Source of the DNA: an uncultured Verrucomicrobiae bacterium
Lineage (GTDB): Bacteria; Verrucomicrobiota; Verrucomicrobiia; Chthoniobacterales; JAATET01
Assembly (NCBI GenBank): GCA_963719495.1
Contig: CAVRCI010000009.1
Span: 96,001 to 160,000 of the forward strand
Length of the DNA: 64,000 bases
Direction of reading: 5' to 3'
How positions within the stretch are numbered: position 1 is the stretch's first letter; each line of letters starts with the position of its first letter. Of this stretch, positions 1 to 64,000 are shown one piece after another. The notes beneath the pieces were generated by a model. It had not been told where the DNA came from. It saw only the letters and a program-made list of their open reading frames with translations, and did not search any database. The translations under genes were made by a program, and so were the position numbers.

Positions 1-273
1 GGTGGAGTCGATCAGCGGCGCCGGCTCCCACACCAAGACGTTACCGGACGATTCTCAGCGTTTCGTCTGGTGGAATCCGGAAGCGACGGACGGCTTCGCG
101 GTGGCGATCGCCGAGCGGGAGGAATGGATGTGGAACGAGGCAAATGCGAACGCGGACGACCGCTCCGGCTCGCACGTCTGGAGCCCAAAGAGCCACCACT
201 CGAAATTCCGAATGCGGACGAATTACTTCGGCTTGGGGGAGTTCGTCGAGGACGGCATCCCCGACGGAGCCGC

Positions 274-368
274 CTGGAGCATCCTCAAATTGATGGGACG
301 ATTTGATCCCGTCAGCGGGGGGAGGGCGTCCCGCCCTCCTGATCCAAACATGAGGACGCGACGTCCTC
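274..368. repeat. Degenerate partial copy of the MITE-like element at 54996-55142
   Basis: ctggagcatcctcaaattgatgggacgatt...gcggggggagggcgtcccgccctcctgatccaaac..gaggac..gacgtcctc aligns with 54995-55089. Confidence 0.75.
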
Positions 369-416
369 AATTCAATCCTGCGCCCATCGAAGAGCGTCGG
401 AACGAGGCGCGAGACA

Positions 417-827
417 TTAAACGTTCCGCCGACGCTTGACCTTCAACTGGGCCAATGACTTCAACATCATTGCCTGCATCGCGGCGTGATCCTCATCGCC
501 GAGTTGATCGTCGTTCATCGCGGCCTGGGCCCGCTTGATCGCCTCTTCGGCGGCGGACTCGTCGATCTCGGATTCGTTGATCGCCATGTCCGTCAGGACC
601 GACACGGTTTCCTGCGTGATTTCGACAAATCCTTCGCCCACCGCAAGCCGCTCCTCAACGCCGTCACGCATGATCCGGAGCTCGCCGGGAAGCAATTTCG
701 TCATCAACGGAACGTGCTGCGGCAGGACTCCCATCTCGCCGAGCGCGCCCGGGAGCACGACCGAAGACACGTCGCCGGAAAAGGTCTTCGCTTCGGGAGT
801 TACGATTTCGAGTTTCAGCGTAGCCAT
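417..827 (-). CDS. atpC: F0F1 ATP synthase subunit epsilon
   Basis: LKLEIVTPE...LPGALGEMGVLPQHVP; last gene of the atp operon. Confidence 0.97.
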   Translation of the reverse strand: MATLKLEIVTPEAKTFSGDVSSVVLPGALGEMGVLPQHVPLMTKLLPGELRIMRDGVEERLAVGEGFVEITQETVSVLTDMAINESEIDESAAEEAIKRAQAAMNDDQLGDEDHAAMQAMMLKSLAQLKVKRRRNV

Positions 828-884
828 GTGAGGTGAGTTTTAAGGAGCAAGTTTAAAGAATTAAGTGGTGAGCGACTTCTCAGA

Positions 885-940
885 CTTAAAACTTAAAACT
901 TAATTCTTAATTCTTAATTCTTAATTCTTAATTCTTAATT
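885..940. repeat. Heptamer tandem repeat (CTTAAAA)2(CTTAATT)6 in the atpD-atpC spacer
   Basis: Read directly from the sequence. Confidence 0.95.
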
Positions 941-948
941 GTCCGAAG

Positions 949-2382
<1,434 letters not shown>

Positions 2383-2435
2383 TCAGTCGGGCTGGGTGTC
2401 GTGGTTTGATTTTTCGGCGATTTTGGCGCTCGAGA

Positions 2436-2556
2436 CGGAGGGCAAGGCTCCCGCCGAGCCAGCCGTGACGAGAAACGCGATCTCCGACCGAGAAGTGCCG
2501 ATGCGGCGATCGGTCTTGATCCTCGAACCCAACGCGCCGTCACGGCTCGCCCTCCG
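2436..2556. repeat. REP-like inverted pair in the atpG-atpD spacer
   Basis: cggagggcaaggctcccgccgagcc...gtcacggctcgccctccg; related unit ggagggcgaggctccgccgagccg at about 23791-23814. Confidence 0.6.
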
Positions 2557-2618
2557 ATTGCGGACGGTCGTTGTGGGTGATTTGTTGACCAAAAACATAT
2601 CGAAGAGCGAATCGGCGG

Positions 2619-3482
2619 CTATTGCAGCGCCATTTGCGCCGTGGTGATTTCGAGGAGTTCGCTGGTGATGCTGGCCTGGCGCACCTTGTTGTATTCGAGC
2701 GTCAAATCCTTCACGAGGCTCTTGGCGTTGTCGGTCGCGTTCTTCATGGCGACCATTCGAGCACTGTGCTCCGAGGCCCGGGCGTCGAGGACCATCTGGT
2801 AGACGCCAAAATGCACGTAATATGGAAGGATCGCGTCGAGCACTTCGTGCGCGTCCGGCTCGAAGAGGAAGCCGGAAATCACTCCCTGGGCTTCAGCGGC
2901 TTCGGCTGCCTGGTTAACCATGGTTGGCGAGATCGGCAGAAGCTGGAACGAGCGGGGCTGCTGGGTGAGCGTGTTGACGAAGCGCGAGAAGAGGACGGTA
3001 ACTTTGTCGACTTCGCCTGAGAGGAACTTCTCGATCAGGAACTTCGAGACGGTCTTCGACTGGAGGAACGTCGGCTGGTCGGCGAGTTCGAAGTCGGCGA
3101 GCAGGTTGCGCTTCGTCCGCGCGACGAACTGCTTCGCTTTCCGTCCCGCCGAAGCGAAATCGGTCGTCGCGGTGTCGAACTGCGCCAACTCACGGAAGAG
3201 GTTGGTGTTCAGACCGCCGCAGAGTCCCTTGTCCGTGCTGATCACGAGGACGAGTTCGCGCTTCACCTCCCGCTCTTCGAGGAGCGGATGGAGCGTGTGA
3301 TCGACCCGGTCCTTGAGTGACACCAGCACGCGGTTGAGAAGGTCCGCGTAGGGATGACCCGCCGTCGCGAGCATCTGCGCCCGCCGCATCTTGGAAGCGG
3401 CGACCATCTGCATGGCCTTGGTGATCTGCGCCGTGTTCTTGACGGATTTGATCCGTCGGCGGATGTCGCGGGTGCTGGGCAT
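2619..3482 (-). CDS. atpG: F0F1 ATP synthase subunit gamma
   Basis: IRRRIKSVKNTAQITKAM, DKGLCGGLN, SEHSARMVAM, RQASITSELLEI. Confidence 0.98.
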   Translation of the reverse strand: MPSTRDIRRRIKSVKNTAQITKAMQMVAASKMRRAQMLATAGHPYADLLNRVLVSLKDRVDHTLHPLLEEREVKRELVLVISTDKGLCGGLNTNLFRELAQFDTATTDFASAGRKAKQFVARTKRNLLADFELADQPTFLQSKTVSKFLIEKFLSGEVDKVTVLFSRFVNTLTQQPRSFQLLPISPTMVNQAAEAAEAQGVISGFLFEPDAHEVLDAILPYYVHFGVYQMVLDARASEHSARMVAMKNATDNAKSLVKDLTLEYNKVRQASITSELLEITTAQMALQ

Positions 3483-3529
3483 TGGATAAGTCGGAAGGTC
3501 TTAAAGTCGGAAGGTCGAAGGTCGGTGAC

Positions 3530-5065
3530 TCAGTTCCAAGTCTGTTTGAATTCGTCGAGGGCGGCCTTGAGCTCTTTCTCGAGGTCGTCGTCGATCTTTT
3601 TCTGGTCGAGAATCTTGGTAAGCAGGTCGGCCTTGCGGGTCGTGAAAAACTCCTGGAGCTTGGCCTGGTAATCGCCGACGCGGTCGACGGGCACCGAGTC
3701 CACGTAGCCGTGCTGCATGGCAAACAAAACCGCGACTTGGAGCTGAACTGGCATCGGGCTGTATTGCTGCTGCTTGAAGAGCTCGACGATGCGGCCGCCG
3801 CGGTCGAGGAGCGCCTTCGTCTTGGCGTCGAGATCGGATCCGAACTGCGCAAAGGCCGCCATTTCGCGGAACTGCGCGAGATCGCCCTTGAGCTTACCGG
3901 CGACCTGCTTCATCGCCTTGATTTGCGCCGCCGATCCCACACGCGACACCGACAAACCGACCGAAATCGCTGGGCGGATACCCTGATAGAACAAATCGGT
4001 CTCGAGGTAGATCTGACCGTCCGTGATCGAGATCACATTCGTCGGGATGTAGGCCGACACGTCGCCGGCCTGCGTCTCGATGATCGGAAGTGCGGTCAAC
4101 GATCCGGCGCCGTAGTCCTTGCCGAGTCGGGCGGAGCGCTCGAGGAGACGGCTGTGGAGGTAGAAAACGTCGCCCGGATACGCCTCGCGGCCGGATGGGC
4201 GCTTGAGGAGGAGCGAAACCTGCCGGTAAGCGACGGCGTGCTTGGAGAGATCGTCGAAGATGATGAGCGCATCCATCCCGTTCTCCATGAAGAATTCGCC
4301 CATGGCCGCGCCGGTGAAGGGGGCGATGAATTGGTTCGTCGCGGTGTCCGAAGCGGGCGCGGAGACGATGATCGTGTATTTGAGGGCTCCGGCGTCCTCG
4401 AGCGTCTTGATGACGCGGGCGACGTTGGAGTTCTTCTGACCAATGGCCACGTAGATGTTGTAAACCGGGCGGTAGTCGGGATCGCCGGAGGCTTCGGCGG
4501 CTTTGTTCGCCTGGGCCTGGTTGATCATCGTGTCGATGGCAATGGTCGTCTTGCCCGTGGCGCGGTCGCCGATGATCAACTCACGCTGACCGCGTCCAAT
4601 CGGGATCATCGCGTCGACGGCCATGATGCCGGTCTGGATCGGCTGGCTGACGCTTTGACGGTCAATGATGCCGTGGGCGATCTTCTCGACGGGATTGAAC
4701 GTGTCGGTCTCGATCGGACCCTTGCCGTCGATGGGTGATCCGGCGGCGTCGACGACGCGACCGAGGAGCGCTTTGCCAACGGGGACCTGGAGCAACTTGC
4801 CGGTCGTCTTGACCTCGTCGCCCTCCCGGATCTTCGTGTAGTCGCCAAGGAGCACCGCGCCGACTTCGGTTTCTTCGAGGTTGAGCGCGAGACCGATGAG
4901 TCCGCCGGGGAACTTGAGCATCTCGTTGAGCATCGCGTCGCTGAGACCCTCGATGCGGGCGACACCGTCACCGATTTCGCGGACGATGCCGACGTTGGAC
5001 CGGGTCGTCGAAGCGCTTTGGATGCCTTCGATTTTCTGTTCGAGTTCTTGCAGGATGGTGCTCAT
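3530..5065 (-). CDS. atpA: F0F1 ATP synthase subunit alpha
   Basis: [35 protein letters not shown]. Confidence 0.99.
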
Positions 5066-5089
5066 GGCGTGGGTGTCTTGGGTGAAAAT

Positions 5090-5482
5090 TTAAAGCTGTT
5101 GCTTGAGTTGCTGGAGTCGGGAAAACACGGTTCCGTCCCAGACGTCGCTGCCGACCTTCACGCGAAGGCCGCCGAGCAGGCTGGGAGTCACGCGGTATTC
5201 GGTCGTAAGATCGTCGCCGAAGCGCGATTTGAGATCGCGGGCGACCTTGGCCGAGGCTTCGTCCCCGAGCGGCGTCGCGCTCTCGATCACGGCGTGGCGC
5301 TTGGCGAGTTCGAGCCGAACCATGTGCGTAAACGCTTTGAGAATCTGGAAGTAGCCGCGCGGTTTGACCTCGACGAGGCTGTCCGAATACTGCCGCACCT
5401 TGTGTGCGTCGAGCCGTCCCGACGTGAGGCACGCGGTGAACAATTCCCGGGAGGTGCGGCGGGCTTCCTTGCTGATTTTCAT
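5090..5482 (-). CDS. atpH: F0F1 ATP synthase subunit delta (short form, 130 aa)
   Basis: C-terminal PSLLGGLRVKVGSDVWDGT; position between atpF and atpA. Confidence 0.92.
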   Translation of the reverse strand: MKISKEARRTSRELFTACLTSGRLDAHKVRQYSDSLVEVKPRGYFQILKAFTHMVRLELAKRHAVIESATPLGDEASAKVARDLKSRFGDDLTTEYRVTPSLLGGLRVKVGSDVWDGTVFSRLQQLKQQL

Positions 5483-5525
5483 GGCTTCGTGCGGTCGGCG
5501 GCTGGCGGGCGGAATTGGTGGAAAA

Positions 5526-6035
5526 TCAAGCCGCGAGCTGGCTCGAGGTTTCTTCGTTGAGGCGCCGCTGGTCTTCTTCGGTGAGGACCTTGCCGGTGAC
5601 CTTGGCGGTGGTCTCGACGACGAGGCCGACCATTTCTCTCTTCACGTCGGCGACCATCTGGTTGTGCTCGTTCGTGATGTCGACGCGGGCTTTGGCGATG
5701 ATCTCTTCGGCCTGACGAATGGCATCCTGAGCCTGTTTCTGGGTGAGGGCGTCAGCATTTTCGCGGGCACGATCAATCATCTTCTGCGCCTCGGCGTTCG
5801 CTTTGCGCATGGATTCGTCAAAATGTTTTTCGGCTTCAGCCAGCTGTTTCTTGATCTGCTCCGCGTTGGCCTGGCCCTCTTCGATGACCCGACGGCGCTG
5901 CTCGAGCATCGCGATAATTGGACCAAAAGCGAATTTCTTGAGAATCCAATAGACGATGAGGAACAGGATGACCTGTGCCAGAAACTTCGACCAAACGAGG
6001 CCGAACGTGGTGAAAATGGTTGTGAGTGCTTCCAT
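5526..6035 (-). CDS. atpF: F0F1 ATP synthase subunit b
   Basis: N-terminal TM helix, LKKFAFGPI..LEQRR, long coiled coil; synteny. Confidence 0.96.
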   Translation of the reverse strand: MEALTTIFTTFGLVWSKFLAQVILFLIVYWILKKFAFGPIIAMLEQRRRVIEEGQANAEQIKKQLAEAEKHFDESMRKANAEAQKMIDRARENADALTQKQAQDAIRQAEEIIAKARVDITNEHNQMVADVKREMVGLVVETTAKVTGKVLTEEDQRRLNEETSSQLAA

Positions 6036-6097
6036 CGAATCAAAAGGAATGCCGCCCCGCCCGCTCAGCGGGCCGGACGGCGTAACTTGCGGATCGC

Positions 6098-6343
6098 TTA
6101 GCCGATGATGGCCATGATCAACGCGTAGATCGCGATCGCTTCCGCGAGCGCCATGGCGATGATCGAGAGCGTCAGGATGTTACCAAACGCACCGGGGTTG
6201 CGGCCGACGGCCTCGACGGCCTTCGCTCCGATCATTCCGATTGCGATGGCCGCACCGGCACCCGCGATCGCGAGACCGAGATTGCCCGTAGGACCAGCGA
6301 TAGCGACGGTGTCCGTCGCTGCTGCGATGATTTCTGGATTCAT
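6098..6343 (-). CDS. atpE: F0F1 ATP synthase subunit c
   Basis: Hydrophobic hairpin, GRNP loop, ALAEA carboxylate. Confidence 0.97.
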   Translation of the reverse strand: MNPEIIAAATDTVAIAGPTGNLGLAIAGAGAAIAIGMIGAKAVEAVGRNPGAFGNILTLSIIAMALAEAIAIYALIMAIIG

Positions 6344-6422
6344 GTGATTTCCTCTTGGTTTGTGTGTTGTTTCGTCGCCACCCGCAGTCTTGCCACGGTC
6401 ATGACGACAAATTTTTTAGATT

Positions 6423-7286
6423 CTAATGGTGCGCCTCGTCCTCGTCGTGGGTGGTCGAAAGTTGAATGTAAACGGCACAGAGTAGGGTAAAAACCAGCGC
6501 CTGCAGCAGTCCGATGAGCAGCTCCAGGAAGTAGAACGGGATCGGGATGATGATCGACGAGAGGTAGGCCACAAAGGTCGGCAGCCCGAGCGTGTTGCCT
6601 AGAGTGATCATGGTCGACAGCAGGTTCTCGCCGGCAAAAATATTCCCGAAGAGACGGAGTGAAAGCGAAACTGGACGGAACGCGATCGAAACCACTTCGA
6701 TGACTCCGACCGCGAAGAAAATCGGCGCAAGGCAGAGTGCCATCGTGCCCCGCAGGCCGCCCTTTGTGCCGAAGATGTGCTTGAGCGACCCACCAACACC
6801 CAACTCCGAAACGGACCAATACAGCCACATCACCATGAAGACTGCGGCCATTCCGAGCGTCGAATTGAGATCCGCCGTGCCGGGCCGGAACAGGGGAACG
6901 TCCGCGTGTTCGAGCGAAAGTGGTCCGACCTTCTCACCCCAGCCAATCGATCCGACGCCCGGCAGAAGGCCGAACCAATTGGAAACGAGAATGTAGATGA
7001 AGAGCGTGGCCAGCAGGCTGAAAGTCTTGGCAATCATGTGCTTGCCAACGATGCCCTCGAGCATCGTGTAGAGCAGCGCAATGACAGCCTCGAAAACATT
7101 CTGAGTGCCGGATGGAATCACTTCCATTCGTTTCGTTGCAGCCCGCGAGAGCAGAACGATCACTCCTACGACAATCGCGGAGACCAGTACTGAATTTGTC
7201 AGCCATTCGAGAAACGGCACCATGGCCATTTCTGCCCAGACGGACTGCGCGTTCAGCGGGATCGCGGCGGCGAGTTGAAAATTCAT
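6423..7286 (-). CDS. atpB: F0F1 ATP synthase subunit a (start placed at MNFQL)
   Basis: RPVSLSLRLFGNIFAGE, LQALVFTLL; first gene of the operon. Confidence 0.95.
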   Translation of the reverse strand: MNFQLAAAIPLNAQSVWAEMAMVPFLEWLTNSVLVSAIVVGVIVLLSRAATKRMEVIPSGTQNVFEAVIALLYTMLEGIVGKHMIAKTFSLLATLFIYILVSNWFGLLPGVGSIGWGEKVGPLSLEHADVPLFRPGTADLNSTLGMAAVFMVMWLYWSVSELGVGGSLKHIFGTKGGLRGTMALCLAPIFFAVGVIEVVSIAFRPVSLSLRLFGNIFAGENLLSTMITLGNTLGLPTFVAYLSSIIIPIPFYFLELLIGLLQALVFTLLCAVYIQLSTTHDEDEAHH

Positions 7287-7583
7287 GAGACGGATTATCG
7301 GAATCGGGAAAACGAAGGAGATCGCGCCTGCCGCCGCTCGCAGAGACCAACGATCCGAAAAGGGGCGATGATCTACCGGACGCCGAACGGGGAGAGCGCG
7401 TCGAGTCGTTACAAGTATCGGCTCGCGCGAGCGGTGCAAGCCGAATGTGCCGACTTTGTGAAATTTTTCACAAAGTCCGGCTTCCGGTTGAAAACCTCGC
7501 ATCGGCGAGACCGCGAAAGCCCCGCACGGGGCGAGATAAACGGTTGTCGCTCCGATCGAGACCCAGTATCACTCGCCGCCACG

Positions 7584-8543
7584 ATGCTCTCCATCATCAT
7601 CCCCGTTTACAACGAGCACGAGGCCATCGGCCCGCTCTTCGAGAAGACCGCCGAAGTCATGCGGACGACCAATCGCCCGTGGGAGGTCATTTTCGTCAAC
7701 GACGGCAGCACCGACGGCTCCGAGGAGGTCCTCGACGAGATCGCCGAAGCCAATCCCGAGGTCAAGGTCCTGCATTTCCGGCGGAATTTCGGCCAGACCG
7801 CCGCGATGATGGCCGGTTTCGACTATGCGCTCGGCGACATCATCATCCCGATGGATGGCGATTATCAAAACGATCCGGAGGACATCCCGAAGATGCTCGT
7901 CAAGCTCGACGAAGGCTTCGACGTCGTTTCGGGTTGGCGCAAGGACCGGCAGGACAACGCCATCAAGCGGAATTTCCCGAGCATCATGGCGAACAACCTT
8001 ATCTCGTTCGTTTCGGGTGTGCGCCTCCACGATTTCGGCTGCTCGCTCAAGGCCTACCGCCGCGAGGTGATCGAAGGCGTCCGGCTCTACGGCGAGATGC
8101 ACCGCTTCCTCCCGATCTACACGAGCTGGCACGGCGCGAAGATCGCCGAAGTGGTGGTCAATCACTTCAAACGCCGCACCGGCAAATCCAAATACGGCCT
8201 CGAGCGAGTCCTCAAAGTCCTGCTCGATCTGATGGTCGTCAAATTCCTCGACCGCCATCAGCAGAAGCCGATGTATGTCTTCGGCCTCGCGGGCTTCATC
8301 ATGCTGGCCGCGTCGTTCGGATTCGGACTCTGGGCGCTCATCCTCAACGTCTTCGGCGGCAAACCTTTCATCACGACCCCGCTTCCCCTGATGACGATCT
8401 TCACGCTGATGACCGGCGTCATCTGTGTCCTCATGGGACTGCTCGCCGAAATGATCACCCGCACCTTCCACGAGTCGACCGGCAAGCGAATCTACCTCAT
8501 CCGCGAAAGCCGCAACGTCGACCACGATCCTGAAATTGCGTAG
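7584..8543 (+). CDS. Glycosyltransferase family 2 (ArnC/DPM-synthase-like, C-terminal TM helices)
   Basis: LSIIIPVYNE, VNDGSTDGS, RRNFGQTAA, MDGDYQNDP, LYGEMHRF. Confidence 0.92.
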   Translation: MLSIIIPVYNEHEAIGPLFEKTAEVMRTTNRPWEVIFVNDGSTDGSEEVLDEIAEANPEVKVLHFRRNFGQTAAMMAGFDYALGDIIIPMDGDYQNDPEDIPKMLVKLDEGFDVVSGWRKDRQDNAIKRNFPSIMANNLISFVSGVRLHDFGCSLKAYRREVIEGVRLYGEMHRFLPIYTSWHGAKIAEVVVNHFKRRTGKSKYGLERVLKVLLDLMVVKFLDRHQQKPMYVFGLAGFIMLAASFGFGLWALILNVFGGKPFITTPLPLMTIFTLMTGVICVLMGLLAEMITRTFHESTGKRIYLIRESRNVDHDPEIA

Positions 8544-8606
8544 CCGGCCCGCGCAGACGGTCTCGATCGGTCACCCTCGGCGAAAGCCCAGCCATCGTCC
8601 AAAGCA

Positions 8607-8633
8607 GGTAGGGAAGCCGCGCCGCCGGGTTCC
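8607..8633. repeat. GTAG-type REP-like unit
   Basis: ggtagggaagccgcgccgccgggttcc is identical to 33537-33563; both copies lie just downstream of, or overlap, a stop codon. Confidence 0.7.
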
Positions 8634-8788
8634 GTGACCTGCTCCCAGAGCGCGCGAGCCACCCGTGGCGATTAACCCGCCACGCGGCAACCGAAGTCGA
8701 GGGAAGCCAAAAAAACTCCGTCCAGCGTGGCTTCCCGAACCCTCCAAAGAAAAATCGCCTCGCGCAAAATGGCAAACGCGATCACCGG

Positions 8789-9628
8789 TCAACCCATCAC
8801 CGGCAACGCATCCCGGTAGCTTGGAAACTCCAGCTCCCAGCCCGTCGCCCGCAGCTTCGCATTCGACACCCGCTTGTTCGTCACCCCGCGCTTCCGGTTC
8901 GGATCGACCGCCCCCGGTGGCGGCAGCGGGCGGTCGAAATGCTCCGCCAGCCAGCCGTAGACCTCCCGCTGAGTCGCGCTCACGTCATCGACGACGTTGT
9001 AGACTCCCGGCTGGACCTCGCCGCCGGCCAGGAGAAACAGCGCCCGCGCCGCGTCATCCCGGTGGATTTGGTTGATCCACCGCCCACCCCCGTCTTCGAT
9101 TGTCGCCGAGCCGTCCAAGAATTTCCGCATCAGCACCGACCGGTCCGGCCCGTAGATTCCGCCCAACCGCGCCACCGATCCGCCCGCGTCCAACGCGATG
9201 CGCTCCGCTTCGAGCAGCACCCGCCCCGTCTCGCGATCCGGCTCCGTCGCGCTTGTCTCGTCGACGACGTCCCCGTCCGCCTGCCCGTAGACCGATGTGC
9301 TTCCGGTGAAAACCATCCGCGCCCCCGGACACGCCGCCACGAGGTTGCGCAGACCGTCCCGATACACCCGACGATAGGCATCCACCCCACCCCGCCCCGA
9401 ACTGGCGCAATGAACGACCGAATCGAATGGTCCAAATCTCTCCGCGAACGTCCCGACCGCCCGCGCATCTCCGAGGTCGGAGTCTCCCACGGTGAACGAA
9501 CCTCCACCCAGCGCCTCCGCCGACTCCCGCGAGGCCGTCATCCCAACAACCCGCCAGCCCGTGGACACAAAAAAGCCGACGGCAGCTCCACCAAGGAAGC
9601 CACAGCCGGCGATGAGAACTTTCGGCAC
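8789..9628 (-). CDS. NAD-dependent epimerase/dehydratase, atypical SDR (YeeZ-like)
   Basis: IAGCGFLG, STSVYG, RLGGIYGP, NQIHRDD, KRVSNAKL. Confidence 0.88.
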   Translation of the reverse strand: MPKVLIAGCGFLGGAAVGFFVSTGWRVVGMTASRESAEALGGGSFTVGDSDLGDARAVGTFAERFGPFDSVVHCASSGRGGVDAYRRVYRDGLRNLVAACPGARMVFTGSTSVYGQADGDVVDETSATEPDRETGRVLLEAERIALDAGGSVARLGGIYGPDRSVLMRKFLDGSATIEDGGGRWINQIHRDDAARALFLLAGGEVQPGVYNVVDDVSATQREVYGWLAEHFDRPLPPPGAVDPNRKRGVTNKRVSNAKLRATGWELEFPSYRDALPVMG

Positions 9629-9643
9629 AGCGTGCGCCTGAAA

Positions 9644-9847
9644 TTAGTTCAGGTTGAAATTGAAGCGGAACTTCTGTTTGGCCTTCTTCGCGTTGGACTT
9701 CGCCTTGCGGCGCATCTTCTGCGTTGGCGTCTCGAATGCGCGTAGACGACGCACCTCTTCCAGCACTCCCTCGGTCTCCAGTTTGGACTTGAGGCGCTTG
9801 AGGGCGCGGTCGATTGGCTCTCCTTTTCGAACGGTAACTTCCGGCAT
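9644..9847 (-). CDS. rpsU: 30S ribosomal protein S21
   Basis: VRKGEPIDRALKRLK...FETPT. Confidence 0.95.
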   Translation of the reverse strand: MPEVTVRKGEPIDRALKRLKSKLETEGVLEEVRRLRAFETPTQKMRRKAKSNAKKAKQKFRFNFNLN

Positions 9848-10222
9848 GAACTTATTTCACCTACTTTCTTCCAGCCTCGGATTGGTCGATGAGGCGGATT
9901 GCCAAACTGCAACGCTCGCGCAAGTCGATCAAGCGTAAACTTTCCCCAATTCGATCCGATTCCGAATCCAGCTGGCGGCGGCAAAGCCAAATCTCGACCG
10001 CGCACTTCGGGCAACTTGGCGGTCCACGCCGCGTGGAGGAAAAACGCTTCGCTCGCGGGCGGGGTCGCTCGCCAACGCGCGGGGAGCCCCCGCTCCACCC
10101 GCAATCGGCGGACCAAGGCATGATCCTGAAAAGATCCCGGCAACGGGAGGCGGGATTTGAAAATCCCCGCGGCGATCCCGCCGCCTCGTACCCCGATCTC
10201 GACCGGGATCGCAGCCCCGCGG

Positions 10223-12583
10223 CTACACCGGGTCAGCCGTGCCCTTCGATCCACTCGACGTCCGCCGCATCGCCTCGCTCTCGAGCACCTCGCGCCGGAT
10301 GTTCCGACCACGAAGCCGCGTCCACCACAGCACGATCGGAGAGGCCACGAAGATCGACGAGAACGTTCCCACGAGGATACCCATCAGGATCGCAAAGGCG
10401 AAATCCTCCAGCACCGCGCCTCCGAAGAAGAACAACGCGCCGACCGACAACGCCGTCGTGCCGCCCGTCAGGATCGTCCGCCCCAACGTCTCGTTGATCG
10501 CCTCGTTCATGAGCTCCTGCACCGATCCGGACTTGCCCGACTTCAGACTTTCGCGAATTCGATCGAAGACCACGATGGTATCGTTGATTGAATAGCCCGC
10601 GATCGTCAGCACCGCGCCGACCATCACGAGCGATAGCTCGCCGCCGATCAGTGAGAAAAGCCCGAGGGTGATGATCACGTCGTGGAACACCGCCGCAACC
10701 GCGCCGAGCGCGAACGAGAATTCGAACCTCACGGTAACGTAAATCAGAATCCCGACCATGCCGAGGCCGAGCGCCCACAGGGCCTTGGTCGCGAATTCCA
10801 TCCCGATCCGAGCCCCGACCGTGTCCTCACCCTCGACCACGATCCCGCGGTCTGGATAAGCCGCCGCGACGGCTTCGTAGACTTCGCGCCCCTTCCCTTC
10901 CAACGTTCGGAAGGTCAGCATCTCGCTCGTTCCCTCGCGCTCGATTTGAATGACGGTCGATTCGCTCAGGCCCGTCGGCTCGATCGCCGCCCGCGCCTCC
11001 GGCACCGACACCGGCACCTGCGTGTTCACCACCAACAAATCGCCACCCCGGAAATCGATCCCGAAATTATTCGCTCCACGCAGCGCGAAGATGGCGATCG
11101 AACCCACGATCATTCCGACCGAGAGGAAGACCGCCAGTTTTCGCTTCCCGAGGAAATCGATCCGCTTCTCCGGGATGATGTTCATCATCGTCAGTTTGCT
11201 GAGATGACCCTTGTCGATCAGCCAGCGGAACGCCGTGCGCGTCACCAGCAGGGCCGAGAACATCGAGGCGATGATGCCCAGCGTGAGCGTGACCGCGAAG
11301 CCCTTCACCGAGCCGGTCGCCTGAAGAAACAAGATCACCGACGTGATCAGCGTCGTCAGATTCGCATCGAAAATGGCGCTGAACGCTTTTTCGTAGGCCC
11401 CATTCACCGCGGCGGCCATCGATTTGCCAGCGTTCATCTCTTCCCTCAGCCGCTCGTAAATGAGCACGTTGGCGTCCACCGCCATGCCGATCGTGAGAAT
11501 GATGCCCGCGATGCCCGGCAGGGTGAGGACGAAATTGAACATCGCCATCATGCCGAAGAGCAGCAGGATATTCACCGATAGGCCAACGAGCGCGATGATG
11601 CCCGCGAATCGGTAGTAGAGCAGGACAAAGACCACCACGAAACCGAGGCCGAGCAGTCCCGCGTAGAGTCCCGCGCGGATCGAATCGGCTCCCAGGGTCG
11701 GAGACACGCTGCGCGTCTCCTCGATCGCGACCGGCACCCGAAGCGGATTTTCCAGCGAGCTGGCCAGATCCCGGGCCTCCGCCTCGTCGAAGTTCCCCGT
11801 GATGGTCGCCCGCCCGCCAAAGCGATCTTCCTGAAGCGTCGGCGCCGACAGAATCTTGCCGTCCAGAATGATGGCGAGCTGGTTGCCCTTGTTTGCCGAA
11901 GCGAGATTGTCGAACAACTTCGCGCCCTCGGAATTGAATTCCAAACTCACTCCCCAACCCTGCTGATCGTAATACGCGTAGGCCTTCGAGACGAATTCGC
12001 CGCTGAAATCCGCCTTCCGGTTGATCACCATCGGAGTCTCGGTCACGATTCCCTCCGACGACTCGTCCTCGTATTGCCGGACTTCGAGGCCCGGCGGCAT
12101 GATTGCCGTCCCCGCCTCGACCTGCCGCAAGAGGGCCTCGCCACGAGGGTCGACGACGGAAAACTCCAGCTTCGCGACCTGCTGCAGTTTCTCCTTCGTC
12201 CGCTGCATCTGCTCGTTGTCGAGCCCCGGGATCTGGACCATGATCCGGTCGTCACCCTGCGGCGCGATGTCCGGCTCGCCCACGCCATCCTTGTCCACGC
12301 GAGCCCGAATGACCTCCACCGCCTGGTCCAGCAGGTCCTTCGTGATCGGCGGCTGCCCAGGCTCACGCACGAGTCGGATCAGGAACGACGTCCCGCCCCG
12401 CAGATCGAGCCCGAGGCGGATGTGCTTCGACACGGGAAACAGCTCCTGCGCGCAGAAAGCGACGAGCAACACCGTCAGGACGAGACCCAGCCAGCGCTTT
12501 CGCCCGAAGAGTTCAGTGGAAAAATACCAGGCGAAAAGCGCGAGGATCAGCAGGCCAAAAACGAAAACGAGTCCAGGAGACAT
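10223..12583 (-). CDS. secDF: Protein translocase SecDF fusion
   Basis: LGLDLRGG, VSPTLG, GMAVDANVLIYER, GIDFRGG, GYSINDTIVVFDRIRE. Confidence 0.97.
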   Translation of the reverse strand: MSPGLVFVFGLLILALFAWYFSTELFGRKRWLGLVLTVLLVAFCAQELFPVSKHIRLGLDLRGGTSFLIRLVREPGQPPITKDLLDQAVEVIRARVDKDGVGEPDIAPQGDDRIMVQIPGLDNEQMQRTKEKLQQVAKLEFSVVDPRGEALLRQVEAGTAIMPPGLEVRQYEDESSEGIVTETPMVINRKADFSGEFVSKAYAYYDQQGWGVSLEFNSEGAKLFDNLASANKGNQLAIILDGKILSAPTLQEDRFGGRATITGNFDEAEARDLASSLENPLRVPVAIEETRSVSPTLGADSIRAGLYAGLLGLGFVVVFVLLYYRFAGIIALVGLSVNILLLFGMMAMFNFVLTLPGIAGIILTIGMAVDANVLIYERLREEMNAGKSMAAAVNGAYEKAFSAIFDANLTTLITSVILFLQATGSVKGFAVTLTLGIIASMFSALLVTRTAFRWLIDKGHLSKLTMMNIIPEKRIDFLGKRKLAVFLSVGMIVGSIAIFALRGANNFGIDFRGGDLLVVNTQVPVSVPEARAAIEPTGLSESTVIQIEREGTSEMLTFRTLEGKGREVYEAVAAAYPDRGIVVEGEDTVGARIGMEFATKALWALGLGMVGILIYVTVRFEFSFALGAVAAVFHDVIITLGLFSLIGGELSLVMVGAVLTIAGYSINDTIVVFDRIRESLKSGKSGSVQELMNEAINETLGRTILTGGTTALSVGALFFFGGAVLEDFAFAILMGILVGTFSSIFVASPIVLWWTRLRGRNIRREVLESEAMRRTSSGSKGTADPV

Positions 12584-12631
12584 GGGTGTCGGGAAGAGGG
12601 GAAAAATTGAGAATCGCTAACCGGGTCGGTG

Positions 12632-12970
12632 TCAGGAGGCCTTCTGGCCGATTTCCTTACCTTCCTTGACCACCGTCACGATGCTGCCGCGGTCGAACTC
12701 GAGCTTCACGTTATCCGCCACCCGCACGAGCACCGTGCGGTCCTTGAGGTTCGTGATCACTCCGTGAATGCCCGCGTTCGTCACCACCCGATCCCCGGTC
12801 TCGAGGGCGGCAACCAGTTTCGCCTGATCCTTCGCCTTCTTCTGCTGCGGACGAATCAAGAGGAAGTAGAAGACGACAAAAATGAAAATCAGCGGAACGA
12901 ACTGCATCCACGGAGCCGGAGCCGCCGGATCAGTCGCCTGCGCGAGGAAAAGAAAATCGGTCAGATTCAT
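12632..12970 (-). CDS. yajC: Preprotein translocase subunit YajC
   Basis: FYFLLIRPQQKK, GDRVVTNAGIHG; upstream of secDF. Confidence 0.96.
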   Translation of the reverse strand: MNLTDFLFLAQATDPAAPAPWMQFVPLIFIFVVFYFLLIRPQQKKAKDQAKLVAALETGDRVVTNAGIHGVITNLKDRTVLVRVADNVKLEFDRGSIVTVVKEGKEIGQKAS

Positions 12971-13042
12971 AACGAGCCGAGCAAGCTACGCAGCCCCACC
13001 CGCGCTGACAAGCGACAAAGCCACGCCATCGCCGCTCCATCC

Positions 13043-13067
13043 AATTTTGTAAAAAATGGACAAAATT
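13043..13067. promoter_or_regulatory. AT-rich inverted repeat, candidate operator of the toxin-antitoxin pair
   Basis: aattttgt-N9-acaaaatt, ending 27 bp before the antitoxin ATG. Confidence 0.5.
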
Positions 13068-13093
13068 TAGCGCAAAGCCTATCGTCTCCTCCT

Positions 13094-13459
13094 ATGAGCA
13101 CGATCGCCGAACGCCATTCCGCCAACACCCTCCGAGACCTGCCCACCGTCTCCGCGACGACGCTCAAAAACTCCATCGGCGACGTCTTCGAGAAACTCGC
13201 CGCCGCCAGCGCGGTCGTGATCAGCCGACACGAGAAGCCCCACGCCGTCCTCCTCTCCGTCGACGAATACGACAAGCTCAGCGCTTACCGCTCGAACACC
13301 ATCCGCGATCTGGAGGAGGAGTATTACCGGATGTTCAAAGCGCAGGACACGCCGGAGGGCCGCGCGAGGATGGCCCGACTAATGAACGCCACATCCGAGG
13401 AACTTGGTGAAGCTGCGGTGCGAGGCGCTCGGACAAAGACTCCAGCCCACGCATCGTGA
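13094..13459 (+). CDS. Phd/YefM-family antitoxin
   Basis: VSATTLKNSIGDV...VVISRHEKPHAVLLSVDEY; its stop overlaps the next start (GTGA). Confidence 0.82.
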   Translation: MSTIAERHSANTLRDLPTVSATTLKNSIGDVFEKLAAASAVVISRHEKPHAVLLSVDEYDKLSAYRSNTIRDLEEEYYRMFKAQDTPEGRARMARLMNATSEELGEAAVRGARTKTPAHAS

Positions 13460-14115
13460 ACGAGCGCATCATCGTCCTAGCCGGAGTCAACGGTGCTGGG
13501 AAAAGCAGCGTGGGTGGAGAATTCCTACGCGAAGCGGCGTCTAGTTACTACAACCCCGACGAAGCCGCCCGCCAGATCCGCGCCATCCACCCCCGGATCA
13601 CGCTCCCCGACGCCAACGGCCAAGCCTGGCAAATGGGCCGCGCCCTGCTGGAGCGTTCGATCACCGAAAAATTCGCCTTCGCCTTCGAGACCACCCTCGG
13701 CGGCAACACCATCCCAGCCGTCCTCCGCCGTGCCGCCGAAGCGGGCCGCCCCGTCGAAATGTGGTTCGTCGGCCTCGCCACCGTCGACCTCCACCTCCAA
13801 CGGGTCGCCGAACGCGTCCGCAAGGGCGGCCACCCCATCCCCGAAGCCGCCATCCGTCAGCGCTGGACCCGCAGCCGCGAAAATCTCATCGCGCTCATGC
13901 CGCACCTCCATCACCTCCGCCTCTTCGACAATTCCACCGAGGCCGATCCGACCGCCGGCAAATCGCCCGAACCCGTCCTCCTCCTCGAGCTTCGCCAAGG
14001 CCGCATCACGGCCCCCGCCGACCTCACCCGCACCCCCGATTGGGCGAAAAGCCTGATCGCCGCCGCGGTCAAGCTCCAGCAGCGAACCCCCCAGGAAGGC
14101 CCCGCCTCCGGCTAA
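13456..14115 (+). CDS. Zeta-toxin-like P-loop ATPase (COG4185-like)
   Basis: LAGVNGAGKSS, NPDE, FAFETTL, RVAERVRKGGHPIPE, LFDNS. Confidence 0.85.
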   Translation: MNERIIVLAGVNGAGKSSVGGEFLREAASSYYNPDEAARQIRAIHPRITLPDANGQAWQMGRALLERSITEKFAFAFETTLGGNTIPAVLRRAAEAGRPVEMWFVGLATVDLHLQRVAERVRKGGHPIPEAAIRQRWTRSRENLIALMPHLHHLRLFDNSTEADPTAGKSPEPVLLLELRQGRITAPADLTRTPDWAKSLIAAAVKLQQRTPQEGPASG

Positions 14116-15431
14116 GTGACCTTCCGGATGAAATTCTCCGCCAGCGCCTCGTAAAGCGCCACCGGGCAGATTTTCCGCGAGACCTCGTAAGCCACGATCG
14201 CCGCCAGCGCCAAAGGCAGGGTGAAAGCGATCGCCCCCGTCATCTCGACGAGGATCACCGCCGCCGTCAGCGGGCTCTGCACCACCCCGGAAAAATAGGC
14301 GACGATGAACAGCAACACCACCGCCTGCGCGGGAGCCCCGGTCCACGCCAGCCACGGCGCGCACATTTTCCCCAAGCCCGCGCCCACCGAAAACGACGGA
14401 TCGAACAACCCACCCGGGATCCCCGTCAGCAACGCCAGCATCGAAGCCGAAGCCCGGTAAACCGGATACATCGGCCCCATCGCCGCCCGGGTTTCCGCAA
14501 TTTCCGCCCGCTCCTCCGCCGACAAAGTCGCGAGATACTCGTCGCTCCCCTCCAAGACCACCGCGCGAGCCTCCGCGTAACCGCTCCCCAGCGTCCGCCC
14601 CCCGGACACCATCGCCAGCGACGCCATCGCCAACCCGAAAATCAAGGCCACCACCCAAAACCGCCGCCGAATCCAGCCCGACACCACCGGCATCGCCCGC
14701 AGCAGCACCCACGAAAATCCCCCACCCAACGCCCCGCCGACCACACCGATCAGCGCGACCGCGAGCCAGGGACCAACCGTCAGAAACTCCAGCGGCATCA
14801 CCCGCCCGAAATCGAGCCGCCCGTAGAAAAAATAATCCCCGAACGGCACCGCGCAGACGACGCAAGCCACCACCACCGTTCGCACCATCGTCCCGATATT
14901 CCCCTTCTCGAACGACCGCCCTATCTCCTCGAAGGAAAAAATCATCCCCGCGATCGGCGCGTTGAACGCCGACGCGATTCCGGCCGCCCCCCCAGCCAGG
15001 ATCATCCCCCGCTGCGCCAGATGGACGGGAAAATTCCCCCACCGAGCCACCAGATTCATGAAGCAAGCTCCCAGCTGCACCGACGGCCCCTCCCGCCCAA
15101 TCGACAAAAACGAAAACAACCCGAGCGTCGTGAGAAGCGCCTTCCCGCCCGCGATCCGCATCGACAGCAGCCGTTCCCGTTCCGCCCCCGGCCCCAGCTT
15201 GAGCGCCGCGATCGTCTGCGGAATCCCCGTACCGTCCGACCCCACGAAATACCGATCCCGCAAAAACAAAATCAACCCCAGCCCCACGGGCATAACGAGA
15301 AACATCCACCCCGGGGAGCCACCCCAAACCCGGCCCCCCGCGACCTCCGACCAACCCTCGGCCCACTCGAAGTAAAGCGCCCCGAGGCCAGCGAAAACCG
15401 CCCCCAAAACCGCCAAAAACCCCGCCCTCAT
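14112..15431 (-). CDS. ClC-family chloride channel/antiporter
   Basis: GTGIP, GREGP, AFNAP, PGGLFDP, EMTG, LYEALA; start estimated. Confidence 0.93.
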   Translation of the reverse strand: MRAGFLAVLGAVFAGLGALYFEWAEGWSEVAGGRVWGGSPGWMFLVMPVGLGLILFLRDRYFVGSDGTGIPQTIAALKLGPGAERERLLSMRIAGGKALLTTLGLFSFLSIGREGPSVQLGACFMNLVARWGNFPVHLAQRGMILAGGAAGIASAFNAPIAGMIFSFEEIGRSFEKGNIGTMVRTVVVACVVCAVPFGDYFFYGRLDFGRVMPLEFLTVGPWLAVALIGVVGGALGGGFSWVLLRAMPVVSGWIRRRFWVVALIFGLAMASLAMVSGGRTLGSGYAEARAVVLEGSDEYLATLSAEERAEIAETRAAMGPMYPVYRASASMLALLTGIPGGLFDPSFSVGAGLGKMCAPWLAWTGAPAQAVVLLFIVAYFSGVVQSPLTAAVILVEMTGAIAFTLPLALAAIVAYEVSRKICPVALYEALAENFIRKVT

Positions 15432-15433
15432 CC

Positions 15434-15468
15434 AATCCGCAATCCGCAGTCCCAAATCCGCAATCCCC
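15434..15468. repeat. AATCCGC heptamer run
   Basis: aatccgc aatccgc agtccca aatccgc aatcccc; same family at 55953-55985 and 57279-57381. Confidence 0.8.
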
Positions 15469-15469
15469 C

Positions 15470-16270
15470 TCACGCTCCCATCATCCAAACGTTGGTCGGG
15501 ATCACCTGCAGCAGCCAATCCATGTGCGACGGCAGCACCCGCCGCTCCCCGTCACTCGACCACGGCACGACCAGCAGCTTCGCCCCCGAGTGCTCGACGA
15601 AATCACACGCCGCGAACCCCGTATTCGACCGGATGATCGCCGTATCCGCCTCCCCGTCGAACCCGTCGACTTCGTCCAGCAGCTCCGCGAATTCCTCCTC
15701 GCTCTCCGGCAGCCGCACGCTTCCCGACGAAGCCATCGCCTCGTCGAACGGCGTGATCACGGTAAAAAACGTCACCCGCTTCGAGCCGAGCCGTGCCGCC
15801 AGCTCGCAGGCCCGGTTCAGCGCCGGAACGGACAGATTTTTTAAATCCACCTGCACCAGGATCGTCTCCGTCGCCCGCTCCAGCTCCTCCGGCCGCGGAA
15901 AGAGCAGCAGATCGCAGGAACACCGCTGCAGAAGCTCGCGCGCGACGCCACCCAAAAAATTCCGATGCTCGCTCTCCCGTTCCATCGCACCCGCCAGGAG
16001 CAGATCCACCTGATTCATCCGGCAAGCGTTGAGAATCGCGTCGGCGGGAGTCGCCGCCCGACCCCAGAGCACCGGAGTCTCCGCCGTTCGGTCGAGCGCC
16101 TGCATGGCCCCCGCAAATCTCTCCGCCCGCCCGTCCTCCGCGTCATCCGCGTGAATGATGCTCAACTTCGCCGCCAGCAGCCGCGCCACCCGGTCCGCCT
16201 CCGCCAACACGGCAAGAAACCGCGGCGAAAACGTCGAAGCAACGGCAATATGGCGATAAGCGTCCGGCAT
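15470..16270 (-). CDS. Universal stress protein (two USP-like domains)
   Basis: YRHIAVA, DLLLAGA...FLGGVARELLQRCSCDLL. Confidence 0.75.
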   Translation of the reverse strand: MPDAYRHIAVASTFSPRFLAVLAEADRVARLLAAKLSIIHADDAEDGRAERFAGAMQALDRTAETPVLWGRAATPADAILNACRMNQVDLLLAGAMERESEHRNFLGGVARELLQRCSCDLLLFPRPEELERATETILVQVDLKNLSVPALNRACELAARLGSKRVTFFTVITPFDEAMASSGSVRLPESEEEFAELLDEVDGFDGEADTAIIRSNTGFAACDFVEHSGAKLLVVPWSSDGERRVLPSHMDWLLQVIPTNVWMMGA

Positions 16271-16373
16271 CAAAAAAAACGACACCGCCGTTTAATCGCG
16301 AAACCCCACCCCGTCACCAGAAAACGGGGCACCGCTTCCAGCACAGGCGATGGGCAACCGCCAAACCACGCTC

Positions 16374-16431
16374 AAGGAACGGCGATTTGCAATCGCCCAA
16401 CCCCCTCAAGGAACGGCGATTTGCAATCGCC
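16374..16431. repeat. Duplicated REP-like hairpin
   Basis: aaggaacggcgatttgcaatcgcc occurs twice, 34 bp apart. Confidence 0.75.
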
Positions 16432-16464
16432 GCACCAACCCAAAGCGAAGCTCAAATCCCCACC

Positions 16465-18015
16465 TCACGGCGTCGCCACCACCACATCCCGGTTCAAAGC
16501 CTCGAGCGCAATCGCGCGATTGATCGCGTTCACGTAAGCCCGCGCGCTCCCCTCGACCACGTCCGTGCTCGCGCCCTTGCCCGTCACCAGTTCGCCGTCG
16601 CCGAAATCGATTTTCACCGTCACTTCACCCAGGGAATCCCGACCACTCGTCACCGCGCCCACGTGATACGAGGCCAGCGTCCCGCTCCGCTTCGAAATCC
16701 GGTCGATCGCCTGCATCGCCGCGTCCACCGCGCCATTCCCCGGACTCGAATCCGTCAACACCTCGTCGCCGTGGCGCAACCGCACCGTCGCCGTCGGCAC
16801 CGTCGTCGTGCCACTCGTCACGTTCAGATATTCCAGCGCGTAGGTCTCGTTCGAGTTCCCGATCGAGTCATCGACCAGTGCCGACAAATCATCGTCGTAG
16901 ACGAACTTCTTCTTATCCCCGACCTCCTTGAACCGCAGAAAAACCGCGCCGACCTCCTCGTCCGTCAACTTGAACCCCAAATGCTCCAACCGCGAAGCCA
17001 TCGCGTGCCGCCCGGAGTGTTTCGTCAGCGGCAGCTCCGTCCCGCCCCAGCCCACCGCCTTCGGGTCCATGATCTCATACGTCTCCCGCTTCTTGAGAAT
17101 GCCGTCCTGATGAATCCCCGACGAATGCGCGAAAGCGTTCTCGCCCACGACCGCCTTGCTCCGCGCCACCTGCAGCCCGCTCATCCGGGCGACCAACCGC
17201 GACGTTTTCAGGATCTCCGTCGAAACCACGCCCGTCGCGGCCCCGCCGAAAAAGTCCGGCCGCGTCTTCAGCGCCATCACCACTTCTTCCAAGGCGCAAT
17301 TCCCCGCCCGCTCACCGATCCCATTGAACGTCCCCTCGACCTGCCGCGCTCCCGCCCGCACCGCCGCCAGCGAATTCGCCACCGCCAGACCCAGATCGTC
17401 GTGGCAATGCACGCTGATCACCGCGTCGTCGATGTTGCGCACGTTCGAGCGCAGGTAGCCGATCAGCTCCGCGTATTGATCCGGCATCGCCCAGCCGACC
17501 GTGTCCGGGATGTTCACCGTCGTCGCCCCCGCCTCGATCGCCGCCTCCACGACCTTGGCCAAAAACTCCGGCTCCGTCCGCGAAGCATCCTCGGGCGAGA
17601 ATTCCACGTCCTTCGTCAGAGCCTTCGCCCGCCGCACGCCCTCCACCGCCATGCGAATGATTTCCTCCTCCGCTTTGCGTAGTTTGAACTCACGGTGAAT
17701 CGCCGAAGTCGCCAGGAAAACGTGAATCCGCCCCCGCTCGCCCGCCGGCTTCACCGCCGCCCCCGCCGCGTCGATGTCCTTCGCCACGCACCGCGCCAGC
17801 CCACAAATCACCGGCCCGCGGACCTCCTCCGCGATGCGCCGCACCGATTCGAAGTCGCCATCGCTAATGACCGGGAACCCCGCCTCGATCACGTCGACGT
17901 TGGCGCGCTCCAGTTGCCGCGCGATTTCCATTTTCTCGCGCAAATTCATCGAAGCGCCCGGGCACTGTTCCCCGTCACGCAAAGTCGTATCAAAAATAAT
18001 TACCTGGTCTGACAT
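16465..18015 (-). CDS. leuA: 2-isopropylmalate synthase
   Basis: IFDTTLRDGEQ, HCHDDLG, GIGERAGN, GIHQDG, C-terminal regulatory domain. Confidence 0.97.
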   Translation of the reverse strand: MSDQVIIFDTTLRDGEQCPGASMNLREKMEIARQLERANVDVIEAGFPVISDGDFESVRRIAEEVRGPVICGLARCVAKDIDAAGAAVKPAGERGRIHVFLATSAIHREFKLRKAEEEIIRMAVEGVRRAKALTKDVEFSPEDASRTEPEFLAKVVEAAIEAGATTVNIPDTVGWAMPDQYAELIGYLRSNVRNIDDAVISVHCHDDLGLAVANSLAAVRAGARQVEGTFNGIGERAGNCALEEVVMALKTRPDFFGGAATGVVSTEILKTSRLVARMSGLQVARSKAVVGENAFAHSSGIHQDGILKKRETYEIMDPKAVGWGGTELPLTKHSGRHAMASRLEHLGFKLTDEEVGAVFLRFKEVGDKKKFVYDDDLSALVDDSIGNSNETYALEYLNVTSGTTTVPTATVRLRHGDEVLTDSSPGNGAVDAAMQAIDRISKRSGTLASYHVGAVTSGRDSLGEVTVKIDFGDGELVTGKGASTDVVEGSARAYVNAINRAIALEALNRDVVVATP

Positions 18016-18061
18016 TTTAAAAATAAAGTTCTCCGGCGAGGAAGAGATGAGGGATCACGGA

Positions 18062-18087
18062 CAAAAGCCGCGTCGCCGGATCGCGGG
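18062..18087 (-). terminator. Candidate attenuator terminator upstream of leuA
   Basis: Minus strand ccgcg-atccggcga-cgcgg-cttttgt. Confidence 0.5.
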
Positions 18088-18100
18088 AATGTCAGTGCGA

Positions 18101-18178
18101 CTAAGCAAGAAGGCTAAGTCCGAGGGAACGATGTTCCACCAGAAGGGCAAGCAAAGCAAAGCCACCAAAATTAACCAT
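18101..18178 (-). CDS. Putative Leu-rich leader peptide MVNFGGFALLALLVEHRSLGLSLLA
   Basis: 8 Leu in 25 codons, mostly CTT/TTG; followed by a terminator-like hairpin and then leuA. Confidence 0.55.
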   Translation of the reverse strand: MVNFGGFALLALLVEHRSLGLSLLA

Positions 18179-18274
18179 TGGCAAAGAAGACACCACCAAA
18201 CCCCAATCGGCAAGGGGGAAAACGGGCATCCCGTCCGGCACCACGCAGGACACCAACCGCCGCTCGACCCGCAT

Positions 18275-18325
18275 GGGGAGCGCACGCGTCCCCGCGTGCG
18301 GGCAGCGGCGTCCCGCCGCTGCAAC
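18275..18325. repeat. Double-hairpin REP-like element, copy 1 of 3
   Basis: cgcacgcgtcccgcgtgcg-ggcagcggcgtcccgccgctgc; copies at 20096-20145 and 22724-22773. Confidence 0.8.
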
Positions 18326-18397
18326 CCCGGCAATCCGCGAAGCGGGAGCCGAACCCCAGGCTTCGAACCCACACCCTACCCCGCTACACTCCCAAAA

Positions 18398-19402
18398 ATG
18401 TCCACCCAACCCAACCTCCGTTGGGGCCTCCTCGCCACCGGCAAGATCGCCCACAAATTCGCCACCGACCTCCCCGCCTCCCGCACCGGCGTCCTCCAAG
18501 CCGTCGCCAGCCGCGACCTCACCCGCGCCCAATCCTTCGCCGCCGCCCACGGCCACCCCACCGCCCACGGCGGCTACGAAGCCCTCCTCGCCGACCCCGA
18601 GGTCGACGCCGTCTACATCTCCACGCCCCACCCCGAGCACGCCCGCTGGGCCATCGCCGCCGCCCAAGCCGGCAAACACATCCTTTGCGAGAAACCCATC
18701 GCGATGAACCTCACCGAGGCCACCCAGATCGTCGAAGCCTCCCGCTCCAACAACGTCTTTCTCATGGAAGCCTTCATGGTCCGCTGCCATCCGCAAACCA
18801 CCCGCATCGTCGACCTTGTCCGATCCGGAGCTCTCGGTAAGATTCAGTTCATCGAAGCCACCTTCGGCTTCCGCTCCCCCTACGATCCCGCCGGCCGACT
18901 TTGGAACAAAACCCTCGGCGGCGGCGCCATCCTCGACGTCGGCTGCTACACCACGGCCATGACGCGACTCCTCGCCGGAGCCGCCGTTGATCAGCCCTTC
19001 GCGGAACCCACGGCCATCGCCGCCACCGGAACGCGCCACCCCGAATCCGGCGTCGACGCCTACGCCGCCGCCACCCTCACGTTCCCCGACGGCCTCCTCG
19101 CTCAGATCGCCTGCGGAGTCGGCCTCCAGCTCGCCAACACCGTCACCATCCACGGAACCCGGGCCCGCCTCCACGTTCCCACCCCGTGGATCATCCCCAC
19201 CGAGACCCACCTCGAACTCACCCCCTTTGAAACCAACCACACCGAGAAGATTGCGATCACCAGCACCCGCCCGATCTACGCCCTCGAAGCCGACACCGTA
19301 GCCGATTCCATCCAAGCCGGAAAAACCGAAAGCCCTGCCATGCCAACCGCCGACACCCTCGGAAACATGGCCCTCCTGGACCAATGGCGCACCGCATTCT
19401 AA
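18398..19402 (+). CDS. Gfo/Idh/MocA-family oxidoreductase
   Basis: LRWGLLATGKIA, GKHILCEKP, GGGAILDVGCY. Confidence 0.93.
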   Translation: MSTQPNLRWGLLATGKIAHKFATDLPASRTGVLQAVASRDLTRAQSFAAAHGHPTAHGGYEALLADPEVDAVYISTPHPEHARWAIAAAQAGKHILCEKPIAMNLTEATQIVEASRSNNVFLMEAFMVRCHPQTTRIVDLVRSGALGKIQFIEATFGFRSPYDPAGRLWNKTLGGGAILDVGCYTTAMTRLLAGAAVDQPFAEPTAIAATGTRHPESGVDAYAAATLTFPDGLLAQIACGVGLQLANTVTIHGTRARLHVPTPWIIPTETHLELTPFETNHTEKIAITSTRPIYALEADTVADSIQAGKTESPAMPTADTLGNMALLDQWRTAF

Positions 19403-19469
19403 AATTTTCAAAGAACGGCGCGCTTCCAGCCGCCGCACCAACCATATCCGGCAGCCGCCGGACAAACTG

Positions 19470-20006
19470 CTACTCCCCGACAACCCCGTTCTCGTCGACC
19501 GTCTTCACCAGATCGTCATCCACCCGCAGATCGACCAATTTCCAATCCCCCGACCCCGCGTAGAAATAAAATTTCCACCGCAACGGCAGCACGTCGCCTT
19601 TCAGTAGATAAGTCCGCCGCTCCAATGATTTCCCCACCCGCTCCGTCTCCAACAGTTCATACCCGTGCGTCGGCCCGTAGGCATCGAGCGCCGCCTGGGT
19701 CTGATCCCGCAGCCGCGAAGCCTCCTCCGGCCGCGTCGCAACCACGGTTCCCGCCGTCAATTCCTCGTAAGCCGCCTCCACCTCGTCCGCTTCGATCCTC
19801 TCGAAAAATCCAGCCACCATCTCGTCCACCGACCGCACTTCAAATTTCGGCACCACCGGAGTTGCCACCGGTTCCGCCCGCAATTCCCGAGGCATCTTCG
19901 TGTCGCGCACCACATCCTTCGGAACGTCCGCCGGAGCCTCCTGAATCCCCTGAGCCCCCACGGAACCCAGCCCCACCAACATCACCAAAAAGACCGACCA
20001 ACGCAT
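19470..20006 (-). CDS. Hypothetical secreted protein
   Basis: Signal-peptide-like MRWSVFLVMLVGLGSVGAQ; PLRWKFYFY...WKLVDLRVDD. Confidence 0.7.
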   Translation of the reverse strand: MRWSVFLVMLVGLGSVGAQGIQEAPADVPKDVVRDTKMPRELRAEPVATPVVPKFEVRSVDEMVAGFFERIEADEVEAAYEELTAGTVVATRPEEASRLRDQTQAALDAYGPTHGYELLETERVGKSLERRTYLLKGDVLPLRWKFYFYAGSGDWKLVDLRVDDDLVKTVDENGVVGE

Positions 20007-20095
20007 AGCGAGCGACCATCCCCCAACCCCCCGACCCAGACAACCCCAATCCAAGTTCCGGGGAGCGCAAGCGTGGAAAGGGGGATCGCAAGCGT

Positions 20096-20145
20096 GGGGA
20101 ACGCACGCGTCCCGCGTGCGAGCTGCGGCGTCCCGCCGCGGCAAC
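20096..20145. repeat. Double-hairpin REP-like element, copy 2
   Basis: acgcacgcgtcccgcgtgcgagctgcggcgtcccgccgcggc. Confidence 0.8.
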
Positions 20146-20245
20146 CCGGCAAATCGAGCAAAGCGAGAGAGCCGACCATCAAGGAGCGGCGAGTCAAAAT
20201 CGCCGAGCCAGCGCCAATTCCGCGCAGCGGAACAAATCCTTCACC

Positions 20246-20728
20246 TCACCGCCCAAACCCCACCCGCTCCGGATCGATGTGCAGCGTGCCGGAATCCGTC
20301 TCCGTCGGCGAGAAACCGTCACGGTAATTCAGCGAAATCAAGTCGTGCCGCCGGAACACCGGCTCACCCGTCTCCGGCGACCGAACAAACGTCCACCGAT
20401 GACGCACGTCCGCCAGAAGATGCTCCGCTCCGCCGTCCGAACGCCGACGAAACGTGTCCCAAACCATCTCCGAAGTCATCACCAGCGGCGGACCGTCCGA
20501 TTCCACCTGAAAATTGTAGTAGTAATGCCCCTCGTCGAAGAACTGCGACTTCAACCCATCGTGCTCCCGCAAGCCCGGCAGTCCAACCAGCTTCATCGCC
20601 CCCGAACAGATTTCGAAATCCTCCCCCGACGTATGGCCATAAACGATCTCCGGAGCCGCGTGAGCGTCGAAAAAAGCCGCCCACAACCGAATCAATTCAA
20701 TCCCCTCGAACCGACTCACCGCATTCAT
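20246..20728 (-). CDS. Hypothetical protein
   Basis: Globular-looking 160-aa ORF from MNAVSRFEG; no family recognised. Confidence 0.6.
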   Translation of the reverse strand: MNAVSRFEGIELIRLWAAFFDAHAAPEIVYGHTSGEDFEICSGAMKLVGLPGLREHDGLKSQFFDEGHYYYNFQVESDGPPLVMTSEMVWDTFRRRSDGGAEHLLADVRHRWTFVRSPETGEPVFRRHDLISLNYRDGFSPTETDSGTLHIDPERVGFGR

Positions 20729-20901
20729 CCGGCAGTGATACCAGCGTCCGACCGCAACAGGGAACGCGAAAATCGCTATTCCTTTCGGCATCCTCCGTTG
20801 CGGGCGTTCGGTTGACCCGGTCACGCTCGGTTGCCGTCGCTGTTCCCACAGCTCCGCGCTTCGGGCCACCTATCAGCAGGCTCTGTCGCTCGACTCCCAT
20901 C

Positions 20902-21348
20902 GGCTCCGGTGTTGACTCGCTCGCTCCCGCTCGTCTCGCCCTTCGGGCTGCATTGCAGAGCCAATGCAGTCTGCCCCGAGCGTGGACTCGCGCTCTCCCG
21001 AGCGTCTCGCCCTTCGGGCTGCATCGCAGAGCCGATGCAGTCTGCCCCGAGCCTTCCCAGGCTCCGGTGCTCCCAGGCTCCGGTGTTGACTCGCTCGCTC
21101 CCGCTCGTCTCGCCCTTCGGGCTGCATTGCAGAGCCAATGCAGTCTGCCCCGAGCGTGGACTCGCGCTCTCCCGAGCGTCTCGCCCTTCGGGCTGCATCG
21201 CAGAGCCGATGCAGTCTGCCCCGAGCCTTCCCAGGCTCCGGTGCTCCCAGGCTCCGGTGTTGACTCGCTCGCTCCCGCTCGTCTCGCCCTTCGGGCTGCA
21301 TTGCAGAGCCAATGCAGTCTGCCCCGAGCCTTCCCAGGCTCCGGTGCT
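20902..21348. repeat. 174-bp tandem array (2 full units plus an internally deleted third) built from five hairpin subunits
   Basis: Units start at 20902, 21076 and 21250; core cgtctcgcccttcgggctgcatYgcagagccRatgcagtctgccccgagc occurs five times. Confidence 0.95.
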
Positions 21349-21443
21349 CTGTTGATTTCTGTTTTTCATCCCATCATTCCCTCCTTCGCATTCTTTGCGC
21401 CCTTTGCGATCTTCTGTTCAAACCTGTATTCCCGACCACCGCC

Positions 21444-22718
21444 ATGCTCGACATCCGCCAGATCCGCGACAACCCCGACGCCACCAAAGCCCGCCTCCGC
21501 ACCCGCGGAGCCGACCAAGACGCCGACATCGACGCCCTCCTCCAGATCGACGCCGACCGCCGCCGAGCCGAGACCGACCTCCAACAGCTCCAGGCCGACC
21601 GAAAACGCCTCAGCAAACAAATCGGCAGCCTCCGCGCGAAGGGCGAAGACACCGCCGACATCGAAGCCCAGGTCAAAGCCCTCGCCGACGACCTCACCGC
21701 CCTCGCGGCCGCCGCCACCGACGCCGACACCCGCCAGCGCGACCTCCTCCTTGGCCTCCCCAATCTCCCCCAGGAATCCGTCCCCATCGGCCGAACCGAA
21801 GCCGACAACCCCGTCCTCCGCCACGGCGGCGAAAAACCCACCACCGCCACCGGCGAAGACCACCTCGCCATCGGCGCGCGCCTCGGCCTCTTCGACTTCG
21901 AGCGCGCCGCCAAGCTCAGCGGCAGCGCCTTCGTCTGCTACACCGGCCCCGGCGCCCGCCTCGAGCGCGCCCTCGTCAACTTCCTCCTCGATCTCCACAC
22001 CACCCAGCACGGTTACACCGAGATCAGCCCCCCGCTCCTCGTCCGCCCCGAGTGCCTCGTCGGCACCGGCCAGCTCCCCAAATTCGCCGACCAAGTCTAC
22101 CACTGCCCCGAAGACGACCTCTACCTCATCCCCACCGCCGAGGTCCCCGTCACCAACCTCCACCGCGACGAGATCGTCCCGCTCGCCGACCTCCCCCTCA
22201 CCTACACCGCCTACACCCCGTGCTTCCGCCGCGAAGCCGGTGCCGCCGGCCTCGGCACCCGCGGCATCATCCGCCTCCACCAATTCGACAAGGTCGAACT
22301 CGTCCGCATCACCACCCCCGAAGACTCCGCCGCCGCCCTCGAACTCATCACCAGCCAAGCCGAAAAGGTTCTCCAGCTCCTCGGCTTGCATTATCGAGTG
22401 ATCGAACTCTGCACCGGCGACCTCAGCTTCGGCTCGGCGAAGACCTACGACATCGAAGTCTGGGCCCCCGGCCAGGACGCCTACCTCGAAGTCTCGAGCT
22501 GCTCGAATTTCGAGGACTACCAAGCCCGCCGCATGAACCTGCGCACCAAGAACGCCGAAGGAAAAAACCAATTCTGCCACACCCTCAACGGCTCCGGCAC
22601 CGCGCTCGCCCGGCTCTACGTCGCCCTACTCGAGACCCACGCCCAACCCGATGGGACGATCAACCTCCCCGAGCCCCTCCACCCCTACTTCGGCTCGACC
22701 AGAATCCCGGCAAGGTAA
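21444..22718 (+). CDS. serS: Serine--tRNA ligase
   Basis: MLDIRQIR, GTGQLPKF, LIPTAEV, FRREAG, EVSSCSN, HTLNGSG. Confidence 0.98.
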   Translation: MLDIRQIRDNPDATKARLRTRGADQDADIDALLQIDADRRRAETDLQQLQADRKRLSKQIGSLRAKGEDTADIEAQVKALADDLTALAAAATDADTRQRDLLLGLPNLPQESVPIGRTEADNPVLRHGGEKPTTATGEDHLAIGARLGLFDFERAAKLSGSAFVCYTGPGARLERALVNFLLDLHTTQHGYTEISPPLLVRPECLVGTGQLPKFADQVYHCPEDDLYLIPTAEVPVTNLHRDEIVPLADLPLTYTAYTPCFRREAGAAGLGTRGIIRLHQFDKVELVRITTPEDSAAALELITSQAEKVLQLLGLHYRVIELCTGDLSFGSAKTYDIEVWAPGQDAYLEVSSCSNFEDYQARRMNLRTKNAEGKNQFCHTLNGSGTALARLYVALLETHAQPDGTINLPEPLHPYFGSTRIPAR

Positions 22719-22723
22719 GCTCA

Positions 22724-22773
22724 GGGGGGAACGCACGCCTCCCGGCGTGCGAGCAACGGCGTCCCGCCGTTGC
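22724..22773. repeat. Double-hairpin REP-like element, copy 3
   Basis: acgcacgcctcccggcgtgcgagcaacggcgtcccgccgttgc. Confidence 0.75.
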
Positions 22774-22830
22774 TTCCCGGCAAAGCGCCAGCGAGCCGAC
22801 CGCAGTTCACCTTTCACCCCTTTGCGACCT

Positions 22831-23817
22831 TTGCGACCTTCTGTTCAAAAAGCATTTGAGAACCTCCCCTCGTCGCGCCTGATCCTCGCGATCTCCGGCG
22901 GCCTTGACTCCCTGACCCTCCTCCACGCCCTCGTCGCATCAGGCCGTAAAAACCTCATCGTCGCCCACCTCGACCACCGCCTCCGCGGCCGCGCCTCCAC
23001 CGCCGACGCCACCTTCGTCAAAAAACAAGCCACCCGCCTCGGCCTCCCCCTCTTCACCGGACGCGCCGACACCCGAGCCTACGCCGCTGCCCGCGGCGTC
23101 TCGCTCGAACTCGCCGCCCGCGAGCTCCGCCACACCTTCTTCGCAGCCGCCGCCCGCGCCCACCGCTGCAACGACATCGTCCTCGCCCACCACGCCGACG
23201 ACCAGATCGAGACCATCCTCCACAACTTCCTCCGCGGCACCGGCCCCACCGGACTCACCGGCATGAAGGCGGAGACCCGCCTTCAGGTCGACCACCGCAC
23301 CCTCACCCTCCACCGCCCCCTCCTCGCCATCCGCCGATCCGAGATCGACGCCTACGTCCGCGACCAAAAAATCCCGTTTCGCGAAGACGCCAGCAACCGC
23401 GACCCCGCCCACACCCGCAACCGCCTCCGCCACGAACTCCTCCCCCTCATCGAGCGCACCTACGGCCCCTCCTTCGCCGAAGCCGCCCTCCGCAACGCCG
23501 ACATCCTCCGCGCCGAGGACGCGCACCTCACCGCCCAAGCCGCCACCTTCCCGCTCTCCCCCGAACTCCCCGTCCGCGACCTCCGCGCCGCCCCCGTCGC
23601 CATCCAGCGCCGCGTCATCCGAGCCTGGCTCAAACGTCACGCCATCCCCACCCCCGGCCTCGCCGAAATCGACCGCGTCCTGACTCTCCTCGCCCCCAAC
23701 GGCCCGGCAAAAATCAATCTCCCCGCCAACCACCACGCCCGCCGCCGCCAGGGAACCCTTTTCGTAGAAAAGCCATCCAAGAAAAACACCGGAGGGCGAG
23801 GCTCCGCCGAGCCGTAA
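22831..23817 (+). CDS. tilS: tRNA(Ile)-lysidine synthetase, short form (start uncertain, TTG assumed)
   Basis: AISGGLDS, HLDHRLR, AHHADDQIET, LRGTG, RPLL, EDASN, RNRLR. Confidence 0.93.
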   Translation: MRPSVQKAFENLPSSRLILAISGGLDSLTLLHALVASGRKNLIVAHLDHRLRGRASTADATFVKKQATRLGLPLFTGRADTRAYAAARGVSLELAARELRHTFFAAAARAHRCNDIVLAHHADDQIETILHNFLRGTGPTGLTGMKAETRLQVDHRTLTLHRPLLAIRRSEIDAYVRDQKIPFREDASNRDPAHTRNRLRHELLPLIERTYGPSFAEAALRNADILRAEDAHLTAQAATFPLSPELPVRDLRAAPVAIQRRVIRAWLKRHAIPTPGLAEIDRVLTLLAPNGPAKINLPANHHARRRQGTLFVEKPSKKNTGGRGSAEP

Positions 23818-23900
23818 CCATCACCCAGCGCCCCGCCGCGCCCAAAGAATTTGAACCCTCACCAATCCTCATCTACGTTCCCGACACCAACGCCCGCCGC

Positions 23901-25364
23901 ATGAAAAACCATCTCTTCACCACCCTCGCCGCTCTCGCCACCCTCACTCTGGCGCTCACCACCCCCTCCCGCGCCCAGTTCACCAACGGCCAACCCGCCG
24001 ACCTCGTTCTCTTCCAGCCGGATTTCACCTCCACGGCCAACGGCTCGTCCGCCCGCCGCGCGTTCATACCCGCCGGAATCGCCATCGATCCGACGACCGG
24101 CAAACTCTTCGTCGTCGACAATGGAAACAACCGCGTTCTCCGGTTCGCGAACGTCTTCTCCCTCGTCACCAACGCCGGTGCGGAAGCCGTGATCGGACAA
24201 ACCAATTTTTCGTCGAGCACAAACGCGACTTCGCAGACCGGTCTCGACATGCCCAACGGCATCACCGTGGACCGCTTCGGCCGCCTCTGGGTCGCCGACA
24301 CCGGCAATAACCGCGTCCTCATGTGGGAAGCCGCGTCATCCCGTTCCACCGGCGCAGCCGCTGACGCCGTTTTCGGCCAATCGACGTTCATCGGCAACGT
24401 CGCCACGACCGCCATCAATCGAATGAACGGCCCACGTTCCGTGCTCGTGGACGAAGCCGACCGACTGTGGGTTGTCGATACCAACAACCACCGCGTCCTC
24501 CGATTCGATTCCATCTCGAGCCAGCTCAACGGGACCAACGCCGATGCCGTTCTCGGCCAGTTGAATTTCACCAACAACTCCTTTGGGACGACCGATTCCA
24601 CTCTACGGACGCCCACCGAACTCGCCATCGACGCCACGGGCCGCCTTTGGGTCGCCGACACCTCGAACGCTCGCGTTCTTCGCTTCGACAACGCCGCAGC
24701 CAAAGCCAACGGCGCGGCCGCCGACGGCGTCTTGGGTCAGACCGATTTCGTAAGCGGGACTGCGGCGCCGCCGCTCACGGCCTCAACTCTCGCGGTTCCC
24801 GTTGGCCTCGCCCTCGCTCCCAACGGCGACCTCTGGGTGTCCGATCTCACCGCCGCTCGTGCCATTGGCTTCTCAAACCCGGCCCTCCTCGCGAATGGCG
24901 CGCCCGCCGCGAAAGTCCTCGGGCAAGCCGACTTTGCCAACGTGGAAGCCGCGACCACCGCCGTCGGACCCATCTTCAGCACCGGCCTCACCTTCGACAC
25001 CGCCGGACGCCTCTGGACCTCCAACAACGGCGGCCACCGCGTCCTCCGATTCACCCCGCCGCCCCCCGCGGCGGCCATCGCCGACACGTCCTCACCGACG
25101 ATCAAAGTCCGCGGCCGCAAATCCATCGACTCCACCCGCAACCGCATCGTCCTCCGCGGCACCGCCGCCGACGACACCGCCGTCGCCGGGATCGAATACA
25201 AAGTCTCCGGTCAGCGAGGCCTCCAGTCCGGCAAGGGAACGACCAACTGGAAAGCCATCATCCGCCCCGACAAAAACAAACGCAAAACCGTCGTCCGAGT
25301 CCGCGCCATCGATGCCTCCGGCAACCGATCCCGCTTCCTCAAAATCAAAATCTTCCGCCGCTGA
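23901..25364 (+). CDS. Secreted NHL-repeat beta-propeller protein with basic Ig-like C-terminal domain
   Basis: Signal peptide; repeats LWVADTGNNRVL and ADxVLGQxxF; ends KIKIFRR. Confidence 0.9.
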   Translation: MKNHLFTTLAALATLTLALTTPSRAQFTNGQPADLVLFQPDFTSTANGSSARRAFIPAGIAIDPTTGKLFVVDNGNNRVLRFANVFSLVTNAGAEAVIGQTNFSSSTNATSQTGLDMPNGITVDRFGRLWVADTGNNRVLMWEAASSRSTGAAADAVFGQSTFIGNVATTAINRMNGPRSVLVDEADRLWVVDTNNHRVLRFDSISSQLNGTNADAVLGQLNFTNNSFGTTDSTLRTPTELAIDATGRLWVADTSNARVLRFDNAAAKANGAAADGVLGQTDFVSGTAAPPLTASTLAVPVGLALAPNGDLWVSDLTAARAIGFSNPALLANGAPAAKVLGQADFANVEAATTAVGPIFSTGLTFDTAGRLWTSNNGGHRVLRFTPPPPAAAIADTSSPTIKVRGRKSIDSTRNRIVLRGTAADDTAVAGIEYKVSGQRGLQSGKGTTNWKAIIRPDKNKRKTVVRVRAIDASGNRSRFLKIKIFRR

Positions 25365-25444
25365 TCCAATCAAGAGCGGCCCGGCAACTGCCAGACGACC
25401 AACCCGACCGGCGAAGCCGCACTCCCCCCAATCCGAAATTCCGC

Positions 25445-26995
25445 CTACCGCCGCAAAATCCGCACCTTCGCCCGCTTCGACTTCAGCCCCACCCCATCGA
25501 CCGCCCGCAACTTCACGATCACGCGCCCTCGATCCTTCCGCACCCGCAGCACGACCTTGAACTTGTCACCGCCCTTGACCTTCGACTTCGCCACCTTCGC
25601 ACCGCGCGCCCGCACCTCGATCCGCGCGATCCCCGAAGCATCCGAAGCCGTCCCCCGAATTACCACCCGTTTCCGCAACGTCTCGATCGTCTTCCGACCC
25701 CGCACCTTGAGCGTTGGATTCCGGACATCGATCTGCCCGCCGCCCGGAGCCGGCTCCACCACCGGATCGAACGGAAACCGCAGCACGCGGCTATTCTGAC
25801 CGTCTGCCACCCACAGGTCGCCATTCTCGTCGACAAAACTCTGACTCGAAAATTCCAGGTTGAGCCTCCGAGCCGACGGTGGCGGCGTGATTCCGCCGCT
25901 TCCGCTCACGAAATCCGCCTGTCCGATCACCACACTCGCGGTCGCCAGCGTCGGAGGCAACGCCACCGTGTCAAATCGGAGCACCCGATTCTGCGTCGAA
26001 TCCGTGACCCACAACCGCCCGTCGTCGTCCGCGTGCGCCCCAGTCGGCTCGCGCAGCCGTTGGGCCGACACCCCCATCGCCTTCTCCGTGAACGAACTCT
26101 GACCCACCACCACATCGGCAAACGCCCCATCCGACCGGATCGCTGCGTTGAAGTAGCCAACAACCCGGTTGTTGACGGAATCGGCCACCCACAAAATCCC
26201 CCGCGAATCGACCTGAACACTCGTCGGGTTGGCCAGCTTCGATGCCGTGACACCCGGTAGCCGGGTCGTGAAGCTCGTCTGCCCAAAGACCCGGTCCGCC
26301 GCCGCGCCGTTCGCCTTCGACAATGCTGCGGTGAATTTGAGAACCCGGTTGTCGAACTCATCCGCAATCCACAGGTTGCCGACCCCATCCGCCCAAACGT
26401 CGATGGGGGTAAACTCGTCAGCCGACGTTCCAGCCGCGCCGGAAAGCGTCACGAAATCCGGACGCCCCAGCACCAGATCGGCATCGGGGTAATTCCCGAG
26501 ATTTGCCGCGTCGCGAAAGAGCAGAACCCGCTCATTATTCCCGTCGGCCACCCACAGATTTCCACTCGGGTCGACCGACAAACCCTTGGGGCGATTGAGA
26601 TTTTTCCGCGTGGGGAAATTTGTCCCCGCGTTGAAGTCGCCCGAGGTGAAGTCGGGTTGCCCGATCACCGCTTCCGCCGCCGCCCCGTTCCGCAAACCCG
26701 CCCGATCCCCGTAACGCAGGACGCGGTGATTTCGCAGGTCACTCACGAAGACCTTCCCGGACACCGGGTCGATCGCGATGTCCGTCGGACCATTCAGCGA
26801 CGACGCGCTCGTCGGCTCCGGGAACGGGTTCGTGAACCCCGGGTCGCCCAACACTAGGTCCGCACTCGCAAACGTCTCGATCTCACCCCGCGCCCCCGGC
26901 ACCGCCACGACCCACGTGAACCCCACGGCCACCACGCACAACCAATTCCACCTCATCACTTTTGCTCCGTTTGTCCTTTGCATTTTCATTGTCAT
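25445..26995 (-). CDS. Secreted NHL-repeat protein with basic Ig-like C-terminal domain (start may be 26956)
   Basis: LWVADGNNERVL-type repeats; ends KVRILRR. Confidence 0.9.
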   Translation of the reverse strand: MTMKMQRTNGAKVMRWNWLCVVAVGFTWVVAVPGARGEIETFASADLVLGDPGFTNPFPEPTSASSLNGPTDIAIDPVSGKVFVSDLRNHRVLRYGDRAGLRNGAAAEAVIGQPDFTSGDFNAGTNFPTRKNLNRPKGLSVDPSGNLWVADGNNERVLLFRDAANLGNYPDADLVLGRPDFVTLSGAAGTSADEFTPIDVWADGVGNLWIADEFDNRVLKFTAALSKANGAAADRVFGQTSFTTRLPGVTASKLANPTSVQVDSRGILWVADSVNNRVVGYFNAAIRSDGAFADVVVGQSSFTEKAMGVSAQRLREPTGAHADDDGRLWVTDSTQNRVLRFDTVALPPTLATASVVIGQADFVSGSGGITPPPSARRLNLEFSSQSFVDENGDLWVADGQNSRVLRFPFDPVVEPAPGGGQIDVRNPTLKVRGRKTIETLRKRVVIRGTASDASGIARIEVRARGAKVAKSKVKGGDKFKVVLRVRKDRGRVIVKLRAVDGVGLKSKRAKVRILRR

Positions 26996-27009
26996 TAAAC
27001 CAAGACGCC

Positions 27010-28497
27010 TCACCGCCGCAAGATCCGGAACCGCTCCCGCTTCGATTTCAGCCCGACCCCATCGACCGCCCGCAACTTCGCGACCACCCGACCCCGGTCC
27101 TTGCGCACCCGCAGCACGACCTTGAACGAGTCGTTCCCCTTCACCTTCGACTTCACGACCTTCGCCCCCCGCACCTTCACCTCGATCCGCGCGATCCCCG
27201 ACGCGTCTGCCGCCGTCCCCCGGATCACCACCCGCTTGCGCAGGGTCTCGATCGTCTTCCGACCCCGCACTCGGATCGTCGGCCTCGTCACGTCCGCCAC
27301 GACCACGGGGTCCCGCGGCCGGGAGAATCGCAGCACCCGGTTGTTACCAGCGTCGGCAACCCAAAGATCCCCGTTCGCTTCGACGTGAAGACCACCGTCC
27401 GAGAGTCCCCCCAGCGGGCGATCACTACTCAACCGGTTGGCGGCGAGACCGAAGTCATCCGAATCGAAGTCACTTTGTCCGATCACGGCATCCGCATCGC
27501 CCCCGTTCGGCTTGCTCGCAACCGAGTTAAAGCGAAGGACGCGATTATTTTGATCATCCTTGACCCACAAGGCGCCAAGATCGTCCGTGTAAACGTCCGA
27601 GCACAGGCTCATCCCCGAGGCGGACGTGGTTTGCACTCGCACGGTGAACGAAGTCTGACCCAACAACCGGGTGGCAACCGTATTCGGCAGCGCACCACTC
27701 GCCGTTTCAAAGCCCAGGACGCGGCTATTGAAAATATCGGCAACCCAGAGCGTGCCGTTCGCATCGCGGTCCAGACCGCGCGGCCCATTCAGCGCCGTAG
27801 CTGACCTTCCAGAATCGTCCGTCATGTAATCCGGCTGACCGTAAACGGCGTCAGCCGGGGCACCGTTCGTTTTGTTCGCCGCATCGGTGAAAGCGAGAAT
27901 CCGGTTATGACTGGAATCCGAGACGAACAGATTGCCAAAATCATCGACGGTCACACCGCTCGGCGATCTCATCCCGGTCCGGGTGAGTTGGGACGAATCA
28001 TCGGTCAAATTGGCCTGACCCAAGACCAAATCAGGTAGGAAAGCGACCCCCGGCACCACAACCCGGTTCGCGGCGTTTTCAAACATCAATACGCGATTAT
28101 GAGAGGTGTCCGCGACCCAAAGCCGTCCGGCCGAGTCCAGGGCAACACTGGAGGGACTGTTCAACGATCTCTCACGACCTCCCGGCAGCGGGTTCCCGTC
28201 GAGGTCCATTCTTCCGAAGACGGCCTCGGCATCGGCGTTGTTCGCCAAGGCATCGTTCGACGCAAACCGAAGAATGCGGTCGCGTCGCCGGTCCACCACA
28301 AAGACCTTGCCGGTCGCGGGATCGACCACGACATCGCGCGGTTCTTCCAAGGAGCTCGCACTCGTTGATCGCAGGGTGTTGGTCGTAAAATCCGGTTGAC
28401 CCAACACCAAATCTGCGTTCGCAAAGGTGGGGATCTGCGCCGAAACCGGCACGGCGACAAAACAGGCGCAGCAAAGTAGAGCCTTCAAGGATTGCAT
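27010..28497 (-). CDS. Secreted NHL-repeat protein with basic Ig-like C-terminal domain
   Basis: Signal peptide; LWVADTSHNRVL-type repeats; ends RFRILRR. Confidence 0.9.
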   Translation of the reverse strand: MQSLKALLCCACFVAVPVSAQIPTFANADLVLGQPDFTTNTLRSTSASSLEEPRDVVVDPATGKVFVVDRRRDRILRFASNDALANNADAEAVFGRMDLDGNPLPGGRERSLNSPSSVALDSAGRLWVADTSHNRVLMFENAANRVVVPGVAFLPDLVLGQANLTDDSSQLTRTGMRSPSGVTVDDFGNLFVSDSSHNRILAFTDAANKTNGAPADAVYGQPDYMTDDSGRSATALNGPRGLDRDANGTLWVADIFNSRVLGFETASGALPNTVATRLLGQTSFTVRVQTTSASGMSLCSDVYTDDLGALWVKDDQNNRVLRFNSVASKPNGGDADAVIGQSDFDSDDFGLAANRLSSDRPLGGLSDGGLHVEANGDLWVADAGNNRVLRFSRPRDPVVVADVTRPTIRVRGRKTIETLRKRVVIRGTAADASGIARIEVKVRGAKVVKSKVKGNDSFKVVLRVRKDRGRVVAKLRAVDGVGLKSKRERFRILRR

Positions 28498-28654
28498 CGT
28501 TAAGGGGTAGCACATCTGGGCAAAAGCGCTTCCGCAATTTTTCGCCCGGACTTCCGGCCGCTCGATCCGCCGGCCGATCGATCCGAAGCCGAAACGGGAT
28601 CGGACCGGTTCAAAGGCCGGGGAGGGCTTCCGCTCACGCCGAAGGTGACTTCAC

Positions 28655-30973
28655 CTACCGCCGCAGGATGCGGAACCTCACCCGCTTCGACTTCAGCCCC
28701 GCCCCGTCGACCGCCCGCAATTTCACAATCACCCGCCCGCGATCCTTCCGGACCCGCAGCACAACTTTGACTGTCCCGTTCCCGCGCACCTTCGCTTTCG
28801 CGACCTTCGCACCCGGAGCCCGCACCTCGATCCGAGCGATCCCCGACGCGTCCGACGCCGTCCCCCGGATCACCACCCGCTTGCGCAACGTCTCGATCGT
28901 CTTCCGACCCCGCACCCGCAACGTGGGTCGCTTCGTGTCGGTCACCCCCGGCGCGACGATTTCCGGCGTGATCGTGAACGCGTAGGCCGCGCCCGAACTC
29001 GCAGCCAAGGCATTGTCCAAGGCGGGGTCATTTACCGGGACAAACGCCGTGCTGTCCTCGAGTCTCGCCCCCACCAGCGCCAACTCCACCGAGATCCCCA
29101 CCGCGCCACCGAAGCGGTCATCCGTCCCGGTGTTCGACGCTTTCAGATAGCTCTGCTGACCCCACACCCCGCCGACCCGACGGAAGACGTAAGCCGCCCC
29201 CGAATTTCCCGCGCCCAGATTCACCTCGCTCCCGTTCACCCCGGTCGAATCGCTGTCCTCGAACTCCGCACCCACGATGAGCGCATCCCCGGAGATCGCC
29301 ACCGACGTCCCGAATTCATTGCCGACCCCGTTGGTCGACGATTTCAGGTAGGCTTGCTGCGGCCACAACGCCCCGCTCCGCGCAAAGACGTAGGCCGCGC
29401 CCGCGTTGTTCGCACCGTCGCCCTCTCCACCATTCACCCCCGTCGCCGGACTGTCCTCGTTCGGAGCGCCGACGATGATTGTGTCGCCCGAGATCGCCAC
29501 AGCGATCCCGAATTCATCGTCCGCCCCCGGCGTCGACGCCTTCAATTGAGCCTCTGGCGTCCATACCCCCAGCGTCCGCACGTAGACGTAGGCCGCTCCT
29601 TCGTCGTCCTCAACGCCATCCTGGTTTCGGGCACCGACCACCGCCCGGTCACCCGACAACCCCACCGAGCCGCCGAAGCGATCCTCATCCCCCGAGTCCG
29701 TCGCCTTCAGGTAGGCCTCCTGATTCCAAATTCCCCCGCTCCGAACGAAAACGTAGGCCGCCCCAACGTTCGTCCCCGTGTCGCCCTCTGCACCGCCCAC
29801 GCCATTGGACGTGCTGTCCTCGAAATCCGCCCCGACCACGAGCGTGTCACCCGAGATCGCGACCGAAATCCCAAACCGATCCCCGCCCCCCGCGTTGCTC
29901 GCTTTGAGAAAACCATCCGGAAACCACAGCGTCCCCGTCCGTCGGAAAACGTAAGCCGCCCCCGAGTTGGCCGCCATGTCGTCCTCCGAGTCCGCTCCGA
30001 CCACCACGCGATTTCCGTCGATCGCCACGGCCCCGCCAAACCCATCCCCGTCGCCGGTGTTCGACGCCTTGAGATACGCCTGAAACTGCCACCCGCCAGC
30101 CGTCCGCACGAAAATGTAGGCCGCCCCCGAGTTCGACGACGAATCGTTCGTCGCGACACCGTTCACGTTCACGGCGTTGCTGTCCTCCTGCGGCGCCCCC
30201 ACCACCGCCGTATTCCCCGAAATGGCCACCGCCGCGCCGAAGAGATCGTTCGCGTCCACCGACGACGCCTTGAAGAGCACCTCCTGCGCCACCGGGTCGA
30301 TCGTCACCGGATACCGCGCCCCCCGCTCGTCCACCTCGATCCGCACCCCGCCATCGCCCGCCGCGACGAACTCGACCGGCAGCCGCCGCCCGTCCGCGTC
30401 CCACGCCAACAATCCGCCGTAGGTCAGCACCACCGCCTCGTCCGCGTTCACGAAGGAGACCGCGCCCGCCTCGACCCGCGGCTTGAGATCGCCTCGCACC
30501 GCCAATTCCAGCCCCAGTCGCGGCCCCGCCGAGTCCCCAGCCGGACGCTCCGTCAACGTCCATCCCTGCTGCAATCCTCCCGCCGAGTTCACGAACCATT
30601 CGTAGATCCCTTCCGCCCGCTTCACCGCCAGCCGGTTCTCATCGGCCCGCATCCAGGCGGCTCCCGACACCGCAGCGGCCTCGTCCCCGAAACCCACCGC
30701 GCTCAACTCCAATCCCCAAGTCCACTCCCCGGTCCGCGCGACGAATCCGCCGTCTTCGAATTCCGCGAGCCAACCCACCCCCGGACGTTCCGCCGCGAAG
30801 CGACCCTCCGACGTTTCGACGAAGGCATGCCGCTTCGCGTCGTAAGCCGCCCGGAGGCCGCTCCAATCCGCGGCACTCACCGCGGACGGTCGATCCGTCG
30901 GAGCCGCGAGCGCCGCGGCACCGGTCAGCGTGAAAATGGAAAGGACTCGGACGAGGAAGGTCGTTGTTTTCAT
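28655..30973 (-). CDS. Secreted FG-GAP (integrin-alpha-like) repeat protein with ~225-aa N-terminal domain and basic Ig-like C-terminal domain
   Basis: Seven YLKASN..D.FG.SVAISGD..VVGA..ED...GAAYVF repeats; YPVTIDP linker; ends RFRILRR. Confidence 0.9.
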   Translation of the reverse strand: MKTTTFLVRVLSIFTLTGAAALAAPTDRPSAVSAADWSGLRAAYDAKRHAFVETSEGRFAAERPGVGWLAEFEDGGFVARTGEWTWGLELSAVGFGDEAAAVSGAAWMRADENRLAVKRAEGIYEWFVNSAGGLQQGWTLTERPAGDSAGPRLGLELAVRGDLKPRVEAGAVSFVNADEAVVLTYGGLLAWDADGRRLPVEFVAAGDGGVRIEVDERGARYPVTIDPVAQEVLFKASSVDANDLFGAAVAISGNTAVVGAPQEDSNAVNVNGVATNDSSSNSGAAYIFVRTAGGWQFQAYLKASNTGDGDGFGGAVAIDGNRVVVGADSEDDMAANSGAAYVFRRTGTLWFPDGFLKASNAGGGDRFGISVAISGDTLVVGADFEDSTSNGVGGAEGDTGTNVGAAYVFVRSGGIWNQEAYLKATDSGDEDRFGGSVGLSGDRAVVGARNQDGVEDDEGAAYVYVRTLGVWTPEAQLKASTPGADDEFGIAVAISGDTIIVGAPNEDSPATGVNGGEGDGANNAGAAYVFARSGALWPQQAYLKSSTNGVGNEFGTSVAISGDALIVGAEFEDSDSTGVNGSEVNLGAGNSGAAYVFRRVGGVWGQQSYLKASNTGTDDRFGGAVGISVELALVGARLEDSTAFVPVNDPALDNALAASSGAAYAFTITPEIVAPGVTDTKRPTLRVRGRKTIETLRKRVVIRGTASDASGIARIEVRAPGAKVAKAKVRGNGTVKVVLRVRKDRGRVIVKLRAVDGAGLKSKRVRFRILRR

Positions 30974-31052
30974 AACGTAAGACCACCATCCCCACCGCCC
31001 GCCACCACCTCAACCAATCGAAAGGTCTAAAAGTGCGTTCGTCCTCCCGGAC

Positions 31053-32078
31053 TCACCCCAGCGCCACGAGCAACTCCGTCCGGCTGCGGACCCGATGCCG
31101 CGCGTAGAGCGCCCGCAAGTCGGCCTTCACCTTCGACACATTCACGTCAAGCAGCACCGCAATCTCCCGATCCGTCCGCCCCTGCAGAATGCGCTCCACC
31201 AGCCTCCGCTCGTCCGCCGAGAGATTCACCACCGGCAGCCCGGCGGGTGCTTCGGCCAGAAAACTCACCCGCACCAACTCACCCGCCGAACCCGGCAACC
31301 AACTCACCCGCGCCAGCCAGCCCCCCGACCCCCGCACCAGTCGCGTCTCCCCGCCAACCCGCAGCGCCTCGACCTCCCGCCGCAGAACGTCCGGCAACCT
31401 CGCGACGGCCTCCCCGCCACCCCACCACCGAGCCAGCTCCCCCTCGGCCACCCGGCTCATCACGACGACCTCACCATCAGGCCGCGCCACGACCACGGGC
31501 ACCGGCAGCTTCCGGATAGTCGTCCGCAGCCCCCGCTCCGCCTCACCCACGACCTCGGCTGCCACCACCCGCCGAAGCACCGCCTCCACCTCCGGATGCA
31601 GCGCCTCGAAAACCGCCACATCCTCCGCGGAAAAGTCGCCCTGCCGCGCTGTCCGCAGGGCCGCCACGAACGCCGTCAGATCCCGGCTTGCCGGGTCCGG
31701 CTCCCAAAATGCAAAATTGATCCCGTAGCGCCAGCCCCCCGGCCTCATCACCTCTCGATAAAACGGATGTCGCGCCAGCGCCGCGCCGCGCGGCAGAAAG
31801 TCGCTGATCTTCCCCACCGGGATCCGGGGATTCTCCTCAACGTAATCGTCCGCCGGATTTCCGATCACGATGCTCGGTGCCCGCGCCGACGTGAACCGCG
31901 CTCCGTCGGAATGGATCACGGTCGTCGCCCGATACCCGATCGCCCGGTAACCGAACGCCACCACGTGCACCCGCGTCAACTTCGGCACCAGATCGAAGAT
32001 TCCGGCGATGAAATCCCTCGCCACCGTCGCGTCCGCGAGCCGCTTCAGCGACTCCCGCGCTCCCGGGCTGATCCTCAC
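31053..32078 (-). CDS. LuxR-type HTH transcriptional regulator with N-terminal sensor-like region
   Basis: C-terminal LSADERRLV..ILQGRTDREIA..L.VNVSKVKADLRALY; GTG start overlaps the upstream stop. Confidence 0.8.
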   Translation of the reverse strand: MRISPGARESLKRLADATVARDFIAGIFDLVPKLTRVHVVAFGYRAIGYRATTVIHSDGARFTSARAPSIVIGNPADDYVEENPRIPVGKISDFLPRGAALARHPFYREVMRPGGWRYGINFAFWEPDPASRDLTAFVAALRTARQGDFSAEDVAVFEALHPEVEAVLRRVVAAEVVGEAERGLRTTIRKLPVPVVVARPDGEVVVMSRVAEGELARWWGGGEAVARLPDVLRREVEALRVGGETRLVRGSGGWLARVSWLPGSAGELVRVSFLAEAPAGLPVVNLSADERRLVERILQGRTDREIAVLLDVNVSKVKADLRALYARHRVRSRTELLVALG

Positions 32079-32710
32079 GATTCCCCCCCGTTCCGAACGT
32101 CCAAGGCAGCGCCAAACTCCGCGACCAGTTGCGCCCGGTTCGCGACGCCCAGCTTGCGAAACGCCCCCGCCAGCTCCGCCTTCACCGTCGCCAACGAACG
32201 CCCGACCGACTCCGCGACCGCTTGGTTCGTCCGTCCCCGGCACACCTCCCGGACGACCGCCAACTCCGCCGACCCCAACAACGCCAACCACCCCAATTTC
32301 TCCTCCACCGACCGCCGACTCCGCGTCAGCAGCACCACCCGAAACGTCGGTCGCCCCAACTCGCGGTCGCCCGGCGGCTGCGTCGTCACCCGCACCGCCA
32401 ACTCCGCCGTCAGTACCCGCCGAATCTCGAGAATTCTCCCCGGACGCTCCGCCTCCAGCAACACCGCGTGCCATTCGTCCCTCGCTTCGTCCGCAATCGC
32501 CCGCACCTGCTCCCACCGCTCGTCCCCGCCGAGCCGCGCCAACAGCTCCTCCGCCGCCGCACTCGCGCCCACCACCCGCAGACCCCAATCCAGCACGATC
32601 ACCGGCACCCGCTCCGACCACAACACCCCCTGAAGCGTCCGCAGAACCTGCCGAGCACCACCCCCTTCAAGCGAGTCTCGATGAACCCGATCTTGCTTCA
32701 CGAGCAACAT
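32075..32710 (-). CDS. LuxR-type HTH transcriptional regulator
   Basis: LGSAELAVVREVCRGRTNQAVAESVGRSLATVKAELAGAFRKLGVANRAQL. Confidence 0.8.
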   Translation of the reverse strand: MLLVKQDRVHRDSLEGGGARQVLRTLQGVLWSERVPVIVLDWGLRVVGASAAAEELLARLGGDERWEQVRAIADEARDEWHAVLLEAERPGRILEIRRVLTAELAVRVTTQPPGDRELGRPTFRVVLLTRSRRSVEEKLGWLALLGSAELAVVREVCRGRTNQAVAESVGRSLATVKAELAGAFRKLGVANRAQLVAEFGAALDVRNGGES

Positions 32711-32863
32711 GATCTTTTATCCCTAATCAGAATTTCACCAAACGCAAACCACCAACCCCCGAAACCGAATTGCCAATCCCGCCCCACCTGCAACAAATCC
32801 ACGATCCAAAATCCGAAATCTCAAATTCTCACCGCCGGCCTCGCCGCCGCTCGGTCGAACCTC

Positions 32864-33541
32864 GTGCCCGGCCTTGTTCTCCAGGCCGTCATGCTCGGCA
32901 TCCTCGTCGCCTACTACGCCGTCCCGGCGACCCGTGGCACCTTCGACCAGCTCACCATCCTCAAATCCGAGGGCGGTTACGCCTTCTCGTTCATCGCGAC
33001 CGCTCTCGCCGGCGGGCTTTTCCCGGAGTCCCTCCGAATCGCCATCTTCCAACGCTTCCGGATCGTTCGGACGAACTTCACCAGCTTCCTCTTCGGCTCA
33101 ATCTTCTGGGGCGGCATGGGAGTCCTCATCGACGCCTTCTACCGTCTCCAGTCTCACCTCTTCGGAGCCGACCCGACCGCCGCCACCGTCGGCGCCAAAG
33201 TCCTCGCCGACATGCTCCTCTTCACGCCCTTCGTCGGCGTCCCACTCGCCGCCACCGCCTACCTCTGGAAGCAGCGCAATTTTGACACCGCCATCTTCGG
33301 CGATGTCCTCAATCTCCGCGGCTACCGCACCCACATCCTCCCGGTCCTCATTCCCAACTGGGCCGTCTGGGGACCCGTCGTTTGCGTTATCTACGCCCTC
33401 CCGGTCGGCCTCCAATTCCCCACCTACGTCCTAGCCCAAGCCTTTTGGACCCTCGTCCTCACCACCCTGACCGCCGCCCCCCCATCGCACACGACCAGCG
33501 ATCGGCAATTGCGCGACCGCCAACCCCACCCAAAAAGGTAG
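32864..33541 (+). CDS. Membrane protein, Mpv17/PMP22-like (start uncertain)
   Basis: Multiple TM helices; KVLADMLLFTP, NWAVWGP...YALP..LQ. Confidence 0.65.
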   Translation: MPGLVLQAVMLGILVAYYAVPATRGTFDQLTILKSEGGYAFSFIATALAGGLFPESLRIAIFQRFRIVRTNFTSFLFGSIFWGGMGVLIDAFYRLQSHLFGADPTAATVGAKVLADMLLFTPFVGVPLAATAYLWKQRNFDTAIFGDVLNLRGYRTHILPVLIPNWAVWGPVVCVIYALPVGLQFPTYVLAQAFWTLVLTTLTAAPPSHTTSDRQLRDRQPHPKR

Positions 33542-33838
33542 GGAAGCCGCGCCGCCGGGTTCCCATTCTTGGTCAGAAGTATCGGGGTTCAATCGAGTTC
33601 GGGATTGAACTTCCCCGGCAGACGGGTGATCCCAAAGTCGCTTGGTAATGAGAGGAATTCCGAACTCCGTGGCATCGTCTTCCGGCCGATGATCCAACCT
33701 CAATCGGCTGAAACCCGATTCTATCTGAAACGGGTAAGGTCTTTTTTGTAGGAAACGTCCAGTTCACGTCATCACCGCCAAACGCCTTCGTCCGCAACCC
33801 GACCCGACCCACGGAACGCGCGGCGCGCTCTCCCTACC
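33537..33838. repeat. Inverted GTAG REP-like pair (REPIN-like) enclosing ~250 bp
   Basis: ggtagggaagccgcgccgccgggttcc ... ggaacgcgcggcgcgctctccctacc. Confidence 0.6.
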
Positions 33839-34115
33839 CCGAACTGGGGCCGTCGGCCTCGTAGGCGGATCGACCCGGCAAGTCGATTCAGACCATACCC
33901 AGTTTGAATCCCACCCCCGCCGCGGGGATCGGACTGCAAGCGAGCCTTGACGTCGAGCCGGGACACCGGGCCAAAAGCTCAATCCCGGAAGGCTGCCCGC
34001 GGCCCATAGCGCACCGTCGGACCAAGCCGGCGTGAAGGCCCACCACGTCCAACCGAGCATCCCCCGGTCGTCGAAGCGCTCATCCCTCATCCGAATCCAG
34101 CACCAGATCACCAAC

Positions 34116-34163
34116 GCGCCGACCGATTAAACGTAACGGCCGTTACGTTTAATCGGTCGGCGC
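34116..34163. repeat. Perfect 48-bp palindrome with no spacer
   Basis: gcgccgaccgattaaacgtaacgg|ccgttacgtttaatcggtcggcgc. Confidence 0.95.
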
Positions 34164-34213
34164 TTTTAGGCCTCCATGCTCCCAAGTTCATCCAAAACGC
34201 GGGGGATTCTCAG

Positions 34214-34267
34214 CCCTGGATTCCCTGTAAAATGTGACGACCGTCACATTTTACAGGGAATCCAGGG
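34214..34267. repeat. 54-bp palindrome (26-bp perfect arms, 2-nt spacer)
   Basis: ccctggattccctgtaaaatgtgacg-ac-cgtcacattttacagggaatccaggg. Confidence 0.95.
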
Positions 34268-34580
34268 ATCGCCGCGCCGTTGGTGCGGGCTATCTGACGG
34301 GGCGGACAGCCGCCGAGGCGAAGAACTTTGGGTCGCCGGAGGCCAGGGGTGCTGACGCCCTGGTGACGGCTTCCACCACCGCTCTGATTCCACGCTCGAA
34401 TGGGCTGGACTCACTACCAATCACACCCATCGTCCCGCGAAAGTCGACCAGTCCTTGCCAGCGCCCGCGATGGCGCTCGCTCTCCCGGACAGAATCGCCA
34501 ACCCAACGAGTGCGCAAAGAGTGTCCCGTCCGCCGTTCGTTCTTCGGGTCCGTTCGATGTGGCAGTCGGGCAGGATTCAA

Positions 34581-34726
34581 CTAGGAGTCTGTCGGACTTA
34601 GAAAAGCCGACGCTCCAGAATGGCGTATATGGCATTTTGATTTTCTCTGAGACATCCGGCGGTGGGCAAAAACGATCAATTTCGTTCGTTTTGGCCCGAA
34701 ATCGCCTAAGCCCGACAGGCTGCTAG
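34581..34726. mobile_element. MITE-like element, 146 bp, CTAG at both ends
   Basis: ctaggagtctgtcggacttag vs reverse complement of ctaagcccgacaggctgctag: 18/21 identical. Confidence 0.7.
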
Positions 34727-36510
34727 CGGCGAATGATCCGGAGTTTGAAGATCTTGGAGCGATTGCCCGCGTTATCGAAAGCGCGGACCTTGACGACCGT
34801 CTGGCGCTTCCTGGTGTTTGGGCGAATCACTGCGCGCCAGCGGGTGCCGGGTCCCTTCGCTTCCTGGAAACCACCCCGCACGCCGCTGGCTTTGAACTCC
34901 ACCCGGTCGATACCGGAGGCGTCCGCCGCCGTCCCGCGAAAGACGACCCGGCGGCGGGTGGATTCGACGCGGCGACGGCCTTTGACGCGGACGGTGGGGC
35001 GGGTGAGGTCGGGTGGAGTCGGGGCGGCGACGGGCAGGATATTATAAGAATAGGCGGCACCCGCTTCGGCGGCGGCGTTGTCGTTGACGGCAAGGGGGTT
35101 GTCGACGCCGCTGGGGGCGCTGTCCTCCAGGCTCGCCCCGATGACCGCGGTGGTCGGGGACAGCGCGACCGCCCCGCCGAAGCGATCCTCGGGATCCGGG
35201 TTGAGCGCTTTGAGGTAGGCGTTGGGGGTCCAGATCGGGCCGGCTCGCTCGAAGAGAAAAGCCGCGCCCGCGCTCTCCGCCGAGTTGTCGGTCGGATCAC
35301 CCCCCACGCCGGTGGCCCCGCCGTCTTCGCGGAAAGCGCCGACGAGGGCGTGGTTTCCGGCGACGGCGACGGCTCGCCCGAACTGGTCGCCGGAGTCGGC
35401 ACTGAAGGCTTTGAGGTAAGCTTCGGGGAACCAGGTGGTGCCGCCGCGGACGAAGGTGTAAGCGGCTCCCGCGCTGGCGGCGGTGTTGCTGGCGGGGTCG
35501 CCATTCACGCCGGAGGCGGAACCCGCTTCGAAGGGCGCGCCGACGAGCACGGTGTTGCCCGAAACGGAGACGGATGAGCCGAACTGATCGCCGGAATCGG
35601 TGTTCGAGGCTTTGAGGTAGGCGGCTTGGGACCAGGTGGCCGCGGCCCGGGTGAAGACGTAGGCGGCACCGCTGCCCGATTCGGTGGCGTCGGCCTGATC
35701 GCCGCCGACGCCGGTCGCCGCGCTGTCTTCGAGCGGCGCGCCGACCACGGCGGTGTCGCCCGAGATGGCGACCGAGGAGCCGAAGCGGTCTCCGGCCTCC
35801 GTGTTGGATCCTTTCAAGTAGGACCGGAACGACCAGATGATGCCCGAGCGGGTAAAGACGTAAGCAGCTCCGGCGGAGCCGGCCGTGTTGTCGAGCGGGT
35901 TGCCGTCGACGCCGGTGTCGGCGCTGGCCTCGAAGCGCGCGCCGACGAGGATGGTGTCGCCCGAGATGGCGACGGCGGCTCCGAATTCGTCGCCGGCGTC
36001 GGAGTTGGGCGCTTTGAGGTAGGCTTGCTGAGACCAGGCAACCCCGGAGCGCACGAAAACGTAAGCCGCGCCGGCGCTCGGGGCGCTGCCATCCAACTCA
36101 CTGCCGTCGACCGCGTCGGCGTCGCTGTCCTCGAGGTTGGCTCCGACGACGAGGGTGTCGCCGGAGATCGCAACCGACGCGCCGAAGACGTCGCTGTCCT
36201 CGGTGTTGGAAGCCTTGAGGTAGGCTTGTTGAATCCAGGTCGCCCCGCTGCGGACGAAAACGTAGACGGCACCGGCGGAGGAGAGGCCGTTGTTAATTTG
36301 GTCGCCCCCGATTCCCACGGCGTTGCTCTGCTCGCCGGGTGCGGCGACGACGATGGTATCGCCGGAGACGGCGACGGCGGCTCCGAAGGTGTCGCTCGAA
36401 TCGGGATTGGACGCTTTGAAGAAGGCGTCCTAGGCGACGGAGCTATTGGCGTGGGCGGACGGAAGCCACCCGGAGGCGGCGATCAGCGCGAGAGGAAGGA
36501 GTCGGTTCAT
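34723..36510 (-). pseudogene. Secreted FG-GAP repeat protein with basic Ig-like C-terminal domain, interrupted by an in-frame TAG at 36430-36432
   Basis: MNRLLPLALIAASGWLPSAHANSSVA*DAFFKASNP continues in frame into the 34723-36318 ORF; ends KLRIIRR. Confidence 0.8.
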
Positions 36511-37247
36511 GAGTTTTGGGGGAGCAATCTCGGCCGAGGCCGACGTGCGGACCGCGATACGGATCGGAGATGGGTCTACGCGCCGAGCGACTCGAGGGAG
36601 TTTCCAATGGACAGCGGCGCGGCGCAATCGGAAATCTGGGAGCATATCGGTTTCCTGCTAACCTTTTTCTGGAAACCTCGCGACCGGTCCGTCCGGGGTG
36701 GGATCACCGCCGAAGAATCCGGCGAGAAGAATAAGAAGTTTCATAACATTGGCTTCGTTTGGGGGCGAAAGTTCATCGGTAAGGTCGCTTGCAACCCTAC
36801 GCGCAACGGCCTGCGCGCAAACTGATATTTGGCAGTCAATAATTTCTCAGCGCAATATTCGATCGTTCCGATGACCGACCGGCAGGGACGCGGGTCTGAC
36901 CCGAACGCCCTGCCGCCCCGGCGCCTCCTAATCGACAAACAGAAAGTAAAATGCGACCCCGATCCCCGTCCAAAACGCGAAACCGACCACGCAGACGGTT
37001 TCCATCCTGAGAACCCGCGGCTGATCCGATAGAGCCACGGGCTCAAATCGAACCCCGTGGTGGAACTTGCGCTCCGCGCGGGTTGGCGGGCGAAGTCGTG
37101 TGGAAGGCCAGCGTCGTTCTTGCACTCGGAGTCGCTCGCCAGCGTGCGCGGAGCGCCCTCTCCACCTTCTCAACCCCACCCACTTCTCATCCCGAGGCAA
37201 CGCACTCGATTGACAATTCAGACTAAGTCGACTAATCCAGACTTTCC

Positions 37248-37484
37248 ATGAAGTCCGTTGCCACGCACGAAGCCAAGACGCACCTCTCCCGTCTCCTTAC
37301 CGAGATCGCCGCGGGCGAGGAATACGTGATCACCCGCGGTCGAACTCCCGTCGCGCGACTGATTCCCGTTCCCAATCCTCGGCCCCGCCCGAAAGTGGGT
37401 GAGACCCTGGACGAGCCGCGCCCCGTCCCGGACGAAAGTCTGCGCGCACTCACCGCCGGTGAACTCGCCGCCTGGGGCCTGTGA
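37248..37484 (+). CDS. Phd/YefM-family antitoxin
   Basis: VATHEAKTHLSRLL...GEEYVITRGRTPVARLIP. Confidence 0.92.
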   Translation: MKSVATHEAKTHLSRLLTEIAAGEEYVITRGRTPVARLIPVPNPRPRPKVGETLDEPRPVPDESLRALTAGELAAWGL

Positions 37485-37867
37485 TCGCCCTCCTCGACAC
37501 GTGCACGTTTCTCTGGCTCGCGCTGGAACCCTCGCGCCTCTCGGAGCCGTGCCGGGCTGTGATCGACGACGAGTCGAATCAACTCGTATTCAGCCAGGTG
37601 AGCGTCTGGGAGATCACGCTCAAAAATTCCGTCGGCAAACTCCCGCTTCCGCTCCCACCCCGCGAGTGGATCCCCACCCGTCGGGCCTTCTTTCAGCTAG
37701 AGGCCGTCCAACCGACCGAAGCCGCCATCTTCCGCAGCGGCGAACTCCCCCGCGTTCACGCCGACCCATTCGACCGCCTGATCGCCGCCCACGCCATCGA
37801 AGCGAACTTCACCATCCTGTCCCCTGACACCCCCCTCTCCGACCTCGGAGCCGCCCGCATCTGGTGA
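37481..37867 (+). CDS. vapC: VapC/PIN-domain toxin
   Basis: LLDTCTFLW, SVWEI..K, HADPFDRLIAAHA; GTGA overlap with the antitoxin. Confidence 0.92.
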   Translation: MIALLDTCTFLWLALEPSRLSEPCRAVIDDESNQLVFSQVSVWEITLKNSVGKLPLPLPPREWIPTRRAFFQLEAVQPTEAAIFRSGELPRVHADPFDRLIAAHAIEANFTILSPDTPLSDLGAARIW

Positions 37868-37886
37868 ACCGCCAAAAGCGGTGCTC

Positions 37887-37935
37887 CACCATTCACCATT
37901 CACCATTCACCATTCACCATTCACCAGTCACCAGT
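37887..37935. repeat. Heptamer tandem repeat (CACCATT)5(CACCAGT)2
   Basis: Read directly; lies between the convergent vapC and phrB. Confidence 0.95.
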
Positions 37936-37938
37936 CAC

Positions 37939-39333
37939 TCACGCCTTCCCGTCCTTGAACATCTCCAGCGTCCGCTCCCGCTCCACCTTGTGGTCGACCA
38001 TCGGGGCCGGGTAGCCCTTCGCCAGCGGCTTTCCGTCTTCCGGCGGACCGAAGAACCGCTTCGCATCCACGTCTCGCAGCTCCGGCACCCATTCCTTCAC
38101 GTAGTCTCCCCGCTTGTCGAAGCGCTCACCCTGCGTCCACGGGTTCTGGATCCGAAAATACGGTGCCGCGTCCGCGCCCGTTCCCGCGCTCCACTGCCAG
38201 CCCCCGTTGTTACTCGCGATCTCGCCGTCCGTGAGCTGCTGCATGAAATACGACTCCCCCGTGCGCCAATGCACGTGCAGGTCCTTCGTCAGGAACATCG
38301 CCGTGATCATCCGGCACCGGTTGTGCATGAAACCCGTCGCCGCCAACTGCCGCATCGCCGCGTCGACGATCGGAAACCCCGTCTCGCCCGCCTTCCATTT
38401 CTTAAAATCGGAGTCCTTCCCCGGCCACGTCACCCCGCCGTAACGCGGGTTGAAATCCTCCTCCAACACCTTCGGCCAATGCCACAGCACCGCCTGATAA
38501 AACTCCCGCCAGATCAGCTCGTTCACGTAGGTATCCGCGCCCTTCCGTCCCGACGCCCCCAAGCTCTCCGCCTTCTCCGCGCACCGCTCGTAAACTTCCC
38601 GCACCGAAAGCAAACCCCACCGCAGATCCTGCGACAGCCGCGAAGTCGTGTCCCCGGACGGCGTGTTCCGAGTCTGATCGTATTCCCCGATCCCGCCATT
38701 CACCCAGGCCGTCAGCCGTCCCCGCGCCGCCTTTTCACCCGGCTCGATGATGCTCCCATTCCCCTTCAGCCCCCAATGCGCCAGATCCGGTAAGTCCAGG
38801 CTCTTCACGTTGTTCGGCGAATCCAGCTTCCGCAGCCGCCCCGCCGCCTTCCGTTTGTCCAGCTTCCGCCACGCCTTCGAATAAGGCGTAAAAACTTTAT
38901 ACGGCTCCTCGCTTCCAGTCAGCACCTCGTCACGCTCGTGATTGCAGTGATCCTGAAACAACTTCAACTCGATGCCCGCTTCGCTCAACGCCTTCCCGAG
39001 TCGTTCCTCGACGTCCCGCCCGAACGGATCCGGGTCCCGATTCGTGTAAATGGCCGCCGCCCCGACCTCCTTCGCCAGTCCCACCAATTCCCTCACCTGC
39101 TCGCCGCACCGCAGCGTCAGCGTGCTCCCGATCGATTGCAAATTCCCCGAGAGCGCCTCCAGTGACCCGCAGAGGAACTCCTGCCGATGAGGCCCCGTCC
39201 ACCCGTGCGACTTCGTCCAGTCGCTCAACACGTAGACCGCCACCACGGAATCCCCATCCCCCGAAGCCGCCGCCAGCGAGGTATTATCCGTAATCCGCAA
39301 ATCCCGCCGAAACCAATGAACGATCGTTTTCAT
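37939..39333 (-). CDS. phrB: Deoxyribodipyrimidine photolyase
   Basis: WFRRDLRITDN, TSRLS, ELIWREFY, TGFPIVDAAMRQL, GFMHNRCRM, NNGGWQW. Confidence 0.95.
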   Translation of the reverse strand: MKTIVHWFRRDLRITDNTSLAAASGDGDSVVAVYVLSDWTKSHGWTGPHRQEFLCGSLEALSGNLQSIGSTLTLRCGEQVRELVGLAKEVGAAAIYTNRDPDPFGRDVEERLGKALSEAGIELKLFQDHCNHERDEVLTGSEEPYKVFTPYSKAWRKLDKRKAAGRLRKLDSPNNVKSLDLPDLAHWGLKGNGSIIEPGEKAARGRLTAWVNGGIGEYDQTRNTPSGDTTSRLSQDLRWGLLSVREVYERCAEKAESLGASGRKGADTYVNELIWREFYQAVLWHWPKVLEEDFNPRYGGVTWPGKDSDFKKWKAGETGFPIVDAAMRQLAATGFMHNRCRMITAMFLTKDLHVHWRTGESYFMQQLTDGEIASNNGGWQWSAGTGADAAPYFRIQNPWTQGERFDKRGDYVKEWVPELRDVDAKRFFGPPEDGKPLAKGYPAPMVDHKVERERTLEMFKDGKA

Positions 39334-39343
39334 GTCTCAAATA

Positions 39344-39441
39344 CGAACCACCGATGGACACGGATAGACACGGATTAATTTTCTGAATCTTTTCAGCCAT
39401 CCGCGTTCATCCGCGTCCATCCGTGGTGAAAAGCATTTCCG
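39344..39441. repeat. ~98-bp element with ACACGGAT / ATCCGYGT inverted decamer arms, copy 1
   Basis: Arms nearly identical to 49497-49595, same orientation; ends aaaagcatttccg. Confidence 0.85.
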
Positions 39442-41245
39442 AATCAAACGAAACGGCGAACACCTCCCCACCGGCACCCTCGCGCCGCCCCGCCGCTTCG
39501 AAAGCAGCCCCGCAGTCCCGTCCCGCCAGCGCAACGAATTCCCAGCCCGCCAGAGTTGTTCCGATCCCCCGGGCCGCCCGCGCAAGCTGGGCCGCCTGAC
39601 GGAATAGATGCGCCCGCCCTTCCCCAGACCGCACGCCCGCGGTCAGCCCGATTCCAACCTTCACCATCAGCCTCCGCAACTCCCCCGCGCACCGCACCGC
39701 CCCCGCACACTCGTCGAAAGTCGCCCTCAACTCGCCCTCCAACTCGATCACCTCCCGCGCACCTTTCAGTGCCGCGTCCAAACCCGCCACCGGCTCGACG
39801 CCCGAGGCATGAACGCAGAACCGGGCCGATCCCTCGACCCCGACCCACTCGAATCCATCCGCCAATCGCGCTGGCTCGTCGGTCAGCGGATCCACCACCC
39901 AAACGGGCACGCCAAGACTCGTCGACCGGGCGACCAGATCCGCCGTTCCGCCCGCTCCATCGCCAAGCGCCCCGTCCCAGACGGCCAGCACAACGAGATC
40001 CCCACCCCACTCCCGCGCCCGTCGCGCCGCCGTCCCCAGAATCATCTCGTTCCCAAATCCCCACAGCGTCCCGTCCTCCGGATCCCCACCCTGCGGCGTC
40101 ACCCAGACCGTCACCGCCCCGGCGCAAGCTTCCTCGAATCGAGTCCGCCAAGCCTCGCCGACACTCACCGCGGCGTAACTCTCCCGCTCCAGCGGCAGCA
40201 CCACCGCGGCGTCCACGCCCCGCTCGCGCAGCACCTCCAAACCGATGAGATCCCCACCGGAAGCCGCGCCCGCGACGCCGATCCACGGCCCCACCCGCTC
40301 GATCACACTCGCCATCCGCGCCCGCACCGACGCCTCGCGCCCCGCCGGGAATCTCGGTCGCTCCCGTCCCGCCGCGTCCACCCGGTGCCCCGTGACCACC
40401 AGCACCACCGGCCGCCCCAGCACGTCGTCGAGCGCCTTCGCGGGCATCCCCAATTTCTCCAACAACAACACCGCCTGCTCGCGCGACGTGAGAATTTGAT
40501 CCCGATCGACCCCCTCCCGCACCGCCTCGGCATACATCGCCCGCGCTCCGTCCAGATCCCCCGAAGCCAACCGCGCCTCCGCCAGCGACACCCGCTCCCA
40601 ATAATTCGACGCCCCGCCCCGCCGCTCCAAATCCTCCCGCACCAACGCCGCCATCCGCCCCGCCGCCTCGTCGTCGTCGAGCAGCGCCGACAACGTCGCC
40701 GCGTTCACCGCCGGATAATACACGTCGTCCCGCTCCTCGCCCGCCGCCGCCGCGTATTCGTCCCGCGACCGCTCGAGATCCGCCCGCTCACCCCGAGCCT
40801 TCCACGCGTCCTTGAACAAACGCCCCACCAGCGGTCGCGCGTCACTCAACCCCGAGATCGGTTCCCAATTTTTCTCCAAAATCACCCGAGCCCGTTCCCG
40901 CCCCCCCGTCCGCGCCAGCGCCAGCGCCCGCTGGTAGGCCGGCAATCCCCTTCCCGGAAAAACGGCCATCGCTTCCGCCGCAACCTCCGCCGCCAGAAAA
41001 TTCTCACCCCGCTTCAGCAGCAACGCCGCCAGGCCCTCGTAAATCCCCGGAAACAAACCCCAAAATGGCGCCACCCGCCCCTGCCACCGGGCCGTCAATT
41101 CGCCCGTGCTTGCCCCCCGGCCCTCGGCACCCAGCCATCGTTCGAACTCAGCCACCCGCTCCCTCGCCGCCGCCAGTCTACTCCCGCCCGGCGTTTCCCG
41201 GTTGTCCCCCCGTATCGATCCTGTCATTTGTTTTGGGCGCGGCAT
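39407..41245 (-). CDS. TPR/TRAF-binding-like + SLOG-like + degenerate cyclase-like protein
   Basis: ALALARTG, GRLFKD, YYPAVNAATL, YWERVSLAEA; VTGHRVD..RFP, ASGGDL, WDG..GDGAGGT. Confidence 0.7.
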   Translation of the reverse strand: MPRPKQMTGSIRGDNRETPGGSRLAAARERVAEFERWLGAEGRGASTGELTARWQGRVAPFWGLFPGIYEGLAALLLKRGENFLAAEVAAEAMAVFPGRGLPAYQRALALARTGGRERARVILEKNWEPISGLSDARPLVGRLFKDAWKARGERADLERSRDEYAAAAGEERDDVYYPAVNAATLSALLDDDEAAGRMAALVREDLERRGGASNYWERVSLAEARLASGDLDGARAMYAEAVREGVDRDQILTSREQAVLLLEKLGMPAKALDDVLGRPVVLVVTGHRVDAAGRERPRFPAGREASVRARMASVIERVGPWIGVAGAASGGDLIGLEVLRERGVDAAVVLPLERESYAAVSVGEAWRTRFEEACAGAVTVWVTPQGGDPEDGTLWGFGNEMILGTAARRAREWGGDLVVLAVWDGALGDGAGGTADLVARSTSLGVPVWVVDPLTDEPARLADGFEWVGVEGSARFCVHASGVEPVAGLDAALKGAREVIELEGELRATFDECAGAVRCAGELRRLMVKVGIGLTAGVRSGEGRAHLFRQAAQLARAARGIGTTLAGWEFVALAGRDCGAAFEAAGRREGAGGEVFAVSFDSEMLFTTDGRG

Positions 41246-41261
41246 TTTCCGCGCTGATCAC

Positions 41262-42038
41262 ATGGCGGGCGGCTACTACACACCTCGATACTGGATCCAC
41301 GACCTCGCCGCCAGCATCGTTTACCGAGGCGTCGCCTCCGCCGCCCGGCTCCTCACCGCCCGACCGTCACTCGCCGAGAACGAAGTCCTCCGTCACTTCC
41401 GCTGGATGGTGAAGCGAGGCTTCGTCCCCACGCTCCTCATGGCCTTCCTCTACGGCATGCTGGCCGCGTATTTTCCCGCCTCCTACCTCGGCAACCCAGA
41501 CCTCTTTCGCGAATGGATCATGCCGCACTTCGGCGGATTCTTCGTCTCCTTCCTCGTCCCCTTCGCCGTCGCGAATCTCTTCTGCGTCCGCGGCGTCGTC
41601 GCCATCGCCGCCGACCTCACCGGCATGCGCCTTTCCCAGGAGATCGACATCCTCGACACCCTCGGCGTCGACGTCGCCCGCCAGCTTTTCGCCCCCCGCG
41701 CGCTCGCCCTCGTCCTCCTCGCCCCCGTCCTCGCCATCCTCGGCGTCGGCTTCGGCGCGCTCGGATGCTACCTCGGGACCTCGATATTCCTCCCCATCGG
41801 CATCGCAGAATTCTGGCGCGAATTCATGGCCAGCGTCACACCCACCCTCTACCTCGTGACCGTCATCAAAGCCGCCGCCATCGCCTTCGTTCTCGCGATC
41901 ATCGCCGGGTCCCACGCCTTCGCCCCGATCGCACCCGGCTCCCGCGACATCGTTGGCCGACTCACCACGAAAGCCGTCGCCGTCGCCTCGCTCGGCGTCA
42001 CCGTCCTCAACCTCCTTTTCCGGATGGCCACCTCGTGA
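41262..42038 (+). CDS. MlaE-like ABC permease (divergent)
   Basis: AIAADLTGMRLSQEIDILDTLGVD...LFAPR; VGRLTTKAV. Confidence 0.85.
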   Translation: MAGGYYTPRYWIHDLAASIVYRGVASAARLLTARPSLAENEVLRHFRWMVKRGFVPTLLMAFLYGMLAAYFPASYLGNPDLFREWIMPHFGGFFVSFLVPFAVANLFCVRGVVAIAADLTGMRLSQEIDILDTLGVDVARQLFAPRALALVLLAPVLAILGVGFGALGCYLGTSIFLPIGIAEFWREFMASVTPTLYLVTVIKAAAIAFVLAIIAGSHAFAPIAPGSRDIVGRLTTKAVAVASLGVTVLNLLFRMATS

Positions 42039-42736
42039 CCGATCCCGCCCTCGCCCTCCGCGGCATCGTTCTCCACCCCGCCGCCCCCGCCATCGACCTC
42101 ACCGTCGATTCCGGAGAAAGCTTCGCCGTCCTCGGTGGCAACGGCTCCGGGAAAAGCCGGTTCCTCGCCGCGATCCTCGGCCAGTTCGACAGCGACGGCG
42201 AATCCCTCATCTTCGGCGTCGCCGCCCACCGCCCCTCCACCCGCCGCCGCGCGCTCGCCGAAGTCGGCGTCCTCTTCCAGGAAAATGGCCTCCTCCGCGA
42301 CCTCACCGTCCGCGAGAACGTCGCCCTCCCCGGACTCGTCCGCGCCCGGCTCCGACCCGCCGCCAACGAGGCCGACACCGCCACCCTCCTCGCCCTCCTC
42401 GACTGCGCCCACCTTGCCGCCGCCTACCCGTCGGAACTCAGCGCCGGCGAAGCCCGCCGCGTCGCGCTCGCCCGCGCCATCGCCGGCGACAGCCGCCTCC
42501 TCCTCGTCGACGAACCCACCGCCGGCCTCTCCGAAGACGGCCGCGAACGCGTCATCTCCCTCCTCCGCGCCCTCCTCGCCGAGCGGGTCGTCGAGACCCT
42601 CGTCACCTTCACCGAAGACCGCCGCCTCGCCGCCGCCCTCGCCCCCCGCCACCTCCACCTCGAGCGCCGGGGCGAGACTTTCGGAATCAGCCGCTCGGGA
42701 GCGGTTCCGCTCAGCGACGAAGTTGAGAGTCACTAG
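42035..42736 (+). CDS. MlaF-like ABC ATPase
   Basis: GGNGSGKS, LFQ, LTVRENVALP, LSAGE, LLLVDEPTAGL. Confidence 0.85.
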   Translation: MTDPALALRGIVLHPAAPAIDLTVDSGESFAVLGGNGSGKSRFLAAILGQFDSDGESLIFGVAAHRPSTRRRALAEVGVLFQENGLLRDLTVRENVALPGLVRARLRPAANEADTATLLALLDCAHLAAAYPSELSAGEARRVALARAIAGDSRLLLVDEPTAGLSEDGRERVISLLRALLAERVVETLVTFTEDRRLAAALAPRHLHLERRGETFGISRSGAVPLSDEVESH

Positions 42737-42812
42737 TTGAGGGTCGAATCCCAACAACGCCGCGCGCAAATCCGAAACTCCCAACTACCAACTCTCAACT
42801 CCTAACAACCTC

Positions 42813-43781
42813 ATGTCCGACCAACGCCGATTCTGGAGGGAAGTCTTCCCCAAATTCCTCGAAGCCACCGCCATCTGGACCATCGTCGCCGGAGCCATCG
42901 GCTGGCTCACCTGGAAGGAAATCAACCGCACCCCCGATCAGGTCGATCTCGGACGCCCGCTCACCTTCACCGCCGACAACGCCTACGGCGTCGCCGACGG
43001 CAGCCCGCTCATCTGCCAGGGCATCCGCGTCGGCGAGATCCTCGCCGTCGAGCCCGTCACCACCGACGACGGCCGCCTCGAGATCCGCCTCGACGGGACC
43101 ATCGACCCCCGCTTCTCCGAGTGGGCCTTCGCGCCCGAAGCCGCCACCAAGGCCGGAGCCCTCTCCGGCATCACCGGCACCACCATCATTCTCACCTACG
43201 CTGGCGAGCGCACCGACACCGCCGACGAAGCCCCGCAGCAACTCGCCCTCACCGCACCCGAAGAGACCGGCCAGCAGATCACGCGCGTCCTCGCCGAAGT
43301 CACCAAAATCACCACCGCCTTCACCCATCCGATCGATCCCACCCTCCTTCCCGCCGACTGGCCCGCCGACGCCGACCCCATGCGCATCGGCGTCATCGTC
43401 CACAACCTCGAGCGCGCCACCAACACCCTCAAGACCGCCGCCGCAACTCTGGAACAAGAACTCGACGCCACCGACGAAGCCAGCCTCATGGCCAGCCTCC
43501 AAGGCATCCGCGCCAACGTCGACACGCTCACCGCCGAGGCCACCACCGTCCTCCGGACCCTCGACCGAAGCGTCGCCGGCATCGACGACAAGATTTCCGA
43601 CCTCGTCGGAAACTCGGCCAGCGACCGCGCCCAACCCCGCGAGGAAATCACCCGCGCCATCGCCCGCGCCGACGAACTCCTCACCCGCCTCAACGCCCTC
43701 ATTCCCCGCATCGGCGACACCTTCCTGGGCCGCCGCCTCATCGGCAAACCCGACGAACAAAGAGCCGAACCAGCCCGCTGA
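42813..43781 (+). CDS. MlaD/MCE-domain protein with helical extension
   Basis: N-terminal TM, AYGVADGSPLICQGIRVGEI, coiled coil. Confidence 0.82.
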   Translation: MSDQRRFWREVFPKFLEATAIWTIVAGAIGWLTWKEINRTPDQVDLGRPLTFTADNAYGVADGSPLICQGIRVGEILAVEPVTTDDGRLEIRLDGTIDPRFSEWAFAPEAATKAGALSGITGTTIILTYAGERTDTADEAPQQLALTAPEETGQQITRVLAEVTKITTAFTHPIDPTLLPADWPADADPMRIGVIVHNLERATNTLKTAAATLEQELDATDEASLMASLQGIRANVDTLTAEATTVLRTLDRSVAGIDDKISDLVGNSASDRAQPREEITRAIARADELLTRLNALIPRIGDTFLGRRLIGKPDEQRAEPAR

Positions 43782-43920
43782 CCAACGAGGTGGAGCGGGC
43801 ACTCCGTGCACGCTGGCGAGCGACTCCGCCTGCAAGCCCAGGAGCCGAGCTTCCAATCGGCACCGCCCGCCAACCCGCGCGGAGCGCGAGTTCCACCTTC
43901 GTCAGCTCAGCCGCTGCCCG

Positions 43921-44706
43921 CTACCGAAACGTCGCCATCTCATCCGCGTTCAAATAAGCGACCACGCTGAACCGCTCCCCATCCGACTCCGACAGCGCCA
44001 GCGTCACGTAATACGTCCCGGGCGGGGGTCGCACCAGCGTCGCGGTATTCCGCACGTCGTTGAAGACGAACCCCTTCTTTAATTGCCCCTTGCGCACCGA
44101 ACCCAGCTCGTGTCCCCGCAGGCCCTGGCCATTGTAGGGTTGCTCCGTCAACCACACCGAAAGCTCGAGGTCCCCGGTGTGGCCCGACCTCGTGTGGGAG
44201 ATCTTCGCCACCGACATCTCCACCGTTCCGCCTTCTTCGCTCCACCGCCAACTCCACGGCCCACGCATCGTGAATAGGGGAAGCGGCGGACCCAACTCCC
44301 GCCGCGAACCCATCGTCCGGTGATCCACGATCACGTATCCGCCCGAGCGATACTCCGTGAGGCACAGCGTGATGTAATAGCTTCGCCGCGTCCCGGGCCG
44401 GTTCACCTCCTCGGTCCGGATCACGTCCTCGTAATACTGCCCCGGCCCAAGCCCGTCGAGTTGACCGGAACTCGCCAGCAGCGTCCCGCGAATGCTCCCA
44501 CCCGAGTAGCGCGAATCCGTCGCCCAAAGCTGCAGCTTCAACGATCCGGTCGCGTTCTCCCGGCTCGAATTCCGAATCTCCCCGCCTTTGAGCACAACCG
44601 ACTTGTCCCCGTTGAAAAACTCCACGCCCGTCGAGGGTCCAAACTCCGGTCCGGCCCAACTCACGGAAGCCGCGGCCAGCAAAATGCGGATGATCAAATT
44701 TTTCAT
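43921..44706 (-). CDS. Hypothetical secreted protein with a tandem duplicated beta-rich domain
   Basis: Signal peptide; TGSLKLQLW..YSG...YYITLCL vs TGDLELSVW..YNG...YYVTLAL. Confidence 0.75.
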   Translation of the reverse strand: MKNLIIRILLAAASVSWAGPEFGPSTGVEFFNGDKSVVLKGGEIRNSSRENATGSLKLQLWATDSRYSGGSIRGTLLASSGQLDGLGPGQYYEDVIRTEEVNRPGTRRSYYITLCLTEYRSGGYVIVDHRTMGSRRELGPPLPLFTMRGPWSWRWSEEGGTVEMSVAKISHTRSGHTGDLELSVWLTEQPYNGQGLRGHELGSVRKGQLKKGFVFNDVRNTATLVRPPPGTYYVTLALSESDGERFSVVAYLNADEMATFR

Positions 44707-44710
44707 ATCT

Positions 44711-45928
44711 TTATTGGGTCGATTCCGCCTGTTCGTCGTAGCCGTCGATCTTGTTGTAGATGTCCATCGCGCTGTCCTGCGCCTCCATCTGAATAGTGTG
44801 CGCGGTCTCGGCGGCGACTGATTCGTCGAGTTCGATTTCCTCCCCGTTCTTCTCCACACCGACCAGCCGGTCGTATTCGAAATTGTAGATCGTCGTCGTC
44901 CGCCCACCGCTGTCGGCCTCCGCGTCGCTCCCCTTCTTCACCTCGAAGGCCGAGGCAACCAGACCATCCTTCCAGTAGTAGATGACGTAGGTTTCGTTGT
45001 CGTCGTCCGCGCTGTTGACCCACACGAGCTGCCTCAGGAATTCGTTCTCCGTGTCGAGATACCCCAGGTAGCTGATCCGGCGACCCGACTCGGCGTCCCA
45101 GTGGAGTTTCACCTTTTCCACGGCCCCCGACTCCACGTCGGCATCGATCTTTTCGTCCATCCGCGTTCGAAATTCCCGAAAGTCCCCCGCGGTCGACATC
45201 CGGGCCACGCCTTCCGAAGCGACGGGAGTCTGCTCCACTCCGTCGATCGATTTCACCACGGGTCCGTCGGGTCCGCGCGCCAGACTCACTGCGAAAATCC
45301 CCTCCCGGGACGTGTCTTCGTCACCGTCGTCTCCGAAGCGAATGTCGCCCGGACTCTGCCCGAGGTAATCGATCTTCACGTCGACCGGGTCCGCGAGGAC
45401 GAGATCGCCTTTCGGCAGATCGAGTCCACCCGGCGAGAAGCTGTAGAGAAGCTCATCGCCCGCCGCCGCGATCGCCGCTTTTTGCAGCATCGGCCCGATG
45501 GAAGCCTGGCTGCCAAATCCTCCGTCGACCTCGACCAGCACGACACCCGCCGACTCCCACTTCGTCTCGTAAAACAGCAGCGCCAGGCGACTCCCCTCCT
45601 GATCCGGCCCCCACTGGACCCGCAGCGAAGCGTGGTTGAGGTCGGGAAAATACGGGAAAGACCGCTCGTCGATCCCAGCGCCCGAGATGTCGAGCACTTG
45701 CCGCTTCTCCGGGAGGAATACGACCACGTTCTTTTCGAGATCCGCCGTCACCACGACGGCAAACTCGCCATCCGGCGAAGTCGTGCCCTCGATGATCCGC
45801 CCCGATCCCTGGTCGAACGCGATTTCCCGCGCCCCGAGCCACGGAACCAAAGTGCAAAAACCGAGAACGGTCAGAAAATTTCGGAGCGGCGGGCTGGTTT
45901 TTGGTGTTTTCGTCATTTCGCGGTTCAT
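44711..45928 (-). CDS. Hypothetical secreted acidic protein, paralog of 48275-49429
   Basis: Signal peptide; shared DGEF.VV.T.D, FPY, W.PD.EG, GRR.SYLGY, YVIYYW..GL, GRT..IYNFE motifs. Confidence 0.8.
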   Translation of the reverse strand: MNREMTKTPKTSPPLRNFLTVLGFCTLVPWLGAREIAFDQGSGRIIEGTTSPDGEFAVVVTADLEKNVVVFLPEKRQVLDISGAGIDERSFPYFPDLNHASLRVQWGPDQEGSRLALLFYETKWESAGVVLVEVDGGFGSQASIGPMLQKAAIAAAGDELLYSFSPGGLDLPKGDLVLADPVDVKIDYLGQSPGDIRFGDDGDEDTSREGIFAVSLARGPDGPVVKSIDGVEQTPVASEGVARMSTAGDFREFRTRMDEKIDADVESGAVEKVKLHWDAESGRRISYLGYLDTENEFLRQLVWVNSADDDNETYVIYYWKDGLVASAFEVKKGSDAEADSGGRTTTIYNFEYDRLVGVEKNGEEIELDESVAAETAHTIQMEAQDSAMDIYNKIDGYDEQAESTQ

Positions 45929-48207
45929 CGGGACGGGGACGGCTCGAGCCGATTCATCATGTCGTCGGCCGATTCGAGATAATTTCGGTCGTCCGCGGGC
46001 AGGTCAGCCGACATCGCCACGACCCGCCGGGCCAGCTCGAGCGCTTCCCCGTTTTCGCCGAGTTCCTCCAAGGCCAACGCCAACGTGAAGAGCGCTTCGA
46101 CGTGACGCGAGGGATCGAGTTCGTCGTTGGTTTCATAGGCGACGAGCGCCCTTCGCGACCAGAGCTCGACCGCCGGCCAATCGTCGGCCTTGAACGCGGT
46201 CGCGGTCCGAAAATCCGCCGACTGCGCCATGTCGGCGTGATTCTCTCCCAGCAATCGCACCCGCAGATCATAGCTCGCCTCCAGTGCCTCGTTGGCCGCG
46301 TCCAACTGCTCCGCACCCAGGAGCTTGACGCCAAGGAGGAGATTCTCGTCCGCAATCCGCGGGTCGTCCGGACCAAACGCCTCGGTGCGCGCGGCGATCA
46401 TTTCCCGCATGACGACCGCGAATTCATCGATCTTCCCCTGCCCCTCGAGCGCCCACGTGAGCGTCTTCATCGCACTGATCGTGGCCGCCTGACCCACCCC
46501 GATTTCGCGGATCCGGGCCGCGACCACCCGACGCGCCAGGGGCTCAGCCGCCTCGTATTCATCGTTCCCGACCAGCGCGTTCGCGAGCATTCCGGACAAA
46601 TAAACCGCCCGCTCGCTCTCCGGTCGCGATCCCCGCTCGACCGCGCTCAACGCCTCCCGATAAGTCGCGATCTCCGCCTCCGCGTCACCCGCCTCGTCGT
46701 GGAGTAAAGCGAGCCGCAGGTAAAAACCATCCGACGTCCGGTTGCCCACGCCGAACTCCTCGTCCGCCAAACGAATGATGTCCCGCAGCATTTCCGCGGC
46801 TTCGGCCGACACACCCTGCTTCTGCAGCGAGACGGCCTGGCTGCCCCGAGCCTGCAGAGTGAGCGCGCCTCCCGGCCCCTCCGTCCGCTCCCAGGCCGCG
46901 ATCACATTCTCGAGCAAAGCGTCCGCCTCCTCGAAGCTCTCCGCCTCCACCAGACTCTGCGCCAGACTCAGCCTGGCCTGCACCGCCCGCAGATCGTCGG
47001 CACCAAATGTCTTCTCCCGCGCCGCCGCGACGCGCTCCCGCAGACCAACCGCCTCGTCCGGCGGCACCATCCCGGCCAGGACCGTCATCAACTCCAGCGT
47101 CGCGGGATGCTCCGCGCCCAACCGCGGCTCGCCCGTCGCCCACTCCACCGCCTCGAACAACGCTTCGGGTGCCTCGGCCAAAGGTCGCCGCCGCTTCTCC
47201 GCCGCGCTCGTCAGCGCCGTCACTTCGGCCCAGGCCACCGGCTCGCTCTCGCGATCCACGAGCGCCAGATAGTCGACGTAAGCCGCGACCTCCTCCGTCG
47301 TTCGGCCCATTGCCTGCTCCGCCGCCGCCACCCGGAGCAACGCCGACAATTCTCCCGCGCGGTCACCCGATTCCCGCGCCGCCGCCAATGCTTGCGCCGC
47401 CGCCTCGATCTCCGCCGCCACCGCGTCGCGCACCTCGGCCACCGTCTGACCCCTCGCCTCCGCGACGTTCGCCTCGGCCAGCGCCACGACATCGGCCTCG
47501 CCTCCCGTGATCGACAGCCGCAGCCGTTCCTGCTCCGCCAGCAACTGCGCGATCAACGCACCCTGCGCGTCCAGCTTGCTCGCCGCCTCCGCGATCACCG
47601 CCTCCTGCGACTGCGATTTGGCGTAAAGAAAAACCCCACCCGCCACCGCGACCAGCAACGCCGCCGCCGCCACGACCAGCGTCAGCCGCCGCCGCGCCCG
47701 CTCCTTCGCCAGTTCGTCCCGCAACGACTCCACGCTGAGCTGCAGCTCCCGCGTCCGCGAGTTGAGGTCCTCCCGCGAATCGAATTCGTAATACAGCTCG
47801 TCCCGCTCGAGCAGCCGCCCCCGGTGCGCCACCTGCAGCTCCCGCTTGTCCTCCGGCTCCGGAGCGTGCTCGTCGAACGGAAATCTCTCCCCACACAAAA
47901 ACACGTAACACGGCAACCCCAGCTCCACCGCGATCTCATACTCCATCTGCGTGAAACTCCGCCGCTCCGGCCCGTCCAGCACCGGCTGCGGCTCCGCCCC
48001 GTAGTAGAATCCCGCCAGGTGCACCACCGCATTGCACGTCTCCAGCTTCGTCCGCAGCATCTCGCGAACGCTCTTGTAATCCGGCGGAAAATCGTCCTGC
48101 ACGATCGGCAGGCACTCCATCCGCCGCAGCCCCTCGCTCACCAACCCCCGCGCCGTCCGCAGATCCCGACTCGTGGCGCTGACAAAAATCCTCGGGACCG
48201 GTTGCAT
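45925..48207 (-). CDS. DUF4062 domain - TM helix - TPR repeat protein
   Basis: RIFVSATSRDL..AR, HLAGFYYG, SFTQMEYEIA; TM LTLVVAAAALLVAVAGGVFLY; kinesin-light-chain-like TPRs (LGAEHPATL, FGPDDP). Confidence 0.82.
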   Translation of the reverse strand: MQPVPRIFVSATSRDLRTARGLVSEGLRRMECLPIVQDDFPPDYKSVREMLRTKLETCNAVVHLAGFYYGAEPQPVLDGPERRSFTQMEYEIAVELGLPCYVFLCGERFPFDEHAPEPEDKRELQVAHRGRLLERDELYYEFDSREDLNSRTRELQLSVESLRDELAKERARRRLTLVVAAAALLVAVAGGVFLYAKSQSQEAVIAEAASKLDAQGALIAQLLAEQERLRLSITGGEADVVALAEANVAEARGQTVAEVRDAVAAEIEAAAQALAAARESGDRAGELSALLRVAAAEQAMGRTTEEVAAYVDYLALVDRESEPVAWAEVTALTSAAEKRRRPLAEAPEALFEAVEWATGEPRLGAEHPATLELMTVLAGMVPPDEAVGLRERVAAAREKTFGADDLRAVQARLSLAQSLVEAESFEEADALLENVIAAWERTEGPGGALTLQARGSQAVSLQKQGVSAEAAEMLRDIIRLADEEFGVGNRTSDGFYLRLALLHDEAGDAEAEIATYREALSAVERGSRPESERAVYLSGMLANALVGNDEYEAAEPLARRVVAARIREIGVGQAATISAMKTLTWALEGQGKIDEFAVVMREMIAARTEAFGPDDPRIADENLLLGVKLLGAEQLDAANEALEASYDLRVRLLGENHADMAQSADFRTATAFKADDWPAVELWSRRALVAYETNDELDPSRHVEALFTLALALEELGENGEALELARRVVAMSADLPADDRNYLESADDMMNRLEPSPSR

Positions 48208-48274
48208 CGCCCCACCCAAGGGGAAACCCGGTTGGCGGGCAACAATTTTACCCCTTGCAATCTGCTTGCGCTGC

Positions 48275-49429
48275 TCAGTCCGCCCCGATTTCCAGATAAA
48301 TCGGGCCCGCCCGTGCGATCGAATCATCCAGCACCCGTTCGCCCACTTCCGCAAAACCCGGCTCGTCCGGCGGCACCTCGGCCCCGTCCCGAATCCAGCC
48401 GACCAACTTCTGGTCCTCGAAATTATAGATCTCGTTCGTCCGCCCGACCTCGCTCATCTCCGTGTCGCGGCCCATTCGGACTTCGTAGGCCGACACCAGC
48501 AATCCCTCCCGCCAATAGTAAATGACGTAGCTCTTGTTCTCGTCGTCCTCCCGGTCGCTGTAGACGAGCTGCTCCAGCACGTAAGCTTTGACGTATCCCA
48601 GATAACTCAACCGCCGCCCCGGACGGTCGCTATCCGCGTGGACCTTCACCTTGCGAACGTCCTCGCCCTCCACCTCCACGTCGATCGCGTCCCGCAACGC
48701 CACGAATTCCTCCGCCGTCGACCCCGCTTCAACCGTTGGCTCCTCCTCCGGCTCGGGGTCGTCGCCCATGCTCGGCTCGACTTCGACCGCAAACACGTTC
48801 ACCTCCGGGTCATCGCCCGTCCGGGTGGCACGAACGAGCATTTCGCCCGTCATCTCCGACCGATCCGCCGCGGCGTATTTGACCCGGAACTCGATCGGCA
48901 CCGAGGGTCGCGGCTGCGGCTCATGGTGCTCGATCCATTTGGGCGTGTAGCGAAACACGGTGTCGGAATCCACGTCCACTCCCCTGGCCCGCTCGGCGGC
49001 CACGGCCGCGGCGTCCAGCTTCGGGAGAATGTCGTGCTGCGTCGCCGACTCCTGCGCCGCATCGATCAGATACGCCTTTACCGTCTCCGACTCCGTTCCG
49101 TAGAGCAGCAGCCCGAAATAATACCCCTCCATGTCTGGGCTCCACTTCACGAGCAGCGACTCGTCGTCCGACTCCGCCAGATACGGAAACAGCCGGTCGT
49201 CCTCCGCCGTGAGAGTCAGCACCGGCTTCTGGGTGCGCAGATTCACGATGAGATTTTCGTCATCCCCCGTCATCACAACGCCAAACTCCCCGTCCGCCGA
49301 AGCCGAATCATCCACCAACAAGCCCCGCTTCCCATCGTAAGTCGCGACCTCGAATTGAGCCGCGGCAAACGGAAGACCGAACCCGGCAAAAGCCAGGGAG
49401 AAAGAAAACACTGCGTCGAAAATCTTCAT
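48275..49429 (-). CDS. Hypothetical secreted acidic protein, paralog of 44711-45928
   Basis: Signal peptide; shared motifs across its length. Confidence 0.8.
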   Translation of the reverse strand: MKIFDAVFSFSLAFAGFGLPFAAAQFEVATYDGKRGLLVDDSASADGEFGVVMTGDDENLIVNLRTQKPVLTLTAEDDRLFPYLAESDDESLLVKWSPDMEGYYFGLLLYGTESETVKAYLIDAAQESATQHDILPKLDAAAVAAERARGVDVDSDTVFRYTPKWIEHHEPQPRPSVPIEFRVKYAAADRSEMTGEMLVRATRTGDDPEVNVFAVEVEPSMGDDPEPEEEPTVEAGSTAEEFVALRDAIDVEVEGEDVRKVKVHADSDRPGRRLSYLGYVKAYVLEQLVYSDREDDENKSYVIYYWREGLLVSAYEVRMGRDTEMSEVGRTNEIYNFEDQKLVGWIRDGAEVPPDEPGFAEVGERVLDDSIARAGPIYLEIGAD

Positions 49430-49496
49430 ACTTCGTTAGACTGCATATTACGAACCGCCCCGCGGTTCGAACCAATTCCGAAATCCCCCTGAGATG

Positions 49497-49595
49497 CGAA
49501 CCACGGAAGGACACGGATAAACACGGATGTTTATCCATGAATCGTATCCCCCATCCGCGTTCATCCGTGTCCATCCGTGGTTAAAAGCATTTCCG
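49497..49595. repeat. ~98-bp inverted-decamer element, copy 2
   Basis: cgaaccacggaaggacacggataaacacggat...atccgcgttcatccgtgtccatccgtggttaaaagcatttccg. Confidence 0.85.
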
Positions 49596-49633
49596 CATCG
49601 CATCCCGCACCCCCCCTCCTCTAAAAATCCAGG

Positions 49634-50413
49634 GTGCCCACCAAGCCCCGAGCCAGTCGAAAGCCCGCCGCCAAGCGGTCGACCCGCCGGACCAAACTCC
49701 GCACCAGCCTCGCGCCCACTCTCCCCGACACCGTCCCCACCCGCTGGGTCAAGTTCCTCGTCGGCCTCTTCCTGCTCCCCCCGGCCCTCATTCTCACCCA
49801 GACCTTCTTCACGGCCTTCGCCCGCGCCACGGTCCACGAGGCCTTCTGGGCCACCGAGGAATTCTGGTTCTTCAGCCTCGGACTCGTCCTCTGGATCGTC
49901 ACCTTCGTCGCGCTCCCCCGCCCCACCCTCGTCTACGTCTTCGGCCACGAACTCACCCACGCCATCTGGGTCTGGTGCATGGGCGGCCGCGTCAGCGCCT
50001 TCCAGGTGACCGAACGCGGCGGCCACATCCTCTCCGACCGCATCAACACCTGGATCGCCCTCGCCCCCTACTTCTTCCCCATCTACAGCCTCCTCGTCAT
50101 CGCCATCTACGGCGCCCTCGGCCTCGCCTTCGACCTCACCCCCTTCCGCCCCGTCCTCTTCATGCTCATCGGCGCGACCTGGGGCTTCCACCTCAGTTTC
50201 ACCCTCTGGATGATCCCCAAAGGCCAAAGCGACCTCCACTACGGCGGCACCTTCTTCTCGCTCACGATCATCTACACCCTCAACCTCGCCATCCTCGCCG
50301 TCTTCCTCGTCGTCGCCTCCCCGAACCTCACCCTCGCCACCTTCGGCCGCGACCTCCTCGACAACGCCATCACCGCCGCCGTCGCCGCCACCGACCTCGT
50401 CCAAAACCGCTGA
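49634..50413 (+). CDS. Membrane protein with HExxH motif (peptidase M50-like)
   Basis: YVFGHELTHA, IALAPYFFP, Q(S)D, several TM helices. Confidence 0.75.
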   Translation: MPTKPRASRKPAAKRSTRRTKLRTSLAPTLPDTVPTRWVKFLVGLFLLPPALILTQTFFTAFARATVHEAFWATEEFWFFSLGLVLWIVTFVALPRPTLVYVFGHELTHAIWVWCMGGRVSAFQVTERGGHILSDRINTWIALAPYFFPIYSLLVIAIYGALGLAFDLTPFRPVLFMLIGATWGFHLSFTLWMIPKGQSDLHYGGTFFSLTIIYTLNLAILAVFLVVASPNLTLATFGRDLLDNAITAAVAATDLVQNR

Positions 50414-51555
50414 AACCCGACCGCTCCAATCTGCTCGCCCACTTGGCCGAACTCCAAACCGCACACGGCGGTGCGATCCCGGTCGAAACCTACGTCCGTG
50501 AGGCCCTCTACCACCCCACCTTCGGCTACTACTCGCAAAACATCCGCACCGTCGGCCGCCGCGGCGATTTCTCGACCACCGTCACCCTCGGTGACGCCCT
50601 CGCCCGAGCCCTCGCCCGCTGGCTCGCCATCAACCGTCCCGCCGACAAAGCCCCCTGGCACGTCATCGAAGCCGGACCCGGCACCGGCGAACTCGCCGCC
50701 GCCATCCGCAAGCACCTCGGTTTCTGGACCCGCCGCGCCCTCACCTACCACCTCGTCGAGAGCTCCCCCGTCCTCCGCGCCGAGCAGCAGCACCGCCTCC
50801 GCCGCCACCGCAACGTCCGCTGGCATGCCTCCATGACCGCCGCCCTCACCGCGTGCGGAGGCCACGCCACCATCGCCTCCAACGAACTCATCGACGCCTT
50901 CCCACCCCGAGTCTACGAGTTCCGCGCCGGCCACTGGCACGAAGTCGCCGTCCAGATCCACGAAGGCCGGATCGCGGAAATCCTCCTCCCCGACCGCCCC
51001 ATCCCCGCCACCTCCATCTTCGACCAACCCCACCCCGAAGGCCAACGCGTCGAAGTCCACGTCACCGCCGCCGAGTGGCTCGCCACCTGGGTCCCCGCCC
51101 TCCGCGCCGGCCAGGTCCTCACCATCGACTACGGCGACACCGCCGACCGCCTCTATCACCGCCGCCCCCACGGCACCCTCCGAGGCTACTACCACCACCA
51201 GCGAGCCGAAGGCCTGAGCATCTACCACCGCTTCGGCAAACAGGACATCACCGGCGACGTCAACTTCACCGACCTCGAGACCTGGGGCCACCATCTCGGA
51301 CTCGAAACCGTCGCCCTCACCGATCAGACAACCTTCCTCGCCACCCACGGCTCCAAAAAGCCCGCCACCCCCCACGACGCCGCCCTGGCCGACCACACCG
51401 GAGCCGGCACCGCCTTCAAAGTCCTCATCCAAAAGAAAACGGCTGCCCCACCAATCGGCCTCCAACTCTGGCCGACAGGCCCGCAGGGCTGCATCGGGGG
51501 AGCACAGGGTTGCCTTCGGCGGTCTCCGCTTCGCTCCGGCTCCAGCCTGTCGTGA
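50410..51555 (+). CDS. SAM-dependent methyltransferase, MidA/NDUFAF7 family (start uncertain)
   Basis: ALYHPTFGYY, GDFST, EAGPGTGEL, SNELIDAFP, IDYG, QDITGDVNF, FKVLIQ. Confidence 0.88.
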   Translation: MKPDRSNLLAHLAELQTAHGGAIPVETYVREALYHPTFGYYSQNIRTVGRRGDFSTTVTLGDALARALARWLAINRPADKAPWHVIEAGPGTGELAAAIRKHLGFWTRRALTYHLVESSPVLRAEQQHRLRRHRNVRWHASMTAALTACGGHATIASNELIDAFPPRVYEFRAGHWHEVAVQIHEGRIAEILLPDRPIPATSIFDQPHPEGQRVEVHVTAAEWLATWVPALRAGQVLTIDYGDTADRLYHRRPHGTLRGYYHHQRAEGLSIYHRFGKQDITGDVNFTDLETWGHHLGLETVALTDQTTFLATHGSKKPATPHDAALADHTGAGTAFKVLIQKKTAAPPIGLQLWPTGPQGCIGGAQGCLRRSPLRSGSSLS

Positions 51556-51583
51556 CGGGTCCGGCAGCTGCCGGACCCGTCAC
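51552..51583. repeat. Perfect 32-bp palindrome with no spacer
   Basis: gtgacgggtccggcag|ctgccggacccgtcac. Confidence 0.92.
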
Positions 51584-51960
51584 AACTGCACGCAAGTGCA
51601 CCGCGAAGCGGCCTCAGCGGCCCTTGCCCGGAAAAGTCACCGGTAGTGGCCCGAAAGCAAATCTGAAGGAAAAAGCGGTGAGATTGGTGGGTCGCCAAGT
51701 ATTCAACGGCGGCGGGGAGTCGAGATAGGATCGATTCCGGGGGATTGGACGGGAAAGGGGTGGATTTTGCGCCGCGGCAGGCACGATTTGGCAGACCGAG
51801 TGCAGAGCAGGTTTGAGGCAATCAAGCAGCGATGAGTTGGGGCTGCGGACCTGGACTGAGGCGGGCGGACCGCAACCGGCAAGACGCTGTTGGGCCTGAG
51901 CAAAGACACTCTTGAGCGCCCCGAACTCCACGATCCGCCGAAGTCATCGAGCTTTAGGAA

Positions 51961-52062
51961 TTTGAACAGAAGCACGCAAAGATCGCAAAGGGATGAAAGA
52001 ATCCTGGAATTCTTCTTCCTGTATTCTTTGCGACCTTCGCGACCTTCTGTTCAAAAGCATTT
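51961..52062. repeat. Element with 12-bp inverted ends (tttgaacagaag / cttctgttcaaa) and cgcaaag/ctttgcg arms
   Basis: The right arm alone recurs at about 21393-21422 and 22820-22857. Confidence 0.75.
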
Positions 52063-52117
52063 CTATTTCACGGGCGTCCAGTTGACTCGCTCGCTCCCGC
52101 TCGTCTCGCCCTCCGGG

Positions 52118-52702
52118 CTAGGAGCTGGCCGGATCCTTGGCCGGAGCGAGGTAAGAGTCCACCCAGGCACCCGTCTTCAGGTTCATTGCCGTGTCGACGG
52201 CTTTCTCGAAAGCCGGAACCGTGCTTTTCACCCACACGATCTCGCCATTGTCGTTCGTAATGACCAGGAGCCAGCCATGGTAGCTTTCGCCAAACACCGC
52301 GTCAGTCCGATCGTAACGTAGTTCGATCTCCTTGGTCTCGTGCTCCAGCACCCGCCCGTCACGCGCGTTCGAGAGTGCAATGGGAAACTCTTCGCGCTGC
52401 ACGATCTTGTAGCACTTGCGATCCACCGCGGACCGGGCCACCACCCAGAAATATGCCGTCAACCCCTCGACACTCGCGTTGAGCTCTTTGTTCGTGACCT
52501 TGATACCCATCTTCACGCGCTCGGACCGGTCGTCCCAATCCCCACCCTCCACCTTCGTCGAGCGCTCGCGAATCACGCTCACGTCCAGCCGCGGAGGATT
52601 CTTCGCCATTGGCATTTCCGCCATCGCGCTCATTGGCAAACAAGCCGCCATCAGGCTTGGTAAAATGCGCCCCGAGAATTTGCGACTAATTTGACGGTTC
52701 AT
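52118..52702 (-). CDS. Hypothetical secreted protein
   Basis: Signal-like N-terminus; beta-rich globular ORF. Confidence 0.7.
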   Translation of the reverse strand: MNRQISRKFSGRILPSLMAACLPMSAMAEMPMAKNPPRLDVSVIRERSTKVEGGDWDDRSERVKMGIKVTNKELNASVEGLTAYFWVVARSAVDRKCYKIVQREEFPIALSNARDGRVLEHETKEIELRYDRTDAVFGESYHGWLLVITNDNGEIVWVKSTVPAFEKAVDTAMNLKTGAWVDSYLAPAKDPASS

Positions 52703-52855
52703 TACCTCCTCCCCTACCGAAGCGATTCTCGAATTCCAAGCCTATCCGAAAATCTCGGGGAATCCCCTAGACCCTCGATCGCAGTGTATCTATCCGCTCA
52801 ATCTCGCCCACCTCCAATCTCGACTTTCCAAGTCGGAATTCCCAACCTCCCGCCC

Positions 52856-54253
52856 ATGAGCACCCACCTGTTCCGCGAGAAAATGGAAACCGCCGGCGTC
52901 AGCGAATCCGCCATCCGGGCCTTCGAAAACGGCTACGAACGCTTCGCCCGTAACGAGAACGCCCTCATCCCCGAGACCGACATCACCCCCGTCGAATCCC
53001 TCCCCAGCCTCGACGAAATCCGGGACTCCTTCGCCACCGCCGACTCCGCCACCCTCCTCTCGCAGACCGCCGTCCTTAAACTCAACGGCGGCCTCGGCAC
53101 CAGCATGGGCCTCGAACGCGCCAAATCCCTCCTCCCCGTCCGTGGCGACGACACCTTTCTCGACCTCATCGTCCGCCAGATCCTCAGCTGGCGCGAGTCC
53201 ACTTCCAACGTCCGATTCCTGCTGATGAACAGCTTCAGCACCAGCGCCGACACCCGCGCCGCCCTGGCAAATTATCCCGCCCTCGGCGACCCCGCCGACC
53301 TCGAACTCCTCCAGAACAAAGTCCCCAAGATCGACGCCGCCACCCTCGAGCCCGCCACGCACCCGGCCGCCCCCGAGCTCGAATGGTGCCCCCCCGGCCA
53401 CGGCGACCTCTACGCCGTCCTCGCCGGCTCCGGAGCCATCGACGAACTCCTCGCCAGCGGCATCACCTACCTCTTCGTATCGAACTCCGACAACCTCGGT
53501 GCCACCCTCGACCCCGCCCTCCTCGCTTGGTTCGCCGAATCCGGCAAACCCTTCGCCATGGAAGTCACCGCCCGCACCCACTCCGACCGCAAAGGTGGCC
53601 ACCTCGCCCTCCGCGACGGCCACCTCATCCTCCGCGAATCCGCCCAGTGCCCCGACACCGATCTCGAATCGTTCCAGGACATCGACCGCCACCGCTACTT
53701 CAACACCAACAACCTCTGGCTCCGCCTCGACCGCCTCCGCGACGCCATCCACGAAGCCGGCGGCTTTCTCCCCCTTCCCGTCATCCGAAACCAAAAAACC
53801 GTCGACCCCCGCGACAAGAAATCCACCCCCGTCGTCCAGCTCGAGACCGCCATGGGAGCCGCCATCGAGTGCTTCCCCGACGCCGGAGCCATCGCCGTCC
53901 CCCGCTCCCGCTTCGCCCCCGTCAAAACGACCGGCGACCTCCTCACCCTCCGCTCCGACGCCTACGAAATCGCCCACGACGGCCGCACCCAGCTCGCCCC
54001 ATCCCGCGACGGCATCCCGCCCCGCATCGAACTCGACGGCCACTACAAACTCGTCGACCAGCTCGACGCCGCCACACCCGACGGCCCCCCATCCCTCGTC
54101 AACTGCGACTCCCTCACGGTCAAAGGCCCCATCATCTTCGGCCCCAACGTCGTCATCACCGGCCAGGTCATCCTCACCAACAAAGCCGACACCCCAGCCA
54201 TCCTCCCCCCCGGCACCTACGCCAACACCCAGCGCGCAGCGCCCTTCCTGTAG
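52856..54253 (+). CDS. UTP--glucose-1-phosphate uridylyltransferase, eukaryote-type UDPGP family
   Basis: KLNGGLGTSMG, LMNSFST, WCPPGHGD, SNSDNLGA, FNTNNLW, QLETAMG, RFAPVK. Confidence 0.93.
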   Translation: MSTHLFREKMETAGVSESAIRAFENGYERFARNENALIPETDITPVESLPSLDEIRDSFATADSATLLSQTAVLKLNGGLGTSMGLERAKSLLPVRGDDTFLDLIVRQILSWRESTSNVRFLLMNSFSTSADTRAALANYPALGDPADLELLQNKVPKIDAATLEPATHPAAPELEWCPPGHGDLYAVLAGSGAIDELLASGITYLFVSNSDNLGATLDPALLAWFAESGKPFAMEVTARTHSDRKGGHLALRDGHLILRESAQCPDTDLESFQDIDRHRYFNTNNLWLRLDRLRDAIHEAGGFLPLPVIRNQKTVDPRDKKSTPVVQLETAMGAAIECFPDAGAIAVPRSRFAPVKTTGDLLTLRSDAYEIAHDGRTQLAPSRDGIPPRIELDGHYKLVDQLDAATPDGPPSLVNCDSLTVKGPIIFGPNVVITGQVILTNKADTPAILPPGTYANTQRAAPFL

Positions 54254-54655
54254 AGGGTTGGGAGGGTCGCGCCCTCCGTCACCATCTCCCGGAACGCCCG
54301 ACCCAGGAACCCCGCCCGCCTCACACGATCAACCGCACACCCTGCCGATCCGCCGTGCTGTCGGGCAACTTCTCTTCGGCAATTCGCGTAAGGTTCGTCG
54401 GAATCCGCCACTTTTCCGAAAGCTCACGAATCCGTCGGATCTTCCCGCGATTCGTCCGCGCCACCGCAGTCGTTGGCCGTCCGTCACCCGTGATGCTCCG
54501 AGCCGTCCACCAACACCAACTCCGAACACCAGCCTCCGCCCGTGACGCTCACCACCCACCTCCCGGCCAACCACGGAGCCGGAACTCAACTCGTCGGAAA
54601 GCAATTCCGGTTGCGAAAACAGCGCTTTGCCGTCACGCTTGCAAGACGCCAGCCG

Positions 54656-54871
54656 ATGAAAACGCCAATCCTTTCCACCCTCGTCCTCCTCGCCCTTCCG
54701 GTCTTCGCCCACGCCCACGGCGGTCACGCGGAAGCGGTCGGAGCCACGCACATCGCCTTTCACCTGGCACCCGCGGCAGCGCTCATCGTTCTCACCCTCG
54801 GCGCAGTCGGCCTCATCAAAAACCGCCGCCGCCAGCCATCGAAAGTCGCCGTCCAGCGGGACTCCGACTAG
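54656..54871 (+). CDS. Small membrane protein with signal peptide and His-rich mature N-terminus
   Basis: MKTPILSTLVLLALPVFAHA-HGGH...H...H, TM helix, KNRRRQ. Confidence 0.6.
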   Translation: MKTPILSTLVLLALPVFAHAHGGHAEAVGATHIAFHLAPAAALIVLTLGAVGLIKNRRRQPSKVAVQRDSD

Positions 54872-54995
54872 ACGTCTAATCGCCCAGGCGAGATCTTCGC
54901 CCACCAGGGATCAGAAACGAAGCAGGGCTTCGATACCACGCCTGAAAGCCCTCCCAAAGAATCGGCGGATCTATTCACCCCGCTCGGGGCAATCC

Positions 54996-55142
54996 TAGAG
55001 CACTTTCAAATTGATTGGACGATTCGATCCGGCAAGCGGGGGGAGGGCGTCCCGCCCTCCTGATCCAAACTCGAGGACAAGACGTCCTCGCCCCGTTTCG
55101 TCGTCCCTTGCCTAGGTCGCCAGTTACTTTGAAAATGCTCTA
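54996..55142. mobile_element. MITE-like element, 147 bp, 15-bp terminal inverted repeats with TA at both ends
   Basis: tagagcactttcaaa ... tttgaaaatgctcta (14/15); partial copy at 274-368. Confidence 0.75.
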
Positions 55143-55248
55143 AATGAAGGGTAGCGCGAGACTTCCACCTGCCCAGGACATCCTCGGAGAATCATTGCCC
55201 GCAGGTCCGAAGGCGTCGAGGGGCGTCTTCCGCGTCCCTAAACCCCAC

Positions 55249-55286
55249 AAAAAAGGCGCCCACCAATACAACCGGTGAGCGCCTCT
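55249..55286 (-). terminator. Probable rho-independent terminator after rpsD
   Basis: Minus strand gaggcgctcacc...ggtgggcgcc-ttttttt. Confidence 0.65.
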
Positions 55287-55336
55287 TCGTCGCGCTGGAG
55301 TCGTAAAGACCTCCCTCGCGTGAATGTGCGGAGGAA

Positions 55337-55948
55337 CTAACGCGAGTAGAGCTCGACGACCAACTGCTCGTTTGCAATCGGATTGATCTCGTCGCGGGTC
55401 GGGATGCGCACGACCTCTCCCGAAAAGTTGTCTTTATCGACCATCACCCAATCGGGGACTGGCACGACGGCCGTCTGATCCATGCTGCGCTGCGCGAGGC
55501 GACGAGATCCCTGGACGTCCTTGATGAGAACCTTGTCGCCCGGCTTCAAATTCGCCGATGAGACGTCAAGCTTGCGTCCGTTAATCTGAACGTGTCCGTG
55601 GGACACCATCTGACGAGCCGCGGCGCGGGTCTTCGCGAAGCCCATGCGGAACACAACGTTGTCGACGCGGGTCTCCAGGAGCTGAAGCAGAGTTTCACCG
55701 GTCACACCACGCTTGTTCAGCGCAATGTGGAAATAACGGCGAAACTGCTTCTCGAGCACACCGTATTGGAAACGAAGTTTCTGCTTCTCCGCCAACGCCA
55801 AAGCGTAGTCGGACACCTTCCGGCGCGACCCTTTCGGTCCGTGCATGCCGGGGCGGTAGTTCTTGCGTTCAAAAGCCTTCGCCGAACCGCCCAACATGAC
55901 GTTGAAGCGGCGACTGACTTTGGTTTTGGGTCCTGTGTAACGAGCCAT
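55337..55948 (-). CDS. rpsD: 30S ribosomal protein S4
   Basis: MARYTGP, EKQKLR..YG, LETRVDNVVFR, VELYSR. Confidence 0.98.
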   Translation of the reverse strand: MARYTGPKTKVSRRFNVMLGGSAKAFERKNYRPGMHGPKGSRRKVSDYALALAEKQKLRFQYGVLEKQFRRYFHIALNKRGVTGETLLQLLETRVDNVVFRMGFAKTRAAARQMVSHGHVQINGRKLDVSSANLKPGDKVLIKDVQGSRRLAQRSMDQTAVVPVPDWVMVDKDNFSGEVVRIPTRDEINPIANEQLVVELYSR

Positions 55949-55986
55949 TTAAATTGCGGATTTGGGATTGCGGATTGCGGATTGGA

Positions 55987-56847
55987 TTAGACCCGGCGTT
56001 GTTTGGGTGGGCGGCAACCGTTGTGGGGCACCGGGGTCACGTCTTTGATCGTGCTGATGTCGAGGCCGATGGCCTGCATGGCGCGAACGGAGGATTCACG
56101 GCCGGAGCCCGGCCCCTTGACGCGCACTTCAACTTCCTTGACGCCGTGGCCCATGGCCTGGCGGCAGGCATCCTGCGCCACCATCTGCGCCGCGTAAGCG
56201 GTGCTTTTTCGAGAGCCCTTGAACCCACACTTACCGGCGGTCGACCAGCCGAGGACCGCTCCGGTCAGGTCGGTGATGGTCACGATCGTGTTGTTGAAAC
56301 TGGCCTGGACGTGGGCGATGCCGACGCTGACGTTCTTACTGCCCTTGGCTTTGACGACCTTGATTGGCTCGATGTTGTCGTCGAGCGATATGCTGACCGC
56401 GGACGGCTGGGCGGAAGTGGGAGCCTCGGCTTCCTTCTTCTTGGATTTCTTCGCGCCCTTGACCTTCGGAGCGGCGGCCTCATCGGCTTTCGGCGCGTCG
56501 GCAGCACCTTCTGCCTTCGGAGCCTCGGCGACCGCGTCAGCCTTCGGCTCATCAGCGGCAGCTTCTTCAGCCTTCGGAACTTCAGCAGTTTCGGCCTCAG
56601 CCTTTGGGGCTTTGGCAGCCGCCTTTTTGGCTTTCGGCTCTTCCGCGGCCGTCTCTTCCGCCTTCACTTCTTCGTCCTTCGTTTCGGCAACGGGTTCTTC
56701 GGCCTTTGGCTCCTCCTTTGGCGCTTCGGCTGCTGGTTCAGCAGTCTCTTCCTTGGCAGCAGCGGGAGTCTCCTCGGGTGCGGCGGTTTCCGCCTTCACC
56801 TCGGTCTCGGGCGTCTCTTCGTTCGGTGTGTTCTCTTCGTCGGCCAT
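55987..56847 (-). CDS. rpsK: 30S ribosomal protein S11 with ~160-aa Ala/Glu/Lys/Pro-rich N-terminal extension
   Basis: [42 protein letters not shown]. Confidence 0.96.
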
Positions 56848-56872
56848 GGTCGTATTCTTCGAAATCTAAGGA

Positions 56873-57268
56873 TTAAACTTTGCCCGTCTTCGCGTTCGGG
56901 TTGCGCTGGATACCGACGGTGCGGCGTGGCCCCTTTCGGCTCCGGGCGTTGGTGGAGGTGCGCTGTCCGCGCACTGGCAGGCCGCGGCGGTGACGGATGC
57001 CTCGGTAGCAGTTGATCGCTTGGAGACGCTTGAGGTTGCCCTGGATCTCACGGCGAAGGTCGCCTTCGATCACGACGCGGCTCTCGCTGATCGAGTGAAT
57101 GAGCGTGCCGATCTGCTCGGGAGTCAGGTCCTTGGCGCGAACGTTCGGATCAATGTCCGACTGCTCGAGCAGCTTCTTGGCGGTCTTGGGTCCGATCCCG
57201 TAAATGTAGGGAAGGGAGGCTTCGATGCGTTTGTTTCCGGGGATGTCGACTCCGAGTAGGCGAGGCAT
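56873..57268 (-). CDS. rpsM: 30S ribosomal protein S13
   Basis: [28 protein letters not shown]. Confidence 0.98.
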
Positions 57269-57385
57269 ATGAATTTTTGATTGAGGATTGCGGATTGCGG
57301 ATTTGGACGAGCGGATTGCGGGTTGGGCGGGGTGGTCGGGCGGCAGCGCCAATCCGAAATCCGCGTTCCGCGATCCGAAATGGAA

Positions 57386-57499
57386 TCAGCCCTGCTTCTG
57401 CTTGTGGCGGGGGTTTTTGCAGATGACGCGGACGACGTTCTCACGCTTGACGATCTTGCAACTTTCGCAGAGGCGCTTGACTGAGGCTCGGACTTTCAT
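57386..57499 (-). CDS. rpmJ: 50S ribosomal protein L36 (absent from the ORF track)
   Basis: Manual translation [37 protein letters not shown]. Confidence 0.97.
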
Positions 57500-57694
57500 G
57501 ATTTCAGGATGAATAAATTAATTGCGGTGGCCGGAGCCTTGTCATGCGGCGTCGCTGCGGCCCGGACGAGTGGTCTGGGAGGATGCGGATGATGGGCATC
57601 CTCTCCTGGCTCCGGCAGCTTGGTCGGGCGTCCCTCCGGCCCACGTCCGGAGACGCGGAACCATCGTCTAGGGACACCTCGACGACCGTATTCG

Positions 57695-58462
57695 CTACTT
57701 CAATAGCGATCTCCGGTTGGATGTCAACACTTCCGGTGCTCCGTCGGTGATTAAAATCGTGTGCTCGAAGTGGGCCGATGGCGATCCGTCCCGGGTGACG
57801 ACCGTCCACTTGTCGTCGAGCACGTCGACTTCGCTCCGCCCCAGGTTGATCATTGGCTCGACGGCAATCGTCATTCCCGACTTCAGTTTCGGCCCCGTGC
57901 CCCGCTTGCCGTAATTGGGAACCTGGGGGTCCTCGTGCAACTTCCGACCCACCCCGTGGCCGACGAATTCGCGCACCACGGTGTAGCCGTTGCGGATCGT
58001 CTCGGCTTCGATGAAGGAACACATGTCGCCCAAACGTCGCCCACCCCGCGCCAATTGGATCGCATCGTTGAGAATCTGCTCGGTCACCCGGAGCAGGCGT
58101 TCGGTCGTCGGATCGATGATCCCGACCGGAATCGTCGACGCGGTGTCGCCAATGTAGCCGTTGAAAATCACACCGCAGTCGAGCTTCACGATATCGCCGT
58201 AGGCAATTTTGCGCGGCCCGCCGTAGCCATGGACCACCTCCTCGTTCACGGAGATGCAAAGCTGGCCGGGAAACGTGCCCCGGTAGTTTTTGAAAGCGCT
58301 CTTGGCACCAGCCTCGGCGATCCATTCGCCCGCCATCTCATCGAGTTCCTTCGTCGTGATGCCGGGGACGATTTTATCGGCGACCCGATTCAAAATGCTG
58401 GCGGCCAAGTCGCCGGAGCGGCGCATTTTCTCGATTTCCGAAGTCGATTTCCGCGGGATCAT
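57695..58462 (-). CDS. map: Methionine aminopeptidase type I
   Basis: CISVNEEVVHG, GDTA, GHGVG, HEDP, AVEPM, SAHFEHT. Confidence 0.97.
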   Translation of the reverse strand: MIPRKSTSEIEKMRRSGDLAASILNRVADKIVPGITTKELDEMAGEWIAEAGAKSAFKNYRGTFPGQLCISVNEEVVHGYGGPRKIAYGDIVKLDCGVIFNGYIGDTASTIPVGIIDPTTERLLRVTEQILNDAIQLARGGRRLGDMCSFIEAETIRNGYTVVREFVGHGVGRKLHEDPQVPNYGKRGTGPKLKSGMTIAVEPMINLGRSEVDVLDDKWTVVTRDGSPSAHFEHTILITDGAPEVLTSNRRSLLK

Positions 58463-59118
58463 CGGGCGACCTCCCCGTTCAAAGCGGCGACGATTGCGTC
58501 CGAGACCCTAGCCCGATCGACGGAGGCATCGATGTCGGTGAGAACGCCAGTCGTGCGATAGTAATCGATCACCGGATCCGTCAACCGCCGATGTTCCTCG
58601 AGTCGGCGGGCAAGCGCCGTAGGCGTGTCGTCCGAACGCCGCTCGAGCTTGGCACCACAATCCTCACACGCGTCGCCCGGCGACAAATTGTGAAACGTCA
58701 TTCCATACGTTGCGCCGCATCGCACGCAGGTAACCCGGTTGAGAATCCGGTCCTCGATCACCGCATCCGGGAGGGTGAGATTGATCGCCAGATCGATCTT
58801 CGCGTCCCGCTCGCTCAAGGCCGCGTCGAACTCCCGCGCCTGTCCAATCGTCCGCGGAAACCCATCGAGCACGAATTTTTCCCAATGCCCCTCGTTCAGC
58901 CAGTTGATCAGAATGCGCAGCGCGACTTCGTCCGGAAAAAGCCGACCTTCCCGGGTCCAGACCTCCATTTCCTTACCCAGATCGGTGCCGCGAGCCCGCT
59001 CTTCGCGCATCATGGCGCCCGTCGATGCGGACGGAATGCCGTGAGCGTCCTCGATCAGTTCCGCCTGCGTTCCTTTGCCGGACGCGGGCGGACCTAACAG
59101 GACGATTCGCCGATTCAC
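58459..59118 (-). CDS. adk: Adenylate kinase
   Basis: LLGPPASGKGTQA, LDGFPRT, Cys4 lid, RSDD. Confidence 0.96.
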   Translation of the reverse strand: MNRRIVLLGPPASGKGTQAELIEDAHGIPSASTGAMMREERARGTDLGKEMEVWTREGRLFPDEVALRILINWLNEGHWEKFVLDGFPRTIGQAREFDAALSERDAKIDLAINLTLPDAVIEDRILNRVTCVRCGATYGMTFHNLSPGDACEDCGAKLERRSDDTPTALARRLEEHRRLTDPVIDYYRTTGVLTDIDASVDRARVSDAIVAALNGEVAR

Positions 59119-59128
59119 GAATGCGCCC

Positions 59129-60628
59129 CTATTGCCCGGAAGCCAGCCAAACGGTCATTCCAGCGATCACCACAATGGCGATCACCAGATAGATCCAAAC
59201 CAGCGAGCTGTCCGAAATGACGGCATTCGATCCCATCCGACGGCTTTCCCGCGACCCGCGGATTTTGCCCTTTCGAAGGAAGCCATCGTAATGACGTTGG
59301 AGAAGGTGAGTTTCGACCTGTCGCATCGTGTCGAGCACGACGCCCACGATGATGAGTAGTCCCGTTCCGCCGAAGAACTGCGCGGTCATGTAGGGAACCT
59401 GCAGCCAGCGGCTGAGAAGCTGCGGCAGCACAGCGATAATCGTGAGGAAGATGGCACCCGCGAAGGTCAGCCGGGTCATCGTGTAATCGAGGAATTCAGC
59501 CGTCGGCTTGCCGGGCCGCACTCCGGGAATAAACCCGCCGTATTTCTTGAGATCGTCGGCAATCTGCGAGGGCTGGAACTGCGTGGCGACCCAGAAGTAA
59601 CTGAAGAAGAAGATCATCAGCCCGAAGAAAACGTAGTGCGGCCAACCGACCGTCAACGCGTCGGCAATCGACCGAGCCACCTCAGACTGCGGGAACGCCA
59701 TCTGCGCGATGGTCGAAGGAAAGAGCAGAATCGCCTGCGCAAAAATGATCGGCATCACGCCAGCGTAGTTCACTTTGAGCGGCATGTATTGCGTCTGGCC
59801 GCCGTAGACCTTCCGTCCGACCACGCGCTTGGCGTATTGGATCGCGATCTTGCGCTGGGCCTGGGTCACGGCAATGACCGCCGCGATCACGATCAGGAGG
59901 AAGGCCACCATCAGAACGAGCACGACCGGACTGACCTGCGCCGCTCCGTCACCAGTCGGAACGAACGTGTTCCAAGCCTGAATGAGACCCGCTGGCAACT
60001 GAGCCAGGATGCCGACGGTAATGATCAACGACACGCCATTGCCGATGCCGCGATCGGTGATCTGGTCGCCCAGCCACATCAGGAACATCGTGCCCGCGCT
60101 CATCGTGAGCACGGTGATAGCCCGGAACGCGAAACCGGGATCCGAGACCAACGGAATTCCGAGACGCGTAATCGTATCCATGATTCCCGGCAGAAACGGG
60201 TTCGCCTGCGGATTCTCGAGCGACAGCGCGAGGAGGTAACCTTGAAACACGCAGAGCGCCAAAGTGGCGTAACGCGTGTATTGCATGATCTTCTGCCGGC
60301 CACCGTCTTCCCGCGAAAGTTTACCCAACCGCGGGATCACCGCTGTGAGCAACTGCATCATGATCGACGCCGAGATGTAGGGCATGATGCCCAGCGAGAA
60401 AATTGCCGCCGCCTGAAGCGCGCCGCCGCTGAACAGATTGAAGAGCGCCGCGACACCGCCGCCGGTGTTTTCACCGGCGCTCTGGAACCACACGCGCAGG
60501 ACTTCCGCGTTCACGCCCGGCGTCGTGATCGCCGCACCGACGCGCATGATGACGATCATCGCCAACGTGAAGAGCACGCGCTGGCGCAGCTCCGGAATTC
60601 GAAAAATGTTGGTGAAAGCAGAAATCAT
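59129..60628 (-). CDS. secY: Protein translocase SecY
   Basis: LGIMPYISASI, GIGNGVSL, AGVMPIIFA, IPGVRPG, FGGTGLLI. Confidence 0.99.
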   Translation of the reverse strand: MISAFTNIFRIPELRQRVLFTLAMIVIMRVGAAITTPGVNAEVLRVWFQSAGENTGGGVAALFNLFSGGALQAAAIFSLGIMPYISASIMMQLLTAVIPRLGKLSREDGGRQKIMQYTRYATLALCVFQGYLLALSLENPQANPFLPGIMDTITRLGIPLVSDPGFAFRAITVLTMSAGTMFLMWLGDQITDRGIGNGVSLIITVGILAQLPAGLIQAWNTFVPTGDGAAQVSPVVLVLMVAFLLIVIAAVIAVTQAQRKIAIQYAKRVVGRKVYGGQTQYMPLKVNYAGVMPIIFAQAILLFPSTIAQMAFPQSEVARSIADALTVGWPHYVFFGLMIFFFSYFWVATQFQPSQIADDLKKYGGFIPGVRPGKPTAEFLDYTMTRLTFAGAIFLTIIAVLPQLLSRWLQVPYMTAQFFGGTGLLIIVGVVLDTMRQVETHLLQRHYDGFLRKGKIRGSRESRRMGSNAVISDSSLVWIYLVIAIVVIAGMTVWLASGQ

Positions 60629-60696
60629 AAAATCAGCACAAAAGAGGGAAGGTGATCAAAGGCGGGAAGGCTGGAACGGGCAATCGAAAACAAAGT

Positions 60697-60785
60697 GTAG
60701 CGGCTGGTCTGTGACCGCCGCAGACTCCAAGACCGATCGGTGCCGCCATTGACACAAGCAAGCGGCGGTCACAGACCGCCGCTAC
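60697..60785. repeat. Inverted GTAG REP-like pair between rplO and secY
   Basis: gtagcggctggtctgtgaccgccg ... gcggcggtcacagaccgccgctac. Confidence 0.75.
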
Positions 60786-60809
60786 AAGGACATCGAACAC
60801 TCAAAAGTC

Positions 60810-61286
60810 TTATGCTTTCGGGCGAAGAGCAGCCGTCTTCTCGCGGAGCGAGATCGTGCCGCCAACCGCTTCGATTTTCTCGCGGGCCGTCGCCGTCAGA
60901 TGATCGATTTCCAGCGTGAGTTTCTTGGTGATCTCACCACGCCCGAGCACCTTGACGCCGTCGAGTTTGCCTCGAACGAGCCCGTGCTGACGGAGAGCCG
61001 CCTCATCGACGGAAGCTCCTTCGTCGAACAAGCGCTCGAGGTCATCGAGATTTACCGTCCCAAAGACCGTCTTGAATTGCTTGTTGTTGAAGCCGCGCTT
61101 GGGAAGACGACGAATCAGGGGCATCTGGCCGCCCTCGAAGCCGGGACGGATCGATCCGCCGGAGCGAGCCTTCTGTCCCTTGTGGCCCTTGCCGGACGTC
61201 TTACCCTGGCCGGAGCTTTCACCGATGCCGAGGCGTTTCTTCCGGTGCTTGGCACCGGGATTTGGTTTCAGATCGTGGAGTCTCAT
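60810..61286 (-). CDS. rplO: 50S ribosomal protein L15
   Basis: [28 protein letters not shown]. Confidence 0.98.
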
Positions 61287-61292
61287 CGGGAA

Positions 61293-61883
61293 TTAGGCGG
61301 TAATGACGGTTTCGTCGGCGACCGCTTCCGTGTCGACGGCGGCGGTCTTGGGTGGCGAAATCCGCTTGCCACGAATGGCCATGATTTCGTCGCGCTGACG
61401 GAGAAGCCCGAGCGCGGTGAAGGTCGCCTTGACGACGTTGGCGTGATTGTTCGAGCCCTGCGACTTCGCGAGGATGTCGCGGATGCCGACCGCTTCCAAG
61501 ACGGCGCGGACGCCGCCGCCGGCGATGACGCCGGTTCCCGCCGAGGCGGGGCGGAGCATCACGCGACCGCCGCCGAACTCACCTTCGACCAGGTGCGGGA
61601 TGGTCGTTTCGCGCATTGGGTAATCCTTGAGGTTCTTGCGAGCAGCCTCGGATCCCTTGCGGATCGCTTCGGCAACTTCGTTCGCTTTGCCGAAGCCGAA
61701 TCCGGCTTTGCCCTTGCGGTTGCCGGTGACGATCAGTGCGCTGAAGCTGAAACGACGACCGCCCTTGACGACCTTCGCACAACGATTGATGAAAACGACT
61801 TTCTCGGTGAATTCCGAAGGCTCCTCCTGGGGGCCGGGTCCGCGACCTTTGCGGTCCCGGCTATTTCTGCGATCCATTGCCAT
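61293..61883 (-). CDS. rpsE: 30S ribosomal protein S5
   Basis: [26 protein letters not shown]. Confidence 0.98.
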
Positions 61884-61907
61884 AATGCTAATTCCTTCGA
61901 ACGGGGG

Positions 61908-62264
61908 TTAAAAGTCGAAGCCCGCTTCGCGAGCCGCGTCGGCGAGGGCCTTGACCTTACCGTGATATTGGAAGCCGCCGCGGTCGAAAACCACGCGCTT
62001 GATGTTTTTGCCGGAGGCGCGCTCGACGAGGAGTTTGCCAACTTTCTGAGCGGTCACGACGTTGGCGTGGGCTCCGCCCTCGGCCTTGAGATCCTTTTCG
62101 GTCGTGTGAGCCGAGGCGAGGGTTTTGCCGATCGTGTCGTCGATGACCTGCGCCGTGATGTGGCGGCCGGAGAAGTGCACCGCGAGACGCGGGCGCTCGG
62201 CCGTGCCCTGAACTTTTTTGCGAACGCGCTGGTGGCGAACTTTGCGAATATTGAGATGTGCCAT
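61908..62264 (-). CDS. rplR: 50S ribosomal protein L18
   Basis: [27 protein letters not shown]. Confidence 0.98.
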
Positions 62265-62282
62265 GGGATGTTTCCTGGAAAA

Positions 62283-62822
62283 TTACTGGACCTTCTTGCC
62301 TTCCTTGCGGCGGACGACTTCGTCGGTGTAGCGGACACCCTTGCCCTTGTAGGGCTCCGGTGGGTAGTAGGACCGGATGTTCGCGGCGCATTGGCCGACA
62401 GACTGCTTGTCGATCCCCTCGACGGAGATTTTCGTGTTGTCGGTCACGGTGACCGTGAGGCCCGACGGGATTTCGTGATGGATGGGGTGCGAGAACCCAA
62501 GGCTTAGGTTCAACTTCGAACCCTGGACGGCGGCCTTGAAGCCGACACCCTGAATCTCGAGGTCGCGTTTGAACCCGGTGCTGACGCCGGTGATCATGTT
62601 ATTGACCAAAGCGCGGGACAGACCGTGGAGCGCGCGGACGCTGCGGGCGTCGCTTTCGCGTTCGAAGGCGGCTTTCCCGTCGGCGACGGTGAGCTTGATG
62701 GCCTTCGGCAAGGTCCACTCGAGCTTACCCTTCGGTCCTTCGACCGTGACGAGGCGATTGCTGCCTTCGGACACTTGGACCTTTTCTGGCAGGACGATTT
62801 CTTTTTTTCCGATACGTGACAT
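62283..62822 (-). CDS. rplF: 50S ribosomal protein L6
   Basis: MSRIGK, GPKG, PPEPYKGKGVRY. Confidence 0.98.
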   Translation of the reverse strand: MSRIGKKEIVLPEKVQVSEGSNRLVTVEGPKGKLEWTLPKAIKLTVADGKAAFERESDARSVRALHGLSRALVNNMITGVSTGFKRDLEIQGVGFKAAVQGSKLNLSLGFSHPIHHEIPSGLTVTVTDNTKISVEGIDKQSVGQCAANIRSYYPPEPYKGKGVRYTDEVVRRKEGKKVQ

Positions 62823-62856
62823 GGCTGGAATTCGTTGAGGATTCGTTTCTTCGGAA

Positions 62857-63252
62857 TTACCAGACGTAGGCGAGGAGCTCGCCGCCGACCTTCTTACGCC
62901 GCGCTTCGTGGCCGGTCATGATGCCGCTCGAAGTCGAGAGGATTGCGATACCCATGCCACCGAGAACGCGGGGAATCTCGGTCGATCCAACGTATTTGCG
63001 GAGACCGGGCTTGCTGACGCGCTTGAGGCCAACGACCGCGGACACCTTTTTGACGAACTTCGTCTGGATCTTGATGATGGGAAACTTACCGGTGGTGTCC
63101 ACCTCGTAGTCTTTGATGTAGCCCTCATCCTTGAGGATGCGGGAGAGTTCGCCCTTCATCTTGGAGAAAGGGACTTCGAAAACCGGCTTGCTGACGGCGG
63201 CTGCGTTGCGCAGGCGGGTCAGGAAGTCGGCGATTGGGTCGGATACGGTCAT
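62857..63252 (-). CDS. rpsH: 30S ribosomal protein S8
   Basis: DPIADFLTRLRNA, SKPGLRKY, GGELLAYVW. Confidence 0.98.
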   Translation of the reverse strand: MTVSDPIADFLTRLRNAAAVSKPVFEVPFSKMKGELSRILKDEGYIKDYEVDTTGKFPIIKIQTKFVKKVSAVVGLKRVSKPGLRKYVGSTEIPRVLGGMGIAILSTSSGIMTGHEARRKKVGGELLAYVW

Positions 63253-63311
63253 GATATGTGCGGCGATTCGAGCTGTGGCTCCCGGGACGAAATGCCGGGA
63301 AACCTTTCAGA

Positions 63312-63935
63312 TCAGCTTTGGGTCGCGGCCTCCTCTTCGTCTTTGGCGTCGTCGGTCTTGGCGACGGGCTCTGGTTTGGGTTTGTCCGAAAACGGCACGC
63401 CGAGTTCGATGAGTAGATCCTTCGCTTCCGCGTTGGTGGTGGCCGTCGTGACGATCGTCACGTCGAAGCCGATGTTTCGTTTGATTTTATCCAGTTCGAT
63501 CTCAGGGAAGATCGATTGATCCGAGACGCCGAGGGTGTAGTTCCCGTTGCCATCGAAGGCTTTCGGAGACACCCCGCGGAAATCGCGGATGCGCGGGAGC
63601 GACGTCTTGATGAGGCGCTCGAGGAACTCATACATCGTGCGTCCGCGGAGGGTCACCTTGGCACCGATGGCCTGGTTCTCGCGGAGCTTGAAGTTCGCGA
63701 CACTCTTCTTGGCGACGGTCTCGACCGGGCGCTGACCCGTGATCGCGGCGATTTCGTTCTTCGCGATTTCGAGGGACTCCTTCACGTCCTGAGCGGAACC
63801 CACGCAGCTGTTGATCACGACTTTCGTGACCTTCGGGATCTGGTGCGGGTTCGTGTAACCGTGCTTCTCGCGAAGCGCCGGGATGACGCGTTTGCGGTAG
63901 TCGGTGAGAATTTCTGGTTCGGCTAGAGCGGACAT
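63312..63935 (-). CDS. rplE: 50S ribosomal protein L5
   Basis: VTLRG, LPRIRDFRG, FDGNGNY, IFPEI. Confidence 0.98.
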   Translation of the reverse strand: MSALAEPEILTDYRKRVIPALREKHGYTNPHQIPKVTKVVINSCVGSAQDVKESLEIAKNEIAAITGQRPVETVAKKSVANFKLRENQAIGAKVTLRGRTMYEFLERLIKTSLPRIRDFRGVSPKAFDGNGNYTLGVSDQSIFPEIELDKIKRNIGFDVTIVTTATTNAEAKDLLIELGVPFSDKPKPEPVAKTDDAKDEEEAATQS

Positions 63936-63941
63936 GGTCGG

Positions 63942-64000
63942 TTAAGCGGCCTTTTTTTTGTTGGTCTCGCCTTTCTCGGTGAGTTTGACGTTCGAAATGT
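63942..64000 (-). CDS. rplX: 50S ribosomal protein L24, 3' end only
   Basis: (H)ISNVKLTEKGETNKKKAA*; expected position upstream of rplE. Confidence 0.8.
   Translation of the reverse strand, partial: ISNVKLTEKGETNKKKAA

Follow-up and report, generated by a model that had tools for sequence, protein, structure and literature searches.

How proteins are placed on the surface of Verrucomicrobia and their relatives is, to our knowledge, little understood beyond the PEP-CTERM system. The window analysed here, a stretch of 64,000 nucleotides from the genome of an uncultured member of the Verrucomicrobiae, raises this question anew, as five of its genes encode beta-propeller proteins of two kinds that end in one and the same very basic Ig-like domain, hereafter the tail. 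A preliminary description of the window regarded the tail as a candidate for an undescribed sorting or anchoring system, by analogy with the C-terminal domain (CTD) of the Bacteroidota type IX secretion system (T9SS). Does the tail sort the proteins that carry it, does it hold them to the envelope, or does it bind something else?

Results

The five genes are found in the list of open reading frames at the positions first reported, and Pfam searches placed NHL propellers in the first three (gene 1, E 5.5e-34) and FG-GAP_2 repeats in the last two (Table 1). Signal peptides had been reported for all five proteins, but the fifth gene is not intact. In gene 5, the signal peptide begins at the ATG at 36510 and is cut off from the remaining protein by an in-frame TAG (36430-36432), 26 codons past the start and directly after the signal peptide, and the gene is probably a pseudogene. 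In-frame TAG codons are present in three tail genes of the genome; recoding was rejected and pseudogenes were favoured, since no tRNA with a CUA anticodon is found among the genome's 53 tRNAs. Gene 2 may start at an internal ATG, and no family was assigned to the N-terminal ~220 residues of gene 4, the tail DNA of which is 80-82% identical to that of genes 2 and 3.

Table 1. Positions of the tail genes, their tail domains and neighbouring features in the window
Feature	Position	Strand	Description
Gene 1	23901-25364	+	487 aa; signal peptide, NHL beta-propeller, Pro/Ala linker, basic C-terminal Ig domain
Gene 1 tail domain	about 25083-25361	+	From domain alignment; pI 11.8
Gene 2	25445-27013	-	522 aa; signal peptide, NHL propeller (E 1.2e-28), basic C-terminal Ig domain
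Gene 2 tail domain	about 25448-25726	-	
Gene 3	27010-28515	-	501 aa; signal peptide, NHL propeller (E 6.2e-27), basic C-terminal Ig domain
Gene 3 tail domain	about 27013-27291	-	Domain used for the structure model
Gene 4	28655-30973	-	772 aa; signal peptide, seven FG-GAP_2 repeats (E 8.3e-75), basic C-terminal Ig domain
Gene 4 tail domain	about 28658-28936	-	
Two LuxR/GerE-type regulators	about 31053-32090 and 32075-32710	-	GerE E 3.6e-07 and 0.007
Membrane protein	about 32861-33538		No Pfam match
Gene 5	34723-36510	-	FG-GAP_2 (E 5e-69), basic C-terminal Ig domain
Gene 5 tail domain	about 34726-35007	-	

The C-termini of the five proteins align over 102 columns with 26 invariant positions and a mean column identity of 69%, and each has ...RR directly before its stop codon. 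The domain starts originally proposed (25083, 25729, 27294, 28939 and 35010) coincide with the invariant Asp of a D-x-x-x-P-T start. With a pI of 11.8-12.0 and 24-32% Lys+Arg, the window domains are as basic as had been described, and the passengers of the family are indeed not (median pI 4.6).

A domain profile search of the genome contigs returned 48 reading frames on 13 of the 16 contigs, so the tail is not confined to a local cluster of paralogues, and within-genome profile matches down to E 1e-44 exclude a chance resemblance. It is single and C-terminal in every one of these frames; in 26 the stop codon comes directly after the domain, and in 42 no more than five residues later. Signal peptides, called by a home-made n/h/c rule and reading by eye, were recognized on about 42 of the 48 proteins. 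The passengers are as diverse as had been predicted, comprising NHL, FG-GAP, choice-of-anchor NxxGxxAF, DUF4394, GDSL lipase, metzincin, PQQ dehydrogenase (GSDH/PQQ) and cyclophilin-type isomerase proteins and a frame of 2,858 codons with RCC1, He_PIG, TIG and TSP3 repeats. Two further mini-proteins consist of a signal peptide and the tail alone. The metzincin-like protease matched the model of the biofilm-associated Mep72 at E 2e-12, far under its cut-off. Passengers are acidic in 41 of 44 cases (median net charge -14), and the linkers are enriched in proline (median 0.16 vs 0.085 genome-wide), the longest being PTPNPTPD repeats of about 150 residues.

The domain measures ~95 residues and has a median net charge of +20, with a pI of 10.5-12 in all 48 genome copies. 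Lys or Arg make up at least half of 28 alignment columns, which in the AlphaFold2 model correspond to alternating, outward-facing positions on all eight predicted strands; both sheets would thus be cationic, rather than a single patch. In 602 homologous domains of other organisms, 26 of these columns are mostly occupied by Thr (26.5%), Ser (18.3%) and Ala (10.9%). The strictly conserved residues of the tail are those of fold-structural importance (G35; P14, D39, A85 and S93), and the basic positions show K/R interchange or loss in distant copies. Some columns are specific for Arg (Arg/basic residues: R30 31/32, R34 30/31, R71 30/32 and R102 29/30), which would suit phosphate, sulfate or carboxylate ligands. 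The tails of one genome are kin by descent, so that column conservation exaggerates constraint. The closing ...I-L-R-R is well retained in the core group of tails.

The bacterial Ig-like fold suspected from the motif pattern was borne out by the AlphaFold2 model of the gene 3 domain (pLDDT 94.3), an eight-stranded Ig sandwich. In structure comparison with VIA-align, glucodextranase domain B (Z 10.0, rmsd 7.1 over 94 residues) and other Ig modules (Z 9-9.6) were among the matches listed, and Foldseek gave no match to the model at E ≤ 0.001 (best 1.4e-03). By sequence, the nearest relatives of solved structure are Ig repeats of the surface adhesins SiiE (2yn3, E 7e-06) and Bap (7dm0, E 8e-04). 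No curated model reached its cut-off on the tail domain: Big_7 (PF17957) scored 15.0 bits in gene 1 and up to 19.1 in the five window proteins, and 20.3 in one fragment, against a gathering cut-off of 24.1; Big_6 scored 19.7-24.8 bits in other tail proteins (cut-off 27.6); and an OmpL47-type beta-barrel domain (NF047446) scored 20.3-24.6 bits in 3 of 38 scanned proteins, the five of the window and a further 33 (cut-off 40). The nearest atlas clusters were of Big_7 (0.89), a lead only.

A profile built from 36 tails matched 19,423 proteins at E ≤ 0.001. Two of the best 150 of these, P0004 and P0036, carry Big_7 and Big_13 (PF19077), as do further tandem-repeat proteins matched by the profile. 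The Big_7, Big_13 and Glucodextran_B repeats of giant adhesins share profile-level homology and fold with the tail, along with its D-T-x-P start, G-T-A-x-D turn and A-x-D-x-x-G-N-x-S motif. They are, however, acidic (median pI 4.17 over 1,143 domains, 0.2% above pI 10) where the tail has a pI of 10.5-12, they lie in tandem inside their proteins (the profile matched 5-46 stretches in each) where the tail is single and terminal, and they reach no more than 60 bits per domain on the tail profile compared to 67-126 bits for the basic subfamily. As judged from profiles and model, the tail is a diverged, "supercharged" relative of the acidic Big_7/Big_13-type Ig repeat. Tandem and internal occurrence, which the preliminary description would have counted against a sorting role, is thus a property of the Big_7/Big_13 superfamily (up to 46 copies per protein) and not of the basic subfamily, where database matches with one domain carry it C-terminally in 36 of 36 cases. 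The preliminary description had spoken of a candidate undescribed system. The domain does have the above relatives, but no curated model recognizes it, and a full-text literature search, judged from abstracts, gave no account of a basic C-terminal Ig domain in Verrucomicrobia; the tail itself seems not to have been described so far.

The tail is restricted to one bacterial family. Expansion to 10-65 copies is seen in 14 of the 16 genomes of that family, while the remainder of the order almost entirely lacks the tail. Its carriers are the genera g1, g2 and g4, with G053 as a single additional carrier. Across seven loci from relatives the tail is again single and C-terminal (22 of 22), and one relative has it on a PD40/TolB-like propeller (Pfam). 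Neither FG-GAP nor NHL passengers were found in the tail-less genus g3 or the other families searched, and a possible tag swap in tail-less relatives could not be followed for want of such orthologues. A tree of 25 tails requires 7 changes of passenger label where the minimum would be 3, and on this tree the tail is exchanged between passenger families as a module.

Three of the genome's four choice-of-anchor NxxGxxAF proteins end in the tail (the term "choice-of-anchor" is explained in bioRxiv 10.1101/2023.03.06.531300), and an FG-GAP paralogue (41% identity over 398 aa) has PEP-CTERM at its C-terminus in place of the basic tail. Because of these two observations the tail is taken, by sequence comparison, to occupy the 'anchor slot' of its proteins. 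The genome has two exosortase genes and about 47 PEP-CTERM tails, and both tags are C-terminal and found on dozens of its signal-peptide proteins. PEP-CTERM consists of a short motif, a TM helix and a basic cluster, whereas the tail is a folded, soluble domain of ~95 residues without a hydrophobic or TM helix; no combination of PEP motif, TM helix and basic cluster (TIGR02595/PF07589) is found in its last 25-35 residues. The contrast with PEP-CTERM and LPXTG signals that had been drawn from the lack of a TM helix was therefore sound, and the tail is also predicted to fold as a beta-sandwich.

The architecture of the tail proteins, with a predicted Ig sandwich that is terminal in 48 of 48, diverse passengers and signal peptides on about 42 of 48, is that of T9SS cargo. 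Like the type A CTD of the Bacteroidota, the tail is a terminal beta-sandwich of the Ig type, some 80-100 residues long, found in tens of copies per genome on unrelated, Sec-exported passengers. PMC10202324 reports that conserved lysines in the last motif of the type A tail are required for secretion, and that the CTD is cleaved by the PorU sortase with attachment to anionic LPS; basic residues near the very end thus matter there, and the tail ends in ...RR. The likeness does not extend to sequence. The T9SS tail models PF18962 and TIGR04183 had no match at E ≤ 0.1 in the five window proteins, and PF18962 (Por_Secre_tail) had none genome-wide, with control genomes also silent. VIA-align listed generic Ig modules, none of the 50 listed entries being a T9SS tail, a negative that does not speak against structural likeness. 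SprA_N and GldM_1st had no matches in this 98.6% complete genome, a weak negative as no control genome exceeded the cut-off either. The tail moreover belongs to a different phylum and, unlike the T9SS CTD, is uniformly polycationic (about +20), with no sortase-like partner known.

As had been noted for the window, no cognate machinery was found near the tail genes of this genome or in the seven relatives' loci. When the ORFs lying up to 6 kb from any tail gene of this genome were clustered, the groups were for the most part antisense artefacts and common paralogues, and the only neighbours that recur between the seven 20-kb loci and the window are serS, a photolyase, the two LuxR-type regulators and the membrane protein. 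The last was rejected as a partner, as the tail-less g3 and other families have it too, and 4 of the 8 g4 genomes gave no match to it. Among the genome's secretins, a tandem pair (G000:C2:213573-218781) and a 524-aa secretin-like ORF (G000:C4:143092-144663) were profiled, leaving two others aside. The pair has orthologues order-wide, tail-less g3 included; the 524-aa ORF gave long matches only in G001-G003, G006, G010 and G011, and the search found it in no further genome with the tail. Neither follows the tail in its distribution, and both were rejected.

Discussion

The reading of the tail that we prefer, although we would stop short of calling it probable, is that of an uncleaved electrostatic anchor on an anionic envelope polymer. 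Acidic passenger proteins would be exported through Sec and cross the outer membrane, perhaps via a secretin system encoded in the genome. The tail, a diverged Big_7-type Ig domain with Arg or Lys at nearly all exposed strand positions, would bind a polyanion (LPS, capsule or exopolysaccharide) on the cell surface and remain on the protein, with the Pro-rich linker acting as a stalk. Structural residues are strict and basic positions drift, which is easier to reconcile with binding by charge than with a precise signal between proteins. The dipolar build of acidic passenger, Pro-rich linker and cationic tail argues for an anchor, as do the PEP-CTERM swap and the NxxGxxAF anchor slot, the kinship with the SiiE and Bap adhesin repeats, and the lack of dedicated machinery beside the tail genes, since a binding module would need none. 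Precedents exist in SLH, GW and LysM modules, which tether secreted proteins non-covalently to anionic wall polymers and are reused on many passengers. These have other folds, are usually tandem and belong mainly to Gram-positive envelopes, whereas the tail occurs in a diderm, as a lone Ig domain that always comes last. Strict terminal, single occurrence counts against a pure binding module, which offers no obvious reason for it, and the retained ...I-L-R-R counts against an anchor, as this is how terminal sorting signals behave.

These two features would suit a tail that, akin to the T9SS CTD, is recognised by an as yet undescribed pathway of the family for sorting or attachment at the outer membrane, a reading which we consider rather unlikely. 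The tail may then be recognised after Sec export for translocation or covalent attachment, and possibly cleaved. Its strictly terminal, single position on diverse signal-peptide cargo (here, in the relatives' loci and in the database) speaks for this, and 10-65 copies per genome are typical for sorting tags. The conserved terminal residues, the shuffling among passengers, the interchange with PEP-CTERM in one paralogue pair and the presence on choice-of-anchor proteins point the same way, and the fold is that of the type A tail, for which PMC10202324 describes the lysine requirement. On the other hand, no cognate gene emerged, as the recurrent membrane protein does not track the tail, one profiled secretin is order-wide and the other is missing from many tail-bearing genomes; the T9SS models are silent, though weakly so given the equally silent controls; and the best-conserved residues are fold-structural, with basic positions keeping charge more than identity. 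That the tail is the cargo signal of a novel outer-membrane sorting and attachment system of one Chthoniobacterales-like family, and a functional counterpart of the T9SS CTD which the PVC group evolved on its own out of an adhesin Ig repeat, is unlikely. The analogy drawn at the outset is therefore upheld as regards a terminal Ig domain on diverse signal-peptide proteins and not as regards the T9SS tail models, and the sorting or anchoring proposal keeps its support from number, position, signal peptides and passenger diversity, with neither cognate machinery nor a T9SS link to add to it.

The charge evidence that speaks for an anchor would serve equally if the tail faced outward and bound external polyanions (extracellular DNA, acidic plant or microbial polysaccharides, clay or silica surfaces), the proteins being matrix or substrate adhesins that are not anchored to the cell. 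Adhesin-like propellers, the Mep72-like metzincin (with its match far under cut-off) and the two mini-proteins would suit such a role. We find it improbable, as it leaves unexplained how unrelated passengers hold to the cell and why tandem copies, which would provide avidity, are absent, and the passengers are not carbohydrate-active enzymes, unlike the usual carriers of substrate-binding modules. The compartment could instead be the periplasm, with the tail retaining proteins there through its binding to peptidoglycan, to periplasmic glucans or to the head groups of anionic phospholipids. Cyclophilin-type isomerases and PQQ glucose/sorbosone dehydrogenases are usually periplasmic in other bacteria, as are PD40/TolB-like propellers like that of the relative. 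Choice-of-anchor repeats, the GDSL lipase, the metzincin and the 2,858-codon frame are of surface or secreted kinds, however, and long Pro-rich stalks suit distant display, which makes periplasmic retention very unlikely.

About 1% of the genes in a whole bacterial family bear this one unannotated terminal module. If it is an electrostatic anchor, it would define the surface proteome of abundant soil bacteria and provide a display tag that is compact and portable. As a sorting signal, it would mark a new secretion or attachment pathway. Under either reading, the tail profile labels hundreds of 'hypothetical' metagenome proteins. A clear evolutionary route is also seen, leading from an acidic repeat common in adhesins, through a change of charge at almost all exposed positions, to a fixed place at the C-terminus.

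The LuxR/GerE pair sits between the FG-GAP genes of the window and is kept beside FG-GAP tail genes in two relatives (L050 and L051); the two are regarded as context and possible regulators, not as machinery.

The tail in the five window genes

All five genes lie where the preliminary description placed them, each with a plausible signal peptide at its N-terminus, and all end, after a short Pro/Ala-rich linker, in a common domain of ~95 residues (the 'tail'; the protein body before it is the 'passenger'). The earlier domain boundaries coincide with the conserved Asp that begins the domain. The five tails share 26 invariant columns and finish I(L/I/F)RR directly before the stop codon, and the high Arg/Lys share first claimed is borne out (24-32% Lys+Arg, pI 11.8-12.0). 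For gene 5 the earlier reading as a secreted tail protein stands only in part: the tail and FG-GAP_2 repeats are present, but the reading frame is not intact, and the gene is probably a pseudogene because an in-frame TAG follows 26 codons past the ATG at 36510.

Coordinates of tail genes and other features in the window and elsewhere in its own genome (G000; C numbers are its contigs)
Feature	Location	Strand	Basis
Gene 1, NHL propeller	window 23901-25364	+	ORF, Pfam
Gene 2, NHL propeller	window 25445-27013	-	ORF, Pfam
Gene 3, NHL propeller	window 27010-28515	-	ORF, Pfam
Gene 4, FG-GAP_2 repeat protein	window 28655-30973	-	ORF, Pfam
Gene 5, FG-GAP_2 repeat protein, in-frame TAG	window 34723-36510	-	ORF, Pfam
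TAG in gene 5	window 36430-36432		
TAG in cyclophilin-tail gene	G000:C9 ~68618-68620		
TAG in NxxGxxAF-repeat gene	G000:C4:295255-295257		
Two LuxR/GerE-type regulators	window 31053-32710		
Phd/YefM antitoxin and PIN-domain toxin pair	window 37248-37867		
Tandem array upstream of serS	window 20902-21329		
FG-GAP paralogue ending in PEP-CTERM	G000:C13:312019-313251		
Mini-protein	G000:C9:206908-207258		
Mini-protein	G000:C6:138076-138507		
Neighbouring DUF7035-type ORFs	G000:C3:109101-114869		
Secretin-like frame	G000:C4:143092-144663		
tRNA-like gene	G000, contig >530 kb, 530536-530613		ARAGORN

Single in-frame TAGs also interrupt two tail genes outside the window, and paralogues indicate Gln or Lys/Arg as the residue expected at these sites. 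None of the 53 tRNAs found in the genome carries a CUA anticodon, so the three TAGs look like recent nonsense mutations; stops inside such genes occur in relatives too. The genome also holds a tRNA-like gene of undetermined amino acid with a two-base anticodon call.

The tail and its passengers across the genome

A broad profile built from an alignment of 36 tail copies was run over every ORF in a six-frame translation of the genome (4.54 Mb, 16 contigs; domain E < 0.01). The tail proved not to be confined to the local cluster, being found in 48 ORFs on 13 contigs, and in every one it is the last domain and present once, as had been predicted. In 26 of the 48 the stop codon comes directly after the domain, and in 42 it lies within 5 residues, the longest extension being 24 residues. 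All 48 tails are basic (pI 10.5-12.0, median net charge +20), and no internal, tandem or acidic copies were detected in this genome by the profile. The expectation of a signal peptide throughout was largely upheld: by a home-made rule and reading, one is recognizable in ~42 proteins (in three of them an in-frame TAG cuts it off from the rest of the protein), while fragmentation, a frameshift or ambiguity affects the remaining six.

The passengers are as diverse as first proposed, and 41 of 44 are acidic (median pI 4.6), in keeping with the claim that they are not basic. Pfam and NCBIfam scans assigned 14 NHL propellers, five FG-GAP_2 proteins, three DUF4394 proteins and three DUF7453 proteins, the last equivalent to the NCBIfam 'choice-of-anchor tandem repeat NxxGxxAF' (two of the three above the 50-bit cut-off), together with DUF7035/DUF7743 repeats and enzyme types (reprolysin/Mep72-like metzincin, GSDH/PQQ dehydrogenase, GDSL lipase and cyclophilin-type isomerase). 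Several proteins lack any family, one 2,858-codon frame combines RCC1, DUF5122, He_PIG, TIG and TSP3 repeats, and in two stand-alone mini-proteins the signal peptide leads almost directly into the tail. Two neighbouring same-frame DUF7035-type ORFs (815 and 1,107 codons) have a single TGA between them, and in the second a ~150-residue linker of PTPNPTPD repeats precedes the tail.

Tail likeness in the window cuts across passenger type. The tail DNA of FG-GAP gene 4 is 80-82% identical to that of NHL genes 2 and 3, as against 38-39% for the 300 bases upstream, and within the window NHL gene 1 has its nearest tail match in FG-GAP gene 5 (63.8%). On a tree restricted to 25 tails with a passenger-family label (23 rows without one were excluded), seven label changes are needed against a minimum of three, and one well-supported clade (SH-aLRT 97) combines eight NHL, two FG-GAP and two DUF7453 proteins. 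The genome also encodes ~47 PEP-CTERM tails and two exosortase genes; no protein in it has both tails, and one FG-GAP paralogue, which shares 41% identity over 398 aa with a tail-bearing protein, ends in PEP-CTERM instead. A preprint (bioRxiv 10.1101/2023.03.06.531300) describes 'choice-of-anchor' domains as those of surface proteins found with alternative anchors.

Distribution among relatives

A narrow five-sequence profile gave 10-65 matches each in 14 of the 16 other genomes of the family (genera g1 5/5, g2 1/1, g4 8/8, g3 0/2) and none in 24 genomes of the order drawn from 15 other families. The broad profile (E up to 1e-08), applied to 251 genomes of the order, likewise matched 14/16 in the family and 7/234 across all other families together, the latter with one or two matches each. 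Five of these seven outsiders were inspected: one has a true basic terminal copy (G053, pI 12.0, end RIRRR), two have terminal but weakly basic or neutral copies, and two have internal, acidic ones. The tail is terminal in all 22 copies from seven 20-kb loci of relatives. In a 5.8-billion-protein collection, single-domain matches scored 67-120 bits and were terminal in 36/36, with at most 22 residues after the domain and pI 10.5-12. No domain of the nine multi-domain matches exceeded 36 bits; in eight of the nine the domain with the highest score sits deep within the sequence, and its pI is 4.1-4.6 in seven and 8.1-9.3 in two. Public-source relatives were placed in Verrucomicrobiae, and among 25 such tail proteins a single one is named, a 'chitobiase/beta-hexosaminidase C-terminal domain-containing protein' from a Chthoniobacterales MAG. 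FG-GAP and NHL passengers were not found outside the tail-bearing genera (g3 and other families searched), and the whole gene set looks like a lineage-specific surface repertoire. Taken together, these data show that ~50 exported acidic proteins per genome carry a polycationic Ig domain that is lineage-specific, modular and strictly terminal.

Fold and ancestry

No Pfam or NCBIfam model covers the tail, which falls below the cut-offs for Big_7 (15-20 bits; cut-off 24.1), Big_6 (19.7-24.8; 27.6) and the OmpL47-type domain (20-25; 40). AlphaFold2, given the 36-sequence alignment, predicts a confident eight-strand sandwich (pLDDT 94.3, pTM 0.80). The proposed Ig-like fold agrees with structure searches using this model, which return generic Ig modules: the best Foldseek match has E 1.4e-03 (TM 0.6-0.67), and matches listed by VIA-align include glucodextranase domain B (Z 10.0) and sulfite dehydrogenase, CbhA X1 and PKD modules (Z 9-9.6). 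By sequence, the solved structures that come nearest belong to Ig repeats in two adhesins, SiiE (E 7e-06) and Bap (E 8e-04). With E up to 0.001, a profile search of 1.84 billion representatives matched 19,423 proteins, the best 150 of which are giant proteins with 5-46 matched stretches each and no domain above 60 bits; re-scored, they yield 1,143 domains of median pI 4.17 (91.5% below pI 6, 0.2% above 10). One of these 150, P0019, carries six acidic repeats and then, at its terminus, a basic copy that ends VFRR. On the strength of this search and the sequence and structure matches, the tail is a diverged, recharged member of the widespread Big_7/Big_13-type repeat.

Whereas those repeats, in the best 150 proteins, are acidic and many per protein, the tail of this genome is basic (pI 10.5-12.0), single and terminal. 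The 26 columns with at least 50% Lys/Arg in its 48 tails hold mostly Thr, Ser and Ala in 602 foreign homologues, and the invariant or near-invariant residues (G35, P14, D39, A85, S93) are those of the fold. The 28 mostly basic columns of the 36-copy alignment alternate along each strand, which would make both faces of the modelled domain cationic. There is nothing unusual in the fold and superfamily; what is new is the family-wide use of a recharged, terminal form, and a literature search, mostly at title and abstract level, found no description of such a tail.

Possible roles and gene neighbourhood

The earlier statement that the window lacks cognate machinery still holds, nothing convincing having emerged from conserved neighbours, secretins or T9SS markers. 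The T9SS markers had no match in the genome, and control genomes were silent too. Two of its five secretin-type ORFs were profiled and rejected, one being order-wide and the other absent from many tail-bearing genomes. Conserved neighbours of tail genes are two LuxR/GerE regulators and one membrane protein, the latter dismissed as a partner since its distribution does not track the tail. In a 524-codon secretin-like frame, the last ~55-70 residues match many ~150-codon ORFs in this and related genomes, which points to a small, widespread and perhaps pilin-like gene that is fused to the frame or overlaps it.

We tentatively favour a role for the tail as an uncleaved electrostatic anchor, in which the polycationic domain would hold the exported acidic passenger by charge on an anionic envelope polymer; the charge pattern, Pro-rich stalks, adhesin ancestry and lack of machinery speak for it. 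A T9SS-like sorting signal seems less likely, yet stays alive given how strictly the single copy keeps to the terminus, how its end is conserved, its number per genome and its interchange with PEP-CTERM. Outward binding of external polyanions would be a still less probable function, and retention of proteins in the periplasm we regard as the most doubtful of the four.

The two LuxR/GerE-type regulators lie between the FG-GAP tail genes of the window, and their homologues adjoin FG-GAP tail genes in two relatives (G003 and G006; three copies each in the 20-kb loci L050 and L051). They may serve the tail gene set as dedicated regulators. The toxin-antitoxin pair lies beside the broken FG-GAP gene 5. 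The array upstream of serS is a perfect 174-bp tandem repeat of 2.5 copies, itself composed of 71-bp units (91% matches between copies) with a REP-like look.
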